A stretch of 64,000 nt of DNA from an archaeon (GTDB lineage: Archaea; Aenigmatarchaeota; Aenigmatarchaeia; Aenigmatarchaeales; JACQIB01): the NCBI GenBank assembly GCA_035291225.1, contig DATDSO010000004.1:331130-395129 (forward strand), read 5' to 3'. Below, one piece after another: positions 1 through 64,000 of this stretch. Below the pieces are notes generated by a model. It had not been told where the DNA came from and did not search any database. It was given only the letters and a program-made list of their open reading frames with translations. Positions within the stretch are counted from its first letter, which is position 1. Each line of letters begins with the position of its first letter. The position numbers were made by a program, and so were the translations under genes.

Positions 1-7
1 GTTTAAA

Positions 8-520
8 GTGATATTTATGCCAGAAGAAAAAATTGAAACCCAACCAACAGAAGAAAAGCCAAAAAGAAAAGCTCCGAGGAAAATCACAAATGTTGTGAAA
101 CCTGCCCAGCAGAAAAAAGAAAAAGCAAAGCAGGTTTTTGAATCGGGAAAAAGAAAATCTGCGGTTGCGCGCGGCAGAGTTGAGGCAGGCAATGGAAGGA
201 TTTTGATAAATGGAAGAAGCCTGAACGCGTTTCCAGAATTCCAGAAAATGATGATTACAGAGCCTTTGGTTTTGGCAGGCCCTGCTGCAGCAAATTACAA
301 TTTCGATATTTTCGTTTCAGGCGGCGGAGTTTATGGGCAGGCAGAAGCTATCCGCCAAGTGATTGCAAAAGGCCTTGTCCGCTTTGATAAAAATTTGAAA
401 AAAACTTTTTTAGATTATGACCGCGCATTGCTTGTTGCTGATGTAAGGCACAATGAGCCGCACAAGCCTTCGCGCTCGAGTGCTGGGCCGCGCAGGCACA
501 AACAGAGGAGCAAGAGATGA
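8..520 (+). CDS. rps9: 30S ribosomal protein uS9 (S9), with Lys-rich N-terminal extension; true start may be internal
   Basis: GKRKSAVARGRV core and C-terminal RRHKQRSKR tail typical of uS9; followed by rpoN as in the archaeal rpl13-rps9-rpoN cluster. Confidence 0.85.
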   Translation: MIFMPEEKIETQPTEEKPKRKAPRKITNVVKPAQQKKEKAKQVFESGKRKSAVARGRVEAGNGRILINGRSLNAFPEFQKMMITEPLVLAGPAAANYNFDIFVSGGGVYGQAEAIRQVIAKGLVRFDKNLKKTFLDYDRALLVADVRHNEPHKPSRSSAGPRRHKQRSKR

Positions 521-637
521 TAATTATGGGAATATTGAAAGAGATGGTGTTTTGACCCCAGAGCAATCTTCGAGAATGAGAAGAAACATGGGTTTAGTGT
601 ATGCAATGAAAGCGGCATTAAATGAAGGTGATAAAAA

Positions 638-832
638 ATGATAATACCAGTCCGATGCATTTCATGCGGCAGGCCAGTTTCGCAGAATTGGGAAAAGTTT
701 CAGGAGAAAGTGAAAGCCGGCGAGGATGCGAAAAAAGCTTTGGATGATCTTGAAATTAAAAATTACTGCTGCCGCGCGCTTTTCTTAACGCATGTGGATT
801 TGGTAAAAGAAGTGGCGAAGTTTAAGAGATAA
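638..832 (+). CDS. rpoN: DNA-directed RNA polymerase subunit N (Rpo10)
   Basis: 64 aa, MIIPVRCISCG N-terminus with CxxC and downstream CC zinc-binding pattern of Rpo10; position after rps9. Confidence 0.85.
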   Translation: MIIPVRCISCGRPVSQNWEKFQEKVKAGEDAKKALDDLEIKNYCCRALFLTHVDLVKEVAKFKR

Positions 833-901
833 ATCTTTTTAATCTACCGCGCATAAAAATCTCCCATGATGTTTAAATCTTTAGGCTTTAAACAGCCCAG
901 A

Positions 902-1001
902 GAAAATCCTTCAGGATTTTCTATGCAATCGAAATCAGCAAGATTTCGATGCACACAAAAACAAAGAGTTTTTGCTGTGAGCAAAAATCTGAAAGATTTT
1001 T
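902..1001 (+). other. Cluster of four consecutive stem-loops between rpoN and smc (terminator-like or structured leader)
   Basis: Perfect inverted repeats: gaaaatcct/aggattttc (902-921), atcgaaat/atttcgat (928-950), tttttgct/agcaaaaa (969-987), aaaaatct/agattttt (983-1001). Confidence 0.4.
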
Positions 1002-1042
1002 GCGGCGTTGAAAACATCAAAAAAATACCATAGGTTTTCAAC

Positions 1043-3541
1043 ATGCCCCGAATAACAAAACTGGAAATTCAAGGCTTCAAGTCCTTTGCAAAGAAAACGC
1101 AAATTCTCTTTCCAAGCAACTTCTCAATTATAGCTGGTCCGAACGGCTCTGGGAAAAGCAATGTTCTTGACGCAATTGTTTTTGTTTTAGGAAGGACAAG
1201 CGCAAAAAGCATCCGCGCGGACAAAATGCTGGAAGTGATTTTCAACGGCTCGAAAAAATCCAGCCCGGCGGAATTCGCAAGCGTGAAAATGCACTTCGAC
1301 AACAAGGACAAAAAATTTCCTGTAGAGGCGGATGAAATTGAAATCAACAGAAAAGTAAACAGAAAGGGAGTTTCAATTTACAAATTAAACAGCCAAACTG
1401 TAACGCGCGAAAAAATTCTTGAAGTTTTGCGCGCGGCAAACATAAATCCTGATGGGCACAACATAATTTTGCAGGGAGATGTGACAAATGTAATTGAGAT
1501 GTCTGATTTAGAACGCAGGGAAATTATAGACGATATTTCAGGAATTTCAGAATTCGAGGACAAGCGCGAAAAAGCAAACAAGGAATTAATGGTTGTTGAA
1601 GAAAGGCTTGACACGACTTCTGTGATTTTGGGCGAACGGGAAAACCAAATGAAAAAATTGCAGGAAGAGGCAAAATCCGCTATTGAATACAATGATTTAG
1701 CAAAAGAGCTTGATAAGCTACGCGCTTCTCTGGCTGCGCGCAGGCTCGGAGAGGCTGGCGAAGCAATGAAAATTCTTGAGGAGAAAATTTCCGAGAAAGA
1801 AAAAGAAACAAAAATTGCAGAGGCAGAAGTTTCCGCAATAGATTCTGAAATGGATAAAACCCAGAAAGAATTTTCCATGCTTACGGAAAAAACAATTTCG
1901 CGCGCCGGCGATGTTTCAATTATAAAGGAAGCGGAAAAAATCCGCGCGGAAATTTACGCAAAGAAAAATAAAATCGAGAGCGGTGAATTTGACATAAAAA
2001 GAATTGATGATGTGATTGCGCGGCTGAAGGATATTGCTGAAAGGGCTTTGACAGAAAGCGCGAGCGGGGCTGTGCAGGCTGTTTTGAAATTAAACCGCAC
2101 GGGGATTTATGGAACAATCGCCAAGCTCTCGAAAGTTCCGCAAAACTTCCAGACTGCAATTGAAGTTTGCGCAGGCCCGCACCTACACGATTTGGTTGTT
2201 TCTGATTCTTCTGTTGCAGTTGACTGCGTGAATTATTTGAAGCAAAACAGAGTGGGCCGCGCAACTTTTCTTCCGCTGGACAAAATTCACGAGCGCAATC
2301 CAGAGCATGTTAGAAGATTTTTGAAGCAGCCCGGAGTTGTCGGGCTTGCAATTGACTTAATCCAGTTTGACAAAAAATACTGGCACGCGTTCTCGCATAT
2401 TTTCGGGGACACGTTGGTTGTGGACAAAATTGAAACCGCGCGGCGCATTGGAATCGGCGAGGCGCGCATGGTTACTCTTGATGGAGATTTAGTTGAGCGC
2501 GGCGGCGCGATAATCGGCGGGTTTTACAGAAGCGACAAAAAAGTTTTTTCTGTGGCCGAAGATTTTTCAAAATATGAAAAAGAGAAAGAGAGAATTTTGC
2601 GCGAGAGTGAAAGCCTGCAAATTGAAATTGAAAAACTTTCCCGCGAGCTGGAAAAACTTTCCCAACAGGAACAAGCGGGCGGAAAAGAAGTTTCTGAAAT
2701 GCAGACAGCACGCGCTGATGCAGAGAAGGCTCTGCATGGATTGAGGCTGAGAAGGAAAGAGGCTTTTGAGCACAAGCTGAACTTGGGCGAGGAAATTAAC
2801 AAGCTGAAAATTTCCCGCGCGCGGTTTGAGGCAGAGCTGGAGAATATCAAAGCGGAATTTTCAAATTACAAGCAGGAGCTCGCCGAGTACAAAGAAATGA
2901 GCGCCGGAGAATTGAACACGAAAATTTTGAAATCAGTTTCGAAAATTCAGTCTCTCGGACCGATAAACCAGAAAGCAGTTGAGGAGTTCGAGGAAATAAA
3001 AAAAGGGTTTTCCGAGCTGAAGGAAAAATTTGATGTGCTTACAAAGGAAAGGGACAGGGTTGTGAAAATGATTCTGGAAATTGAATCTGGCAGAAAAGAA
3101 ACTTTCATGAAAACTTTCAATGCGATTTCCCAGCAGTTCAAAAATGTTTACAAGGACTTAACAAATGGCGAGGGATTTTTGAGCTTGGACAATGAGCTGA
3201 TTGATGAGGCGGGTTTGATAATTGAGGCAGTGCCTGCCGGAAAGAAAAAAATAAATATAGATTCAATGTCCGGCGGGGAAAAAACAATGGTCGCGCTTGC
3301 TTTTCTTTTTGCTTTGCAAAGATTCAGGCCGTCCCCATTCTATATTTTAGATGAGATTGATGCTGCTTTGGATAAGCCAAATGCCGCCCGCGTTGTTGGC
3401 CTGATAAAAAAATATTCGGACAATGCGCAGTTTATTGTTATCTCGCATAATGAAACAACAATTCAGGCTGCGGACTGCGTTTACGGAGTGAGCATGGACG
3501 AGGGAGAAAGCAAAATGGTTGGGATTAGGATGCCTGGGTGA
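1043..3541 (+). CDS. smc: Chromosome segregation protein SMC, compact form (832 aa)
   Basis: N-terminal Walker A GPNGSGKSN, central hinge (GIYGTIAKL...GRATFLPLDKI), C-terminal ABC signature SGGEKTMVALAFLFAL and Walker B FYILDEIDAALD. Confidence 0.9.
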   Translation: MPRITKLEIQGFKSFAKKTQILFPSNFSIIAGPNGSGKSNVLDAIVFVLGRTSAKSIRADKMLEVIFNGSKKSSPAEFASVKMHFDNKDKKFPVEADEIEINRKVNRKGVSIYKLNSQTVTREKILEVLRAANINPDGHNIILQGDVTNVIEMSDLERREIIDDISGISEFEDKREKANKELMVVEERLDTTSVILGERENQMKKLQEEAKSAIEYNDLAKELDKLRASLAARRLGEAGEAMKILEEKISEKEKETKIAEAEVSAIDSEMDKTQKEFSMLTEKTISRAGDVSIIKEAEKIRAEIYAKKNKIESGEFDIKRIDDVIARLKDIAERALTESASGAVQAVLKLNRTGIYGTIAKLSKVPQNFQTAIEVCAGPHLHDLVVSDSSVAVDCVNYLKQNRVGRATFLPLDKIHERNPEHVRRFLKQPGVVGLAIDLIQFDKKYWHAFSHIFGDTLVVDKIETARRIGIGEARMVTLDGDLVERGGAIIGGFYRSDKKVFSVAEDFSKYEKEKERILRESESLQIEIEKLSRELEKLSQQEQAGGKEVSEMQTARADAEKALHGLRLRRKEAFEHKLNLGEEINKLKISRARFEAELENIKAEFSNYKQELAEYKEMSAGELNTKILKSVSKIQSLGPINQKAVEEFEEIKKGFSELKEKFDVLTKERDRVVKMILEIESGRKETFMKTFNAISQQFKNVYKDLTNGEGFLSLDNELIDEAGLIIEAVPAGKKKINIDSMSGGEKTMVALAFLFALQRFRPSPFYILDEIDAALDKPNAARVVGLIKKYSDNAQFIVISHNETTIQAADCVYGVSMDEGESKMVGIRMPG

Positions 3542-3545
3542 TTCC

Positions 3546-4250
3546 ATGCTCTCCGACTCTGATATGATTTCGCTGATGGTCAACGAGCCCAGCTGGGAGG
3601 ATGTGATTGTCCGAATAGTCGCGGAGGAGGGAATGGACCCGTGGGCTGTGGATATCGTGAAACTTGCTGACGGGTTCGGAAAATATATGGAAAACCTGAG
3701 CGAGATTGATTTGAGAATTCCAGCGCGCTTTATTCTTGTTGCCGCAATTTTGCTGCGGATGAAATCAGATATTCTCGCTGGAAAAAAAGAAAGAAATATT
3801 CTGGAAAGCGAGGGCCCAAGAGAAGACAGATATGCGAAAATTGTTGCAATGCTTTCTCAAATTCCCCCGCTGCAGCCGCCAGTGAAAAGGCAGCCTTTGG
3901 GTTCTGTAACAATGGAAGAGCTGTTGACTGCGCTGAAAAAAGCATTTGAAGTTCAGGAAAGGAGAAAGGAAAGAAAATTAAAACTGCGCAGGATTGTTGA
4001 GCGCCATGTTGTTTTGCAGGCAGATGACATAAACGAGCGGATAGAAAATCTGATGGGGCAGATAAACAATATTCTTGCGGAGATTGAAGGCTCGGCAAAA
4101 TTTTCCTCTCTTGTAAAAAAATGGGACAGAGAAAATATTGTAAAAACTTTGATGCCAATGCTGCATTTGGAGCAGGACGGAAAGATTGAGACTGAGCAGA
4201 TGGTTTTGTTTGAGGAGATTGCTGTGAGGAGGAAAGTTAAGAAGGAATAA
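3546..4250 (+). CDS. scpA: Segregation and condensation protein A (ScpA kleisin)
   Basis: DPWAVDIVKLADGF...LRIPARFILVAAILLRMKSDIL matches the ScpA N-terminal motif; directly follows smc. Start chosen at first Met after smc stop (track ORF begins 3519). Confidence 0.75.
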   Translation: MLSDSDMISLMVNEPSWEDVIVRIVAEEGMDPWAVDIVKLADGFGKYMENLSEIDLRIPARFILVAAILLRMKSDILAGKKERNILESEGPREDRYAKIVAMLSQIPPLQPPVKRQPLGSVTMEELLTALKKAFEVQERRKERKLKLRRIVERHVVLQADDINERIENLMGQINNILAEIEGSAKFSSLVKKWDRENIVKTLMPMLHLEQDGKIETEQMVLFEEIAVRRKVKKE

Positions 4251-4323
4251 TATATCATCTTCTTTATTCTTATAAGAATAATTTTTTCAGGAAGCTTTTT
4301 ATTCTACGAAATCAGCATGTAAA

Positions 4324-4632
4324 GTGGTGATAAAACTAGAAACGCACACAGCTTTGTTTGGAGCAGATGAACTTCTCAGAGAAGTTGAAGATGGTGGCAA
4401 TCGTGTATATGTGGATGGAAAGCCAGTCAGCGAAATAAAATTCAGAATAGCTTATGTGCTGAAGAGCAGCGATTCATCAGCAACTGTTGGGCTGCGCCTG
4501 CCGCACAAAAGAACCAGTATAGAATATGAAACTTCTTTGGACGGTTTGCAGGAAGGTGATTTAGTTAACGCACGGGTTGTTGAGATCGAGCAAGGAAATT
4601 ACAGAATTGTGTCTTTGCTAGGGCCAGCCTGA
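4324..4632 (+). CDS. Hypothetical protein (102 aa) interposed between scpA and scpB
   Basis: Intact ORF with balanced composition in a tight same-strand gene array; no recognisable motif. Confidence 0.4.
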   Translation: MVIKLETHTALFGADELLREVEDGGNRVYVDGKPVSEIKFRIAYVLKSSDSSATVGLRLPHKRTSIEYETSLDGLQEGDLVNARVVEIEQGNYRIVSLLGPA

Positions 4633-4665
4633 AAGTTTTTTTAAACTACCGCGTAAACTATTCTC

Positions 4666-5193
4666 ATGCCAAGAAACAAAAAAGCCCTCCTTGAAGCTGC
4701 GCTGTTCATGGCGAACGAGCCAATGAAGTTTGAGAAATTAATGAGAGTTGTGGCAGTAGATGCTGGCAGACTGCAAGAAATGCTTGCTGAAATGAAAAAG
4801 AATTTTGAAAGCGAGGAGCGCGGAATTTATTTGCTTGAAACAGCAGAAGGCTGGGTTTTGAAAACAAAGCCGGAATATTTGAATTCTGTTAGAGCATTAT
4901 CTCCGTATCAAGATTTAAGCAAAGGGCTTTTGAGAGTTTTGGCTTTAGTAGCTTACAAACAGCCAATAACTCAAAGCGAAATTGTGCGCGTGATTGGAAA
5001 CAGAACTTACGAGTATGTGAAAATTTTGGAAGGAAGAGGTTTGCTGAAAGCAATTAAGTCTGGAAGAAGCAAGGCATTAATAATCACAAAAGGATTTCTG
5101 GATTACTTTGGCTTGGAAAAGCCAGAGGACGCGAAGAAATTATTTGAAGGGATTAAGATTGAGGAAGAGAAAGAAGAGAATAATCAAGTATGA
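4666..5193 (+). CDS. scpB: Segregation and condensation protein B (ScpB)
   Basis: LEAALFMANEP...LSPYQDLSKGLLRVLALVAYKQPITQSEIVRVIG winged-helix pattern of ScpB; smc-scpA context. Confidence 0.8.
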   Translation: MPRNKKALLEAALFMANEPMKFEKLMRVVAVDAGRLQEMLAEMKKNFESEERGIYLLETAEGWVLKTKPEYLNSVRALSPYQDLSKGLLRVLALVAYKQPITQSEIVRVIGNRTYEYVKILEGRGLLKAIKSGRSKALIITKGFLDYFGLEKPEDAKKLFEGIKIEEEKEENNQV

Positions 5194-5240
5194 ACCTTCT
5201 ATCCAACCTATTTTTAAACCTTCCATTCTAAAAACAAAAA

Positions 5241-6257
5241 ATGATAATTAGAGCGCGCGCGCCGCTGAGGATAAGTTTTGGGGGCGGAGGCACTGATGTT
5301 GAACCATTTCCTACAAGGAAAGGCGGGTGTGTTTTAAATTCTACAATAGACAAATATGTTTACACAACTGTTAGCCCAAGGCCAGATGGAAAATTAGTTG
5401 TGAATTCTTTGGATATGGGAGTTTTTGAGGAGGTGAAAGATTTTGTCTATGGAAGCAAAATTGATTTGGTAAAAGCTGTGCTGAAAAATTTTTCTGTTTC
5501 TGGCGGGGCAGAAGTTTCAATAAATTCCGAGGCACCGCCAGGATCAGGTTTGGGGGGCTCATCAACTGTTGTTGTCTCACTTATAGGAGCATTACAAAAA
5601 TGGCTCGCCCGCCCAAGAGATAATTACCAAATCGCAAAACTTGCTTACAAAATAGAAAGGGAAGAGCTGGGAATAAAAGGCGGCTACCAAGACCAAGTGG
5701 CAGCTGCTTTCGGAGGTTTCAATTTTGTGGAATTTAATTCCGGAGGGAAATTTATAGTGACTCCATTGAGATTGGATGAAGATGTTGTCGATGAAATGCA
5801 GGCAAGCCTGCTGCTTTGCAATATAGGCCGCACGCGCAGTTCAAGCGAGGTAATAGAAAAACAAGTTAAATCTTTTGAAGCAGGAATAAATGAGAAATAT
5901 CTGGAAAAGATGAAAAAATTCTGCTACCAGATGAAGGACGCTTTGCTCACAGGAAATTTGGAGGAGTTTGTTTTTCTTATTGATGAATCATGGCAGGAAA
6001 AGAGAAAACTTGCTGAAGGAATCACAAACCCAGAGATTGATGCTCTTTATACAACCGCAAGAATGAGTGGGGCGAAAGCAGGAAAAGTTACAGGCGCCGG
6101 AGGCGGCGGTCACATGCTTTTCTATTGCGAGCATTTCAAAAAACCAGAAGTTATGCGCGCGCTTCTGAAGCGTGCTTTGGAACTAAATATAAATCTGCAG
6201 GTTGTCCCATTTTCATTTGACAACCACGGGCTCAAAACATGGAGAGTAAATATATGA
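5241..6257 (+). CDS. GHMP-family sugar kinase, D-glycero-D-manno-heptose 7-phosphate kinase-like (HddA-like)
   Basis: RAPLRISFGGGGTD N-terminus and PPGSGLGGSS ATP-binding loop typical of GHMP kinases; overlaps downstream gmhA-like gene. Confidence 0.7.
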   Translation: MIIRARAPLRISFGGGGTDVEPFPTRKGGCVLNSTIDKYVYTTVSPRPDGKLVVNSLDMGVFEEVKDFVYGSKIDLVKAVLKNFSVSGGAEVSINSEAPPGSGLGGSSTVVVSLIGALQKWLARPRDNYQIAKLAYKIEREELGIKGGYQDQVAAAFGGFNFVEFNSGGKFIVTPLRLDEDVVDEMQASLLLCNIGRTRSSSEVIEKQVKSFEAGINEKYLEKMKKFCYQMKDALLTGNLEEFVFLIDESWQEKRKLAEGITNPEIDALYTTARMSGAKAGKVTGAGGGGHMLFYCEHFKKPEVMRALLKRALELNINLQVVPFSFDNHGLKTWRVNI

Positions 6258-6859
6258 GGATTTTTATGATGGATTACATAAAGCAAAAATTTGCTGATAA
6301 CCGCGCGGCGATAGATTCAATTGATTTGGAAATAGTGGAAAAAGTTGCGCGGAAAATTTCTGAGGCACTGAAAAATGGAAATAGGGTTTTCTTTTTCGGA
6401 AACGGGGGCTCTGCTGCTGACTCCGCGCATATCGCAGGAGAATTTTTGGGAAAATATGATTTTGTCAGGAAGGCATTGCCTGTGCAGGCTTTGACAACAG
6501 ATATTGCGACTATAACTGCTGTTGCAAATGATTTCGGCTATGAAAAAGTTTTTGAGCGCCAAGTGGAAGCGCTAGCAAAAGGGGGAGACATACTTGTTGG
6601 ATTGAGCACAAGCGGAACTTCAAAAAATGTTTTTCTTGCTTTGCAAAAAGGAAAAGAAATTGGAACTTTCAATATTGGATTTTTTGGTTCAAGCGCCTCT
6701 TCAAGTAAAGAGGGGCATGCGGCGAAAATTTGCGATTTGAATCTGTTTGTTGAAAGCCCCTTTGTTCCCAGAATTCAGGAAGGTCACAAGCTTGTCGGCC
6801 ACACGCTCGCGGGGCTTGTTGAAAAAGAAATGATGGAATTCTGGGGAAGCAAAAAATAA
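6239..6859 (+). CDS. gmhA: Phosphoheptose isomerase-like SIS-domain protein (GmhA-like)
   Basis: GNGGSAADSAHIAGEF SIS motif and overall GmhA-like layout; start may be at an internal Met. Confidence 0.75.
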   Translation: MESKYMRIFMMDYIKQKFADNRAAIDSIDLEIVEKVARKISEALKNGNRVFFFGNGGSAADSAHIAGEFLGKYDFVRKALPVQALTTDIATITAVANDFGYEKVFERQVEALAKGGDILVGLSTSGTSKNVFLALQKGKEIGTFNIGFFGSSASSSKEGHAAKICDLNLFVESPFVPRIQEGHKLVGHTLAGLVEKEMMEFWGSKK

Positions 6860-6860
6860 T

Positions 6861-7481
6861 TTACTCCAGCCTTCTTAAAGTTCTGCCCAAACCGTAGCTT
6901 TCGCAAATAGAAACTATTTCTTTATGTATTTCTCCTGAAGCTCTGTTGGCATCCACAATGTGCACATTCGGAAATTCTTTTGCAAGACCAAAATAGTTCT
7001 GTCGAATTTTTTCCATCTTTTCCTTCTCTTCAAAAAGCTCGCTATGGAATCTGCCTTTGCCGATTCTCTCTAAACAGACATCTGGCGGGCAATCCATTAT
7101 AAAAGTTATATCAGGCACGCGAAATTTGGAGTTTATTCTTTTTAGAAAATCCTTTTCTATCTGCAGTCCACCGAAAGCAATTGTAGAGAAAAAATACCTG
7201 TCAGAAATAATTATTTTTCCTTCTGCAATTCCGGGTTCAATTTCAGTATCCAGGTGATGTGCGCGGTCTGATGTGAATAAAATTTGCAAAGTTAAAAGAG
7301 ATGTTTTCCACTCTTTTTTCAGGCAGGATTTTATCAAGCCCCCGATCAAGCCGTCTGTCTGCTCTTTCGTAAGAACGACCTTGTAGCCTTGATTAATAAG
7401 GAAATTTCTTAATTCGAAAGATTGCGTGCTTAAGCCAGAGCCATCAAGCCCCTCGAAAACGATAAATTTCCCCACAGACAT
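6861..7481 (-). CDS. tmk: Thymidylate kinase
   Basis: FIVFEGLDGSG P-loop, DRYFFSTIAFGG lid region, 206 aa dTMP-kinase layout. Confidence 0.85.
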   Translation of the reverse strand: MSVGKFIVFEGLDGSGLSTQSFELRNFLINQGYKVVLTKEQTDGLIGGLIKSCLKKEWKTSLLTLQILFTSDRAHHLDTEIEPGIAEGKIIISDRYFFSTIAFGGLQIEKDFLKRINSKFRVPDITFIMDCPPDVCLERIGKGRFHSELFEEKEKMEKIRQNYFGLAKEFPNVHIVDANRASGEIHKEIVSICESYGLGRTLRRLE

Positions 7482-7528
7482 AAAAATTCAACGTCGGTAA
7501 AGCTTAAATTGATTTGATTTCTAGGAAA

Positions 7529-7981
7529 CTATCTTGCATAACTAAGCAAATCGCGCGCGCCGAAATATTTCTTCTCCGCAGCTTTTATTGTCCCAGAAAC
7601 CCCAATCACGCGGATTATTAATGGAGCATCACCCACGCGATTGAGAAGCGCCAAAGCTGCGCGAATTTTCTCAACGGCAGTGTGGTTGCACCTAATCATC
7701 CCAGTGTTTTTTTCCTCGTTCCATTCATTTTTCATAATCCATGCACCGGCTTCTGCTGCGCCCATCTCTCCCATATAATTCAGAATCGCATGCCACATCG
7801 CATTGCTCAAATCCTGAAAAGGAATTTTCTGGCTTGCAATAACTTCATAAGCTAAATATCTTTTTTTCTCACGCAAAGTCGGGGAGAGAAAGTTCGGCCT
7901 TCCTCCTAGTTCTTGTTCAAGCTTTTCCTGTGGGGTCAGTTCATGCACTTCGGCAGTTTCTTCTTCTACCATTTTCATCAC
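7529..7981 (-). CDS. rnp2: RNase P protein component 2 (Pop5 homologue)
   Basis: REKKRYLAYEV...GMIRCNHTAVEKIRAALALLNRV...GVSGTIKAA pattern of archaeal Pop5; overlaps rpp30-like gene by 4 nt. Confidence 0.7.
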   Translation of the reverse strand: MMKMVEEETAEVHELTPQEKLEQELGGRPNFLSPTLREKKRYLAYEVIASQKIPFQDLSNAMWHAILNYMGEMGAAEAGAWIMKNEWNEEKNTGMIRCNHTAVEKIRAALALLNRVGDAPLIIRVIGVSGTIKAAEKKYFGARDLLSYAR

Positions 7982-8700
7982 TTAACTAATTCAACGCCTT
8001 CCGCGATTCTCGTTCCTGAGAAAATCGCCCTGTTTTTTTCAATTATTTTTTGCGGAATCTCGCTCGTTGCTGAAAAGCCTTTGCTCAGCTCGAGACCCAA
8101 ATTTTCTGCGAGCGCAACAAGCTGGCGCGGATCTCTGATTTCCCAAATATTGCTGGCGCCACTGCATAAAATTGTTTTCACCTTTAAAGCCTCGCATAAT
8201 CTCAAATTTAGAGCAGTATTCTGCAAAATCTGCGAGCGTTGCCTGCGGAAATTGTTTAATATTTCCCTGAAATTTATTTCTATCGCGACATTATTTTCAA
8301 ATGCTTTTTGCATGCAGGCTTCATCCAGTCCAGAATCTAGCCTCCCGAAATCTGGGTGAGCTAAAATATCCACACGCGCATCCTCGCATGCCGCGCGATT
8401 GATCTTGTAATTCCCACCAAGAACAATCACTATGATTGCAAGCTCGCGGACTTTTTCTAATGCTCTCTTAAGCTCCATAGGATCACCAACCTGAATTTCA
8501 ACTGCTGGAAAAATCTCAACTTTTGTATTTTTTTGCGCGTCTATAACAGAGGATTTAAACTGCTTGAATTTTTCCACAGATTCAAACCTGTCCGCGAGAG
8601 CAAAGCCATCCCATCCGAGCCTTTCAGCCATTTTTGCAAATTCCTCTGCTGTGTTCGCGCCGGCGCCAACGTGCAAGTCATAGAACTTCATATAATTCAC
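7978..8700 (-). CDS. rnp3: RNase P protein component 3 (Rpp30 homologue, PHP/TIM-barrel)
   Basis: FYDLHV N-terminus, 240 aa, adjacent to pop5-like gene as in conserved archaeal cluster. Confidence 0.75.
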   Translation of the reverse strand: MNYMKFYDLHVGAGANTAEEFAKMAERLGWDGFALADRFESVEKFKQFKSSVIDAQKNTKVEIFPAVEIQVGDPMELKRALEKVRELAIIVIVLGGNYKINRAACEDARVDILAHPDFGRLDSGLDEACMQKAFENNVAIEINFREILNNFRRQRSQILQNTALNLRLCEALKVKTILCSGASNIWEIRDPRQLVALAENLGLELSKGFSATSEIPQKIIEKNRAIFSGTRIAEGVELVK

Positions 8701-8748
8701 CTATATACTAAAAAGTATATTTTTGAGAATTAATAAACGTTGTTGTTT

Positions 8749-9306
8749 TCATCGCTTTTCGGGGTTATTCCTTCTTTCAAATCCCCTTCCCTTACCGCGC
8801 AGCATTCTGTGCGAGCGCGCTGCGCTTGTCAAGCCTCTTTCAGCCCTTCCATGCACATCGCAAATCCAATTTATTTTTTCATCTGCTGCGATAGCAGGAT
8901 GTGCGGGGTCCACGAGAATTATTTCAAACCACTGGTCGCGGCCATCCTCACCGACATAGTAAGAATTCAAAACTTCTAAATTCGGAAAATGTTTGCTGGC
9001 ACGTATTTCTGCGATGTGCTGCAAATTTAAATTAGGAGGATTTTTTGTCAAGCCTGCGTGCGTAGGCTTTCTTCCGCCTGCGGGAAATTCTCTTTTTGAA
9101 GTTCCCTTTCCTATTCGTACGCGCGCCAGAATAAAACCTTGTTTTGCTTTGTAGCCGAGCGCGTGCGCCCTATCAAGCCTGGAAGGATATTCAATTTTTG
9201 CAATTGCATTTTCAGCTCTCCAAGAAATCATTCTCGCTTTTAGAATTTCTTTCATCTGCTCGGACTGCCAAGCCTGCTGCAAGTATTTGTACATCCCCAT
9301 TTTCAA
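8749..9306 (-). CDS. rpl15e: 50S ribosomal protein eL15 (L15e)
   Basis: MGMYKY...RLDRAHALGYKAKQGF...LNSYYVGEDG conserved eL15 blocks. Confidence 0.9.
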   Translation of the reverse strand: MKMGMYKYLQQAWQSEQMKEILKARMISWRAENAIAKIEYPSRLDRAHALGYKAKQGFILARVRIGKGTSKREFPAGGRKPTHAGLTKNPPNLNLQHIAEIRASKHFPNLEVLNSYYVGEDGRDQWFEIILVDPAHPAIAADEKINWICDVHGRAERGLTSAARSHRMLRGKGRGFERRNNPEKR

Positions 9307-9404
9307 AACCTCCTCACATCAACCGCATCGCTGCGGTTTTCGAGTTAGGAAAAATCCGTCAGCAAGGTTTATAAAGTTTCACTTCAATCTAAATAAAGAT
9401 TATT

Positions 9405-9644
9405 ATGAATTCAAATGTAAAGTTTGTTATTGGAATTTTGATGGTTTTAGTTGGAGTTTATCTGCTCCTTCCAAGAAGCTGGCTTTTGGATTTTGGCCTG
9501 CCTGCTTTTGGATACGGAAGGTTTCTCCTGCCGGTTTTGCAGGGAGTGATTCCGCTCTTTCTTGCAATAGTGGGTTTCATGCTCGCATGGATAATGTGGG
9601 AGGAAATGGAGCAGGAGCGCAACAGAAAGAAGATGCCAGCATAG
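9405..9644 (+). CDS. Small hypothetical membrane protein (79 aa, two predicted TM segments)
   Basis: Two hydrophobic stretches separated by a short loop; no family assignment. Confidence 0.35.
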   Translation: MNSNVKFVIGILMVLVGVYLLLPRSWLLDFGLPAFGYGRFLLPVLQGVIPLFLAIVGFMLAWIMWEEMEQERNRKKMPA

Positions 9645-9751
9645 AGAAATCTATAAATTTCCACAACGCTGAAAAATTCTTTGTTCCAGAAGAGGCTGGC
9701 GGATTTTGTGAGACCGAAGAGCTTAAATGCTTCTAGTTCGTAAGCAGTTCT

Positions 9752-10249
9752 ATGAAAGGCAGGCGATTAGTTGCTGGTCAGCTTTTGATTTATATTCTAA
9801 ATTTTCCACAGCTTCCAGTTAGAGAAGATGTTGTGCTAGAAAGTCTGAGGTGTACTAGAGCGAGCGGTTTGGAACCTCGGGCTGTTCTCACATACTATGA
9901 TGAAAACAATTTCAGAGCGAGGTACGCAATTCCATCAGAAGATTTTATTGTAAAGAAAATAGGAATAGCTCCAAGAGGATATCCATTTGCCAGAGTTGCA
10001 AATGCCGTAGAAGATTTAGATGAAGAAGCCAAAGCGCTTGTAACACCATCCACATCAGAAATCAGACTGGCAGAAGTTGGAGATAATACTGAGAAATTAC
10101 AAAGAACACTATATCGTTTAAGCGAATTTGCCGACAGATTTAATGTTGGAATACTCGTTCCATATGTTTCGGGTACCTATGATCAGCAATTTGAAAGAAC
10201 GCTCTCGGCAACATTCGACACAGCGGTTCTGCTCGAATCTGTTCCTTAA
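9752..10249 (+). CDS. Hypothetical protein (165 aa)
   Basis: Intact ORF in intergenic-sized gap; no recognisable motif. Confidence 0.4.
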   Translation: MKGRRLVAGQLLIYILNFPQLPVREDVVLESLRCTRASGLEPRAVLTYYDENNFRARYAIPSEDFIVKKIGIAPRGYPFARVANAVEDLDEEAKALVTPSTSEIRLAEVGDNTEKLQRTLYRLSEFADRFNVGILVPYVSGTYDQQFERTLSATFDTAVLLESVP

Positions 10250-10281
10250 AGCATTTTAAATCTGGGTTTGATATTAATTCT

Positions 10282-11712
10282 ATGCAAAGCAAATCTGCAA
10301 AACTTTCAGAAAAACAAACTGCCCGCGGAATGAAATACATAATGGCAGATGGTGCAAGCAATGCTGCGAAAGATTCTGTATTGACAAGCTATCTTACTCC
10401 ACTCGCGCTTGCGCTTGGAGCAAGCAATCAGCAAATCGGTTTTCTCAATAGCTTCCCTTACTTGTTCGGAAATTTAATCCAGCCTGTTGCCGGAAAATAT
10501 ATTGAAACCCGCGGCGGCAAAAAAAGCACAACTTTAGTAATGCAGTTTTTCGCGCCAATTTTAATTTTGCTGATGGCTTTTCTCCCAATTTCAGCAGTCG
10601 CTGATAAAGTTTTTTATCTTATAATCTTTACAACTTTCTATCAAATAATTTACGGCTTTCAGTCAACAGCATGGATATCTTGGATTGCAGATATTGTTCC
10701 TGAAAAAACGCGCGGGGAATTTTTTGGGAAGAGAAACACAATTGCGGGATTTGTTTCCCTCGGAGTCAGCTTTGTGGCCGGATGGCTTCTGAGTGCTACT
10801 AGAGGAAATTTTGGCTTCACAATAATTTTTGGCTTCGCTGCGCTTGCCGGAGTTGTTTCATATTTTCTTCTGAGGCAGGTTCCAAAAAGCCCTCAGGGCC
10901 CGCAAGGCAGTTTCAATTTGAGGGTAAAAGAGTTTTTCAGAGATTTTCGCTCGCATAAAAATTTCTCAAATTTCACTTACTACATTTTCTTTCTGAATTT
11001 TGGAGTTTTCATAGCTTCCCCATTTTTTGTCGTTTATATGCTGAAAGATTTGGGAATTGGATATTTTGGCTACGCAGTTTTAATTGCTGCTGAGGCGGTA
11101 GTCGCAATTTTTTCCCAGAAATATTGGGGAAAGCTGATGGACAGGTTTGGAGACAGGACAATTTTAGGAGTCTGCGGAATTTTGATTTCACTTGTTCCAA
11201 TTGCCTTTATTTTCACCGGGAATTTCTTTACACTGCTTTTCGCGCAGGCGCTCGCAGGTTTTGCGTGGGCTGGGTTTGATTTAGCAAGATTCAATTTTTT
11301 GATTGATGCAACGCCGCCGCAAAAAAGGCCGAGCTTTATTGCGAACCACAAACTTTTGGGAGGGTTTGCAATTTTTGCCGGCGGTCTTGTTGGCGGATTT
11401 TTGGCCGGAGCTTTTTCTGGGGTGGAATTTTTCTTTTTAGAAGGATTGAAAATTCTTTTCGCGCTCGCTTTTGTTTTCAGAATCCTTCCGCTGATAATTT
11501 TCCTCCCTCGCCTCCGTGAGCAGCGCGTGCCGGCTTCTCAGGCGGCTCCCGTAAAAAATATTTTCTGGCGCGCTATTGCGGTCTATCCCACACAGGGCAT
11601 TTTGCATGAGCTCATGTATATCGGGCATCTGGAGCGCGATTTTATCAAAAAGGGAAGAAAAATTTACAGGAATTTCACGGACAGATTTGGCAGGAAAAAT
11701 AAGCTTTATTAA
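10282..11712 (+). CDS. MFS-type membrane transporter
   Basis: 476 aa with about 12 hydrophobic segments in the two-half MFS layout. Confidence 0.75.
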   Translation: MQSKSAKLSEKQTARGMKYIMADGASNAAKDSVLTSYLTPLALALGASNQQIGFLNSFPYLFGNLIQPVAGKYIETRGGKKSTTLVMQFFAPILILLMAFLPISAVADKVFYLIIFTTFYQIIYGFQSTAWISWIADIVPEKTRGEFFGKRNTIAGFVSLGVSFVAGWLLSATRGNFGFTIIFGFAALAGVVSYFLLRQVPKSPQGPQGSFNLRVKEFFRDFRSHKNFSNFTYYIFFLNFGVFIASPFFVVYMLKDLGIGYFGYAVLIAAEAVVAIFSQKYWGKLMDRFGDRTILGVCGILISLVPIAFIFTGNFFTLLFAQALAGFAWAGFDLARFNFLIDATPPQKRPSFIANHKLLGGFAIFAGGLVGGFLAGAFSGVEFFFLEGLKILFALAFVFRILPLIIFLPRLREQRVPASQAAPVKNIFWRAIAVYPTQGILHELMYIGHLERDFIKKGRKIYRNFTDRFGRKNKLY

Positions 11713-11733
11713 TCTCATATCCCAAGAGAAAAC

Positions 11734-12180
11734 ATGCAAAAAATAGCAATAGCTTTGGCGGCGATGGTTTTGATTGCAGGATGCGTCGGTAGCAGCAAAA
11801 CAACAACTACAACCGAACCTCCGGCAACATCTCCGCCCACGACATCTCCACCTACTACTACAACAGGCCCGGTAAAGACATTTGATATGCTGATAACGCA
11901 CACATCTTACGGCACGCCTGTAATCAATGTGAAGAAAGGCGATCATGTTGTTATCCGCGCGAGGGCAATCGATGGAACAGCCACGCACAAACATGGCATA
12001 ACAGTTGATGAGCTTGGTGTAAATCAGGCTGTTACAACTGAGGATAGGGACAATCCGCAGCTGGTAGAATTTGACGCAACAAAGGTTGGCGAATTCAAGA
12101 TGTATTGTGGGACATGCAAAGACGGAATCTATGGAGCAAACCACCCGAAGCTTAACGGACAAGTTGTTGTAACCGAGTAA
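11734..12180 (+). CDS. Lipoprotein with Thr/Pro-rich linker and cupredoxin-like domain
   Basis: Signal peptide plus lipobox-like AGC, TTTTTEPPATSPPTTSPPTTTT linker, then GDHVVIRARAIDGTATHKHG...GEFKMYCGTCKDGIYGANHPKLNGQVVV resembling cupredoxin folds. Confidence 0.55.
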   Translation: MQKIAIALAAMVLIAGCVGSSKTTTTTEPPATSPPTTSPPTTTTGPVKTFDMLITHTSYGTPVINVKKGDHVVIRARAIDGTATHKHGITVDELGVNQAVTTEDRDNPQLVEFDATKVGEFKMYCGTCKDGIYGANHPKLNGQVVVTE

Positions 12181-12205
12181 ATCAGTTTTTTATTTTCTTT
12201 TTATT

Positions 12206-12958
12206 TTGGCGAATCTAGTAGTAACTATGGAAATCTTTCAAAAATTAAAAACAGACATTTACTGGCTGATGATTTTTTCACTTGCAGTTTCCACAGCCGC
12301 AGCTATTTTCATTCTGAACAAGCCAGAAAATCTGGTAAATGTTCTTGCTGCGATTTTTACTGCCGCGGTTTTGGATTTGGGGATTAAAAAATATTGGAAA
12401 AAAGAAAATATGAAATTTCCAAAATCTGCAGTAATATCCGGATTTTTTGTTTCAACTGTTTTGGAGCAGGGCACTCCACTTTTAACAATAATCGTAGCCG
12501 CAGCAATTGCAATTTTATCCAAACACATTTTGCGCCTACAAGGAAAGCATATTTTCAATCCGGCAAATTTTGGAATGCTCGCTGCGATGCTGTTTCTATC
12601 AGCAACGCATGGCTGGTGGGCTTCTATCAGCCCGATTGCAATTTTGCTCGGGTTGATTGTAGTTTGGAGATTTGAAAGGTTTCATCAGGTTATTCCGTTT
12701 TTGATAACTTACTATTTGGCGAATTTCGCTTTCAACCAAACTTTACCAACGCCTGATTTCACTTTGCTTTTCTTTTCATTTTTCATGTTCATTGAGCCGA
12801 AAACTTCTCCCTCCAATAGAAACGCGAGAATTGCTTACGGCGCGCTTGCCGGAATAATCGTTTTCGCAGCAACAGTTTTCTTCCCCACTTATTCAATTTT
12901 CGCCGGGCTTGCGATTGCAAATATTTTTGGGTTTTTAATAAACAGATTTGTGAAGTGA
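12206..12958 (+). CDS. RnfD/NqrB-family-like polytopic membrane protein (truncated, 250 aa)
   Basis: LQGKHIFNPANFGMLAAMLF matches the GRNFLNPALAGRAF block of NqrB/RnfD; downstream SAT could correspond to the FMN-attachment Thr; multiple TM helices. Confidence 0.5.
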   Translation: MANLVVTMEIFQKLKTDIYWLMIFSLAVSTAAAIFILNKPENLVNVLAAIFTAAVLDLGIKKYWKKENMKFPKSAVISGFFVSTVLEQGTPLLTIIVAAAIAILSKHILRLQGKHIFNPANFGMLAAMLFLSATHGWWASISPIAILLGLIVVWRFERFHQVIPFLITYYLANFAFNQTLPTPDFTLLFFSFFMFIEPKTSPSNRNARIAYGALAGIIVFAATVFFPTYSIFAGLAIANIFGFLINRFVK

Positions 12959-12962
12959 GAAT

Positions 12963-13253
12963 ATGGCAAAACTTGTGAGAGATAAAGTTCCGGAAATAAT
13001 GAAGCTGGAAGGAAAAAATCCTGCAACTCACATTGCAGATGATGAAGAATACTGGAAGCGGCTGAAAGAAAAATTAAGGCTGGAGGCCGCAGAATTCACC
13101 GCGAACGAAAAAATCGAAGAACTTGCTAGCGTTCTTGAAGTTATCCGCGCGATTTGCGATTTCAGAAAAATTGATTTGAAAGATATTGAAGCTTTGCTGG
13201 AAAAGAAAGCAAAAGAGCGCGGGGGATTTGTAAAGAGGATCATTATCGAGTAA
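12963..13253 (+). CDS. MazG-like nucleoside triphosphate pyrophosphohydrolase (small all-alpha NTP-PPase)
   Basis: KLVRDKVPEIM...EELASVLEVIRAICDF...KKAKERGGFVKRIIIE typical of short MazG/HisE-like NTP pyrophosphatases. Confidence 0.7.
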   Translation: MAKLVRDKVPEIMKLEGKNPATHIADDEEYWKRLKEKLRLEAAEFTANEKIEELASVLEVIRAICDFRKIDLKDIEALLEKKAKERGGFVKRIIIE

Positions 13254-13327
13254 AGTCAACATAATTAACTATTTATAAGTAACAAAGCTTTAAATATAGG
13301 TTCGTACCATATATTTAGTAGATTTTC

Positions 13328-15118
13328 ATGCCACAAAGACGCCATACCGTAATGAAAACTCCATTTACAACAGAATACCGTGGAACATGGGGATACCGCA
13401 GAATGGTTCTTGATTCTGTTTCCAACCACCTTCCTGCGGACAGTCTTGGGACAGAAACTAAAGTTTTGTTGAGACAGGACGGTCATTACGTTGATTTAAA
13501 GTCAGCAGATCCAGCAAAGCCAACAGAAGAAGTTGTTTTCAGGGACAATGGCCCCGGCTATCCCAGAGAGTTTTTGGTTTGGATGCACTCTACAAAAACA
13601 GATGACCCAAAAACTGTTGGCCAGTTTGGGGAAGGTTTGAAGCTTGCGGCACTTGCTGCTTTGAGATCTGAAGTATCTCTTGAATATAGGTCTAGAGATT
13701 CTGAAGGAAACTGGACAGCTGTCCCATTCAAAGAGCCAGCATCTGCTGGTAGCAGAAAAGTTGAATTGCTTTGTTATGAAATAAAAGATGATGAGGGTTT
13801 TACAGGTTCTCAAACTGTTTTTAAAAATCCCAATCCCGAACTGCTCAAGGAAGTTTTCGGGATTCCAGAAAATGTTTTATTCTTCAATAATATTTATAGA
13901 GAGCTCTACAGCGAAAAGGATAATTTGCCATATAGCAAAGAGAAGGTAGTTATAGAGGGCGGGCCGAGGCCAAAGAGGTATTTATCCAGAATAATTGACA
14001 CCGGAAAGGGTTCCAGCCTCTTTGTGAAAGGAATAAAGCTAAGGGATGTGATTCCTTCAATTTTCAGCTATGATCTCGGCACGCAAGATATTGCGCCGGA
14101 CAGAAATCTGGCTGATATGGAAATCGTTGTGGATGAAATAGAACATATATTGAAGGGCTGCTCCAATCCGGAAATTGTAAAGAAAGTTTTAATGACTGCT
14201 AACGAAAGACCTAATGAAAGCCTTCTCGAATTCTCTGCTTTCAGCAACATAAGGAAAGTGGACGAAGAAATTAGGCGTCGGAAATATGGTTTTACTGAAC
14301 AAGAGCAAGATGCAATCGGAGGAAATAAAAAGGCGAAAAAAATCCCAAAAAATCTGTGGGCCAAAACCTTCAGAGATATTTGGGGAGAGAAAGCTGTTAT
14401 AGCTTCAGGAAATGTAAACAAAAATAAAGAAGCCGAATTAATGGGCTACAATCCTGTTTTGTTAGACGGGTATATAGGAAGATATCTTGCTGATAAAGGT
14501 ATAATGACAGCAGATGGGCTAGTCAAAGGAACTGGTTATAAGTGGATTGATGAAAGCGAGCTAACAGGTGAAGAGAAAGAAATGATTTCCAGAGCTGAAG
14601 AGATAAACAGAACTCTATCACATAATCGAATACTTACTTTTGATTTTCCAATTAGAGTTTATTCTCACGCGCTTTTGCCTGATGGCGAAGAAGCTCAGGA
14701 AACAGAGGGTGTTTTCGATAAGCAAGGTCGATTTATCGGAATACGGCGCGACCAGCTTGTTAACTTTAGAACATTTGCAGAAGTCTATGTACATGAGTTA
14801 GGCCATGGTGTTACAAATAAAGGTGATTACGATAGAGAATTTACAGATTATTTTGTGAAAGCAGCTGCCGCACTTATTTCAAGCTCACTTTCTAGAGAGA
14901 CTCCCGAACCAGAAACAACCGAAGTGATAGAAGTAGTTGAAGAGGTCACTCTGGTTGAGCCGGAAATTGTTGAACATGTTGAAGCCGCAATGCCAGAACC
15001 ACTTATAATGGCTAAGAGAAGAGCTGAAGGGCAAGTTCCAGTTGAAGTTCCTCTAACGCCAGAGCATGAAAACGGAATTGATAAAACAATAAAAGAAATA
15101 TTTGAAAGATACCTATAA
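13328..15118 (+). CDS. GHKL (Bergerat-fold) ATPase fused to a C-terminal HExxH zincin-like domain; function unknown
   Basis: N-box-like DSVSNHLPAD, G1 box DNGPGY, G2 box GQFGEGLK in the N-terminal 120 aa; VYVHELGHGV (HExxH) near residue 495; acidic C-terminal tail. Confidence 0.6.
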   Translation: MPQRRHTVMKTPFTTEYRGTWGYRRMVLDSVSNHLPADSLGTETKVLLRQDGHYVDLKSADPAKPTEEVVFRDNGPGYPREFLVWMHSTKTDDPKTVGQFGEGLKLAALAALRSEVSLEYRSRDSEGNWTAVPFKEPASAGSRKVELLCYEIKDDEGFTGSQTVFKNPNPELLKEVFGIPENVLFFNNIYRELYSEKDNLPYSKEKVVIEGGPRPKRYLSRIIDTGKGSSLFVKGIKLRDVIPSIFSYDLGTQDIAPDRNLADMEIVVDEIEHILKGCSNPEIVKKVLMTANERPNESLLEFSAFSNIRKVDEEIRRRKYGFTEQEQDAIGGNKKAKKIPKNLWAKTFRDIWGEKAVIASGNVNKNKEAELMGYNPVLLDGYIGRYLADKGIMTADGLVKGTGYKWIDESELTGEEKEMISRAEEINRTLSHNRILTFDFPIRVYSHALLPDGEEAQETEGVFDKQGRFIGIRRDQLVNFRTFAEVYVHELGHGVTNKGDYDREFTDYFVKAAAALISSSLSRETPEPETTEVIEVVEEVTLVEPEIVEHVEAAMPEPLIMAKRRAEGQVPVEVPLTPEHENGIDKTIKEIFERYL

Positions 15119-15135
15119 ATAAATTTGTGAAATGA

Positions 15136-15573
15136 TTATTTTATTTTTCTTATCAAAATAACTGCACTCTCCAGAATTTTTTCCATGTTTGCATAGCCAG
15201 AAGTTTTCAAAACATCTTCTACAGGAAACCACTCCACGCCCTTTATCTCCCATTGCGGCACAAGCTTTTCATCTGCGGTTTCCATCAGGAAAAAAATCAC
15301 GCGCTTGTGCACGCGCTCGCCTTTTTTCAATCCATAATCGCGGTTGTGCGTTGCCGCGTAGAAATATTCTGTCTCGCCCAGCCGCGCTAGAATTTTTAAA
15401 TTTTTTAATCCGGTTTCTTCCTGAACTTCCCGCACAGCGGCCTGCTCTTCTGTTTCTCCTTTCTCAATCCAGCCTTTAGGCAAAGCCCATTTATCCGCGA
15501 AATCTTTTATCAGAAGGATTTTTTTTAATGTAGGATTATAGACAACGCCGCCTGCAGAAACTTCATTTCTCAT
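15136..15573 (-). CDS. NUDIX hydrolase
   Basis: Nudix box GWIEKGETEEQAAVREVQEETG. Confidence 0.85.
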   Translation of the reverse strand: MRNEVSAGGVVYNPTLKKILLIKDFADKWALPKGWIEKGETEEQAAVREVQEETGLKNLKILARLGETEYFYAATHNRDYGLKKGERVHKRVIFFLMETADEKLVPQWEIKGVEWFPVEDVLKTSGYANMEKILESAVILIRKIK

Positions 15574-15605
15574 GGGGGAAATTCTTTTTTGAATTTAAAA
15601 AGAAT

Positions 15606-16634
15606 TCACTTTTTTCTTCTTACAAGCCTGCCGCCATCAGTTTTTGGCTGAGGGGCTTGCGCCGGAACAGAAACTTTTGGCCTTTTCATGATAAAGAAAG
15701 CAGTAGCACCCAAAACAACAAGAACAGCCGCGCCACCTATCAGTGTTGTTGGAGAGCTAAGCAAATCTCCGATAGAGGAAGTTGTTGCTGTTGTATCTTT
15801 TATCGCGTCATTCGCCTGAAGAGCAAGATTTTTCGCAGCAGCATAATCTTGGGAGTTGTAGGATTTTACAGCTTCCACATAGAGCTTGAGCGCACTGCTG
15901 ACATCTTTTTTTCCGGAATTTTCATTTATTGTATTGTTAACATTTTCTATTGCTGCGAGCGCCTCCTCGGGCGTTATAGTGGTTGAAGTTGCCGTGGTTT
16001 CTTGGGAAGAAGCAGCTGTGGTTGTGGTACCCTGTTGATTAATAATTATTTCAGAGGCAGAAGTTGATCCAGTTGAGCCAGCGGAAGTTGCCGCAGTTGG
16101 TGAAGTTGTTGTGGTAGCTGCAGCAGATGTGGACGTGGTGTTGGGGGCTGTAGTTGTCGTTGGAGCGGCTGTAGTAGTTGGGGCTGCAGTTGTCGTTGGC
16201 GGTGTAGTTGTAGTAGTTGGCGGAGTTGTGGTGGTAGTGGTAGGCGGAGTAAACGAGCCAGTCGCACTACCGCCAAAGCACATCACAACTTGAGCTACAT
16301 CCTCGACATTACCACTCCACGAAAATGTTTTTCCTTCATTTCCAGCAGTAGGCGTGTAAACATAGCTCAGAACAGTATCTAAATTTTGTGTGTATGCTTT
16401 CGGAAATCTATGAATATCATTCGTTATTGCCGGAGTGCAAGAAGCGCAGTTTATATTGAAATTATAGAAACTAGGAGTTTGGTCAGCTCCATTCCAATTT
16501 GCTGTAAATTCGAGCCTATAGTCGCCATTTTCTAACAAGGTTGTTGTAGGAAGTGTACAGGTTGTCATCGCAAAAGCTCCCTGAGCTAAGAAAATGAAAA
16601 TTAAAACTCCTATAAGTCCGAATTTCTTATTCAT
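15606..16634 (-). CDS. Cell-surface protein: signal peptide, Cys-containing globular domain, Thr/Pro-rich linker, C-terminal TM anchor
   Basis: N-terminal signal peptide, long TPPTTTTT/APTTT repeats (likely O-glycosylation linker), C-terminal hydrophobic helix followed by basic tail RLVRRKK. Confidence 0.7.
   Translation of the reverse strand: MNKKFGLIGVLIFIFLAQGAFAMTTCTLPTTTLLENGDYRLEFTANWNGADQTPSFYNFNINCASCTPAITNDIHRFPKAYTQNLDTVLSYVYTPTAGNEGKTFSWSGNVEDVAQVVMCFGGSATGSFTPPTTTTTTPPTTTTTPPTTTAAPTTTAAPTTTTAPNTTSTSAAATTTTSPTAATSAGSTGSTSASEIIINQQGTTTTAASSQETTATSTTITPEEALAAIENVNNTINENSGKKDVSSALKLYVEAVKSYNSQDYAAAKNLALQANDAIKDTTATTSSIGDLLSSPTTLIGGAAVLVVLGATAFFIMKRPKVSVPAQAPQPKTDGGRLVRRKK
16046..16280 (-). 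repeat. Low-complexity Thr/Pro codon repeat inside the surface-protein gene
   Basis: Reiterated ggtgtagttgt/ggcggagttgt-type units on plus strand encoding poly-Thr/Pro-Thr on minus strand. Confidence 0.6.
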
Positions 16635-16671
16635 TCAATCAAAAAATATCTAATGGCTATATTTAAAAATC

Positions 16672-17874
16672 TTATTTTACAGCACTAATAATCTCAACAA
16701 CATCCCTATTCTTTAATTTCTGCTCGCCAGAAATTTTCATTTTGGTTTTTACATTTACTGCATACAAGAAATTTTTTCCAAAGTCTGTGTGGATTTTGAA
16801 TGCAAAATCCAAAGCAGTAGAGCCTGGAGGCATTAGGAAGCAATCTGGCAGAACTCTCCCTTGGGAATCGGAAAGCTTTCCAACACCGCCGGGAAAAATC
16901 GCAATATATTTCAAGAAATCAAAAACTGCTGCGTCCAGACATTGCTGAACTCCTGTTGAGCTGAACTTTTTTAAAACATTATCGCGGATAAAATTTAACG
17001 CAGAAGTTTGCTGCGAATTTATTTTTTCCTCAACAATAATTTCAAAGTCAGAATTTCCCGGAGTATATTTTATCAATCCAGCTTTCGCAGCTCCCCGCAA
17101 AGCAACTTCAGAATCAGAAGCGCACGCAACAAATTTGTAATCAGGAAATTCCTTTTGCAGGCGCGCAAAATTTTTTTCTGCAGGTTCCAAATCCATTTTG
17201 TTGCAGGCAATAATAATTGGTTTTGTTCTTCTTCTAAGAGCGACAGCAAGAGCTTTCAGCTCTTCCTCTTTCCACGCGGAAGGTTTCTCTTTGTTTACTT
17301 TCAGCTCTGCCAAAACTTCCTCAATCATGGGTAGAGTGACTTTGAAAGCAGTCAATTGCTTTTCAATCTGCTCCTCAACTTTAACTTTTGTCTGCTCAAC
17401 CAAGCGGGAAATTTTTTCCCAATGCCTTTTGATAATGTCTAGATACCACAAGTCTAATTCTTCCTCTAAAAACTTCACATCATTCACAGGATCATAACTT
17501 CCAGCAGGCAGAGCTTCACCTTTCTCATTAGTCGCGCCCGCGCAATCAATTATGTGAATAAAAATATCTGCCTGATTCAAGTCATTCAGAAATTGGTTTC
17601 CCAAACCTTTCCCCTCATGCGCGCCCGGCACCAACCCCGCAACATCAATTAAATCAACAGGAACAAATCTTGTTCCGGAAATACAAAATCCTGAGCGCGG
17701 ATTGCACTGAACTTTGAATTCTTTGTCAACGCAGGCGACGCGCACAAAACCCACGCCGCGATTTGGTTTTATTGTTGTAAATGGGTATGAAGCAATTGCC
17801 ACATCCGCAAGAGTTGCTGCTTTGAAAAAAGTGCTTTTGCCGCACGAGGGCTTGCCCACGATTCCAATTAACAT
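16672..17874 (-). CDS. Obg-family GTPase (YchF/OLA1-like) with C-terminal TGS-like domain
   Basis: G1 GIVGKPSCGKST, G3 DVAGLV, coiled insert, C-terminal beta-grasp region ending RDVVEI. Confidence 0.8.
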   Translation of the reverse strand: MLIGIVGKPSCGKSTFFKAATLADVAIASYPFTTIKPNRGVGFVRVACVDKEFKVQCNPRSGFCISGTRFVPVDLIDVAGLVPGAHEGKGLGNQFLNDLNQADIFIHIIDCAGATNEKGEALPAGSYDPVNDVKFLEEELDLWYLDIIKRHWEKISRLVEQTKVKVEEQIEKQLTAFKVTLPMIEEVLAELKVNKEKPSAWKEEELKALAVALRRRTKPIIIACNKMDLEPAEKNFARLQKEFPDYKFVACASDSEVALRGAAKAGLIKYTPGNSDFEIIVEEKINSQQTSALNFIRDNVLKKFSSTGVQQCLDAAVFDFLKYIAIFPGGVGKLSDSQGRVLPDCFLMPPGSTALDFAFKIHTDFGKNFLYAVNVKTKMKISGEQKLKNRDVVEIISAVK

Positions 17875-17962
17875 GAAAATTTTACGTAAGAGAGAAATAA
17901 AAAGGAATTTTTGGCTTTAACATGCCTTTATAAAAATTAGATTCCAACTCTTTTCGGTAAAT

Positions 17963-18454
17963 ATGCTCGCTCCACTTTGCAACGTCTGCCTGAATTCAGA
18001 TATTTTATGCGGCGGATGCTCCGCAAAATTAACAGAGGGGAAAATTTCCCAGACAGAAGTGGACGCCTCGCGCTTTCTGAAAAGTTTGGAGGAGAAGCAC
18101 ACACAGCTTGCGGACGCGAAACTTTTGAAAGTAATTGACGCAGACCATTTGATTTTTATTGCAGGCCGCGGGGACGCGCCCAAGCTTGTCGGCAGGCAGG
18201 GCTCGGTTGTAAAAGAGCTTGCGAGAAAATTCGGGAAGAACATAAAAATTTTGGAGGAAGGGGACTTGAAAAATTTTGTTTCCAATTTAGTCCAGCCTGC
18301 TGTTGTTTCCGGGATAAACACAATTTATTCTCAGGCAGGCGAAAAAATCCGCGTGCGGGTTTCGCGCAACAGGCCAAATGTTTCCGCTGAAAGTTTTTCG
18401 CAAATTGTTTCTGCTGTTTTCGGAAAGAAGGCTGAGATGGTTGTGGAAGGATAA
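17963..18454 (+). CDS. KH-domain RNA-binding protein with N-terminal Cys4 zinc-ribbon-like motif
   Basis: CNVCLNSDILCGGC followed by KH-type GxxG motif (LVGRQGSVVKELARKFG). Confidence 0.5.
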   Translation: MLAPLCNVCLNSDILCGGCSAKLTEGKISQTEVDASRFLKSLEEKHTQLADAKLLKVIDADHLIFIAGRGDAPKLVGRQGSVVKELARKFGKNIKILEEGDLKNFVSNLVQPAVVSGINTIYSQAGEKIRVRVSRNRPNVSAESFSQIVSAVFGKKAEMVVEG

Positions 18455-18485
18455 AGAATAAAAGCTTTTCTCCTCGATCTTTTGT

Positions 18486-19238
18486 ATGAGCCAAAGAATA
18501 ATCCGCAGCGAGTTTCGTTCAAGATTTCCCGGCTACATTGGAGAGAGAGACTTCTACGCGGAAAACCTTAGTATGTATAGAGAAACTGAACTTTTGTGGT
18601 TGCTACATAATTATGTGAAAATAAATAGAGATGGCTCTGCTGAGCGTGTTCAAACAGAGCAGGAATATGAAAAAATAAAGCAAAGAATGTTGAGAAGATA
18701 TAGAAGACATTCAGATCCTCATCTGTTATTTGATATTGAGAGAGGGGTTCATTTAAGCCCCGATTACAAACTATTGCCCTCGACGTATTCTGTCTCTATC
18801 GGAGGGATCTTCTATAGGAAGCAGTATACAAAAGAAATATTTTGCAAAAGAGTTTCAAGAACAAAAGAATTTAGAGTTAAGCAAAAAGACTATAGGGATG
18901 GAGGATTTAATGTAACATGCGAGGCAGAAGATGGAACATTTTTGACGTTTTTTAGAAATTGCAGCGATTACCCGACCAGTTTTTATGCTGGACACTTTGA
19001 CCCATCTTCGACATTACAGCAAGAAATAGTGGAAGGTATTCCTCGAGTCATCGATGCTTTCGATAGATTCTCTCCGAGGATGCTTGATAGTGAAGTTGTT
19101 AAAGCATCAATAGAACTCGCCTTGGAAAATGATAAATCAGAACCAAATTATGAAATTTCTGGAAAGTTAAAACCTGTGGAGGAATTTGTAGCCGCCATAG
19201 GAAGCACATTAGTCTTTGGTCCTTCTAAAACCTTTTAA
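18486..19238 (+). CDS. Hypothetical protein (250 aa)
   Basis: Intact ORF between the KH-protein gene and abcE1; no recognisable motif. Confidence 0.4.
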   Translation: MSQRIIRSEFRSRFPGYIGERDFYAENLSMYRETELLWLLHNYVKINRDGSAERVQTEQEYEKIKQRMLRRYRRHSDPHLLFDIERGVHLSPDYKLLPSTYSVSIGGIFYRKQYTKEIFCKRVSRTKEFRVKQKDYRDGGFNVTCEAEDGTFLTFFRNCSDYPTSFYAGHFDPSSTLQQEIVEGIPRVIDAFDRFSPRMLDSEVVKASIELALENDKSEPNYEISGKLKPVEEFVAAIGSTLVFGPSKTF

Positions 19239-19262
19239 CCTTCAAAAAATATTTTTCTCTGA

Positions 19263-21038
19263 TTGATTATGAGAATAGCAGTCGTCGACCGAAGCCTCTG
19301 CAGGCCAGACAAGTGCCAGCACGAATGCATGAATGTTTGCCCGATAAATCGCGCGGGAGAAAATTGCATTTGGATTTCTGAAAGAACAGACGGGAAAAAA
19401 GCCGCAATCTCCGAAGAGCTTTGCATAGACTGCGGGCTTTGCATAAAAGCTTGCCCGTTTGGCGCAATTGAAATTGTCCACACCCCAGAGCAATTGAAAG
19501 AAAAACCAGTCCACCGCTTCGGAGAAAATCTTTTTGAATTATTCAGGCTGCCCTTTCCAATCAAAGGAGAAGTTGTTGGAATGCTCGGACCCAACGGAAC
19601 TGGAAAAACAACTGCGCTGAAAATTTTGTCCGGAGAAATAAAATCAAACTTGGGCGATTATGAAAGCGCTGGCGCGTCTGCCAGAGAATTAATAAAAATT
19701 TTCCGCGGAACCGAGCTGCAAATTTATTTGCAGCTCTTGGAAAAAGGTGGCGTGAAAACAGTTGTGAAGCCGCAGAAAATTGAAATGCTTTCGCAAGTTG
19801 AGGAAACAGCAGAAAATGTTTTGCGCAAGCATGACGAAAGAAAAATATTTTCAGATATTGTGAAAAAATTGCAATTGGAAAAAATTCTCAATAGAAAACT
19901 TTCTCAATTAAGCGGAGGAGAATTGCAGCGCATTGCAATTGCAATCGCTGCTTTGAGAAAAGCGGATTTCTATTTCATTGACGAGCCTTCAAATTATTTG
20001 GATGTTTACCAGAGATTGAACGCGGCAAAAGTTATTCGCGAGCTCGCAAAAGATTCTGCGGTTCTTGTAGTAGAGCATGACCTCGCAACTCTGGATTTTC
20101 TTGCTGACAGAATTCATGTTTTGTATGGCGTGCCGGGAGTTTATGGAATTGTTTCAGCAGCCTATGGAACGCGCGTGGGAGTGAATGCTTTTCTTGATGG
20201 ATACTTGAAAACAGAAAATATGCGCGTGCGATCTGAAGCATTGGATTTCACAAGCACAAAGCAAAAGGGCTCTGCGAAAAAAGAAATTTATTTGCAGTGG
20301 GAAAATCTGGAAAAAACTCTGGGCAATTTTGATCTTTCCATTGGAGTGGGCTCTGTATTCAAAGGAGAAGTTATTGGAATTTTCGGCGCGAATGGTTTGG
20401 GCAAAACAACTTTCGCAAAAATTCTCGCAGGCGAAATAAAAACTGACGCTGGAAAAATAACCAAGTCTGTGAAAATTTCCTACAAGCCCCAGTATATCAA
20501 AGCAGAGGGAGATGAAACAGTTTCTGAAATGCTTTCCTCAGAAACAAATATTTTTGCAGAGGACTTTAAGGCAATGATTTTGAAACCCTTGGGGATTGAA
20601 AAACTTTTGGAGAGAAAAGTTTCCGAGCTTTCCGGCGGAGAGCTGCAGGCTGTTGCGATTGCTCTCTGCCTTGGGAGAAAAGCTGATTTGTATTTGCTGG
20701 ACGAGCCTTCTGCTTTTCTTGACGCGGAAAAAAGGCTCGCCGCCGGCCGCGCAATAAGAAAATTCTGCGAGGCGCACGAATGCTCTGCGTTGATAATTGA
20801 CCACGACTTGCTTTTTTTGAGCTATCTGGCAGACCGCGCAATTGTTTTTTCTGGAATTTCTGCGGAAAAAGGAACTGCCGAGCAAATGGACTTGCAGGCG
20901 GGCTTCAACAAATTTTTGCGCGAGGTGGACATAACTTTCAGAAGAGACCCGCAAACAATGCGGCCGCGCGCGAATAAGCCGGGCTCGCAGAAAGATTTGA
21001 AGCAGAAAGCTGAGGGAAAATATTTTGTTGTTGAGTGA
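19263..21038 (+). CDS. abcE1: ABCE1 / RNase L inhibitor homologue (ribosome recycling ATPase)
   Basis: N-terminal double 4Fe-4S cysteine clusters (CRPDKCQHECMNVCP, CIDCGLCIKACP) followed by two ABC domains (GPNGTGKTT, LSGGELQ twice). Confidence 0.9.
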   Translation: MIMRIAVVDRSLCRPDKCQHECMNVCPINRAGENCIWISERTDGKKAAISEELCIDCGLCIKACPFGAIEIVHTPEQLKEKPVHRFGENLFELFRLPFPIKGEVVGMLGPNGTGKTTALKILSGEIKSNLGDYESAGASARELIKIFRGTELQIYLQLLEKGGVKTVVKPQKIEMLSQVEETAENVLRKHDERKIFSDIVKKLQLEKILNRKLSQLSGGELQRIAIAIAALRKADFYFIDEPSNYLDVYQRLNAAKVIRELAKDSAVLVVEHDLATLDFLADRIHVLYGVPGVYGIVSAAYGTRVGVNAFLDGYLKTENMRVRSEALDFTSTKQKGSAKKEIYLQWENLEKTLGNFDLSIGVGSVFKGEVIGIFGANGLGKTTFAKILAGEIKTDAGKITKSVKISYKPQYIKAEGDETVSEMLSSETNIFAEDFKAMILKPLGIEKLLERKVSELSGGELQAVAIALCLGRKADLYLLDEPSAFLDAEKRLAAGRAIRKFCEAHECSALIIDHDLLFLSYLADRAIVFSGISAEKGTAEQMDLQAGFNKFLREVDITFRRDPQTMRPRANKPGSQKDLKQKAEGKYFVVE

Positions 21039-21130
21039 AAGTGGAGAACTTCTCTCAAATTATGTGTCGTAGAAAAATTCCGCCGCTAAAAATTTCTGGC
21101 GTATTTATTTTTTCTTTTCACACACCAGTT

Positions 21131-21163
21131 GCGAGCGCGTTTGAGTTTACTCAACGCGCGAGC
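21131..21163. repeat. GC-rich palindromic intergenic repeat, copy 1
   Basis: gcgagcgcgtttgagtttactcaacgcgcgagc; first 20 nt recur in reverse complement at 38170-38204 with one mismatch. Confidence 0.55.
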
Positions 21164-21166
21164 TTA

Positions 21167-21961
21167 TCAGCTCCCTGTGCTTGAATAATGCTTCAGCCCG
21201 AATTTCCAAAAGCTGTATGCAACTGCGAAAGAAATTATTGCGACAAGCGGCGAAAGATATTGGAGCTGAGGCCAGATTCCTTTTCCTAAAATTGCGGCAG
21301 CTGGGAAATAATTTACGAAAGCGAGTGGCATGATAAAAGTCAGGAATGCCTTAATGTATTTATTGAAAATTTCCAAAGGGTAGTTTGTAAAATTTCCTGT
21401 TATCCAAACAATTTCAGTAATTGGACCGATTCTTGTTGTCCAGAACGCGAGCGTCGCTATTGCAAGAAAAATTGAATAAATTATCAGAGAGCCGCTTAAA
21501 AGAAAAATAGCAAGAGCGAAAAGCTTTTCCACGCTCCACACAACGCTAACAATTGGCATGCTTATTGCCAGCAAAGCAATTCCGCTTAATAAATCCCCAA
21601 ATCCATGTGTGTCAAAAGTAGAAATCATCATATATTTTATCGGCTTCATTGGCTGAACAAGAACTCTGTCAAGGCTGCCGCTGCGCACAGCTTCTTCAAC
21701 GCGCCAAGGAACTGTCCCTTTAAGAAAAGTATTCCACACTCCCCACGCAAAAACTTCAAGCGCGTATAGGAATAATAGCTCTTCCAATGTCCAGCCATTT
21801 ATATTTGGAATATTTTGCATAATAACCCAATAGAATAGGACGCCTATTACATTTGTGAGAACAAGCGCAAAAATTCCCAAAAAGAAATCTTCCGCATATT
21901 GAAAATCTTCGGCAATTCGCGCAACTGCAAATTTTTTCCACAACCTGAAAGTTTTTAACAT
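21167..21961 (-). CDS. ABC-2 type transporter permease subunit
   Basis: Polytopic membrane protein in operon with a second permease and an ABC ATPase; start set at internal Met (track ORF extends to 22006). Confidence 0.6.
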   Translation of the reverse strand: MLKTFRLWKKFAVARIAEDFQYAEDFFLGIFALVLTNVIGVLFYWVIMQNIPNINGWTLEELLFLYALEVFAWGVWNTFLKGTVPWRVEEAVRSGSLDRVLVQPMKPIKYMMISTFDTHGFGDLLSGIALLAISMPIVSVVWSVEKLFALAIFLLSGSLIIYSIFLAIATLAFWTTRIGPITEIVWITGNFTNYPLEIFNKYIKAFLTFIMPLAFVNYFPAAAILGKGIWPQLQYLSPLVAIISFAVAYSFWKFGLKHYSSTGS

Positions 21962-22044
21962 TTCAACCACCCCCCGAGGAGGGCTCCGCCCTCCTTCTGG
22001 GTTCATTCTCCCGAATTTCTGCTTCGCAAAATATAATTTTCATT

Positions 22045-22839
22045 TCAACCACCCTGTGAAAATATTCTTTTTTTCGCGCGGCTCCAAACAAAACCCACAA
22101 ATGCAGACAAAATCAAAATCCACAAAACCTGAAAGCCCAGAGCTGAAAAAATTTCCACGCCGGAGATTTTTCCAATGTAGATTGAAAGAGGGATATGAAA
22201 GGCTGCTGCGAATGGAAGCAGTTGAAGGATTGAAAAAAGCCATGCCGGGAAAAAATAAAGCGGCATGAGGGAGCCGGAAACCATGTCGCTAATCATGTTT
22301 CTGCTGAGCGTCAAGCCCCAGACTTTTCCGCCCGACCAGAAAACCCACATACCTGTTAGAAAAGCCAAAAGGAAATTTATCAGATATGAAAAAATCAGGC
22401 TGACGAAAAATAAAAGCGAGGCAGGCATAGAAACTTTTACAATTAAAACCGCGCCCAACAAAACAGGGAAGCCCCATGTCATAACTTTGTATCCTACAGC
22501 TCCGATATTCCCAAAAAGCCTGTAAAGCGGATAGCTCATTGGGATTGTAAGCTTTCGCGTTATTCCTCCCATGCGCACATCATACTCTATCTCACCTTCT
22601 ACGAAGCTCCAAGCAAGCGGCCGTATCAGCGAAGAAATTACCATGTAGGTTATCATAATTTCAAAAGTCATTCCATTTATTTCTGGAGTTCCTGCGGTTG
22701 TGAAAATCGCTTTCCATAAAAACCAGAATGCAATCAAAGTCAGGACAGACTGCGCGAGCCCGCCAATAAAATTCGTCCTGTAAGCAAGCATTTCCTTGAA
22801 AGAAGTTTCAGCAAGTTTCAAATATCTTCCCAGCATCAA
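22045..22839 (-). CDS. ABC-2 type transporter permease subunit
   Basis: About 6 TM helices; overlaps the upstream ABC ATPase gene by 4 nt. Confidence 0.6.
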   Translation of the reverse strand: MMLGRYLKLAETSFKEMLAYRTNFIGGLAQSVLTLIAFWFLWKAIFTTAGTPEINGMTFEIMITYMVISSLIRPLAWSFVEGEIEYDVRMGGITRKLTIPMSYPLYRLFGNIGAVGYKVMTWGFPVLLGAVLIVKVSMPASLLFFVSLIFSYLINFLLAFLTGMWVFWSGGKVWGLTLSRNMISDMVSGSLMPLYFFPAWLFSILQLLPFAAAFHIPLSIYIGKISGVEIFSALGFQVLWILILSAFVGFVWSRAKKRIFSQGG

Positions 22840-23837
22840 ATCCCCTCCCTGTAAATTCTCCTAATAATTTCCTCAATGTCAGGCTCCTCAATTTCAATAT
22901 CATGCACAGGATAGCGCGAGAGAATTTTTTTCAATGCTTCAGTCAGGGAAATTTTTTCAGTGTTGACGGAAATTTTTGCAGTATTTTCTTTTCTTTCTAA
23001 AATCTTTACTCCATTGATTGAAATTCTTTTCACAGGCTTGTGGAACTCAGCGAGCAAAATTCTTTCCTTTCCAAATTTTTTCTTTATCTCCGCGAACGAG
23101 CCATCGTAAATTATTTTTCCGCTGTCCACAATAATTATCCGCTCGCACAGCTCCTCAATGTCGCCGACATCGTGAGTTGTGAGAATAATCGTTGAGCCTG
23201 CTGAATTCACTTCTTTCAAAAACTTTCTCATGCGGTGCTTGCCTTCAACATCCAATCCAATTGTCGGCTCATCCAAGTAAACAATCGGCGGGCCGTGCAA
23301 AAGGCAGGCGGCAAGCTCGCAGCGCATTCTCTCGCCCAAAGAAAGCTTGCGCGTGGGCTGCTCCAGATATTTTTCTATTCCCAGAACCTGAGAAAATTTT
23401 TTCATGCGGGCGCGAAAATCTTTTTCAGGGATTTCATAAATTGCTTTCAAAAGTTCAAAAGTATTTTTCACAGGAATATCCCACCAGAGCTGGGTGCGCT
23501 GACCGAAAACAACTCCCATCTGGCGCGCATTTTTTTCGCGTTGCTCGTATGGAACCAAGCCATTCACAATTGCTTTTCCGTTCGTTGGCAAAAGAATTCC
23601 AGTGAGAATTTTTATCAGCGTGGACTTGCCCGCGCCGTTCGGCCCGATTATTCCAACAAATTCTCCGGGCGCGATTTTCAGGTTTATGTTTTTCAGCGCA
23701 GTGTGAATTTTATATTTTCTGCTAAACAAGCTCGCCAAATTTTCTTTCAATGTAGAGCCGCGCAAGTAGGTCTTGAATTCCTTGCTCAAGTCGCGGACAT
23801 CTATGATTGGGGCAATGGGCATTGTATCAGTCTCCAT
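22836..23837 (-). CDS. ABC transporter ATP-binding protein
   Basis: Walker A GPNGAGKST, signature LSLGERMR, Walker B VYLDEPT, H-loop TTHD. Confidence 0.85.
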   Translation of the reverse strand: METDTMPIAPIIDVRDLSKEFKTYLRGSTLKENLASLFSRKYKIHTALKNINLKIAPGEFVGIIGPNGAGKSTLIKILTGILLPTNGKAIVNGLVPYEQREKNARQMGVVFGQRTQLWWDIPVKNTFELLKAIYEIPEKDFRARMKKFSQVLGIEKYLEQPTRKLSLGERMRCELAACLLHGPPIVYLDEPTIGLDVEGKHRMRKFLKEVNSAGSTIILTTHDVGDIEELCERIIIVDSGKIIYDGSFAEIKKKFGKERILLAEFHKPVKRISINGVKILERKENTAKISVNTEKISLTEALKKILSRYPVHDIEIEEPDIEEIIRRIYREGI

Positions 23838-23960
23838 TTGTTTTGCTGCTTAAAAAATGCAGCGAAAAGAAAAATATTTTTGGCTCTAAGTTAAAAAAGA
23901 ATTAGTTGTATTTTACCATTGAAATCGCCTGCACTATATTGGGTTCGCAATTTAAAAAGC

Positions 23961-25136
23961 TTATAATTTTCTTTTTCCCACAAAACTGAAAACCAAAAAG
24001 TAAATCCAAATCACAACAGCCATGCCGATGAAGGCATAGTTATGATTTATTCCATAGAGAAATCCTCCCAACATTGGGCCTGTCATCAGTCCGAGTGAGC
24101 GGAATGAGCTTTCCAAGCCAAGAATAGTTCCGCGCTTACCTGAAACTTTTTTTGTCAGCAGCGATGGAACGGAAGGAAAAATAAGAGCATTGCCCAACAC
24201 GAAAACAGTCAGCGGAAGCAAAAGAGATATCCAATCTTTTGCAAAAAGCAGAGTCAAAAATCCCAAACCAGAAACAAGGAGTCCGGCTTGTATGAGTTTT
24301 ATTTCTCCGTATTTGTTAATGAATTTTCCGGTCAGGCCGCGCGAGAGAAAAATCAGCACACCTACATAAGTGAAAACTATTCCGAGCTGGGAGGAAGTGA
24401 AGCCGAGCCTCTCGCCGGTATATAGAGCAATAACAGCTTCATGCCCTCCAACCATGAAGCTCGCCATAAACGAAGATAGGAAAAGAAAAAGCATGTTTGA
24501 TTTCAGGTGCTGGAAAAAAGAAATTTCTTTTTCCACCAAATTTTTGCTTTCTGCCTTTTCTTTCAGTTCAGAAAGCTGGAAATTAACTGAAAATAAATTC
24601 GCGGCGCTCAATGCAAAAGAAAGTAAGAACGCGTCCCTTACAGAAAAATGCGAAGCCAAGCCCCCGAAAGCAGGGCCAAGAATAAAACCCGCGGACATAG
24701 CCATTCCAAAAAGCCCCATTACTTCGCCACGCTGTTTCTCAGTTGTGAAGTCTGAAAGAAGTGAAATGCATGAAGGAAAAACTGCTGCGGCAAAAACTCC
24801 GGCAAGCGCACGCGCAAACAAAATCATTGCAAGCGAATCAGAAAAAGCCAAAAGCAAATAAGAGGATCCGTAGCCTGCAACACCGGCCAGCAGAATTTTT
24901 TTTCTTCCAAATTTATCAGAAAGCTTTCCCATTATCGGGCTGAAAATCAAACTTGCAAACGCGAATGCCGAGACAATCATACCCAGTTCAATAGGCTTTG
25001 CTCCGATAGAGAGCGAATAAAATGGGAGTATTGGCAAAATAATTCCGAATCCAATGCTCGTCATTAAAACTGTAAAGAGGACTGTTTTTACTCCCGGAAC
25101 TTTTAGTATATCTTTGAATGACATTTTACCACCCAC
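23961..25136 (-). CDS. MFS-type membrane transporter
   Basis: 391 aa, 12 predicted TM segments, SDKFGRKK loop motif between TM2 and TM3. Confidence 0.8.
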   Translation of the reverse strand: MGGKMSFKDILKVPGVKTVLFTVLMTSIGFGIILPILPFYSLSIGAKPIELGMIVSAFAFASLIFSPIMGKLSDKFGRKKILLAGVAGYGSSYLLLAFSDSLAMILFARALAGVFAAAVFPSCISLLSDFTTEKQRGEVMGLFGMAMSAGFILGPAFGGLASHFSVRDAFLLSFALSAANLFSVNFQLSELKEKAESKNLVEKEISFFQHLKSNMLFLFLSSFMASFMVGGHEAVIALYTGERLGFTSSQLGIVFTYVGVLIFLSRGLTGKFINKYGEIKLIQAGLLVSGLGFLTLLFAKDWISLLLPLTVFVLGNALIFPSVPSLLTKKVSGKRGTILGLESSFRSLGLMTGPMLGGFLYGINHNYAFIGMAVVIWIYFLVFSFVGKRKL

Positions 25137-25192
25137 ACTAAAGAGTTAATTCCAAAATGAATATTTAAAAACTCCCAAGGCTAAATATTTTA

Positions 25193-25525
25193 GTGCCCCA
25201 AGATATTTCCTGTGTTGCCTGCGGCGGCAAGAATGTGCGCATGCGCGTATACAGTTCTACAAAATTTTTTGACGGCACTTGCTTGTGCTTGGACTGCGGG
25301 GCGGAGTTTTGAAAAAGATTTATAATGCTCCTTGGCATGAAACGTATTGCATTTTCATCACGGGGGCTTACCATACGAAAGAACCGAGCATTGATGCTAT
25401 GGTGCAACACCTTGTACGCGTAGCTAGACGAGTTGTATACGAACCTGGTGCCGGGCTTGTAGAGCGCAAGCCGCGCGACCCCTACGACCACGACTTTTCT
25501 GGTTTTTTCTCGAACGCAGGCTAAA
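25193..25525 (+). ncRNA. Candidate structured RNA locus (identity unresolved); 5' part could alternatively encode a 39 aa CxxC...CxCxxC zinc-ribbon peptide
   Basis: GC-rich island relative to flanks; nested long-range complementarity (gcctgcg 25218-24 with cgcaggc 25515-21; gttctacaa 25253-61 with ttgtagagc 25458-66; cggcac with gtgccg); overlapping long ORFs look non-protein-like. Confidence 0.25.
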
Positions 25526-25531
25526 CTTTTT

Positions 25532-27247
25532 TTACTTCCCCAATATCTCCCTAGCCAACTCCGCTTCGGCCGCATCGAATTCTTCCAAAACTTTCAAATC
25601 ATTTTCAGAAATAATTGTTTCCAAAACATCTCCTTCGGAAATTCCTCGCCCAACAACTGCGCCTTCAATTGAAATCGCAACGCGCTCGCCGGCTTTTGCT
25701 TTTTCAATTGTCTGGCTCTCCTGCTGGATTTGCCTTAGCGTGCCAATCTCATTTTTATTTTTCTGCAGGCGGCAGCCGGATTTTAATTCTCCTGACAGAA
25801 TTTCCACGCCAACAACAGCAGGCTCGCTCTGGCGGAAAACAAAGCCTGGTAAAATTCTCATACGGCAGGGCATTGTAATGCTCGCAAGCTTTTCCTGCTT
25901 CAATTTTTCCTTCTCGCTTTTCAGCCAAGAATCATACTCTTCAAACAATCTGTAAATAATATTGCTCGCCAGAATTTTCACTCCAGAATTTTTCACCTCG
26001 CTTAAAATTTCATCTCCAACAGGAACATTGAAAACAAAAATCAACTTTTTAAAATTATCTTTCAAAAGTTTTTGGTCCTGTATATCTCTTCTGGAAGCAG
26101 GCCCGACTTCTGCTTTTCTGATTGGGATTTCCTTTTGCTTGAGAATGTGAATCAAAGCTTCCAGTGATCCGAGAGTGTCTGCGCGTACAATTGCGCCTTC
26201 AATTTCCGACTCAAATTCAACTTCCTCAACTTCTGCTTTCAATTCCGCTTTTGCGGCATCAACTTCCTTTTCTGTTTTTACAGCGCGCACAGGCGAGCCT
26301 GCGACAGCGTTTTCAATTCCTGTTGCGGAAACTTTTATTCCAGCCGCAGCTGAAACAGAATCAACATTTTCAAAATCTTTTTCAACTCTCAATTCAGACA
26401 TTGGCTTTGGTTTTAGCAAAGCTTTCACTTTTCCCACAGCAGGCTCGCGGCCTCCTACAACCAGAAAATCCCCGCGGGAAATTTTTCCATCAAACAAAAT
26501 TACATCAATTGTTGTGCCAAGACCTTTGAAATCTTTTACCTCTAGAATAATTCCCTTTCCGCTCTCGCCGGAAAGTTCCAATTCTTTTTTCAAAAATGCT
26601 TGAGCCAAACCAGAAAGCATCATTATCAACTCGGGAATTCCCTCGCCTGTAATTCCGGAAACTGGGACAATAGCAACAGTTTTTTTGAAGTCAGAAACTC
26701 TGTCAAATCTTTCAGACTCAAACCCGCGCTGGGAAAGCTGGCCAAGAATTTTGTAAATAGCCTCGTCAGCTTTTTCTTTCACATGTTCGGGTTGCTTGTC
26801 CAAGCTTTTCAAAAAACTTTCTCCCTCATTTGCATGCCAACCTTCAACGCGGTCGATTTTTGTCGCAGCGACAATGAACGGAGTTTTAAACTGCTTTAGA
26901 AAATTCAGTGATTCATCAGTCTGCGGCTCAAATCCTTTTGTCACATCAACAACTAAAATCGCCAAGTCCGAGCATGAGCCCCCGCGTTTTCTCAAAGTTG
27001 TAAAGGCTTCGTGTCCTGGAGTGTCAATAAAAAGCAAACCTGGAATTTCCAAACTTATTTTTAATTTATCCAGAAGCTCGCCGGAAATTTTTCTTATAGA
27101 ATCAGAAGGAATTTCAGTTGCGCCTATTGCCTGCGTTATTCCGCCGGCTTCTTTTGCTGCGACAGCGCTCGACCTGATGCGGTCTAGCAAAGTTGTCTTT
27201 CCGTGGTCCACATGACCGAGAACGCAAACAATTGGCTGGCGCAACAT
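25532..27247 (-). CDS. infB: Translation initiation factor aIF5B (IF-2 homologue)
   Basis: G domain GHVDHGKTTLLD, DTPGHEAF, ATKIDR; domain order typical of aIF5B. Confidence 0.9.
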   Translation of the reverse strand: MLRQPIVCVLGHVDHGKTTLLDRIRSSAVAAKEAGGITQAIGATEIPSDSIRKISGELLDKLKISLEIPGLLFIDTPGHEAFTTLRKRGGSCSDLAILVVDVTKGFEPQTDESLNFLKQFKTPFIVAATKIDRVEGWHANEGESFLKSLDKQPEHVKEKADEAIYKILGQLSQRGFESERFDRVSDFKKTVAIVPVSGITGEGIPELIMMLSGLAQAFLKKELELSGESGKGIILEVKDFKGLGTTIDVILFDGKISRGDFLVVGGREPAVGKVKALLKPKPMSELRVEKDFENVDSVSAAAGIKVSATGIENAVAGSPVRAVKTEKEVDAAKAELKAEVEEVEFESEIEGAIVRADTLGSLEALIHILKQKEIPIRKAEVGPASRRDIQDQKLLKDNFKKLIFVFNVPVGDEILSEVKNSGVKILASNIIYRLFEEYDSWLKSEKEKLKQEKLASITMPCRMRILPGFVFRQSEPAVVGVEILSGELKSGCRLQKNKNEIGTLRQIQQESQTIEKAKAGERVAISIEGAVVGRGISEGDVLETIISENDLKVLEEFDAAEAELAREILGK

Positions 27248-27297
27248 ATCGGATCACAAAGAAATTTCGTGCGCGAGACTTATAAATTAGAATTTTA

Positions 27298-28377
27298 TTA
27301 TGCAGGTTTAGCCATTCCAATATCTGCTAGTGCGCGCTCCACTTCCCCTTCATATCCATCTTGCTGGCCAAACACCGACATACCAGCATCTCTGCTTCTT
27401 CCATAAGCTGTCTTTTGTGCAGCTTTCTTAGCAATTCCCGGCTCAATCAAACCAGTTTTCGTGTGATAACCTATCTGCAGGCATTGAGAAAGAAAATCTA
27501 AAAATCTGTCCGGCTTGTAGAGCTTAGCACCTTCACCATCTTCTTTCATTGTATACGCCACACCCAATCCAATTGCCAATGCCTTATTATTGAATGGAAA
27601 TAGAGGGGCATCTTCTACTAGTCTCCTTTCTTTTCTTTTTATCTGAGAAACATATCTTTCGACAATTTCCATTAAAACTTTTACTGGATATCCGTTTATT
27701 GTATACTCCTGCGTTCTCCTCAGAAATGCCTGAGATTTTTCTCTCAAAACTTTTTCTTCGATAGGATCTCTCCCTTTTATCTCACTGCCAACAGACGGCT
27801 TCATTGCAAATACAGTAGCGTAGCAATTATCTATGAATTCTCCAAGAGTATTAAGATCCTCAACAGATGCGAGACTGTCGGCATCATCGAAAAAAATTGC
27901 GATCTCCCTTTCTATTGGAGGTTCCCTTATTTTTTCTAATATCTGGTGGATGTGATCGCTCTTCTCTTGTGCTGATACGTCCCTGCCAGATCGCCTGAGG
28001 GCAGCAACATCATCAGATATTTTACCTGGAATGCCGCCTGTACTTTTTTTCAATTCCCTCACGATATAACGTCCAATTACTGTTATCCCACCTCTTCCGA
28101 TGTAAGTGTGTGTAGATGTATCTGGAAGAGCATCGAATGGAATAATAGGAACAAGCAACCTTCCATCAAACTCTTCAACAAGCTTTTTCTTAACTTCTCT
28201 CAAAATTGTTGTTTTGCCTGTGCCTGCCTCTGCCACAAGCCTAACAGACTTCTCAGCCTTTATCAAATCAAAAACATCTTCAGCATGCTCTGTTGATATT
28301 ACAACCCTTGCCTTAGTAGGATCTGTCTTTAATCCGTAGAAATCCAGATATCTCACAGGAGTTTTTAGCATGAGCAT
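27298..28377 (-). CDS. P-loop NTPase of unknown function (AAA-like)
   Basis: Walker A-like LVAEAGTGKTT near residue 50 and Walker B-like IAIFFDDAD; no further family assignment possible. Confidence 0.55.
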   Translation of the reverse strand: MLMLKTPVRYLDFYGLKTDPTKARVVISTEHAEDVFDLIKAEKSVRLVAEAGTGKTTILREVKKKLVEEFDGRLLVPIIPFDALPDTSTHTYIGRGGITVIGRYIVRELKKSTGGIPGKISDDVAALRRSGRDVSAQEKSDHIHQILEKIREPPIEREIAIFFDDADSLASVEDLNTLGEFIDNCYATVFAMKPSVGSEIKGRDPIEEKVLREKSQAFLRRTQEYTINGYPVKVLMEIVERYVSQIKRKERRLVEDAPLFPFNNKALAIGLGVAYTMKEDGEGAKLYKPDRFLDFLSQCLQIGYHTKTGLIEPGIAKKAAQKTAYGRSRDAGMSVFGQQDGYEGEVERALADIGMAKPA

Positions 28378-28444
28378 TCAAAATTAATGTGGGAACTTCT
28401 ATAAATATTTGCTTTTATTCCAGAATCTCAACTTCTTACCTGCA

Positions 28445-29179
28445 TCAACACCATTTTTTGTAAACTCTAGACAAATCAACTGTTTTTTTCAAATCTCTCA
28501 TCAAAACTTTCCCGGCTTTACCACTTATATTTTCTGCTCCGAAAATTTCTGCAGAGCGGAATTTTGTTTTGAAAATCAAAGATAAGTAAATGTTGAAGCT
28601 TTCTGCTATTTTGTCATAATGCCTTCTCCGAACCTGAGATTTATGTTTTCTAATGGCAGAAATTTTCTCCTCAAATTCTTTGCTTATATCAACCAGAAAA
28701 ACTTCATCTGAGTTATCATGAACTTTCTGAAAAATATCAGGATATACCCAAAGTATGAATTTCAAAATTGGAATTTGGAAATTCTTAAGAGACTCCAGAA
28801 CAATTCTATTAGTCTCTCTATGCTCCGGATGGCCTTCCGAAAGCGACGGGAGCAAAGCAACATCAGGTTTGAATTCTTTTACAATTTCAGTTATTTTAGT
28901 TTTAAATTTTTCCCTCACGAAATTTTTAATCAAACAAAGTTTTCCGTTTGGCACTCCAAGTTCCCAGAAATTTTTTACTTCCAGAAAATTTCTTTCAGAT
29001 GCAGCTTCTTTTGCGCGCAGAATTTTATTTTTTTCAAAATCTGAAAAATCAGTCCCTCTTCTGCTATCTGTGATATAAACATATCCGACCTCCCATCCTT
29101 TGTTCAGAAGTTTTATTATAGACCCACCGGCGCCGATTACAATATCATCATTGTGGGCCTGAAAACAGAGCAGTTTCAT
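28445..29179 (-). CDS. PIG-L/LmbE-family N-acetylglucosaminyl deacetylase-like protein
   Basis: N-terminal AHNDDIVIGAGG (HxDD...GxGG) motif of the LmbE family. Confidence 0.75.
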   Translation of the reverse strand: MKLLCFQAHNDDIVIGAGGSIIKLLNKGWEVGYVYITDSRRGTDFSDFEKNKILRAKEAASERNFLEVKNFWELGVPNGKLCLIKNFVREKFKTKITEIVKEFKPDVALLPSLSEGHPEHRETNRIVLESLKNFQIPILKFILWVYPDIFQKVHDNSDEVFLVDISKEFEEKISAIRKHKSQVRRRHYDKIAESFNIYLSLIFKTKFRSAEIFGAENISGKAGKVLMRDLKKTVDLSRVYKKWC

Positions 29180-29213
29180 AAATTAATTCGTTTTTTCAGA
29201 TTTATGAACATTT

Positions 29214-30161
29214 CTATTCAAGAATTTCAACAGCATCAACAACCCCATCATTATCCCTATCAACACCCTCAACAACTTTTGCAAACACGCCTCTTTCTCT
29301 TTTGTTTCCTGCGCAAACCTCATCAAACTTTTGCAGAAGCGCGAGCAGGGCAGCGCGCGTCCCTTGGTTTCCTTTTCCCGCAATAACTAAAATTTCCTTC
29401 TCTTTAGAGAAAGGATTTTTTGCTTTCACAATCATTCCCTCCTCTTCTGTGTAATGCTTATCAGAAAATTCCGAGTAAATGCTCGAGAAAAAATTTGCCT
29501 GTTGTTTCATTTCAATGAATTTTATCGGCAGACGGGGGTTTAACTTCGCTGTAATTGCATTCACGCGCGGACCCCCGATTAAAATCAAGTTTTCTTTCAT
29601 CTCCTCGGGCCGTAATTCTGTATCTATTTTCACGCAGGCCGGCGGTGAGTGATGGAGAAAAGTTCCGAGGAAAAGCGCGAACTGCGCAGCAGCCGGCCCG
29701 TCTTTTGCTCTTGTTTTAGCAGGACCGTGCGGCTCCGGGCTTCCCATGATTATTTTTGCATTTATTTTTCCGTCCAGCACAAATGGCTCAAGAAATTTTT
29801 TCTGTTCCCTGCTTAAGGAGAAAATTTTCTGCGCAGGCTCCATGGGCTTGAGAAGAATTGCAAAAGCAGTATGCGTGGGCGCGTAGAATTTTGCAGTTGC
29901 GCCGAGCTTGCTTTCCTCGCCAACTTTTTCAATCAAGCCTGCGGTTTGCAGATTTCTGATGTGATAGTAAACTTTCTGCTCGTGGACTTTGAGTTTTTTC
30001 CCGATTTGCTTCGGGTAAGAAGGGCTCTGAGAAAGCGTTTGCAGAATTTTCCATGCTAGAGGGCTTAAAGCTGACTTAAGCTTATGTGGCTCAAGGATTT
30101 TCGCGACTGCCGAAAAGTTTTTCCCCTCTTTTTGCTCAATTATATGCGCCATATCAACCAT
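29214..30161 (-). CDS. Winged-helix transcriptional regulator with C-terminal putative ligand-binding domain
   Basis: N-terminal wHTH (LAWKILQTL...PKQIGKKLKVHEQKVYYHIRNLQTAGLIEK); divergent from the glmS array. Confidence 0.55.
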   Translation of the reverse strand: MVDMAHIIEQKEGKNFSAVAKILEPHKLKSALSPLAWKILQTLSQSPSYPKQIGKKLKVHEQKVYYHIRNLQTAGLIEKVGEESKLGATAKFYAPTHTAFAILLKPMEPAQKIFSLSREQKKFLEPFVLDGKINAKIIMGSPEPHGPAKTRAKDGPAAAQFALFLGTFLHHSPPACVKIDTELRPEEMKENLILIGGPRVNAITAKLNPRLPIKFIEMKQQANFFSSIYSEFSDKHYTEEEGMIVKAKNPFSKEKEILVIAGKGNQGTRAALLALLQKFDEVCAGNKRERGVFAKVVEGVDRDNDGVVDAVEILE

Positions 30162-30289
30162 TACAAATATTCTTTTAATACTACTAAAAATATGTTGATA
30201 AGGTTTATAAAGCCCACGGGAGCATGATGTTCTATACTTTCAGTTCATAAGCGATTTTAATAGGAGAACTTTTTTAATTTTGTGATAAC

Positions 30290-32062
30290 ATGTGTGGAAT
30301 ACTCGGCTACTACGGACCAAAAAATGCGGCGCAAGTTGTAATCGATGGCCTTAAGAAATTAGAATACCGCGGCTACGATTCTGCTGGCATTGCTATTCCG
30401 AATGGGTTGGGATTTTTTGTCCACAAAAACGCCGGCCGCGTTGCTGATGTTTTTTCAAATTTTTCTTTGAACGGATTTTCCGGTGGAATAGCAATTGGCC
30501 ACACGCGTTGGGCAACGCACGGAGGAGTTACAGCAGCAAACGCGCACCCACACTTGAGCAACAACGGAAAAATTGCAGTTGCCCACAATGGGATCATAGA
30601 AAATTACCAAGAGCTGCGCGACCAGTTAATCGGAGAGGGGTTTGTTTTCAAAAGCCAGACCGATACAGAAGTTATTCCGATTTTGATTGAAAAATTCATG
30701 CGGCAGGGAAAAAATTTTGTGGATGCAACAAAGGAAACTTTGAAAACTGTAGAGGGCAGCTGGGCAATTGCTGCCTACCACATAGATGAAAAGAAATTAA
30801 TCGGCGCGCGCCACGAATCCCCGCTCGTGTTTGGCGTGGGTGACGGAGAATTTTTTCTGGGTTCAGACATTCCTGCTTTCCTTGATTATACAAAAAAAGT
30901 TATTGATTTAGACGATAAAGAGATGGTTGTTGTTGGAGAAGGTGGGTATCAATTATTTAGCTTAGCGAAAAATATTCCAGTCGGCCGCGCGCCATACTTG
31001 ATTGACTGGGACGCGGAGCAGGCAAAGAAAGGAAATTTCGACCACTTTATGATTAAGGAAATTATGGAGCAGGCTGAAGTTATCAAGCGCGCGATTGCGC
31101 AGGATAAAAATATTGTGATGAAAATTGCCGATGAAATAAAAAACGCAAAAGATGTTTATTTGATTGCGTGCGGCACGGCTTTCCATGGCTGCATTTCCGC
31201 GAGCTATGTTTTTGCGAAAATTGCGAAGAAAAGCGTGCGGCCGATTTATGCGCACGAGTTTCCGCAGTTCGCGGAATTTTTAGGTCCAGAAAGTTTGGTG
31301 ATTGCTGTTTCACAATCTGGAGAAACCGCAGACACTTTGAACGCGATTAGAATTGCAAAAGAGCGCGGGGCAAAAGTTTTCTCAATCACAAATGGAATGG
31401 GCTCTTCTCTTGCGCGCGAAAGCACTGGTGCGCTGATTCAAAAAGCCGGTCCGGAAATTTGCGTTGTCTCAACAAAGGCTTACACTTCCCAGCAGGCAAT
31501 ACAGGCAATGCTTGCATACTCAATGATTGGAAAATATGATGAGTGCATTTCAGCATTAAAAAATCTCGTGATGATGATTTTTTATTTGACTTCTGAAAAT
31601 GCGCGCGTCTACACAAAAAATCTTGCGGAGAAATTAAGATACGCGCAGCACATTTATCTTTTGGGGCGAGGCATGCTTTATCCTGCTGCGCTTGAGGCTG
31701 CGCTGAAAATAAAAGAAGTTTCTTACATTCACGCAGAAGCTTACGCGGGTGGGGAGCTGAAGCATGGAAATATTGCTTTGATTGAGCACGGAACCCCATG
31801 CATAATTTTCACGAACGAGGAAACCGAGCGCGAGATTTTGAGCAATGCTGCTGAGCTGAAAGCGCGCGGCGCTTACATTATTGGAGTCGGCCCGAAAAAC
31901 AATGAGCTGTTTGATTACTGGATAAAAGTCTGGGACGCGGGAATTTTCAATTCGGTTGTGCAGACAATTCCAATGCAGATTCTAGCTTACCAGCTCGCGA
32001 TTTTACGCGGCTGCGATCCAGACAAACCAAGAAATTTGGCGAAGAGTGTTACGGTGAAATAA
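30290..32062 (+). CDS. glmS: Glutamine--fructose-6-phosphate aminotransferase (GlmS)
   Basis: N-terminal MCGILGY Ntn-amidotransferase start, two SIS domains, 590 aa. Confidence 0.9.
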   Translation: MCGILGYYGPKNAAQVVIDGLKKLEYRGYDSAGIAIPNGLGFFVHKNAGRVADVFSNFSLNGFSGGIAIGHTRWATHGGVTAANAHPHLSNNGKIAVAHNGIIENYQELRDQLIGEGFVFKSQTDTEVIPILIEKFMRQGKNFVDATKETLKTVEGSWAIAAYHIDEKKLIGARHESPLVFGVGDGEFFLGSDIPAFLDYTKKVIDLDDKEMVVVGEGGYQLFSLAKNIPVGRAPYLIDWDAEQAKKGNFDHFMIKEIMEQAEVIKRAIAQDKNIVMKIADEIKNAKDVYLIACGTAFHGCISASYVFAKIAKKSVRPIYAHEFPQFAEFLGPESLVIAVSQSGETADTLNAIRIAKERGAKVFSITNGMGSSLARESTGALIQKAGPEICVVSTKAYTSQQAIQAMLAYSMIGKYDECISALKNLVMMIFYLTSENARVYTKNLAEKLRYAQHIYLLGRGMLYPAALEAALKIKEVSYIHAEAYAGGELKHGNIALIEHGTPCIIFTNEETEREILSNAAELKARGAYIIGVGPKNNELFDYWIKVWDAGIFNSVVQTIPMQILAYQLAILRGCDPDKPRNLAKSVTVK

Positions 32063-32063
32063 A

Positions 32064-32708
32064 ATGATAAAAGGTTTTGTTTCAGATATGGACGGCACTG
32101 TTGTGAATAGCGAGACGCTTTGCTTTGAGTCAACAAAAATGTTTTTGGAAAAATTTGGGATAGAATTTAGTAAAAAAGATTTTTCAGATATTATAGGATA
32201 TACAGAAATTGAAGCAGCAAAATTATTGAAAGAGAAGTTCAAAATATCATTAAGCATAGATTACATATTTTCTGAGAGAAGAAAATTCTTGGAAGCATTG
32301 AATGAAAATGCGTATTTGATAGAAGATTACTTGCGGCTGATATCTTTGCTAAAAAATAATAATGTAAAAATTTCTCTAGCTTCTTCCTCACCTAAGAAGC
32401 TAATAGAGAAAACTTTGAAGAGGAATGCGATAGAACAACATTTTATCGCTTCTGTTTCTGCTGAAGAAGTTGGTAGCAAAGTTAATGCCTATAAAACTGC
32501 TGTCGAGAAAATGGGACTTAGAACTTCGGAGTGTTTTGCACTTGAAGATTCTGTTTTCGGAGCAAGAGCTGCGAAAGATGCAGGACTCTATTGCGTTTTA
32601 ATTCCCAACGAGTTCATGAACGGCCATGATACTTCTTTCGTAGATGAGGTCCATAAAAGCATTCGAGACTTTCTGCACAAAGGAAAAGTCTTAAAGGAGC
32701 TGAGCTAA
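32064..32708 (+). CDS. HAD-superfamily phosphatase/phosphomutase-like hydrolase
   Basis: DMDGTV motif I at N-terminus, beta-phosphoglucomutase-like layout. Confidence 0.75.
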   Translation: MIKGFVSDMDGTVVNSETLCFESTKMFLEKFGIEFSKKDFSDIIGYTEIEAAKLLKEKFKISLSIDYIFSERRKFLEALNENAYLIEDYLRLISLLKNNNVKISLASSSPKKLIEKTLKRNAIEQHFIASVSAEEVGSKVNAYKTAVEKMGLRTSECFALEDSVFGARAAKDAGLYCVLIPNEFMNGHDTSFVDEVHKSIRDFLHKGKVLKELS

Positions 32709-33395
32709 ATGAAATCCTTAATACTTGCAGCAGGCCGCGGAGCAGGGGCAATGCCGCTTACTGAAAATGTTCCGAAAAGTTTGATAGCAGTAGGCAGGAA
32801 ACCATTTTTGTGGAATATAATCACAAACCTCCAGCTTGCGGGCTCAAATGAAATCGGAATCGTTGTTGGCTGGAAAAAAGAAAAAATAAAAGATTTTATC
32901 TTCAAGGAAGGTTTCAAGAACATAACTTTTATTGAGCAGTCCGAGCCAAAAGGAACTGCTCATGCGGTTTCGCTTGCGAAAGATTTTGTCGGCGGAGAAA
33001 ACTTTTTGGTTGTCATGGGTGACAATCTTTACTCGCCTGCTGACTTGAAAGAAATTTTAAATTCTGGCGGGAACTGCATTGCAGCTACAGAGCACGAATC
33101 TCCTGAAGAATACGGAGTTGTGCTCCACGAAAACGGAATCCTAAAAGAAATTATTGAAAAGCCTGCGGCTGCGGAAAGCAATCTGATAAACGCTGGCGCG
33201 TATTTTTTCACGCCGGAAATTTTCTCTGCGATTGAAAAGATTTCCGGAAATGGAAACATGAAACTGCCGGATGCTGTAAACGCTCTTGCGCAAAGTGAAA
33301 AAGTAAAAGTCCACAAGCTCAACGGCTACTGGTTTGATTTTGGAACTATAGAGGACATAATGAAGATCGAGGAAAAAATGGAGGAGCTGAAATAG
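32709..33395 (+). CDS. Sugar-phosphate nucleotidyltransferase
   Basis: LAAGRGAGAMPLTENVPKSL N-terminal G-rich loop of NDP-sugar pyrophosphorylases. Confidence 0.8.
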   Translation: MKSLILAAGRGAGAMPLTENVPKSLIAVGRKPFLWNIITNLQLAGSNEIGIVVGWKKEKIKDFIFKEGFKNITFIEQSEPKGTAHAVSLAKDFVGGENFLVVMGDNLYSPADLKEILNSGGNCIAATEHESPEEYGVVLHENGILKEIIEKPAAAESNLINAGAYFFTPEIFSAIEKISGNGNMKLPDAVNALAQSEKVKVHKLNGYWFDFGTIEDIMKIEEKMEELK

Positions 33396-33397
33396 TT

Positions 33398-34738
33398 ATG
33401 AATGATATTTCGCATATATTCCGCGCTTATGATATCCGCGGGATTTATGGAAAGGATTTGACAGACGAAGTTGCATATAAGATTGGTTTTGTTGTCGGCT
33501 CAAAAGAAAAATTTGTAGTCGGAAATGACATACGAGCTTCAAGCCCTGCGCTTGCGAAAGCTTTGATGGCGGGCCTGAAAGCAAAGGCAGCTGAAATAAT
33601 TTATGTTGGAGAGGCATCTTATGGCCAGACCTTGTTCGCAGGAAAACTTTTCTCAGCAGAAAAAACAATTTTTATAACAGCCTCGCATCTGCCTCCTGAA
33701 TGGAATGGAGTAAAGCCTTACCATGGAGATGGAATCGCTTTCAGCGAAAGCGAGCTAAAAAGTCTTAGAGACAAAGTTTTGGAAATGGAAGAAGCAAAAT
33801 TTTCTCCCGCTGAAGAAAAAATTCAAGATGTAAAAAAAGAATATTCTGATTTTCTTTTCAGGACTTTCAAAATTCCAAGAAAGCTGAAAATTGTTTTGGA
33901 CTGCGGGAACGGCGCGACATGCTTGTCTGCCCCGGAAATTTTCAAAAGATTTGGGCATGAAGTTATTGAAATGTTCTGCGCGCCTGACGCAAGATTTCCT
34001 AATAGGCCAAGCGAGCCAAGCCCAGAAAATATTTCTGCTTTGAGAAAAAAAGTTTTAGAAACAGGCGCAGACATGGGAATTGCTTTTGATGGCGATGGAG
34101 ACCGCTCTGCTGTTGTTGATGGAACCGGCCGCGTGCTTACAGGAAACGAAACCGGAGTCATGATTGGCTGCGACATTCTAAAAAATAATGGTGGCGCGAA
34201 AGTCATAAAAACTGTTTCATGCTCAATGGCTATTGACACCGAATTTGCTCCGCACAGCGCAAAAATAATTACAACTCCTGTTGGGCACACTTTTGTCGGC
34301 GAGGCTGTAAAAAGAGAAGGGGCGGTGATTGGAATTGAAGAGAGCGGGCATGTCTTCATTCCTGAATATGCTTACTATGATGATGCGCTTTTTGTGCCGC
34401 TGAAAATTATGGAAATCCTTTCTTCCAGCAAAAGAAAACTTTCTGAAATCGCAGATGAGCATCCTATTTATCCATTTGAGGAAATTGTTTTCAAATGCGT
34501 AGACTCAGAAAAATTTAAAATTATTGATAGATTTAAAGAAAAACTTTCTAAAAAATATTTAGATACAAACACCCTGGATGGCGTGAAAGTGAATTTTGAT
34601 GACGGCTGGACTCTTGTGCGCGCAGCAAACACAAGCCCAAAAATTCGGCTTTATGTTGAAGCTTTAAGCCAAAAAAGATTTGAGGATTTGAAAAAAGAAT
34701 TTCTTGGCTATTTGGAAGAGGAGGGATTGCATTTATGA
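33398..34738 (+). CDS. Phosphohexomutase (phosphoglucosamine mutase / phosphomannomutase family)
   Basis: Active-site region TASHLPPEWNG (cf. TASHNP), 446 aa four-domain layout. Confidence 0.85.
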   Translation: MNDISHIFRAYDIRGIYGKDLTDEVAYKIGFVVGSKEKFVVGNDIRASSPALAKALMAGLKAKAAEIIYVGEASYGQTLFAGKLFSAEKTIFITASHLPPEWNGVKPYHGDGIAFSESELKSLRDKVLEMEEAKFSPAEEKIQDVKKEYSDFLFRTFKIPRKLKIVLDCGNGATCLSAPEIFKRFGHEVIEMFCAPDARFPNRPSEPSPENISALRKKVLETGADMGIAFDGDGDRSAVVDGTGRVLTGNETGVMIGCDILKNNGGAKVIKTVSCSMAIDTEFAPHSAKIITTPVGHTFVGEAVKREGAVIGIEESGHVFIPEYAYYDDALFVPLKIMEILSSSKRKLSEIADEHPIYPFEEIVFKCVDSEKFKIIDRFKEKLSKKYLDTNTLDGVKVNFDDGWTLVRAANTSPKIRLYVEALSQKRFEDLKKEFLGYLEEEGLHL

Positions 34739-36063
34739 AAACAGTTTTCCTTTGCGGTGGAATTGGCAAGCGCATGCATCCGATTGCAGAAGAAAAATTT
34801 CTGCTGAAGTTCGCTGGAAAAACTTTGCTGGAGCGCCATATTGATGCTGCGCGCTCAGCAGGCTTGAAAGATTTTGTGATTATTGGAAACCCGCATAATA
34901 TTGAAAAAATAAAGGATTTGTGTTCAAGACAAAATGGAGCAAATTTTGAATTTGCTGTGCAGAAAGAGCCAAAAGGAATGGCGGACGCAATGCTTTCCGC
35001 CAGCCACATTTTTGACGGAGAAGATTTCATTGTTGTTAACACAAATGATATTTTTGAGCCAAGCGCTTACAAAAATATTTTGGACGCTGCGAAAAATTCC
35101 GAGCACGATTCTCTGCTTACTGGATATGAAGTGCAAAAATATTTTCCCGGCGGTTATTTCCGCACAAACGAAAATGGAGAAATGATAGAGCTTGTTGAAA
35201 AGCCGGGCGCGGAAAATATGCCGAGCAATCTTCTGAATATTGTTTTGCACTTGCACAGAAACACAAAAAAGCACTTCAAGCATTGGGCGGAAACAAAATC
35301 TGAAAAGGATGATATTTATGAGCGGGCTCTGACTGAAATGGTGAAGAGCGGCGGAAAAATAAAAGTTGTTCCCTATTCAGGATTCTGGACTGCAATAAAA
35401 TATCCATGGCACATTCATGACGCGGCAGAATTTTTCATGAAAAATCAAGAGAGAAAAATTTCTCCTAATGCGAAAATTTCCGAGCGCGCGGTTGTTGATG
35501 GAAATGTTGTGATTGAAGATGGTGTTAGAATTTTTGAGAACGCTGTTGTGCGCGGACCGGCTTACATCGGAAAAAATACAATCATTGGAAACAACGCGCT
35601 CGTTTGGTCAGGCTCGCATATTGGAGACAACTCCGTTGTGGGATTCTCAACTGAGATAAAGCATTCATACATAGGAGACAACTGCTGGTTTCATTCAAAT
35701 TATGTTGGAGATTCAATTATACTGGACAACACAACTTTCGGAGCAGGAACAATAACAGCAAACCTGCGTTTTGACAATGGAAATGTAAAAGTCAATGTAA
35801 GAGGAGAAAGAGTTGACACAGGCACAGAAAAATTCGGCGCGATTTTCGGAGAGAACTGCAAAACAGGAATCAATTGCGTTATACTTCCGGGAATAAAAAT
35901 CGGGCCGAATAGTTTTGTCGGGCCGCATGTGCATTTGGACGAAGACCTAGAGCCAGACAAAATGATTTTCCTGAAGCAAAGCCATGTAGTAAAAGAAAAC
36001 ACAATAAAGCCCGGGAAAAGCTATGAGGAGTTCAGAAAAAAACTTCCGGATGTTGGGAAGTGA
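34735..36063 (+). CDS. Bifunctional sugar-1-phosphate nucleotidyltransferase / hexapeptide-repeat acetyltransferase (archaeal GlmU-like)
   Basis: N-terminal nucleotidyltransferase fold (LCGGIGKRM) and C-terminal left-handed beta-helix hexapeptide repeats. Confidence 0.8.
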   Translation: MKTVFLCGGIGKRMHPIAEEKFLLKFAGKTLLERHIDAARSAGLKDFVIIGNPHNIEKIKDLCSRQNGANFEFAVQKEPKGMADAMLSASHIFDGEDFIVVNTNDIFEPSAYKNILDAAKNSEHDSLLTGYEVQKYFPGGYFRTNENGEMIELVEKPGAENMPSNLLNIVLHLHRNTKKHFKHWAETKSEKDDIYERALTEMVKSGGKIKVVPYSGFWTAIKYPWHIHDAAEFFMKNQERKISPNAKISERAVVDGNVVIEDGVRIFENAVVRGPAYIGKNTIIGNNALVWSGSHIGDNSVVGFSTEIKHSYIGDNCWFHSNYVGDSIILDNTTFGAGTITANLRFDNGNVKVNVRGERVDTGTEKFGAIFGENCKTGINCVILPGIKIGPNSFVGPHVHLDEDLEPDKMIFLKQSHVVKENTIKPGKSYEEFRKKLPDVGK

Positions 36064-36067
36064 TTCT

Positions 36068-37252
36068 ATGCGCCTCTACGAATTTGAAAGCAAGCAAATG
36101 CTGAAAAAAAATGGAATAAAAATTCCGCAGTCAGTTCTTTCCACTTCTGCGATTTCTGAAATCCCGTTCAACAGCGAAATTGCTGTGAAAGCCCAAGTGC
36201 TTTCTAATGGAAGGGGAAAAGCTGGCGGAGTGAAAGTTTTTTCCAGCCCAGAGGAAGCGAAAAATTTTGCGAACTCTTTGCTCGGCTCGGTTTTGCTGAA
36301 AGAAAAAGTGAAGTCTGTTTTGATTGAAAAGAAAATTAAAACAAAAAACGAATTCTACATAAGCTTTGCTTATGACACTGACACGCAGCTGCCGGTTTTG
36401 GTTTTGAGCAAATCCGGCGGAGTGGATGTCGCCGAGCTAACAAAAAACAGCTGGCTTGCGAAAATTCCCATTGACCCTTTGCTTGGGCTGAAAGAGTGGC
36501 AGGCGAGAGATGCTGCTGTTGACGCAGGATTCGCAAGCGAGCTGATTCCAAAAATTTCTGATTTTGCCTTGAGGCTTTACAATGTTTTCTCATCAGAGGA
36601 CTGCAGGCTTTTGGAAATAAATCCGCTGAGCCTGACAGAAGAAGGAGAGCTTGTTGCAGTCGGCGCGCTTATAGATTTGGACAACGATGCGGGCTATAAG
36701 CACAAGGAAAGAAATTATCCGCCGCGCATGCCCGGAGTTGGACGCGAACTTACAGACGGAGAAATGCTTGTGAAAAAATCTGACGAGGCAGATTACCGCG
36801 GCTCAATAAAATTTATTGAGCTCGGCGGAGAAATTGGATTTCTCGCAGCAGGTGGGGGCGGGAGCATGGCTGCGATGGACGCTTTAATTATTGCCGGAGG
36901 AAATCCCGCGAACTATGCGGAATTTTCCGGAGACCCGCCGAAAGAAAAAGTCTACGCGCTCGCGAAAGCAATTCTCTCGCAGAAAAATTTGGCCGGCTTG
37001 TGGATTGTCGGGGCAATTGCAAATTTCACGCGCATGGACCAGACAATGCAGGGAGTTGTTGAAGCCCTGAGAGAAGCAAAGCCAAAATATCCGATTGTTG
37101 TTCGGCGCTCGGGCCCGTATGAAAAAGAAGGATTGCAAATGCTGAAAGATGTTGGGGTCGAGCTCGGGCTTGACATTGAAGTGCACGGCTCTGAAGTTTC
37201 AATGACAGCGACTGCGAAGACAATTGCGGAGAAAGTTAAAAAACAAAAATGA
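36068..37252 (+). CDS. Succinyl-CoA synthetase beta-like ATP-grasp subunit (possible citryl-CoA synthetase / ACL beta)
   Basis: ATP-grasp N-terminus (QVLSNGRGKAGGVKV) and CoA-ligase C-terminus (GFLAAGGGGSMAAMD...GGNPANYAEF); start set at first Met after upstream stop. Confidence 0.75.
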   Translation: MRLYEFESKQMLKKNGIKIPQSVLSTSAISEIPFNSEIAVKAQVLSNGRGKAGGVKVFSSPEEAKNFANSLLGSVLLKEKVKSVLIEKKIKTKNEFYISFAYDTDTQLPVLVLSKSGGVDVAELTKNSWLAKIPIDPLLGLKEWQARDAAVDAGFASELIPKISDFALRLYNVFSSEDCRLLEINPLSLTEEGELVAVGALIDLDNDAGYKHKERNYPPRMPGVGRELTDGEMLVKKSDEADYRGSIKFIELGGEIGFLAAGGGGSMAAMDALIIAGGNPANYAEFSGDPPKEKVYALAKAILSQKNLAGLWIVGAIANFTRMDQTMQGVVEALREAKPKYPIVVRRSGPYEKEGLQMLKDVGVELGLDIEVHGSEVSMTATAKTIAEKVKKQK

Positions 37253-38163
37253 TTTTTATGAGCATTCTAATAAACAAAGAAACAAAAGTTTTAATTCAGG
37301 GAATTACTGGACGCAGCGGGCAGGTTGCGCTCCACACAATGAAAGAATACGGGACAAAAGTTTTGGCAGGTGTGACTCCGGGGAAGGGTGGGCAGGAAGT
37401 TGAAGGGGTTCCGGTTTTCAATTCAGTTCACGAGGCTTTGAAAAAATTTCCGGAAATAAATTGCTCAGCAATTTATGTTCCGCCCGCAGCTTGCCGCGAG
37501 GCAGTGATTGAGGCGGTTTCAAATGGAATTAAATTGGTGAATGTAATTACAGAAGGAGTTGCGATTCAGGACACGGTTCAAATGCTGCGCTACGCAAAAC
37601 TTTATGGAGCGCGAATTGTCGGGCCATCTTCAATTGGAATTTTAACTCCGAAGCAATGCAAGATTGGAGTTCTCGGCGGCTCTGCTGTGGACACTGACAA
37701 AATTTATTTTCCCGGAAGCATTGGAGTGATTTCGAAAAGCGGAGGCATGACAAATGAAACTGCATGGGTTGTGCGTTCAGCTGGATTGGGCCAGTCAACT
37801 GTTGTTGGAATTGGCGGGGATGTGATTTTGGGAACTGATTTTGTGGATTTGCTGAAAATGTTTGAGGCAGACAAGGAAACAAAAGGGGTTGTAATTTTCG
37901 GAGAGCCTGGCGGGACTTATGAGGACAAGATTGCCGAGGCTGTCAGGAAAAAAGAATTCACAAAACCGATTGCTGCTTTTATTGCAGGAGTTTTCGCCGA
38001 GAGGCTTCCGCACGGAACGCAGTTCGGCCACGCGGGCGCGCTGATTGAAAATGGAAGGGGCTCGCCTGTGCAGAAAATTAAAATTTTGAAAGAGGCTGGG
38101 GTTTTAATTGCGGAAACGCATGATATGTTGGGGGAGGTTATAAAAAGAGCTATTGAAAATTAA
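37249..38163 (+). CDS. Succinyl-CoA synthetase alpha-like CoA-binding subunit
   Basis: KVLIQGITGRSGQ CoA-binding start and phosphohistidine loop GTQFGHAGA. Confidence 0.8.
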   Translation: MIFMSILINKETKVLIQGITGRSGQVALHTMKEYGTKVLAGVTPGKGGQEVEGVPVFNSVHEALKKFPEINCSAIYVPPAACREAVIEAVSNGIKLVNVITEGVAIQDTVQMLRYAKLYGARIVGPSSIGILTPKQCKIGVLGGSAVDTDKIYFPGSIGVISKSGGMTNETAWVVRSAGLGQSTVVGIGGDVILGTDFVDLLKMFEADKETKGVVIFGEPGGTYEDKIAEAVRKKEFTKPIAAFIAGVFAERLPHGTQFGHAGALIENGRGSPVQKIKILKEAGVLIAETHDMLGEVIKRAIEN

Positions 38164-38169
38164 TTAAAG

Positions 38170-38268
38170 GGCTCGCAGGTTTTCGTAAACTCAAACCCGC
38201 TCGCGACTAATGTGGAATAAAAATATTTTCACACATTAGTTAGCGAGGCTCATGGGTTTACCCTGAGC
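38170..38268. other. Structured intergenic region: GC-rich repeat copy 2 plus two stem-loops
   Basis: ggctcgcaggttttcgtaaactcaaacccgctcgc (38170-38204); inverted repeats actaatgtg/cacattagt (38207-38240) and gctcatggg/accctgagc (38248-38268). Confidence 0.5.
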
Positions 38269-38296
38269 CGAGCAAATCAAAATAAGTTGTGATAAC

Positions 38297-39025
38297 ATGA
38301 AATGGAAAACAAAAATTTCAGATGCGAACGATGAAGGCACAAAGATTAGAGGAAAAGCTCTTGAAGAGCTTGTGGGAAAAATTTCCTATGCTGAAATGGT
38401 TTTTCTTTTGCTGCGCGGAAAAATGCCAACGCCTGAAGAAAGCAAAATGATGGAAGCGCTTTTGGTTTGCGTGGCAGAGCACAGCATTGCTGTTCCTTCT
38501 ATAACTGCTGCGCGCATAGCAGCGAGCGGCTCGGGAAGTTTTGTGCAGGGAGTTGCCGCAGGAATTTTGGGAATAGGCGAGCACCACGGAGGCGCAGGCG
38601 AGGGCTGCGCAAAAGTTCTGCAGGAAAATTTGGGAAAGCCTGCTGCTGAAGTTGTCGCAAAATTTTCCGCGAGAAAAGAAAGGCTGCCGGGCTTTGGGCA
38701 CAAAATTTATACAACAGACCCGCGCACGAAAAAACTTTTTTCAATTGCAAAAGAGCTTGGGATTTTTGGGAGCTACTGCAATTTTGCGCTTGAGCTCGAA
38801 AAAGAATTGGAGCGCGCGGGTGGAAAAAAACTCTGCCTTAATGTTGACGGCGCGATTGCCGCAATAATTTCTGAAATGGGATTCCACTGGAAAAGCGGCC
38901 GCGCGTTTTTTGTGATTCCGCGCACAGCAGGAATTTCCGCGCATGTTATTGAGGAACTGATGGAGGAGAAGCCGTTTTCAAAAAGATTGGAAGAGGGGGA
39001 ATATGAATATTTGGGGGAGAAATAA
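38297..39025 (+). CDS. Citrate synthase-fold small protein (citryl-CoA lyase-like)
   Basis: GEHHGGAGEG (cf. GPLHGGANE) and PGFGHKIYTTDPR (citrate synthase signature); 242 aa, like short stand-alone citryl-CoA lyases. Confidence 0.65.
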   Translation: MKWKTKISDANDEGTKIRGKALEELVGKISYAEMVFLLLRGKMPTPEESKMMEALLVCVAEHSIAVPSITAARIAASGSGSFVQGVAAGILGIGEHHGGAGEGCAKVLQENLGKPAAEVVAKFSARKERLPGFGHKIYTTDPRTKKLFSIAKELGIFGSYCNFALELEKELERAGGKKLCLNVDGAIAAIISEMGFHWKSGRAFFVIPRTAGISAHVIEELMEEKPFSKRLEEGEYEYLGEK

Positions 39026-39028
39026 TTT

Positions 39029-39664
39029 CTATTCAATATTTTCTTCAATTATTCTTCTGATAGCTTTCTTAACAAGCTCTTGATTTTGCGGTGGAACACG
39101 CAGCGCATTTTCTAAAGCATCTCTAAGATAAGACGGGGGCTCTGTTATAATAGGCTGTGTTCCAGATAAACTATAAGGTTCCTGAGAGGCAACTCCGCCA
39201 ACAATCACACCTTCAGGCACTCCAGAATATGCTGCATCTCTTAGAACTCTCGGCAGGTGATCCGGATTGCTCACAAAAAATACTGCCTGTTTATCTTTGC
39301 CTCCGCGAAGGGCTGCAGCAGTGCTTTCTTCTGTAGTAGTTCCGCGGGTTTCAAAATTTATAGTGTAATTTTCCAACCCAGGAAACGCTTCTCTCGCATA
39401 TTCGTAGAAAGCTGCAGTTTCCAAAACCCCCTCATGCTTTAAGCCCCCTGCAATAGTTATGTCAACTTCAAAACCGCGGCCGCTTAAAAATTCTGCCAAC
39501 TCCAAAGCAGTTCTGGTTCTATCGTAGACAACATCTTCCCAAGGCCTGAAGCCTTCTGGAACCGGCTTGGCATAGCCGCACAAAACTATTCTAACACCAC
39601 GTTTCATATTTACTATATTGGGGTAACTAATATATAAATGCCTCTCCAACCAAATGCCCTCCAT
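39029..39664 (-). CDS. Hypothetical protein, possibly DUF218 (YdcF/ElyC)-like
   Basis: Weak resemblance (VRIVLCGYA, TINFETRGTTTEES) to DUF218; start probably at internal Met. Confidence 0.4.
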   Translation of the reverse strand: MEGIWLERHLYISYPNIVNMKRGVRIVLCGYAKPVPEGFRPWEDVVYDRTRTALELAEFLSGRGFEVDITIAGGLKHEGVLETAAFYEYAREAFPGLENYTINFETRGTTTEESTAAALRGGKDKQAVFFVSNPDHLPRVLRDAAYSGVPEGVIVGGVASQEPYSLSGTQPIITEPPSYLRDALENALRVPPQNQELVKKAIRRIIEENIE

Positions 39665-39889
39665 CTATTTTAGAAATCTTCATCTCTACAAATTTTCTCA
39701 ACAAACAAAGTCTAATTACTTTTTCTCCTCTTTTTCTAAAAGTCTTGAGGCTAGAGAATATAAATGTGTTGGGGAGAAATAATATTTATAAAGATTGAAT
39801 TTCATTTCTTGCAGTGATTAAATGTTTAAATCTGCTTTTTAAAGCTCTGCAAAAGTTAGATTTATAAATATGAAATTCCAAGTAAAATT

Positions 39890-40522
39890 ATGACAGGATA
39901 TATGGGAAAAGGCGCGCAAAAAGTTAAAGATGCTCTAATGCGTGGAGCGTCTGGTGTAAAAATATATGGCGCGTCCGCTGTAAAATCTGTTTTTTCTTAC
40001 AGGCCTGAGATTGGCGCAATTCGTGGAATTGCTTCGCAAGTGTCTGGGACAGTTGAAGTTCTCAAAGCTGCTTATGATAGGACCCGCAAAGATGCAGATG
40101 GATATAGCAAAGATTCTAACTGGGTTTTTGATCATTCTATGAAAAGCAGAGAAGCTGGTGACACGCTTCATGCTCGGGAACAGGAGGCTGTTGCCAGAAA
40201 TCTACACAAGAGAGCTGCTGAGTTTTATAGAGAAGCTGACGCTTTTGGAGGTGCGAAAAGCAGCGTCGGTATTGTGAAATCTAGCTTAGAAGGGCTACAA
40301 AAACAAATTCCAAAAGTTAGTGATATAAAAAGTGCGGCAGCGGTTATTGGTGCTATACAATCTGCGAGAGAAAATGCCGGAGTCTTAGCTCAACTTCCAG
40401 ACCCGCGCCTTGCCGGGCAATATAGCAGAGTTTCTGTAGAATTGGCTGGAGTTGAAAGAGATTTAATGGGAAAATTTGGGAAGAGATTTGGCTTAACAGA
40501 ACATTATTTAAAAACTCATTGA
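39890..40522 (+). CDS. Hypothetical Ala/Gly-rich protein (210 aa)
   Basis: Intact ORF preceded by a 225 nt AT-rich gap; composition differs from neighbours; no motif. Confidence 0.4.
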   Translation: MTGYMGKGAQKVKDALMRGASGVKIYGASAVKSVFSYRPEIGAIRGIASQVSGTVEVLKAAYDRTRKDADGYSKDSNWVFDHSMKSREAGDTLHAREQEAVARNLHKRAAEFYREADAFGGAKSSVGIVKSSLEGLQKQIPKVSDIKSAAAVIGAIQSARENAGVLAQLPDPRLAGQYSRVSVELAGVERDLMGKFGKRFGLTEHYLKTH

Positions 40523-40527
40523 GAATC

Positions 40528-41277
40528 TTATTCATAATCTTTATGCAGAACATCTCGAATCTTCTGAGCAATTTTTTCTCCAACTCCGTCAACTTCTCTG
40601 AGCTCTTCTTTCGAAGCCATGAAAATTCTCTCCGGTGTCCCGAATTTTTTCAAAAGCGCGCGGGCGCGTGTGTTGGAAATCTCTGGTAGGCCAGCAATTA
40701 AAAATTCCTGCATCTGCTTGAGCCCACGCTCTTTTTTTTCTCCGCGAATAGCGAGCTCGCGGCCGCTGTCAAACTGCTCGCGCCGCGCAAGCCAGAAAAT
40801 CATTCCTGCCGTTTCCTTCGGGTCGCGCGTCCATAAAATTGGAATGGAAAAATCCAGCGCAACAGAAGCGAGCGCGCCCCTCAGAGCGTTTGGCTGTATG
40901 CGCTCGTAAAAATTATTTCCTTCAATCAGCAGCACCGGCTTTTCAAAGTTTTGCTTCAGCTCGCTCAGCTGCTTGAAAAGCCTTTGGTCCATTATGCTTG
41001 AAACCAAATCAGGAGAAGTTTTGCGCTCAACTGCAACGCGGTCTGAGCAGAGATAATCCGCAACATTCAGCATTTTTTCTTTCACAACACATTCGAACTC
41101 TGCTAGCGCCTGCACCACTCCGGAGTTCTGCTCGCGCGTGTCCACAAAAATCAGCGGCTTGGCTTTCTCAGGCTTTTTTTTCATACTCTCGCGCAGGAAA
41201 TCGAAATAGTCAATTTTTTCTTCTTTGGGCATGGAAGAAAATATCTCAGCGGGTTTAAATCTCTTTGAAATTTCCAA
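40528..41277 (-). CDS. XPF/ERCC4-type nuclease domain protein with C-terminal HhH2 (Hef nuclease part)
   Basis: ERCC4 block IFVDTRE...VADYLCSDRVAVERKTSPDLVSS and HhH2 GLPEIS...KFGTPERIFMASKEELREVDGVGEKIA. Confidence 0.8.
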   Translation of the reverse strand: MEISKRFKPAEIFSSMPKEEKIDYFDFLRESMKKKPEKAKPLIFVDTREQNSGVVQALAEFECVVKEKMLNVADYLCSDRVAVERKTSPDLVSSIMDQRLFKQLSELKQNFEKPVLLIEGNNFYERIQPNALRGALASVALDFSIPILWTRDPKETAGMIFWLARREQFDSGRELAIRGEKKERGLKQMQEFLIAGLPEISNTRARALLKKFGTPERIFMASKEELREVDGVGEKIAQKIRDVLHKDYE

Positions 41278-42781
41278 TTGTTTTCTGCGCCTGCATACCC
41301 TTCAAAATTTCTTTCATTTTTTTCTCCTTTCTGCTGGCAGAATAAAAATTCGCCTCGTCGCGCGTGTCTTTTGTAATCAGGAAAATTATTTTCCCCAATT
41401 TTGTTCTTCCAACTCGCCCGCGCCTTTGTATTGTTCTAATCTCGCTTGCAACAGGCTCGTAGAAAATTGCGATGTCCGCGCTCGCTATATGCAGGCCCTC
41501 CTCACCTATCGGGCTCGTGATTAAACAATTGTAAACTCCTGCCTCAAAATCTTTCAGCACATCAATCTGCTCTTTCTGGCTCAGGCCTTTTTCACCAGAC
41601 TGGCCGATTAAAGAAATAGGCGAGCAAATATTTTTTAAAATTTCAAGCAGGCGGGAAATATTTTCGCGGTAGTGAGAAAATATAATTATTTTTACATTCT
41701 TATTCTCTGAAAATTCTTTGGAAACAATTTCTTTCAGAGCGGCGATTTTCGGGTGCTCCTCATCCGCGAGCGCGAGCTCTTCAACATTCCTAACAGCGTT
41801 CTGGAAAGGCGCTGACTGCGAAAGCCTAATGCTAGCCTTGTCGGATTTTTTCCTCAGCTCGTCAAAATATTTTTTTGTCGCACCCACGCTTTGGGTTTCT
41901 ATAAGCTCGGCCGCATGCCAGACTTTAAGCGCTTCTGCTACAATAGAGATTATTTGGAAGTTCATCGGGTTGCTATGCAAATTTCTCTGTGCGCGGCTTT
42001 GGGCTAAAAGCAAATCCTTTTTGCTGAACGCATAAACTTTGTATTTTTTCAGCTTTTCCAAAAGCTCTCGCAGACACAGTCTGAGTGAGCTTTGGGTGTA
42101 TTTCATCTTTTGTGGAAGCTCTACGCGCACTTGAACTAAATTTTTCTCTTCAACATATTTTTCAACATCTGGATCGTTTTCGCTTCTTATTTCAACGGCA
42201 GTTGCAAAAAGATTTTCGCAGATTTCTTTTATGCGCGCCTCATCTGAACCTGGGCTTGCGGTGAGTCCGAGAATTCTTCCGCGCTTAGCCTGCTGATTGT
42301 AAACTTTGCATACAAATGGGTAGGCATAGCCTTTCACAGCTTTATGCACCTCATCAACAACCAGAAGAGAAAAGTTTTCCAAATTTAATTTTCCCGTTTT
42401 CAAATCATTTTGTATTGTCTGAGGAGTTGCAGAAATAATTTTTGCTTTCAGGTAAATTTCCTTTCTAATCTCAGGGGAGATTTTTCCTGTAAGCAAAACT
42501 ATTTCCTCTTCAGGAATTTCCATGCTTTCAGAAAAGCTTCTCATGTGCTGTTCGCATAATGGGCGCGTGGGCGCAACAATTAAAATCTTTGAATCTGGAA
42601 ACTTCTCCAAGCGCTGCGCGGCAAGCATAATAGCAACAGCAGTTTTTCCCAAGCCTGTTGGCAGAACCACGAGAGTATTATTTGCGCAAGCAGTCCGCAA
42701 AATATTTACCTGATATTCTCGCGCTTCTATTGCATTTGGTTTTACCATGGGAGAAATAAAAAATGGCATAAAATGAATCAA
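41255..42781 (-). CDS. Hef-type DEAH/FANCM-like helicase (helicase part of Hef)
   Basis: Motif I LPTGLGKT, motif II VVDEVH, motif VI QRRGRVGR; 3' end overlaps the nuclease gene by 23 nt in another frame. Confidence 0.8.
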   Translation of the reverse strand: MIHFMPFFISPMVKPNAIEAREYQVNILRTACANNTLVVLPTGLGKTAVAIMLAAQRLEKFPDSKILIVAPTRPLCEQHMRSFSESMEIPEEEIVLLTGKISPEIRKEIYLKAKIISATPQTIQNDLKTGKLNLENFSLLVVDEVHKAVKGYAYPFVCKVYNQQAKRGRILGLTASPGSDEARIKEICENLFATAVEIRSENDPDVEKYVEEKNLVQVRVELPQKMKYTQSSLRLCLRELLEKLKKYKVYAFSKKDLLLAQSRAQRNLHSNPMNFQIISIVAEALKVWHAAELIETQSVGATKKYFDELRKKSDKASIRLSQSAPFQNAVRNVEELALADEEHPKIAALKEIVSKEFSENKNVKIIIFSHYRENISRLLEILKNICSPISLIGQSGEKGLSQKEQIDVLKDFEAGVYNCLITSPIGEEGLHIASADIAIFYEPVASEIRTIQRRGRVGRTKLGKIIFLITKDTRDEANFYSASRKEKKMKEILKGMQAQKTIGNFKEI

Positions 42782-42811
42782 GATCTGTTTTATTAATAGC
42801 TTATTTTCGAC

Positions 42812-43720
42812 CTATCTGTACTTATGATATTTTTTCCACCAACCCGGATCTATAAAAAACAGAGAGCCAGCCACAAAAACAAAGAGAATCACCAGCCATA
42901 TTGGGATTATTTTTTCAGGATTTAGTCCCAAAATAAACCTGAAAAAAATCGGGGCAGCCAGCAAAATAATGAAAAACAGCTCTTCGCCTCCAGACCAGAA
43001 GTATTTTTTATTTTCCGTAGGCAGACCAGAAATTTTTCTTGCGCGCTCCCCAATTTCAAAAATATCTAATCTAAAAATTTCCAACAAGACAACAGCTGCT
43101 TTGAATATAAAATATAGCCCCATCCAAAGCTTTATCATTGATATATTCCCAGATCCATAATATGTCACAGGCATTACAAAGTACAAGGAGAAAATCAGCC
43201 AGTCATAGGATTTGATTTTTCTCCCGGAAGAGCCCAAAATATATTGAATCAAGAAAAGAAAAATGAGCGGAACAGACTTAGTATACTGGTAGATGACTAC
43301 AGAAAAAAGAAAAATTATCAGAGGTATATTGCCTGAAAAATATTTCTGTTCGGCCTCCACGGCATACATATTTACAATCAGAAAAAGCATTGCTAGTATA
43401 AAGAAGACGAATATTTTGTCTATCATGCTGAAAATTAAAATTAGCGACAGCAAAAATGCAAGAACAATCTTAAGAGAAAACGAATTTAATATTTTGTACA
43501 GGAGCTTTCCGGTTAAGCCCATACTGATTGCAACAACAGCAGCTGAAATGAATTCTGTCAAAACTATTATTTTCAGCGTGAAAGGTCCAAAAGCCTGCTC
43601 CAGAGACTGCTGCGCAGGCGTATATAAAAACAAAGCCGCAAAAAGAACAGAAATCAAGAGATTAAAAACAGGATTTAGGAAGACTTTTTCTAATCTCGAG
43701 TTTTGCTTTGAAATTAGCAT
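42812..43720 (-). CDS. Polytopic hypothetical membrane protein (302 aa)
   Basis: At least 8 hydrophobic helices; no family motif. Confidence 0.5.
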   Translation of the reverse strand: MLISKQNSRLEKVFLNPVFNLLISVLFAALFLYTPAQQSLEQAFGPFTLKIIVLTEFISAAVVAISMGLTGKLLYKILNSFSLKIVLAFLLSLILIFSMIDKIFVFFILAMLFLIVNMYAVEAEQKYFSGNIPLIIFLFSVVIYQYTKSVPLIFLFLIQYILGSSGRKIKSYDWLIFSLYFVMPVTYYGSGNISMIKLWMGLYFIFKAAVVLLEIFRLDIFEIGERARKISGLPTENKKYFWSGGEELFFIILLAAPIFFRFILGLNPEKIIPIWLVILFVFVAGSLFFIDPGWWKKYHKYR

Positions 43721-43730
43721 ACTTTTCTAC

Positions 43731-44864
43731 CTAGCTAAACAAAATTCTGAAAAATTCTCTTATTGCTTCAGATAGCTTTTCAATAAAACCCTTTTCTTTT
43801 TTATCCTCAATTTTTTCGTTCGCGCAGAGCACAGCTTCTCTGCTTGGCTCTGCTTTTAGAACATCACCGCTGCCCGGCATTACAGTGATATATGTTTCGT
43901 AATCCCTGTACCCCGGCGCTTTGCACACAATTTTGTAATCACCATATTTCAGCTCTTGTAATTTTACCGAACGATTGCCCTTGAAAGTTCCATTGAGATA
44001 AATCAGAGAGTTCAGCTGGGAGTTTACCTGAACTTCTGCGCTTTCCTCTATCATAACAAGGCCGCTTGAAAAAACATTTGGCGAGAGTGTGCTGTAGATT
44101 TCGATAAAATATCTTCCGGTTTCCGAAAATGTTGCAGAATTCTCAAAGTTGCCTTGGGAATCGGTGACAACATTTCTTTTGTAAAACTGCACGCCCGCTT
44201 TCTTGGAAAGCTCAACAAATTCTAACTTTGTATTTACAGATGTGTTGCCGGAAAATTTCACACTTGTACCCACCATCGCCCTGCGCGGGGTTATATTCAA
44301 ATTCAAATTGTAAGAGCTTATATCAAAGCCAACCGGAGAAAGTTGTATTGTCTGCCTTTTTGTCATGATATCGTACAGGTCGTCTGTGTGGTCCAAACCA
44401 AGCGCATGCCCAAGCTCGTGCATGGAAGTAATTTTCATTTCCCTATGGGAAAACTCTTTCGCAACATCTCCTGATCTCATGTAAAATTTTCCCAAGCACG
44501 CAAGCCTTATTTTTGCTGATACAAACCTTTTGTTGGGAACAAGAACAATATTTGTTATTCCACCCACTTCCTCGCTGACATTTTCCAAATCCCTTACCCA
44601 TTGGACTGTTACATCGCCTCCATTTTCAACCTCCCTGAAATTTGGCTGAAAGGAAAGCCGGCCATTTCCTCCGTTTTTCCAGTATTCTATTGATTTGTAG
44701 AAATCATCTACATAAGCAGGATCGCATTCCGGAGGAAATGACCTGTTTATGAAAAAAGATAAAGTGGGATGGTCCCACGGCTGCTCGAGCTCCTTTGGGT
44801 AAGTGTATGCAAATGCGGCCGAAGAAATGATTATAAAACAAAGCGCCGCAAACAGATATTTCAT
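43731..44864 (-). CDS. Secreted metzincin-type zinc metalloprotease
   Basis: Signal peptide MKYLFAALCFIIISSAAFA; HELGHALGLDH (HExxHxxGxxH) followed by DIM Met-turn candidate. Confidence 0.7.
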   Translation of the reverse strand: MKYLFAALCFIIISSAAFAYTYPKELEQPWDHPTLSFFINRSFPPECDPAYVDDFYKSIEYWKNGGNGRLSFQPNFREVENGGDVTVQWVRDLENVSEEVGGITNIVLVPNKRFVSAKIRLACLGKFYMRSGDVAKEFSHREMKITSMHELGHALGLDHTDDLYDIMTKRQTIQLSPVGFDISSYNLNLNITPRRAMVGTSVKFSGNTSVNTKLEFVELSKKAGVQFYKRNVVTDSQGNFENSATFSETGRYFIEIYSTLSPNVFSSGLVMIEESAEVQVNSQLNSLIYLNGTFKGNRSVKLQELKYGDYKIVCKAPGYRDYETYITVMPGSGDVLKAEPSREAVLCANEKIEDKKEKGFIEKLSEAIREFFRILFS

Positions 44865-44914
44865 AAAGAGAATAAACAGGTTCTATTTAAATTTGCGGCA
44901 AACAAAAAAGAAAT

Positions 44915-45670
44915 ATGAAAATCAGAAAAAACGAACTTATTTTGCTTTCGGGAGGCGGCCGCAAATATTTAACATCCTGCGCGGGGAAATTTTCCTGTAA
45001 ATTCGGTTCAGTCAATTTAGACCTTTTTGTAGGGAAAAAATTTGGCATAAAAATAAAAATTGGAAAGGAAAAGTTTTCTGCTATTAAGCCAAATGTTCTT
45101 GATATTCTGAGATTTGCAAAACGCGGCCCGCAGGTTATTCTATCAAAAGATTCGTCTGCAATAGCTTCAGTAACAGGCTGTGGAAAGGGGTGGAAAGTTT
45201 TAGACGCCGGCTCAGGTTCGGGCTTCAATGCTATTTTTTTAGCAAATTTAGGATGTGAAGTTTTAACTGCAGAAAAGGACAAGAGGTTCTTTCGCTTGGC
45301 AGAAAGAAATATTTTGACTTCGAATAGTATTTCGCCTCTAAAAATACAAATAAAGAACTCCCCGGTTGAAAAACTCTTCAGAAAAGAACATTTTGATTTA
45401 ATAACTTTGGATCTGCAAAATTCTCAGAAACTTGTTAGGAAATCCTTTTCTGCTCTAAAGCCGGGGGGCTGGCTTGCTGTCTATGCATTACAATCGGAAG
45501 ATTTGCCAAGGATTTCTTCAGAGATAAAAAAAGTTTTTGGGAATTCAAAAATTTCTGAATTTCTTCAAAGGGATTGGCAGTTTGAAAAATTTGGAGATAA
45601 AACTTTTACTCGCCCGAAAACTTGGATGATGGGACATACGGGGTTTCTGATTTTCAGCAGAAAACAGTAG
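44915..45670 (+). CDS. trmI: tRNA (adenine-N1)-methyltransferase TrmI-like (GCD14 family)
   Basis: SAM-binding VLDAGSGSG and C-terminal RP...MGHTGFLIFSRK tail typical of TrmI. Confidence 0.7.
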   Translation: MKIRKNELILLSGGGRKYLTSCAGKFSCKFGSVNLDLFVGKKFGIKIKIGKEKFSAIKPNVLDILRFAKRGPQVILSKDSSAIASVTGCGKGWKVLDAGSGSGFNAIFLANLGCEVLTAEKDKRFFRLAERNILTSNSISPLKIQIKNSPVEKLFRKEHFDLITLDLQNSQKLVRKSFSALKPGGWLAVYALQSEDLPRISSEIKKVFGNSKISEFLQRDWQFEKFGDKTFTRPKTWMMGHTGFLIFSRKQ

Positions 45671-45727
45671 CTTTTTCTAACTAGACAAAAAATTGGTTTA
45701 TAAATTTATTGCGCAAAGCTTTCTTGC

Positions 45728-45916
45728 GGGCTCGTGGTATAGCTTGGTATTATTCGAGGTTATGTTGGAATTTTACCAGCACCTCAACGGGACCTCGCGA
45801 CCTGTGTTCAAACGGCCTTTTCTTTCATGGAAAGAAAAGAACCGCGGAAAAGAAAGATATTAAATCCAAAAAGGCAGATAGCCTTCGGATATATGAAAAT
45901 CACAGCGAGCCCACCA
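45728..45916 (+). tRNA. tRNA-Pro (anticodon CGG inferred) with two introns (33/34 and 59/60) and encoded CCA
   Basis: Acceptor GGGCUCG pairs CGAGCCC then A-CCA; U8, A14, G18G19; anticodon stem CGAGG/CCUCG; T-stem CUGUG/CACAG; introns 45762-45787 and 45813-45899 each flanked by a 4 bp helix with 3 nt bulges (BHB). Confidence 0.65.
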
Positions 45917-45947
45917 AGTATAAATAATCCAAATACAAAGCAAATTT

Positions 45948-46424
45948 ATGAAAGCTGAAGGAAAGTTATCCCGAATAAAAACTGGTTTAAAGGATGCCAG
46001 AAAAAGGGTCGGAGATTTTTCAGGGCGGCATACTTTCCTAGTATATGCGCTCCCGACCATTACCGGTATAGCGTTGGGATTTGCATATTCTGTCGCAGAT
46101 GGTTTTGAACGGATGAGCGAAGAAATCAGCAGAATGAATTTGCCTCAAACAAATATAGATGGTTTCACAAATCCGGATTACCCAAGCGTTTTTGAATACC
46201 TCAGATCATTGCTCATCGGAGAAAATGTCTCTGTTGGCTATGAGAATGGAATAACTTGCCCTTCAGATGGAGGGTGTTATGGGTGGGCTAAGTCTGTTTT
46301 TATGAACTCTCGAAATTACCATAGCAATATACCACCTCTCATTGGGGGATCGTCCGGAGCTGCAATATCGCTGGTTGGCGGATACAGCTGGGCAAGGAAT
46401 GATGAAGAATTGAAAAGAAGTTGA
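45948..46424 (+). CDS. Hypothetical protein with one TM segment (158 aa)
   Basis: Intact ORF; hydrophobic segment LVYALPTITGIALGFAY. Confidence 0.4.
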   Translation: MKAEGKLSRIKTGLKDARKRVGDFSGRHTFLVYALPTITGIALGFAYSVADGFERMSEEISRMNLPQTNIDGFTNPDYPSVFEYLRSLLIGENVSVGYENGITCPSDGGCYGWAKSVFMNSRNYHSNIPPLIGGSSGAAISLVGGYSWARNDEELKRS

Positions 46425-46435
46425 AAATATTTTCT

Positions 46436-48574
46436 CTAAATATTGTCCTTTGATATCTGTTCCTTAACTTCTTTCGCAACAGCCTCACCCAAAATTAAAC
46501 TCAAAGTTTCCACTGGAGTTTTTTTCAAGCTCAAAATTGTTTTCATTCCAGCATTCCACAATCTGCGCGCTCTCACTCTTCCAATTCCTTTCAGCCGCAC
46601 AAGCGGGAGCAGCTCTTCCTTTATTCCATATTTCAATCGCGTGCGCAGTTTTCTTATCTCAGCCATGGATTCTCTTTTTCCCAAAAGCAAAGCAAGCTCT
46701 CCGCAAGAGTAAAGCAGCCAGTCTGCGATATCAACTTTTCCATGCAGCTCTCCGGGGGAGATTTTGAATTTTTCATTCATTTCATTTTCTCCCAATTCAG
46801 AAAGCCAGCCCTCGAACATTGCTGCGGTTTTTATTTCGGCGAGAAAAAATTCATATTCAGAATCCCATTCATCAATTGGCAAAGCCATCAGCTCATTTTC
46901 TTTTCGCGCAAGCAAATCCACATAGTCAGCAGTTTCTGCCTGCCGAACATTTAATTTCTGCCCGAGCTCGCGTGCGCTGGAAATTAAATGCAAAAGCCCG
47001 AAAGCATTTGCATTGTACTGCGCTAGGCTGCCCGCAAATTTATGCGCGGTTTCCGGATCCAAATAAAGTTCAGCAACGCGCTTTCCAATTCTTGTTGGCC
47101 GCAACTCTGTTCCAATTCTAATAATAAATTTCCACTCAGCGAGCTCGTTCAAGATTTTTTCAATTCTCTCCCCTAGCGCTGCTTCATTTGGAAATTGAAA
47201 TCCATAAAAAGTTTGCGCGAAAAATTCTTCAAGCTCTTTTTCTGTTTTTACAAGCTCGCTTCCTATAAGCGCGAGCGCGTGAGTTCTCAGAACGGGCTCG
47301 GCAGAAAGCTTGCTATAAATTTCCTCCGTTTCTCCGAGAATAAATTTTTCATACATTTCTTTTGCTTCGCGTGGGTCCTTGGCAATTAGAATCGATTCTC
47401 CCTCTTTATCAAACTGTGGCCTGCCAGCGCGGCCGCGCATCTGCTCATATTCTAAAACCGGAATGTAAACATAGCCATAGTCTGCGTAGTATCTTTTGGA
47501 ATCTCTAATTACAACTCTGAAAGCCGGTAGGTTTACTCCGGCAGCAAGCGTGGGCGTGGAGGAAATAATTTTTATTAATTTTTCCTTGAAAGCATTTTCA
47601 ATTTCCTTTCTCTGTTTTGCAACCAAGCCTGCGTGGTGGAAGGCTGTCCCATCTTTCACGCAGCCTGCCAGGCGTTTGCACTGCTTTGTCGGGCTGTCCA
47701 AGGTTCTTTCAATTTTTTCTGAAATTTCAAAAAGTTTCTCTCTCTCTTCAGCAGACAAGTGAGGCTTAACAACTTTTCCGCACTTCTCTGCAATCGCTTC
47801 TGCGCTGCGGCGCGTGGAGGAAAAAATCAGCGCCTGCTTTTTTATTTCAGCAGTTTGCCCGGCAATTCCAAGCTCACCTCCGTCCGCAAGAAACCCGTCC
47901 TTCTCTAAAAATTTTACAGCAGTCCCATCGTAAATTCCTTCATGCAGTTTCACTGGCCGCCACTCGCTCTGCACAAGCTTTCCGTTTATCCAGCTCGCCA
48001 AGTCTTTTGCGTTTTTTATTGTTGCGCTCAGAAAAAGAAAATTTATTTTCGGATTCAGCTGGCGCAGTTTTGTAATTGTAATTTCCAAAGTCGGCCCGCG
48101 GTCTGCGTCATTCAGCAAATGAACTTCATCAATAACAACAACTCCGACAGAAAAAACCCAGCTGGCTTTATGCCTCAAAAGGGAATCCATTTTCTCGCTT
48201 GTGAGAACAATCAAATCATAGTCTGCGAGCCAGCTATCAGAGGAGTCCAAATCGCCTGTGCTGATTGCAACTCTCAGGCCGAACTTGGAATATTTCTCCT
48301 TGAAGCTTTCGTATTTTTCCGAAGCTAATGCTCTGAGAGGAACAATGTAAATCGCTTTCGTTTTGTTCTCCAAAACATTTTTTACCATCATTAATTCGGC
48401 AATCAAGGTTTTTCCGCTTGCTGTTGGTGCGGAAATTATAAAAGAATTCTTCAAATCAAGCAAGCCAGCTTCAATTGCTTTCTCCTGAACAGGATTCAGC
48501 TTTTCTATTCCGGATTCTTTGAGTGAAGAAAAAAGTTTTTCTGGGAGTTTTCCTTCAAGTCTAGAAATTTGCAT
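46436..48574 (-). CDS. hel308: Hel308/Hjm-type Ski2-like DNA helicase
   Basis: Motif I APTASGKT, motif II DEVH, later helicase motifs, C-terminal HhH region; start set at internal Met. Confidence 0.85.
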   Translation of the reverse strand: MQISRLEGKLPEKLFSSLKESGIEKLNPVQEKAIEAGLLDLKNSFIISAPTASGKTLIAELMMVKNVLENKTKAIYIVPLRALASEKYESFKEKYSKFGLRVAISTGDLDSSDSWLADYDLIVLTSEKMDSLLRHKASWVFSVGVVVIDEVHLLNDADRGPTLEITITKLRQLNPKINFLFLSATIKNAKDLASWINGKLVQSEWRPVKLHEGIYDGTAVKFLEKDGFLADGGELGIAGQTAEIKKQALIFSSTRRSAEAIAEKCGKVVKPHLSAEEREKLFEISEKIERTLDSPTKQCKRLAGCVKDGTAFHHAGLVAKQRKEIENAFKEKLIKIISSTPTLAAGVNLPAFRVVIRDSKRYYADYGYVYIPVLEYEQMRGRAGRPQFDKEGESILIAKDPREAKEMYEKFILGETEEIYSKLSAEPVLRTHALALIGSELVKTEKELEEFFAQTFYGFQFPNEAALGERIEKILNELAEWKFIIRIGTELRPTRIGKRVAELYLDPETAHKFAGSLAQYNANAFGLLHLISSARELGQKLNVRQAETADYVDLLARKENELMALPIDEWDSEYEFFLAEIKTAAMFEGWLSELGENEMNEKFKISPGELHGKVDIADWLLYSCGELALLLGKRESMAEIRKLRTRLKYGIKEELLPLVRLKGIGRVRARRLWNAGMKTILSLKKTPVETLSLILGEAVAKEVKEQISKDNI

Positions 48575-48641
48575 GCAAATTACTCGTGCCGCAGGTATTA
48601 AAATCAATGCCTTTATAAATTTTCTTTCCTATAAGTTTTTA

Positions 48642-49223
48642 ATGCCTTCAGGCAAACTTCTGGTGGTCTATGGTGTGAACCACGTGCACAAGACAAACAA
48701 TGCGCGCAAGCTTGCTGAGTTAATAAAGCAGCGCGGAAAGAAAGCGGATTTTATAGAATATCCAAATTATTCTCTTGCGCCCTCTGGATTCTATATTGAC
48801 CAAGCCCTGCGCGCGAAATTAAAACTGCGCGAGGAGGAATTGCAGATTTGGTTTACCCTCAATAGATTCCAATACCAGCCTGTGCTTGAGAAAAAACTTT
48901 CAGAAGGCACGCACATTATTGCGAAAGATTATATCGGAACCGCAATTGCGTGGGCGATGGCAAAAGGAGTTGAGAAAGATTGGGTTGAAAAATTAAACTC
49001 TGTTGTCCTGAAAGAGGATGCGGCGATTTTGCTTGACAGCAGGCTTTTTGTAGGCTCAAGCAATGAACGTACTTATGGAGATTACGCGCTCGTTGAAAGA
49101 GTGAGGAGAAATCTTTTGGAGCTTGCGCGCGAACGCGGTTGGATTGTTATTGATTCGAACCGCGGGGAGCAGGAAGTTTTTGCCGATGTTGTGCGCGCGG
49201 CTGAAAAAATCGGAATTTTGTAA
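48642..49223 (+). CDS. Thymidylate/nucleoside-monophosphate kinase-like protein with degenerate P-loop
   Basis: Tmk-like layout but P-loop reads GVNHVHKT instead of GxxGxGKT; start set at internal Met to avoid overlap with hel308. Confidence 0.45.
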   Translation: MPSGKLLVVYGVNHVHKTNNARKLAELIKQRGKKADFIEYPNYSLAPSGFYIDQALRAKLKLREEELQIWFTLNRFQYQPVLEKKLSEGTHIIAKDYIGTAIAWAMAKGVEKDWVEKLNSVVLKEDAAILLDSRLFVGSSNERTYGDYALVERVRRNLLELARERGWIVIDSNRGEQEVFADVVRAAEKIGIL

Positions 49224-49322
49224 AAAATTTTTAATTCAAAATCTTTATAAATCCTCCCAGACAAGGAAATATATTAAAATCTTTCAAAAAATATTTTAAC
49301 AAAAAAACTTTTGTGATAAAAA

Positions 49323-50036
49323 ATGGAAGCAATGCCAGAGTTCATGGGATACGACCGCGCGATTGTGACTTTCTCGCCAGACGGCAGATTGTTTCAGGTT
49401 GAATATGCGCGCGAGGCCGTTAAGCGCGGGACAACCTCTCTCGGATTAATTTTTGATAAAGGAGTTGTGCTTGCAGCTGCTCGGCCAATTCAAGAGCTTA
49501 TGGTTCCGAATGTTGGCAGCGACAAAGTCCACGAAGTAGATTCAAATTTGGGATTGGCGCTTGCAGGATTTTTAGCTGATGGCCGCGTGCTTATGGATAT
49601 TGCACGAGTTAAGGCGCAGATTTTCAAACTTACTTATGATGAGCCTTTGAATGTACAGGGAGTTGTCAGGGAAATTTCTGACCGCATGCAGGTTTATACG
49701 CAGTTTGGAGGAGTGCGGCCTTTTGGAGTTGCGATTTTAGTTGGCGGGGTCGATGAGAAAGGCGCACAGCTTTTCGAAGTTGATCCTTCTTCTGCTTTCT
49801 ACGGATGGCAGGCGCAGGTAATTGGAAGGGGTTCTACTGAGGCGCTGAAAGTTTTGAAGAAAGGCTGGAATGAAAAACTTTCCGAGGAAGACGGAGTGAA
49901 GCTTGCCCTGAGCGCGCTTAAATCTGGGGAGAAAGGAATCCGCGCAGAGGAAGTTGAGGTTGCAGTTATCAACGGATCTGGGTTCAGAAAATATTCTGGC
50001 GGCGATGGGCTGAAGTTTATTAAGAAATATTTCTGA
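49323..50036 (+). CDS. psmA: Proteasome alpha subunit
   Basis: YDRAIVTFSPDGRLFQVEYAREAVKRG alpha-subunit signature. Confidence 0.9.
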   Translation: MEAMPEFMGYDRAIVTFSPDGRLFQVEYAREAVKRGTTSLGLIFDKGVVLAAARPIQELMVPNVGSDKVHEVDSNLGLALAGFLADGRVLMDIARVKAQIFKLTYDEPLNVQGVVREISDRMQVYTQFGGVRPFGVAILVGGVDEKGAQLFEVDPSSAFYGWQAQVIGRGSTEALKVLKKGWNEKLSEEDGVKLALSALKSGEKGIRAEEVEVAVINGSGFRKYSGGDGLKFIKKYF

Positions 50037-50047
50037 AGATTTTTCAA

Positions 50048-50737
50048 CTAAGGTTTAGGCAATTTCTTTGTATCAATATGCGTAAATCCTGCTCGTATAG
50101 GGTAAGCGACATCAAACACGGGAATTTCTCCAACAAAAGCCAGCGGCATTCCATAGTGCGCGTGCCCGTGCAGAGCAAAAGTAACTTTTGTTTTCAGCAA
50201 AATTTTTTCCATGCGCGAATCTCCGAGCCCGCCCCAAATTTGCTGAGGCTCTCCATCCAAAGTTTTGTAGGTTGGAGAATAGTGGGTTAGCAAAATTTTC
50301 TGCCCGCTGCACTGCCCCAAAAGTTTTTCAATTGTTTTCATTCTTTTTTCCAAATCAGAGTGCCGCGCCGCGTCAATATAGTAGCTAAGCGAGCCGCTTT
50401 CCAGGCTCCCGCGCGAGCCAACAATCCAAAATTTTTCCCCCTTTATTTTAACCTGCACTCGCTCGTTGTCGAGAATTTTTATTAGCGGGCTAAGCGAAGA
50501 AAATCTTTCAGCTGCATTTTCCGGCTCATGATTTCCCAGACAGGCAATAATGGGGCACGACCAGTCCTTTTTTTCAATCGAATCCACAAGCTTGATGTAT
50601 TCTTCAATTGTTCCCCACTGCGTCAGGTCTCCTGCAATTAAAAATAAGTCAGGCTCTTTTTCCTTCTGCAAAATCCTTTCAAAAATTTTGTAGTCCCCGA
50701 ACAAAGCATCCAAGTCGCCGATTGCTAGAATTTGCAT
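50048..50737 (-). CDS. Calcineurin-like metallophosphoesterase
   Basis: Motifs GDLD, GDL, GNHE and C-terminal HGHAH. Confidence 0.75.
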   Translation of the reverse strand: MQILAIGDLDALFGDYKIFERILQKEKEPDLFLIAGDLTQWGTIEEYIKLVDSIEKKDWSCPIIACLGNHEPENAAERFSSLSPLIKILDNERVQVKIKGEKFWIVGSRGSLESGSLSYYIDAARHSDLEKRMKTIEKLLGQCSGQKILLTHYSPTYKTLDGEPQQIWGGLGDSRMEKILLKTKVTFALHGHAHYGMPLAFVGEIPVFDVAYPIRAGFTHIDTKKLPKP

Positions 50738-50742
50738 AATAA

Positions 50743-51216
50743 TCACTTTTGTTTTAATAACTCCACTCTTATTGATTTTATATCATCCTCTTTTAGTTTT
50801 GAAAAAGCGGCCATTGTATTCGCATAAAAATCCGACGCATATTTTTTAACCTGATTTATCGTTGAATCTAAAACGCCCTTATCTGGATAGTATTGCAAAT
50901 CACTTCTTGCTTCGGAAGCTTCATAAATCATCTCAATATCTTTCTCGGAATAAAATTTTCTTAAAAAAGTTTTCATGAAAAGCAAAGAGCATGCATGTAT
51001 TTCACACTTAACTCCTATTCTCATGAGAAGCGCATATAGGCAATAGTACATTGTGTAATAAGAGGCGGAAGCAATCCAGATTTTACTCTCAAGCTTTTTC
51101 AACTGCTCCAAGGACTCTTCTGCCATTTTTAGATAAGAGCGCGAAACGTTTTCATTTGGCTCTACAAGCTCCAGCCCATTTTTTGCGCGGAGGCACCACC
51201 TAATATTTAATGCCAT
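50743..51216 (-). CDS. HEPN-domain protein (putative toxin of HEPN/MNT pair 1)
   Basis: All-alpha 157 aa protein with R-x7-H (RIGVKCEIH); overlaps upstream MNT gene by 17 nt. Confidence 0.55.
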   Translation of the reverse strand: MALNIRWCLRAKNGLELVEPNENVSRSYLKMAEESLEQLKKLESKIWIASASYYTMYYCLYALLMRIGVKCEIHACSLLFMKTFLRKFYSEKDIEMIYEASEARSDLQYYPDKGVLDSTINQVKKYASDFYANTMAAFSKLKEDDIKSIRVELLKQK

Positions 51217-51781
51217 AAAAATCTGACCAAATTTTATTTATGAAATCTTCCAAACCTTTAATTATTATGTGGTTCGACACTATCTCGCTTATCATAGGGC
51301 TTTTTTCTTTTAGCGCGGAAATAAACTGCTTCTCAGAATAAATTTTCCCGCTTATATTTAAATCGTACTTTAGCGCGACTTTTTTTATCTGAGCCCTGCT
51401 TCCATCAACAACAAACAAGTCGGTGTCGGAGGTTTTTTTCTCCGCGCCTCTTGCGTAGCTCCCGAATATGCAAATTATTTTTCCATCAATTTCTTTCATT
51501 GCCAAGTTTATTTTAGGATTTTTTTGCTGGAAAACTTTAGAATTTTCATTTTCAGCCTCCAGCAGAAATGATTTCATAACAGGGCTGCGCAGATTAAGCG
51601 AATAGTATTTTTGTTTCCCCTCTATCTTTGAAAGCAAAATATCATTTGCTTCCATTTTCTTCAGAGTTGATGCTATCCATTTCTGGCTTATTGAAACCTT
51701 CCCAACAATCTGCCTTCCGTAAATTCTTCTGTTATAATCTCCCAAAAAAAGCTTCAATATCTCAGCTTCTTTATTGTGCAT
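51200..51781 (-). CDS. Minimal nucleotidyltransferase (MNT) with N-terminal wHTH (putative antitoxin of pair 1)
   Basis: GSYARGAEKKTSDTDLFVV nucleotidyltransferase motif; N-terminal wHTH-like region. Confidence 0.65.
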   Translation of the reverse strand: MHNKEAEILKLFLGDYNRRIYGRQIVGKVSISQKWIASTLKKMEANDILLSKIEGKQKYYSLNLRSPVMKSFLLEAENENSKVFQQKNPKINLAMKEIDGKIICIFGSYARGAEKKTSDTDLFVVDGSRAQIKKVALKYDLNISGKIYSEKQFISALKEKSPMISEIVSNHIIIKGLEDFINKIWSDFYGIKY

Positions 51782-51825
51782 AATAATACACATATGTGTA
51801 GTTTTCTACTCTTTATAAACTTTTA

Positions 51826-52254
51826 TCATAAGCTTGAAATTTCTATTTCGCCGCCGGCTTTAATTTTATTTTTTTCAACAAAACCCGCCTTAACTTCAAG
51901 CGCAAATTTTATCGGGCCCGGCGGAGAATAAATTTTGCACTCTTTCTCAAAGCAGGTTTCCATTCTATCTGTTCCAATAATTCTTTTCTCAGAGTCAATC
52001 CAAATTATGTCCAGAGGAAAATTTACATTTTTCATCCAGAAGCCCTCGCTTGTGGGAGAGGGAAAAATAAAAATCATTGGGCTTGGCGCGGCGCGATACA
52101 TTAAGCCGCGCGAGCGCGTCAGCATATTGTCAGCGACTTCAGCTGAAAAAGTTTTGCCGCCAATTTTTATTTCAGCGGTTTTCGGCTTGAGATAAAAAAT
52201 TAGCAAAAGCAAAATTATTATGAAGCCGGCGAAATAAATTTTGTCCGTGGGCAT
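51826..52254 (-). CDS. DUF192-family protein with N-terminal membrane anchor
   Basis: FWMKNVNFPLDIIWID block typical of DUF192 (COG1430-like). Confidence 0.65.
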   Translation of the reverse strand: MPTDKIYFAGFIIILLLLIFYLKPKTAEIKIGGKTFSAEVADNMLTRSRGLMYRAAPSPMIFIFPSPTSEGFWMKNVNFPLDIIWIDSEKRIIGTDRMETCFEKECKIYSPPGPIKFALEVKAGFVEKNKIKAGGEIEISSL

Positions 52255-52286
52255 TATTTAAATTTGACTTCCCATTTTAAAAGCAC

Positions 52287-52568
52287 GGGCTCGTGGTCTA
52301 GTCCATCCCTTCTTTCTTTTTCCGAAAGAAGAGCTTCAAAAAAGAAAGAAGCGATAGGTTTTCGGAAGAAAGAAAAAGACGGATGGAGAAATTGGAATGA
52401 AGCGCCCGCGCTTCAGCACGGGAAGAGCTTCAACACAATGACGCGACGTTCGCAACGTCGAAGCCGTGGGTTCAAACCCAAGCCTTTTTCGTGAAAAAGG
52501 CTAGGGCTTATCCAAAAAAGCAGATAGCCGCTTCGCGGGTATATCAGAAATTCCCACCGAGTCCACCA
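52287..52568 (+). tRNA. tRNA-Ala (anticodon CGC) with T-loop intron and a long unresolved D-region insertion; encoded CCA
   Basis: Acceptor GGGCUCG/CGAGUCC with G3:U70, A73-CCA; anticodon arm CGACG-UUCGCAA-CGUCG (52444-52460); T-stem GUGGG/CCCAC split by 52477-52551; D-stem GUCU/UGAC split by about 135 nt. Confidence 0.6.
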
Positions 52569-52570
52569 AT

Positions 52571-52810
52571 TCAACTATAGAAGCGCATTGTTCCAAACCC
52601 TATATCATCCTCAGAGACTCTTACTTCGCCTCTCTGAACAGCCTCGTCAAGAAATCTTTCTACCCGGTCTCTCACCCGTGGATATTCGGGATGTCCGACT
52701 GGACATATTTGTACAGTAACTGCCTCGGCGGGGAATTCTCCAGAATTATCATATCTTGCGCGTAGTTCTCTCAGCCTTGCTTTGGCGGTTTCTCTTGAAA
52801 CAAACAACAT
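52571..52810 (-). CDS. Hypothetical small protein (79 aa)
   Basis: Intact ORF between two tRNA genes; GC-richer than surroundings; no motif. Confidence 0.3.
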   Translation of the reverse strand: MLFVSRETAKARLRELRARYDNSGEFPAEAVTVQICPVGHPEYPRVRDRVERFLDEAVQRGEVRVSEDDIGFGTMRFYS

Positions 52811-52934
52811 GGAAATAAATGATTTCTGACAAATTTAAACTTATTTACTTCACTTGCTTTCAAACGAAAATTTTATTTTATTCGACAAAAGCATGGGCGC
52901 GTTCGGCCCGCGGATAGGTCTGTTTAAAAATTAG

Positions 52935-53123
52935 TGGTGGGCGGGCAGAGATTTCCGAACCGCGGAAACCTAAGGTTTCCTCAGTTCAAGGTTTTTCCTG
53001 ATCCTTCCTCAGGTTCTTGCTTCGCAATTATTTTATTTGAACTCTGGACCCCCACATTATCAGTGTGGTGCTCGTTGGCATTTTTCTTTTTAGAAAAATT
53101 TAACCAGGCTGAGCCACCCGCCC
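52935..53123 (-). tRNA. tRNA-Ile (anticodon GAU) with D-loop and T-loop introns; encoded CCA
   Basis: Minus strand: GGGCGGG-U-G-GCUC-AGCCUGGUUA, 27 nt insert, GAGC; anticodon arm CCACA-CUGAUAA-UGUGG; T-stem CAGAG/CUCUG split by about 84 nt; acceptor 3' CCCGCCC-A-CCA. Confidence 0.65.
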
Positions 53124-53172
53124 ATTGATGTTAATTTCATAGAAGTCTTTAAAAAGTTTCAGTTGTTCAAAA

Positions 53173-55056
53173 TTATTTCAACCTAACCGTCTCCAACAAC
53201 CTCGGCGCCAGCGTCTCGCACTTGAAAATCCTGTGTGCATTCCGCGCGAACTCAATGCACTTCATAGCCTCTCCGTGGTTTGCAATAATTCTCTCAGGAT
53301 TGTTTCGCAATTTTCCAATATAGTTCATCAGCTGTTTGTAATCAGAATGCCCAGACAACCCGTCCATTGTTAGAACTTCCATATTCAGCGGAACAGATTT
53401 TGTGCGGCCGTCAATTTCCATAGGCACTTCCTTGTAGCCTTTTTGTATTTTCCTCCCAAGGGAATTTTCAGCCTGCCAGCCCACAAAAATTATCATATTT
53501 TTTTTGTCCTCAGCAAAAGCCTTGAAATAATTTACAGCCGGTCCTCCAGTCAGCATTCCGCTTGTTGAAATCACAACAGCTGGGTCGCTTGAGTCAATGA
53601 TTTTTTTCCTCTCAGTTTCCGAGCCAACTCTTTTGAAAAAATTTTGCGTGAAAGGATTCCATCCCTCAACCAGAATTTTTCTCTGCATCTCGCGGCTCAT
53701 GAACTCTGGATATGTAGTATGCAAAGCAGAAACATCCCAAATCATTCCGTCTAAATAAATTGGAATATCCAAATTCGCCATTGCAAGAATAACTTGAATA
53801 TCCTGCGCGCGCTGGACTGCGAAAGAAGGAATCAAAACTTTTCCATTTCGCGCAATTGCTTTTTTCACAGCATTTACTAATCCAGCTTCAGCTTCATCGC
53901 GCCGCGGCTGAATATCTTCAGGCAAACCATAAGTGCTTTCTGTAATTACAGTTTCAGCTCGCGCGAAATCATGGCTCGCGGGATCATACAAAAGCGTGCG
54001 GTCAAATTTTAAATCTCCTGTGTACAAAACATTATGCAATCCATTTCCAATATGCACATGCACAAGCGAGCCTCCTAGAATATGCCCATCGTTCAAAAGT
54101 GTAAGCCGCATGTCTGGAGTTATGTCAGAAACTTCTCCCCAGTCTAATGGAACGCAATGCTTCACTGCTTCTGTAATTCCTTTTGTTGTGTATGGAAGCG
54201 GTCTGCCTTCTCTCTGTGCAATTTCAATCATGTCCATGCACATCATCACCATTAAATCCCGCGAAGGCTCTGTGAGGTAAAGCGGCGCCTCGCAGCCATA
54301 TTCATAAAGCCACGGAATAAATCCTGCGTGGTCCATGTGCGCGTGGCTCAAAACAACTGAATCCAGTTTTTGCAAATCAAATTCCGGAACTCCGAGATAA
54401 GGATAGTCAGTTGAGCCGCCGGGTTTTACCCCGCAGTCCATTAGAATTCTGGATTCAGGAGTTGAAAGCAAAACCGCAGAGCGACCAACTTCCCTGAACG
54501 CGCCAAGCGCAGTCATGCGAATCCAGTCAGTCGGCTTCCACCCGCCGTGAATTCTTTTTCCAACTTTGTTCAGAAAATCTTTTCTCCACTCGCTTTCCAT
54601 GTGAATTATTTTTCTCAAAGTTTTCACAACCTCGCTCGGAATCGCAGGCGCCCTTCTTACAACAGGAGTCCAGAAAATTTGCCTTTTGATTTCGCGCAGA
54701 ATTTCCCCGCCCGCGCCGATCGCAATTCCCGGCTTGTCAACTTCAATAATTGCAGTCCCAAATCCGGGCTCAAAAGAAATTTCCCGCAAGCCCGCTTCCT
54801 CGGGAATAATTTCCTGAATTGCTTTTTTCGCTTTTTCCACATCAGCCATTATGCTCGCGTCCGGCCGCAGGAGAATTCTTTTTTTGAGCTCCATGACTTT
54901 ATTTTTCAAAACATCTCCGGGCTCTGCAAAAAATTCCTTGCTCTTTGTGTAGAGAACAATTTCACATCCCTCATATTTTATGTCAGAAATATTTGCTCCG
55001 CTGGGCAGGCCTTCTTTTACTTTTTCAAATAATTCTTGTGTTGAGATTTCTACCAT
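53173..55056 (-). CDS. aCPSF1-type beta-CASP ribonuclease with N-terminal KH domains
   Basis: N-terminal KH region, metallo-beta-lactamase motif HAHMDHAG, beta-CASP and C-terminal His motifs; 627 aa. Confidence 0.9.
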   Translation of the reverse strand: MVEISTQELFEKVKEGLPSGANISDIKYEGCEIVLYTKSKEFFAEPGDVLKNKVMELKKRILLRPDASIMADVEKAKKAIQEIIPEEAGLREISFEPGFGTAIIEVDKPGIAIGAGGEILREIKRQIFWTPVVRRAPAIPSEVVKTLRKIIHMESEWRKDFLNKVGKRIHGGWKPTDWIRMTALGAFREVGRSAVLLSTPESRILMDCGVKPGGSTDYPYLGVPEFDLQKLDSVVLSHAHMDHAGFIPWLYEYGCEAPLYLTEPSRDLMVMMCMDMIEIAQREGRPLPYTTKGITEAVKHCVPLDWGEVSDITPDMRLTLLNDGHILGGSLVHVHIGNGLHNVLYTGDLKFDRTLLYDPASHDFARAETVITESTYGLPEDIQPRRDEAEAGLVNAVKKAIARNGKVLIPSFAVQRAQDIQVILAMANLDIPIYLDGMIWDVSALHTTYPEFMSREMQRKILVEGWNPFTQNFFKRVGSETERKKIIDSSDPAVVISTSGMLTGGPAVNYFKAFAEDKKNMIIFVGWQAENSLGRKIQKGYKEVPMEIDGRTKSVPLNMEVLTMDGLSGHSDYKQLMNYIGKLRNNPERIIANHGEAMKCIEFARNAHRIFKCETLAPRLLETVRLK

Positions 55057-55085
55057 TTTTTATTTCACCTGAAATAATTTCCAAT

Positions 55086-55129
55086 GGCTCGCGCGCAGAG
55101 CAAGCTCATGCGCGCTCGCTATTGATATG
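55086..55129. repeat. GC-rich intergenic repeat, copy 3 (30-73 nt upstream of aCPSF1 start)
   Basis: ggctcgcgcgcagagcaagctcatgcgcgctcgctattgatatg; shares ggctcgc...cagagc...gcgcgct(t)cgctattgat[ag]tg with 63226-63280. Confidence 0.55.
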
Positions 55130-55325
55130 TAAAAAATATCCCCAAAAATTCTGTATGCAAAAATGTTTTTATTTTTTTCTCAGTAAATTTCAAAAAATCG
55201 TACTAAAAATTTACGTGTATGAGATTTAGATTTGCTGTAGTCTGCTTCAAGTAATCAGAATTTTCTAAAAGAATAATTGCAGAGGGGATTTATAAAGATT
55301 AGCCACGGTTGAGACCGACGGGACG

Positions 55326-55362
55326 TTCCTTCTATATTTTCCTTCTATATTTCCTTCTATAT
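55326..55362. repeat. Three tandem direct repeats of ttccttctatat
   Basis: Units at 55326-55337, 55339-55350, 55351-55362. Confidence 0.7.
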
Positions 55363-55646
55363 ATTATCTCAAGAACAGGTCCCCTACCGGCACGACGCGC
55401 CTCACTACTAAATTTATAATACTCCAAGCCTCTATAAATTACCTTATCAGCTCCGGACAAGAAAAGCGCATTATCGTCCCTCCGAAGATTAGGTTGAACA
55501 ATGTATTTTAAAAAGAGGATATTAGCATTCCCACTGCCGAACAAATATTTTAGGACTCTGACCTCCTCTGGAGTTTTTCTCATTTAAATCATTACTAATA
55601 GAAACTAAAAGCATTTAAAGCTATCTGCCGGCGCAGAAATCCGTGT

Positions 55647-55681
55647 TTCTAAAATTAGAAAATGAAATTCTAATTTTAGAA
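55647..55681. terminator. Perfect 14 bp inverted repeat downstream of psmB (terminator or binding site)
   Basis: ttctaaaattagaa (55647-55660) and its reverse complement ttctaattttagaa (55668-55681), 7 nt spacer. Confidence 0.4.
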
Positions 55682-55703
55682 AAAGGAAAAGGTTGGATAA
55701 AAT

Positions 55704-56333
55704 TTATTTCAAATACTGCTTAATCTCATTCTCTGAAAGTTCCCTGTATCCATTCTTGTCAATAACAGCAATTGTAAACCCGCGGCCGCCCGAGCCAATA
55801 TCCCTTTCAATCGCAGATTTCAGCGCGCGCAGCGCAAGGGCGATTGCTTCATCAACTGGCATGTTCTCGCGAAAGCCTGCTTCCAAAACTCCGTAAGCAT
55901 AGGGAGAGCCTGAGCCTGTTGAGAAAAATTTATCCTCATTTGAGCTTCCGCCCGCCAAGTCAATTGAGTAAACCTGCGGGCCGACTGAATCATACCCGCC
56001 CAAAATAAATTGGTTGAAGAACGGCATCCATTTTGAGCCCTGCAAAATATTCATCATCAGAGTTGCAGCTGCTTTAACAGTTATTGCCCCGCGGTCCAAT
56101 CTGTAAAGCTTGAACTGCGCTCTCAATAATCGCACCATTGCCTGCGCGTCCCCGACCGAGCCTGCGATTGTTAATCCAAGATGGTCATCAAGCGGGTGCA
56201 CTTTTCTCGCGAGCTTGCTCTCAATCAAATAGCCCATTGTCGCTTTTTTCTCTGCAGCAAGCACAACCGCGTCCCTCGCGGAAATTCCCATTGTAGTTGT
56301 TCCTGTTTTCAGAGTTTGCATTTCTGTTTGCAT
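55704..56333 (-). CDS. psmB: Proteasome beta subunit (with propeptide)
   Basis: Propeptide ending LKTG followed by TTTMGI (catalytic Thr1 after processing). Confidence 0.9.
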   Translation of the reverse strand: MQTEMQTLKTGTTTMGISARDAVVLAAEKKATMGYLIESKLARKVHPLDDHLGLTIAGSVGDAQAMVRLLRAQFKLYRLDRGAITVKAAATLMMNILQGSKWMPFFNQFILGGYDSVGPQVYSIDLAGGSSNEDKFFSTGSGSPYAYGVLEAGFRENMPVDEAIALALRALKSAIERDIGSGGRGFTIAVIDKNGYRELSENEIKQYLK

Positions 56334-56420
56334 AAAATTTTCACCAAGAACTCAAAATTATTTTCTGAAATTAAATTGTCGGTGGGATTTATAAAGGTTT
56401 TGAATTTGTAGAAAGTTATT

Positions 56421-57128
56421 TTAGCCTATTTCACAATCACCAAAAACCCAAACGCGTCCCTTTAAGATATCTGATGCGTAATCTAGCATTTGTAGACTTT
56501 TTTGATTTTCAAGAAGTCCTTCTGGCATCTCCACAGTATCTCTGACGCTCAGTGGGATGCTTACTGAACCAGGAACAATTTCAGGCGGAGTGGGAAACAC
56601 ATCTATTTTTGCTGAATATCCATTGCATATGCTTCCGTCTGCGGGTTTAATATGAAGATACCAACCCGAGGGTTCATCTCCCAGCTCATCCAGTATATCA
56701 GGAGCAGTATCAATTTGAGATGGCGGGGCAACATCTATTGGATTCTGTTGAGGTTCTGGTACAGGAACTTCTACGTGTGTTATAGGTGGTTCACGTGATA
56801 CATCTTCTGTATCAACACCACATACTTGTGAGGCATTATTTACAGGAACAACATTTTCTCCGCTGCCTAAAAATTGACCCAAAAAAGGAATATCGCCAAT
56901 ATCGTAATGTAGAGTTCCCAAAACATAACCTGCTACTCTTGGTACAACATAAAAAGATCCTAAGAATGCGCCTATCATTAAGGCAGTTGCTCCGCGCGGA
57001 TGTCTGGATGCCCAACCATAAAATCCTGTTGTTTCATAGTGGTGGTCGGGTGCTTCTCTTTCATCATAAGCATCGCCGCCTCTTCCTTTTATTATTCTTA
57101 ACTTTCTAACTTTTTCAGCCATATTCAA
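56421..57128 (-). CDS. Hypothetical membrane-anchored protein (235 aa)
   Basis: One hydrophobic helix near residue 50-70, Pro/Asp-rich extracellular region; no motif. Confidence 0.4.
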   Translation of the reverse strand: MNMAEKVRKLRIIKGRGGDAYDEREAPDHHYETTGFYGWASRHPRGATALMIGAFLGSFYVVPRVAGYVLGTLHYDIGDIPFLGQFLGSGENVVPVNNASQVCGVDTEDVSREPPITHVEVPVPEPQQNPIDVAPPSQIDTAPDILDELGDEPSGWYLHIKPADGSICNGYSAKIDVFPTPPEIVPGSVSIPLSVRDTVEMPEGLLENQKSLQMLDYASDILKGRVWVFGDCEIG

Positions 57129-57236
57129 CCTATAAAATGATAGACTTATAGATATTTAAAGGTTTGTTTTTTAGCCATTTAGAAATAGTTCTAATATCTT
57201 CTCCCAAACCACAAAAACATTTTCGCGCCCGTCACT

Positions 57237-57641
57237 TCAAAAGTTTTTCATAACCTCGCTTTTTGCAAAATCAAAAATCCTCTCGCCATGCTTCACAGCG
57301 CTTTCAGCATCTCCGCGGCTCAGCAGACGGTTCCCATACTCTGCGTCGGATTTTATTTGCAGAAGCGCGGACAAATGTTTCACTGCGTTCTTTATGTCAT
57401 TGCTGTTAGGGTCAATGCTGTTCAGCAGCGCGAGCGCGTCTGTGTGATTTTCGCTTGCGTTCCTTAAACCTTTTTTCCATATACAAAGCGCATCCGCAGA
57501 GGAAATCGCGCAGTGTATAGCGCTTATCACGCAGCCGTTCCACTCCTCCGCCTCGAGCGAGCGGCTCATTGAGTTCTTGCACTCTTCCGCGCGCTTTAGA
57601 TAATCTTTTGCGTAATGCCTGTCGAGGTTTCGGGTTTTCAT
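57237..57641 (-). CDS. HEPN-domain protein (putative toxin of HEPN/MNT pair 2)
   Basis: 134 aa all-alpha protein with archaeal HEPN-like blocks (WNGCVISAIHCAISSADAL, NAVKHLSALL...AEYG); overlaps MNT gene by 4 nt. Confidence 0.6.
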   Translation of the reverse strand: MKTRNLDRHYAKDYLKRAEECKNSMSRSLEAEEWNGCVISAIHCAISSADALCIWKKGLRNASENHTDALALLNSIDPNSNDIKNAVKHLSALLQIKSDAEYGNRLLSRGDAESAVKHGERIFDFAKSEVMKNF

Positions 57642-58228
57642 CTTTCTATCACTGCAATGCCTTTTTTAATTTCCTCTAAAAGTTTTTTATTTTTGAATTT
57701 CGAATATTCTTTTTCTGTCATTACAATAGGAGAAAGTTTATTGCCATATTTTTGCAGGCAAAAGTCGCTGAACTTTTCTAAAGAGGCGCCGACCTTTCTC
57801 TTTTCTTTATCTCTATTGATCAGAATAAATAAGTCTATGTCGCTTGTTGGCCTTTCTTTCCCATCGGGAATAGAGCCGAAAATAATAGTTTTTTTCACGC
57901 CCGCAACACGGCCAAGAAATAACGCTATATCTTTTTTCAACTCATTTAGAGGTGAAGATTTTATTTTCATAGAAAAGTTTTGCAAAAAGCTGTAGGCATA
58001 ACTTCTTTTATTCAGCTTCCATATTGTAGAATTTCCAACTCTGGACGGGTTTATTAAATTAAGTTCGTGGAGTGATTTTAGAACTTTATTTACAGAGTCT
58101 GGAGAAACCCCTGTAATTGAGGCTATTTCCCTTTCGCTTGTTGTAGACTCTTCCGCAAGCAAGTATTTTACAAGTTTTAGCTTAGCCCACGATCCTATAA
58201 GATTCTCCGCAAATTCTTTGAATATCAT
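57638..58228 (-). CDS. Minimal nucleotidyltransferase with N-terminal wHTH (putative antitoxin of pair 2)
   Basis: GSIPDGKERPTSDIDLFIL nucleotidyltransferase motif; N-terminal wHTH (SEREIASITGVSPDSVNKVLKSLHELNLI). Confidence 0.65.
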   Translation of the reverse strand: MIFKEFAENLIGSWAKLKLVKYLLAEESTTSEREIASITGVSPDSVNKVLKSLHELNLINPSRVGNSTIWKLNKRSYAYSFLQNFSMKIKSSPLNELKKDIALFLGRVAGVKKTIIFGSIPDGKERPTSDIDLFILINRDKEKRKVGASLEKFSDFCLQKYGNKLSPIVMTEKEYSKFKNKKLLEEIKKGIAVIER

Positions 58229-58243
58229 GAAATATAGTAGCAT

Positions 58244-58282
58244 TCGTCATTTAAATATGACATTTGTCATATTTTTATGACA
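58244..58282. promoter_or_regulatory. Putative operator/promoter of HEPN/MNT pair 2
   Basis: Immediately upstream of MNT start: cgtcatttaaatatgacatttgtcatatttttatgacatc with repeated GTCAT / ATGAC half-sites in inverted orientation. Confidence 0.4.
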
Positions 58283-59710
58283 TCAATAGCTCTTCGCAAA
58301 CATCACAACTTGCTTTGCGTCCTTCCCGCATTTCACGCATTTGGAAAATACTTTCTCGTTCTCCAAAGGTATGCAGGAAATTTTCGCGCCAGTTTCCTCT
58401 TTCACCTTATCTTCACATTCTCTTGAGCCGCACCAGCAGGCTTTCACGCGGTTGCCTTCAATATTTTTTTTCAGCTCATCATAAGTCTTTGCTGTTTTCG
58501 TTTTTTCAGCGGAAAATTTCTCAGCCTTTTCATAAAGATTTTTGTGGATATCCTTCAATAATTTTGAAATCTCTTTTTTCAATTCTGTTATTTTCACATT
58601 TTCTTTTTTTAGTTCATCTCTTCTGACAACAACAGCCTGTTTTTTCTCAATATCTTTCGGGCCAATCTCAACTCTAACAGGAACCCCTTTTAACTCCCAT
58701 TCATTGAACTTGAATCCGGGAGTGTAATTATCCCTATCATCCAAATGAACTCTGAAACTCTCCAAATCTTTTTTAATAGCTTCTGCGGCTTTCAAAACAT
58801 CTTTTTTGTTTTTCTCCTGGTAAATTGGAATAATAACAATTTGTATGGGAGCAATATTCGGCGGCAGAACCAAGCCTTTGTCATCTCCATGGTTCGCTAT
58901 CATCACTCCAATCATTCTTGTTGTTATTGCCCAGGTATTTTGGAAAGCGAATTTTATTTTTTCATCCTTATCCAAAAATTTTATGTCAAAAGCTTTTGCG
59001 AAATTCTGGCCGTCAAAATGCGCATCTGGCCCCTGAATTACTTTTCCATCAGGCATCATGAATTCAATTGTTTTTGTGTAAACAGCTCCGGCGAATTTTT
59101 CCTTGTCTGTTTTTTTTCCTTTTGTCCCTGGCAGTGCCAAAAATTCTCTGCAGAACCAGTCATACATTTCTAAAATATCCACGCATTCTTTTTCAGCTTC
59201 ATCTTGTGTTGCAAAAACCGTGTGCCCCTCATTCCACAAAAATTCCCTTGTTCTCAAAAAAGGTTTTGCGTGCTTGAACTCCCATCTCAAAACATTGTTC
59301 CACTGGTTTAATCTCATAGGCAAATCTCTCCAGCTTCTTATCCATTTGGAATAAGAATCATACATTATTGTTTCAGAAGTTGGCCTGATAGCAAGGCGCT
59401 CGCCAAGTTTTGTTTCTCCAGAATGTGTAACCCACGCAACTTCTGGAGTGAATCCTTCAAAGTGCGTTGCCTCTTTCATTAGCAAGCGTTCAGGAATCAA
59501 AAGAGGGAAGTAGGCATTTTTTATTCCCATTTCCTTGAATTTTCCATCAACAACTTTTTGAATCATTTCCCAAATTGCGTAAGCATACGGCTTGATTATT
59601 GTAAAGCCATCTACGCAAGCGTAATCGGCCAAGTCAGCTTTCTGCACCAACTCCAAGTACCATTCATTAAAATTTTCTTTTTTTGCTGTCATTCCAAGTT
59701 GTTCGCTCAT
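58283..59710 (-). CDS. proS: Prolyl-tRNA synthetase (archaeal/eukaryotic type)
   Basis: Class II aaRS motifs and C-terminal Cys-containing zinc-binding domain; 475 aa. Confidence 0.9.
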   Translation of the reverse strand: MSEQLGMTAKKENFNEWYLELVQKADLADYACVDGFTIIKPYAYAIWEMIQKVVDGKFKEMGIKNAYFPLLIPERLLMKEATHFEGFTPEVAWVTHSGETKLGERLAIRPTSETIMYDSYSKWIRSWRDLPMRLNQWNNVLRWEFKHAKPFLRTREFLWNEGHTVFATQDEAEKECVDILEMYDWFCREFLALPGTKGKKTDKEKFAGAVYTKTIEFMMPDGKVIQGPDAHFDGQNFAKAFDIKFLDKDEKIKFAFQNTWAITTRMIGVMIANHGDDKGLVLPPNIAPIQIVIIPIYQEKNKKDVLKAAEAIKKDLESFRVHLDDRDNYTPGFKFNEWELKGVPVRVEIGPKDIEKKQAVVVRRDELKKENVKITELKKEISKLLKDIHKNLYEKAEKFSAEKTKTAKTYDELKKNIEGNRVKACWCGSRECEDKVKEETGAKISCIPLENEKVFSKCVKCGKDAKQVVMFAKSY

Positions 59711-59754
59711 TTCATTACACCTCTATTTTTCAATTGTTTTCTTTGTTTAAATGT

Positions 59755-60093
59755 TTAATACAATCTTTTTCCAACTTCAACTTCCTTCTCAGGAATTGCA
59801 ATGACAATCCCGTCCTTCCCATCAAACCCAACTGTAAGCACTTCTGACTTGAACGGCCCAATCTGCTTTGCAGGAAAATTTACAACTCCTACAACAAGCT
59901 TCCCAAACAAATCTTCCTTCTTATAATATTTGCAAATCTGCGCGCTGGATTTTTTTATTCCAATTTCTTTTCCGAAATCTATTATAAGTTTGTACGCGGG
60001 CTTTTTCGCTTCAGGAAAATCTTCCACTGCTATAACCCTGCCTACGCGGATGTCGACTTTCCTGAAATCTTCGTATGAGATTTGTGTTGTCAT
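59755..60093 (-). CDS. tRNA-binding protein (Trbp111/CsaA-like OB-fold)
   Basis: DFRKVDIRVGRV...KLIIDFGKEIG...VVGVVNFPAKQIGPFKSE pattern. Confidence 0.8.
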   Translation of the reverse strand: MTTQISYEDFRKVDIRVGRVIAVEDFPEAKKPAYKLIIDFGKEIGIKKSSAQICKYYKKEDLFGKLVVGVVNFPAKQIGPFKSEVLTVGFDGKDGIVIAIPEKEVEVGKRLY

Positions 60094-60926
60094 GCTTTCA
60101 CTTTTTCTTTTGCTTTTTCTCTTAGCTGCTTGCCATGGTCAATCGCGTGCTTGTAGCAACGCGCCACAGCCTCTTCCGCTGCTTTTTCAAATTCATTCCA
60201 GCCAGCTTCTGTCATGCCACCCCTGCTTGCAACTCTTTTGTAAAATTCCCCCCTCTGCATGCCCTCCGCAGATAGCGCATATCCATCAAGCACTTTTCTG
60301 GAAATTAATTTCGCCTCTGATTTATTAAAGCCGGACGATTCCGTTGCATTTTCCAGAGCTCTTAGCAAATTATCTTCTGTTGCAAAAACCTCTTTCAAAT
60401 TATCTACCCAGCCTATTGCGCACGCATATGCTGCCGTAAACGCATCAAATTTATTTTCATCAAGCTCTATCACATCTCCACCCAAGGAAAGATATTCTTC
60501 CATCAAACTTCTTTCTTCACCATTCAAATTTTTATTATAAGATATTGCTGTTATAGCTTTGCCTTCCGAAAATGCGAGGCTTGTCATCGCCCTTGATATT
60601 TTATTTCTGCTTCCAAATATTTTTTCCAAATCTTCCAGCCAAACTCCTGCAATAAAAGAGACGCCAAGTTTTCCGTTTGACACCCCAGCAGTTTCTGATG
60701 CTACATCTCTGAGATTCGCCTGCTTTACACAAATGTTGAATATGTCAGCCGCTCCGACAACTTCCGCATTTGTTCTTATTCTTATTCCTTCAGCATTTCC
60801 ATACTGCAAAGTCTTTCTGCTTGCATACCTGTTTTGAAATCCGCAGTATCTAAGTCTTGAATCTATTGCGCGTCCAAGAGAGCCGTACCCTAAAATTCCT
60901 ATTGTTAAATCCTTTCGGAAGGCCAC
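60090..60926 (-). CDS. proC: Pyrroline-5-carboxylate reductase-like protein (GTG start)
   Basis: N-terminal Rossmann IGILGYGSLGRAI and C-terminal SRGGMTEAG (cf. SPGGTT); overlaps Trbp gene by 4 nt. Confidence 0.65.
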   Translation of the reverse strand: MAFRKDLTIGILGYGSLGRAIDSRLRYCGFQNRYASRKTLQYGNAEGIRIRTNAEVVGAADIFNICVKQANLRDVASETAGVSNGKLGVSFIAGVWLEDLEKIFGSRNKISRAMTSLAFSEGKAITAISYNKNLNGEERSLMEEYLSLGGDVIELDENKFDAFTAAYACAIGWVDNLKEVFATEDNLLRALENATESSGFNKSEAKLISRKVLDGYALSAEGMQRGEFYKRVASRGGMTEAGWNEFEKAAEEAVARCYKHAIDHGKQLREKAKEKVKA

Positions 60927-60944
60927 CTCCGCGTTTTATTTTTT

Positions 60945-61297
60945 CATACATACAATTTACCTCCTTTTGTTTTTTGGCTTGAGTCCAATGTTTTGAAAAT
61001 AAATTTTCCAAATTCTGTCAGCTGCGCGGCAGAAGAATTCCCAAAAGAAATCATTTTGAGCTCGCGCAAAATCTTTGCGTTCAGCTTCAAAGTTGAAATA
61101 GAAATTTTTTCTTTTTTATAAATTTCATTGACAAGCTTAGAAATTGTATGGCTTCTGTTCTTTGATACTTCATTCAGAATTAAAATTTGATTTTTATTGA
61201 GAGCTCTAACTAAAAGAAGTTTCAGTTCCTCTGTATGAGCAAGTCCTTGCGCCTTGCTTTGATTGGTTGGTAGGTCATCACTCTCACCAATAAATAA
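60945..61297 (-). pseudogene. Winged-helix-like ORF lacking an in-frame start (possible frameshifted gene or non-canonical start)
   Basis: Minus-strand frame encodes ...LVRALNKNQILILNEVSKNRSHTISKLVNEIYKKEK...; an upstream ATG/GTG lies in a different frame with a stop after 20 codons. Confidence 0.25.
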
Positions 61298-61804
61298 TTA
61301 TACAGAGGTGGTATATAAAGCAGGTGGTTAGATGCACATGACCAAAAAACTTTTCCTATGAAAAATCGCTTGTTGCCGAAAAGGCGAAATCTTTTTAAAG
61401 CTTTCGGTTGGCTAAAATCTTTTTATAGCTCAAGTTCCTATTTCTAAAAAGATTTTTATGCCAGCAGGAACGGAGCAAGAGAGAAAGCCCACACAAAAAA
61501 GAAAAGGCCCAGAGTACGATAAAGCCGGAGGTCCACCAGCTCCGGGTGTAACATTTGATGCAGGAAAAGTTTTCGGTCCAGAAGCGGCGAAAAGTGAGGA
61601 TTTTGATTTGTATGCTGACAGAGACTCCGCAACCTACCGCGCGCGCCATGGGCAGGGCGGAGACAGAAGCAGAATTTACGGAACAGCTTAATTTTATATA
61701 ATTTATTTCCTCAGAAATTTTGCGATACAATCTTTTACATCTTATGCGTAATTAGAAAAATGCAAGCTTAAATAGTTTTGTTTCCTATTACAGAATAGAT
61801 TTTT

Positions 61805-62842
61805 ATGGTCTTTGAAGCGGAAAGGGCTCCCAGGCTAAGAGGTATGTTAAGCTTAGATGGCGCGGCGTACACACAATTTGGAGATGGAATGAAAATAGTA
61901 ACTGAAGGAGAAGCAAACATAGTTGCAATCTATTTGCTCATATGCAAAGAGAGAGGTGACACCCCAGATAAGAAAAAGTTGGAAGGCATGGGAAGAGAGG
62001 TTGGAATGAAAAAAGTTGTTTTGCAGAATGGCCTTGTATATCTCCAGCCTCTTGGAGACGGCGGAAAACCATATATTCCAGGGTCATGCACGGCATGCAG
62101 CAAATCTCACACAGAAGAAGCTAGATTGGTGTTTGGTAATAACATTGTTGGGGATGGCTTGGATCTTGGAGATGGCTTAGGATTCCAACATTTCGGCATT
62201 TCTGGAAAAGGCAGAAGGCGGATTGGAAGCCTTATCGAAAAGAATTTCAAATCAGATGATACAGAAGTTGATGTTGATTATCTCTTGGTTCCTCCGGAAG
62301 ATGGATACGGAGGGTTCTTGGATTTCACTTACAGTTATAAAATAATGAAAAATTCGAGACCAGGAATTTTAGGAAAAGCAGAAATTTTGCCTGGGGTTTC
62401 GATGGTTCTTGTAAATCCTGGAGGCAGGGCTCCCAGATATGTTGTTGATGTTAATGTAAAAACTGCAGACAGTGAAAAAGGTTCAGATTGCGAAACAGAA
62501 GTATTTGTGGCGCATATAGATGGCCCGCAAAATGCAGAAGTTATGAAATTCTTTTTTGATCCTAATGGAAAAATGAGAAAAGTGGAATCTCTAAGCAAAG
62601 GAGAAATTGGAGGTGGATTTTCCGGCAGGAGGGTTGCAGAAGTAGTAAAAAGAGGGGAAGGCTCTCCTCTTGAATACAGCGCAGCAACGGAGGAAGCGGG
62701 CGTTCTTTCAGAAGCTGTCTTCGGTAAAGATGTTACCGGTATGGTTCACTATACTGCTGAAACCTTGAAAGTATTAGTAAGGTCTGCCCGCACAGAAGAT
62801 AAAACAGACCCTTTAAGGCAAATGGTTTTTTCTGAAGCGTAA
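61805..62842 (+). CDS. Hypothetical Gly-rich protein (345 aa)
   Basis: Intact long ORF; composition atypical for neighbours; no motif. Confidence 0.45.
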   Translation: MVFEAERAPRLRGMLSLDGAAYTQFGDGMKIVTEGEANIVAIYLLICKERGDTPDKKKLEGMGREVGMKKVVLQNGLVYLQPLGDGGKPYIPGSCTACSKSHTEEARLVFGNNIVGDGLDLGDGLGFQHFGISGKGRRRIGSLIEKNFKSDDTEVDVDYLLVPPEDGYGGFLDFTYSYKIMKNSRPGILGKAEILPGVSMVLVNPGGRAPRYVVDVNVKTADSEKGSDCETEVFVAHIDGPQNAEVMKFFFDPNGKMRKVESLSKGEIGGGFSGRRVAEVVKRGEGSPLEYSAATEEAGVLSEAVFGKDVTGMVHYTAETLKVLVRSARTEDKTDPLRQMVFSEA

Positions 62843-62845
62843 TTT

Positions 62846-63184
62846 TTATTTCCTCAGAAATTCTTTTGCTTTTCTGTAAAGCCCCAAATCAAACCCGTCT
62901 AAATTCTGCACAACTTCCCCGCGCGCCTCAAATCCATTTGTGAGCGGAAGCACGCGCGTGATTACGCGCACAAGCTGGCCCTCGCGCAAATTCACCAACT
63001 GCTGCTGGTCATCAAAGAAAATTTCCAATTTTCCCGAGCCGTCATCAATTATCATCTCTCCCTCGCTGAGCGCGAGTATTGTTCCAAGAATCCGCACGCG
63101 AATGTCCTCGGGCTTTATTTCTTTTATTGTTTTTTCAGCGGCAGCAATTCTTCTTTGGGGCCGCTCGCCGTTGGGAGTTGGCAT
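62846..63184 (-). CDS. Hypothetical small protein, possibly OB-fold (112 aa)
   Basis: Intact ORF preceded by GC-rich repeat copy 4; beta-rich sequence pattern. Confidence 0.35.
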   Translation of the reverse strand: MPTPNGERPQRRIAAAEKTIKEIKPEDIRVRILGTILALSEGEMIIDDGSGKLEIFFDDQQQLVNLREGQLVRVITRVLPLTNGFEARGEVVQNLDGFDLGLYRKAKEFLRK

Positions 63185-63225
63185 GAGAATTAATTGTTGT
63201 GAAAGAATAAAAAGGTTTTTGTACA

Positions 63226-63280
63226 GGCTCGCATCCAGAGCTCAGCGCGAGGTAAACCTGCGCGCTTCGCTATTGATGTG
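63226..63280. repeat. GC-rich intergenic repeat, copy 4 (42-96 nt upstream of the 62846-63184 gene)
   Basis: ggctcgcatccagagctcagcgcgaggtaaacctgcgcgcttcgctattgatgtg; shares both end motifs with copy 3. Confidence 0.55.
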
Positions 63281-63355
63281 TGGAAAGAAAAAAACAAAGA
63301 CTGAGATATTTTGGCGCAAAATTATTTTTGCAATACATATTGATATTCAAGTTCT

Positions 63356-64000
63356 TCATTTCAAAACTTCCCCAACCTCATCCGCGCCAATCAGCGGTTT
63401 AGAAAAATTCGCTCGGTCCTCCACTGCTATGCGAGGGCAGGCCGTGTTAATCCAGCAGTCAACTTCTAATCCCATTAATTTTGCCTCTGAGATTTCATCC
63501 AGTACAATTATGAACGCCTCCTTCCCAGCAGCTGTTAATTTTTTCTTTATTGCTTCCGCAAATTGGAGCGCGAGCTGGCCCTTTTTTGGAGAAATCAGAA
63601 TCCCAAATTTTTTTGCGTGTCGCGCGAGACCGATTGCCGCAAATTTTTGCTTCAAAAACTTTTGCTTTATCGGCTCCAAATCAAAAAATTTTCCCTGTGT
63701 TAAATCAATCGCAAACACGGGCTTGTTTTGCTTCATGTCCGCGCCCAGCGGGTGAAATTTTCCCGAGCCCACAAAAAGAAAGCAGTCAACAGAATTGTAA
63801 ATATTGCTTGCAGCCCCAACATCGCAGCCCAAAGTTTGCCCGCCGTGCATAATTTTCTGTGGGTCTGTGCTGGCAGAAATAAAAACTTTTTTCCCGCGGG
63901 CTTCTAAAAGTTTTTTTAGCGGCTCCAAATAGTCCAAATACTGCGCGCTTGTGAGCAGTCCGAAATTTTGGAATTTTTCAATTTTCTCCCAGCCTAATTC
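63356..64000 (-). CDS. dph2: Diphthamide synthesis protein Dph2-like radical-SAM enzyme; N-terminus lies beyond the window end
   Basis: C-terminal VDCWINTACPRIA block typical of Dph2; ORF open to the window edge. Confidence 0.7.
   Translation of the reverse strand, partial: ELGWEKIEKFQNFGLLTSAQYLDYLEPLKKLLEARGKKVFISASTDPQKIMHGGQTLGCDVGAASNIYNSVDCFLFVGSGKFHPLGADMKQNKPVFAIDLTQGKFFDLEPIKQKFLKQKFAAIGLARHAKKFGILISPKKGQLALQFAEAIKKKLTAAGKEAFIIVLDEISEAKLMGLEVDCWINTACPRIAVEDRANFSKPLIGADEVGEVLK

Follow-up and report, generated by a model that had tools for sequence, protein, structure and literature searches.

A putative tRNA-Ile(GAU) gene interrupted by D-loop and T-loop introns in an uncultured DPANN archaeon near Candidatus Aenigmatarchaeota

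Disrupted tRNA genes in archaea and eukaryotes

The archaeal bulge-helix-bulge (BHB) motif consists of a 4-bp helix with two 3-nt bulges on opposite strands and is cut two nucleotides into each bulge. The EndA of Thermoproteales is an (alpha-beta)2 enzyme with a Crenarchaea-specific loop, that of ARMAN-2 / Micrarchaeota is of the epsilon2 type and some other DPANN lineages have an alpha4 EndA with an L3 loop. BHB introns have been recorded in D- and T-loops, as have tRNAs with several introns (PMC6379350, PMC4090602), and multi-intron tRNA genes are known from Thermoproteales, with 59/60 among the listed sites (PMC4090602). Archaeal tRNAs have been stated to carry "up to three" introns, with a record of 71 introns in 46 genes (PMC8450103), and the occurrence of similar introns in different tRNA genes has been read as intron transposition (PMC4090602, PMC8450103). 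The relaxed hBH and HBh' motifs of D- and T-loops were found to be efficiently cut only by EndA of broad specificity (PMC6379350). Among DPANN, lineages with an L3-loop alpha4 EndA show more tRNA gene disruption, and it was predicted that the superphylum contains disrupted tRNA genes that have escaped detection (PMC5829648). The tRNA-Ile locus described here, from a 64-kb stretch of DNA (the window), is one of these.

[quoted passage not shown] They belong to Crenarchaeota, however, whereas the present locus is from DPANN near Aenigmatarchaeota, and their intron sites are scattered, whereas here a 59/60 intron was present in every gene found (5/5). The intron load here was 2.6 per gene in a small sample of five genes, compared with the published record of 71 in 46, and two genes (a tRNA-Ser and the tRNA-Ile of the relative L004) need four introns each against the stated maximum of three. 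Other DPANN with disrupted tRNA genes (ARMAN-2 / Micrarchaeota etc.) are of the same superphylum as the present locus, and for Aenigmatarchaeota-like lineages no description of disrupted tRNAs was found within the literature searched, which was incomplete.

Outside the archaea, the nuclear tRNA-Ile(UAU) of Cyanidioschyzon merolae is interrupted by introns in its D-stem and T-loop and at 37/38, and RT-PCR established both splicing and ordered removal (PMC3728597); an enzyme of the EndA family therefore processes such precursors in vivo. The likeness lies in a tRNA-Ile with BHB introns in both D-arm and T-loop, but C. merolae is a eukaryote, the anticodon is another one and common descent of the introns is without support. 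T-loop introns there made up 4 of the 42 counted, while here they occur in every gene found. The split and permuted genes of Nanoarchaeum equitans, Caldivirga and Thermofilum likewise depend on EndA and BHB motifs for maturation and come from small or unusual archaeal genomes, but their exons are separated or rearranged, whereas those of the present gene lie together on a single strand in their normal order. D- and T-loop BHB introns, the 59/60 site, ordered removal and introns shared between tRNAs have thus all been described before, and the present gene therefore adds to a known kind. What goes beyond the published statements found, in a small sample, is the occurrence of four introns in a gene, the mean of 2.6 per gene, the use of the same T-loop site in every gene, and the lineage.

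The tRNA-Ile(GAU) locus and its two introns

The earlier note on this DNA had proposed a tRNA-Ile(GAU) gene on the minus strand with introns in the D-loop and the T-loop, and every element that it listed was found where it had been placed. Removal of 27 nt and 84 nt from minus strand 53123-52935 left a 78-nt spliced sequence which ARAGORN called as tRNA-Ile(gat) with an encoded CCA. In the raw 64-kb window ARAGORN made zero tRNA calls, and Rfam gave nothing at gathering thresholds; when its tRNA covariance model was applied to the unspliced locus there was no tRNA match even at E <= 10. That both programs miss the unspliced locus is as expected for a gene in which D-loop and T-loop inserts break the model. 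The fold of the precursor had z = -4.7 against shuffles.

Exon 1 (tRNA positions 1-21; 53101..53123, minus strand) comprises GGGCGGG, U8 and G9, the D-stem strand GCUC and the D-loop sequence AGCCUGGUUA, and is the same in strain L030 save at the splice-site register. Exon 2 (positions 22-59; 53036..53073, minus), assigned from the sequence as read, ARAGORN and covariation, contains GAGC, A26, an anticodon arm CCACA-CUGAUAA-UGUGG whose loop is the one noted earlier, the variable loop GGGUC, the T-stem strand CAGAG and the T-loop portion UUCAAA. Exon 3 (52935..52951, minus) consists of U60, CUCUG, CCCGCCC, the discriminator A73 and CCA at 52937-52935, so that the acceptor 3' strand CCCGCCC-A-CCA could be read directly, as previously noted. 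The spliced cloverleaf has a 7-bp acceptor, 4-bp D, 5-bp anticodon and 5-bp T stem, the anticodon loop is of 7 nt with U33, a purine at 37 and the anticodon GAU, and the nucleotides of the tertiary interactions (U8, A14, G18-G19, G53-C61, U54-U55-C56 and A58) are all present. After splicing the T-loop reads UUCAAAU. The predicted exon-exon junctions are ...CCUGGUUA|GAGCACC... in the D-loop (GGUUA|GAGC) and ...GAGUUCAAA|UCUCUGCC... in the T-loop (UUCAAA|UCUCUG). A split or permuted gene was ruled out, as the three exons are collinear on one strand inside 189 nt.

Intron 1 occupies 53074..53100 on the minus strand, at 21/22 in the D-loop, which agrees with the 27-nt insert of the earlier note (53100-53074). 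Its central helix is complete (H = 4/4), U17a-G18-G19-U20 pairing with GCCA (53106-53103 with 53079-53076), and the previously noted 4-bp helix UGGU/GCCA was thus present, with one G.U pair, followed by an 8-bp h' hairpin, AUUUUUCU-AAAA-AGAAAAAU, beyond a 5' bulge UA|A. The 3' cut falls in AC|G opposite an open loop, giving an HBh' and not a strict hBHBh' motif. None of 20,000 intron shuffles reproduced these helices. The junction fits the documented relaxed BHB class HBh' (PMC6379350), as judged by predicted pairing.

Intron 2, of 84 nt, lies at 52952..53035 on the minus strand; the T-stem halves CAGAG and CUCUG, which the earlier note had as split by about 84 nt, are 91 nt apart, that is, a 7-nt T-loop plus an insert of exactly 84 nt at 53035-52952. 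Three hairpins are predicted within it. The outer helix would be the T-stem itself (h = 5), and the central helix pairs U54-U55-C56(-A57) with (C)GGA (53041-53038 with 52957-52954; H = 3/4, one G.U). The 5' bulge is A58-A59|U, followed by an h' of only 2 bp, and the 3' bulge is AA|U60, which makes the junction hBH and not strict. Junctions were scored by a rule requiring a 4-bp H, 3-nt bulges cut after the second base, an outer h and an inner h'. Under this rule intron shuffles matched H with P = 0.19, so that the central helix by itself is no rarity by chance, and H together with h' with P = 0.022, which makes the motif only modestly unusual. A caveat that applies to both introns is that the exact junctions are partly circular, because splice boundaries were chosen to yield a tRNA. 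The sequence alone permits a T-loop cut anywhere from 56/57 to 60/61; since the BHB register selects 59/60, the intron is best placed there, and its predicted junction fits the documented relaxed class hBH (PMC6379350).

Other identities were considered for the 84-nt insert. A C/D-box sRNA was rejected, by eye only, since the insert has CUGA twice and lacks a C box (RUGAUGA). The best Rfam match to a self-splicing intron was group-II D1-D4 with 15.3 bits against a gathering score of 32 (E = 1.3), and a group I or group II ribozyme was dismissed because inserts of 27 and 84 nt are too short for either.

The surroundings are archaeal, with genes for FttA/aCPSF1 (53173-55056, minus strand), proteasome subunits, the RNase P protein subunits Pop5 and Rpp30 (7529-8700) and ProRS. 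Proteins of the window have been deposited as HLE07432.1-HLE07434.1 and occur in many samples, and the GC content of the window is 41.7%. A TATA-like box TTTTTAAA, read directly at 53148..53155 on the minus strand, stands at -32..-25 of position 1 of the tRNA and is presumed from its sequence and placement to be the archaeal promoter of the gene. A run of five Ts (52926..52930, minus), also read directly, begins 5 nt past the CCA and is a possible archaeal transcription stop. Two 17-nt direct repeats (52914-52930 and 53139-53155) were considered as transposition scars and were instead read as promoter consensus, because in each a TTTTTAAA box precedes a downstream gene by the spacing of a promoter. 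Pfam searches of ~64 of the 67 non-overlapping window ORFs of at least 80 aa found no tRNA_int_endo domain (EndA), no RtcB and no integrase.

Relatives and other interrupted tRNA genes

The nearest named homologues of the window's FttA are from Candidatus Aenigmatarchaeota (64-68% identity), followed by MAGs labelled Nanoarchaeota and Micrarchaeota, with Hadarchaeota at ~49%. A GTDB scan and a protein search for FttA found nothing between its own 90% cluster and 69% identity, and the lineage is on that account isolated. From these protein comparisons it was concluded that the organism is a DPANN archaeon of a sparsely sampled branch near Aenigmatarchaeota. Sequences L108-L110 and L111/L112 were mutually at least 99.99% identical. 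Most Aenigmatarchaeota loci (L005, L006, L025 and L033-L037) had either no tRNA after FttA or normal T-loops.

A related strain is L030 (MAG "binchicken_co38_60"), in which the 3' end of FttA has 89% DNA identity to the window and the downstream genes 79%. Its mature tRNA-Ile is identical to that of the window at 78/78 positions, yet the gene holds three introns: one of 13 nt in the D-loop, situated one base further 5', a strict 13-nt intron at 37/38 that is absent from the window gene, and a T-loop intron that equals the window's plus a 62-nt insertion. The 84-nt sequence was conserved at 84/84 apart from this inserted palindrome. Because its conservation equals that of the exons, the 84-nt intron may itself be a functional RNA, possibly a circular one.

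More distant relatives showed wide variation in their introns. L113 (FttA 69%) shares the gene order FttA-Ile-Ala-DUF192 with the window and has only a 24-nt D-loop intron with the T-loop intact. In L114 (FttA 67%) two introns are present, a strict one at 37/38 and one of 111 nt at 59/60, where the junction (CAAA-AA|U60) is weaker. The tRNA-Ile of L004 (FttA 63%) needs four introns, of 48 nt in the D-loop, 21 nt at 30/31 (H = CGCU/AGCG), 13 nt at 37/38 and 44 nt at 59/60 (H = UUCA/UGAA); a single intron in its anticodon region was also tried, and no single deletion yields U33, while two introns do. The D-loop introns of the window (27 nt), L030 (13 nt) and L113 (24 nt) differ in sequence and occupy nearly the same site, and each keeps a central helix, UGGU/GCCA, CUGG/CCAG and CUGG/CUGG (h' = 7), respectively.

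The spliced products of the relatives were either called as tRNA-Ile(gat) or aligned to that of the window free of gaps. In the four spliced tRNA-Ile sequences of the window, L004, L113 and L114 the cloverleaf was 100% paired, with compensatory changes on both sides in 9 of 21 pairs, a count taken from four lineages only and with splice boundaries set by the analyst. No shuffle did as well (0/500), and controls with slid partners paired only 31-57%. The exons are thus constrained and the stems covary, while the inserts vary with their junction helices kept, and the inserts thus behave as spliced introns would and not as parts of a decaying gene. The two-intron reading of the earlier note is accordingly borne out by the cloverleaf obtained on splicing, the identical exons of L030, the covariation, the BHB-like junctions and the TATA-like box.

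A scan for hidden genes, based on a T-stem, UUCRA, acceptor complementarity and CCA, revealed two further tRNA genes in the window. A tRNA-Pro(CGG) gene (45728-45916, plus strand) has a 26-nt intron at 33/34 with a strict BHB (GAGG/CCUC, h' = 6) and an 87-nt intron at 59/60 (H = UUCA/UGAA). A tRNA-Ala(CGC) gene with G3:U70 (52287-52568, plus) has introns of 91 nt at 15/16, 41 nt near 21/22-24/25 and 75 nt at 59/60, and the BHB of the 41-nt intron (GUGG/ACAC) forms only once the 91-nt intron has been removed. TATA-like boxes, TTTATAAA and TATTTAAA, stand at -31..-24 of the Pro and Ala genes. Upstream of the window, 9 kb of the same contig (L108) yielded two more genes: a tRNA-Leu(UAA) with introns of 47 nt at 37/38 and 71 nt at 59/60, and a tRNA-Ser(UGA) with four introns, of 26 nt in the D-arm, 117 nt at 37/38 (CUUG/UAAG), 34 nt at 54/55 (GCAG/CUGC) and 15 nt at 59/60. 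In the tRNA-Ser the perfect UUCA/UGAA helix at 59/60 exists only after removal of the 54/55 intron, and the two introns inside its one T-loop would apparently be removed in order. A reading of this T-loop with one intron was rejected; no single deletion yields UUCRAAU and two introns do. An additional 8.8 kb on the right flank contained no further tRNA.

All five tRNA genes found in ~82 kb (Ser, Leu, Pro, Ala and Ile) thus have a 59/60 intron, with 13 introns in total, and the 3' consensus NGAA-NN|U60 is common to the 59/60 introns of all five and to that of L004. A scan of both strands of the ~82 kb with the resulting T-arm signature (a 5-bp stem, UUCRAA, an insert, NGAA or NGGA, 2 nt, U and the complementary strand) matched only the Leu, Pro, Ala and Ile genes; tRNA-Ser falls outside it because a second intron splits its T-loop. 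All scanners used need a recognisable T-arm and may overlook tRNA genes interrupted at other positions. The Pro, Ala and Leu T-loop introns can be aligned (a 5' hairpin, AUCC(A/C)AAA and AUAU.(A/U)GAAA), and the L114 Ile intron has a 5' hairpin in common with the Pro intron of the window, which argues for one intron family at the same site in different tRNAs. The Ile intron of the window has no visible membership in the Pro/Ala/Leu family. The shared intron motif CCAAAAARGCAGATAGCC gave 70 matches in metagenome_contigs, none of them in a tRNA context, which is about chance level for an 18-mer by judgement and not by calculation.

The portability of the 59/60 site may be explained by what the tRNA itself would contribute, namely the outer helix (T-stem) and half of the central helix (invariant U54-U55-C56-A57). 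With T-stem and UUCA so supplied, any intron ending in NGAA plus 2 nt could be spliceable from any tRNA. Whether this extends to a lineage related to Aenigmatarchaeota in which essentially every tRNA gene has a T-loop intron at 59/60, as a universal portable splice site, is a tentative proposition that is rather to be doubted than assumed. Were it true, the lineage would have the highest tRNA intron load known, with 13 introns in 5 genes and four each in tRNA-Ser and the relative's tRNA-Ile.

Alternative readings, maturation and significance

Several lines of evidence, namely the tRNA call on the spliced sequence, the z-score of the precursor, the D-loop shuffles and the specificity of the T-arm scan, together argue that the split tRNA is not a product of chance. 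The same region does hold an ORF of 64 aa with a GTG start (52934-53128, plus strand), and a protein product with only an incidental likeness to a tRNA would be one way to read it. This has a negligible probability, since the ORF has no Pfam match, runs exactly opposite a perfect split tRNA on the other strand and has its frame destroyed by the indels of L030 (-14, +13 and +62 nt) while the tRNA exons stay identical. The earlier note had dismissed the ORF, and the lack of a family match and the frame shifts caused by differing intron lengths in L030 uphold that dismissal. It is very improbable, though less so than the protein reading, that the locus is a decaying pseudogene broken by two insertions, with a working tRNA-Ile(GAU) elsewhere in the genome. 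The exons of the two strains match at 78/78 while the flanking gene is at 89%, the stems covary across lineages, both inserts are in BHB contexts and the promoter box is retained; set against these are the silence of standard tools at the locus, the palindromic, mobile-looking element inserted in the same region in L030, and the inspection of ~82 kb of a genome of at least 874 kb. Such inserts occur in all five tRNA genes found, and these therefore cannot all be pseudogenes.

Somewhat more probable, but still unlikely, is a real tRNA-Ile gene in which the T-loop insert leaves in another register or by a non-standard EndA-BHB route, for instance through a different cleavage pair within 56/57-60/61 or with dependence on a cofactor or guide. 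The T-loop central helix has only 3/4 pairs, the MFE fold favours a register that differs slightly (UUC/GAA, 2-nt bulge), the equivalent helix in L114 has just 2 pairs, although a 12-bp h' follows, and EndA was not among the window ORFs scanned. On the other side, of the seven 59/60 introns, which are independent or have diverged, six show a register of NGAA + 2 nt + U60 beside the T-stem, and that of L114 keeps the register with CAAA; the 4-bp UUCA/UGAA helix is perfect in three of these introns (Pro, Ser and L004), no ribozyme family matched, and EndA is documented to cut relaxed motifs of the hBH and HBh' types (PMC6379350). The preferred reading, held with high confidence from sequence comparison, is that 53123-52935 on the minus strand is a functional, twice-interrupted tRNA-Ile(GAU) gene of an uncultured DPANN archaeon near Candidatus Aenigmatarchaeota.

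On this preferred reading of a twice-interrupted gene, a maturation pathway can be proposed, in which transcription, EndA cleavage, ligation and the order of events are all inferred. Its own TATA-box promoter would give a precursor of ~189 nt with CCA already encoded. EndA would recognise the two relaxed BHB motifs and cut two nucleotides into each bulge. At the D-loop site U17a-G18-G19-U20 would pair with GCCA at the 3' end of the intron, with the 8-bp intron hairpin as a stabilising element, and at the T-loop site, with the T-stem as outer helix, the invariant U54-U55-C56 would pair with the 3'-terminal GGA of the intron, a pairing from which cuts after A59 and before U60 would follow. A ligase of the RtcB type would then seal the three exons together, giving a tRNA of 75 nt plus CCA, and RNase P would trim the 5' leader. 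The pathway predicts an EndA of broad specificity in this DPANN group, and to our knowledge no EndA has been characterised from the group concerned.

Standard tools found 0 tRNAs in the 64-kb window, yet three are present there, with a further two shortly upstream of it. An apparent lack of tRNAs in DPANN genomes is taken as a sign of incompleteness or of dependence on a host. Hidden multi-intron genes would be a simpler account, and they could be found by the T-arm signature. The genome looks extreme for tRNA gene disruption, while the gene itself is ordinary in kind. Close strains gain and lose whole introns with their mature tRNAs unchanged, which would provide a natural system in which to follow the spread of BHB introns. 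The T-arm is the classic attachment site of integrating elements. The idea that disruption protects against integration was put forward by Randau and Söll, as they are cited in PMC4033280, and a T-arm interrupted in every tRNA gene would make that idea testable against selfish spread.

Disrupted tRNA-Pro and tRNA-Ala genes in the window

A hidden tRNA-Pro(CGG) gene was located at 45728-45916 on the plus strand, where neither ARAGORN nor Rfam called it, and its spliced 76-mer is called as tRNA-Pro(cgg). The first of its two introns (26 nt, 45762-45787) lies at tRNA position 33/34 and has a strict bulge-helix-bulge (BHB) motif, GAGG/CCUC, with an inner helix of 6 bp; the second (87 nt, 45813-45899) lies at 59/60 in the T-loop with UUCA/UGAA as the central helix. 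The sequence TTTATAAA occupies positions -31 to -24 of the gene.

A second hidden gene, for tRNA-Ala(CGC), was found at 52287-52568 (plus strand), with the G3:U70 pair present and three introns. These are a 91-nt intron at 15/16 (52302-52392), a 41-nt intron in the 3' portion of the D-arm (~52401-52441, with a boundary ambiguous by 5 nt) and a 75-nt intron at 59/60 (52477-52551). The BHB of the 41-nt intron is seen only once the 91-nt first intron is out. This 41-nt intron is missing from the tRNA-Ala gene of the related strain L030, the mature 75 nt of which are identical to those of the window. Two ORFs overlapping the gene, at 52264-52494 (plus) and 52413-52574 (minus), were rejected as spurious.

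Intron number in upstream and related genes

Studies of archaeal tRNA introns have given a maximum of three per tRNA (PMC8450103). A tRNA-Ser(UGA) gene that lies on the window's contig, some 9 kb upstream of position 1 of the window (plus strand, 881-1161 of the longer contig stretch L108), is interrupted by four introns; its T-loop holds two of these, at 54/55 and at 59/60, which appear to be excised sequentially. A tRNA-Ile(GAU) gene in L004, a more distant relative with an FttA 63% identical, also needs four introns, of 48, 21, 13 and 44 nt (L004 2557-2760, plus strand), with a 7-nt exon, A31-A37, left between two of them. About 2 kb upstream of the window, between rpoD and the L18e gene, a tRNA-Leu(UAA) gene (L108 7920-8126, plus strand) has introns at 37/38 and 59/60. 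Once spliced, both tRNA-Ser(UGA) and tRNA-Leu(UAA) are called by ARAGORN.

Other features of the window

The 210-nt gap between rpoN and smc contains three consecutive hairpins of 9-12 bp (window about 830-1045, L108 9785-10005), with arms GAGAAAATCC..GGATTTTCT, ATCGAAATC..GATTTCGAT and AGAGTTTTTGCT..AGCAAAAATCT, and was without a match in Rfam. In some annotations the opposite strand of this gap carries an ORF of 66 aa. Two toxin-antitoxin-like nucleotidyltransferase and HEPN gene pairs, both on the minus strand (50743-51793 and 57237-58243), flank the FttA-tRNA region.

Between tRNA-Ile and tRNA-Ala lies a 79-aa ORF (52571-52810, minus strand; NCBI hypothetical protein HLE07433.1), which forms a single-member cluster seen in this species only. 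Pfam gave no match for it, and L030 has a different sequence in its place; the ORF is possibly not a real gene.

The tRNA-Ile cassette in a related strain

In L030 the whole tRNA-Ile cassette (~227 bp, promoter box through CCA) sits at the same place in the opposite orientation when FttA and the genes downstream are taken as reference (window 52928-53154, L030 433-717). A palindrome of 58-60 nt (TGACAT...ATGTCA, arms 24-28 bp) occurs twice in 4.4 kb of L030, within the T-loop introns of tRNA-Ile (503-562) and tRNA-Ala (1405-1462), and is missing at the matching window sites and across the entire 64-kb window. Its appearance is that of a small mobile palindrome which these introns tolerate or which targets them.

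Between window and L030 the D-loop introns of tRNA-Ile are completely different and the adjoining FttA genes are 89% identical. With the inserted palindrome set aside, the 84-nt T-loop intron (52952-53035, minus strand) is identical at 84/84 positions; the chance of 84 unchanged bases at 89% identity is ~6e-5. Inspection by eye showed no C/D-box motifs in it, and nothing credible was matched in Rfam. On this sequence comparison, selection may act on the intron itself, for instance if it persists as a stable or circular RNA.
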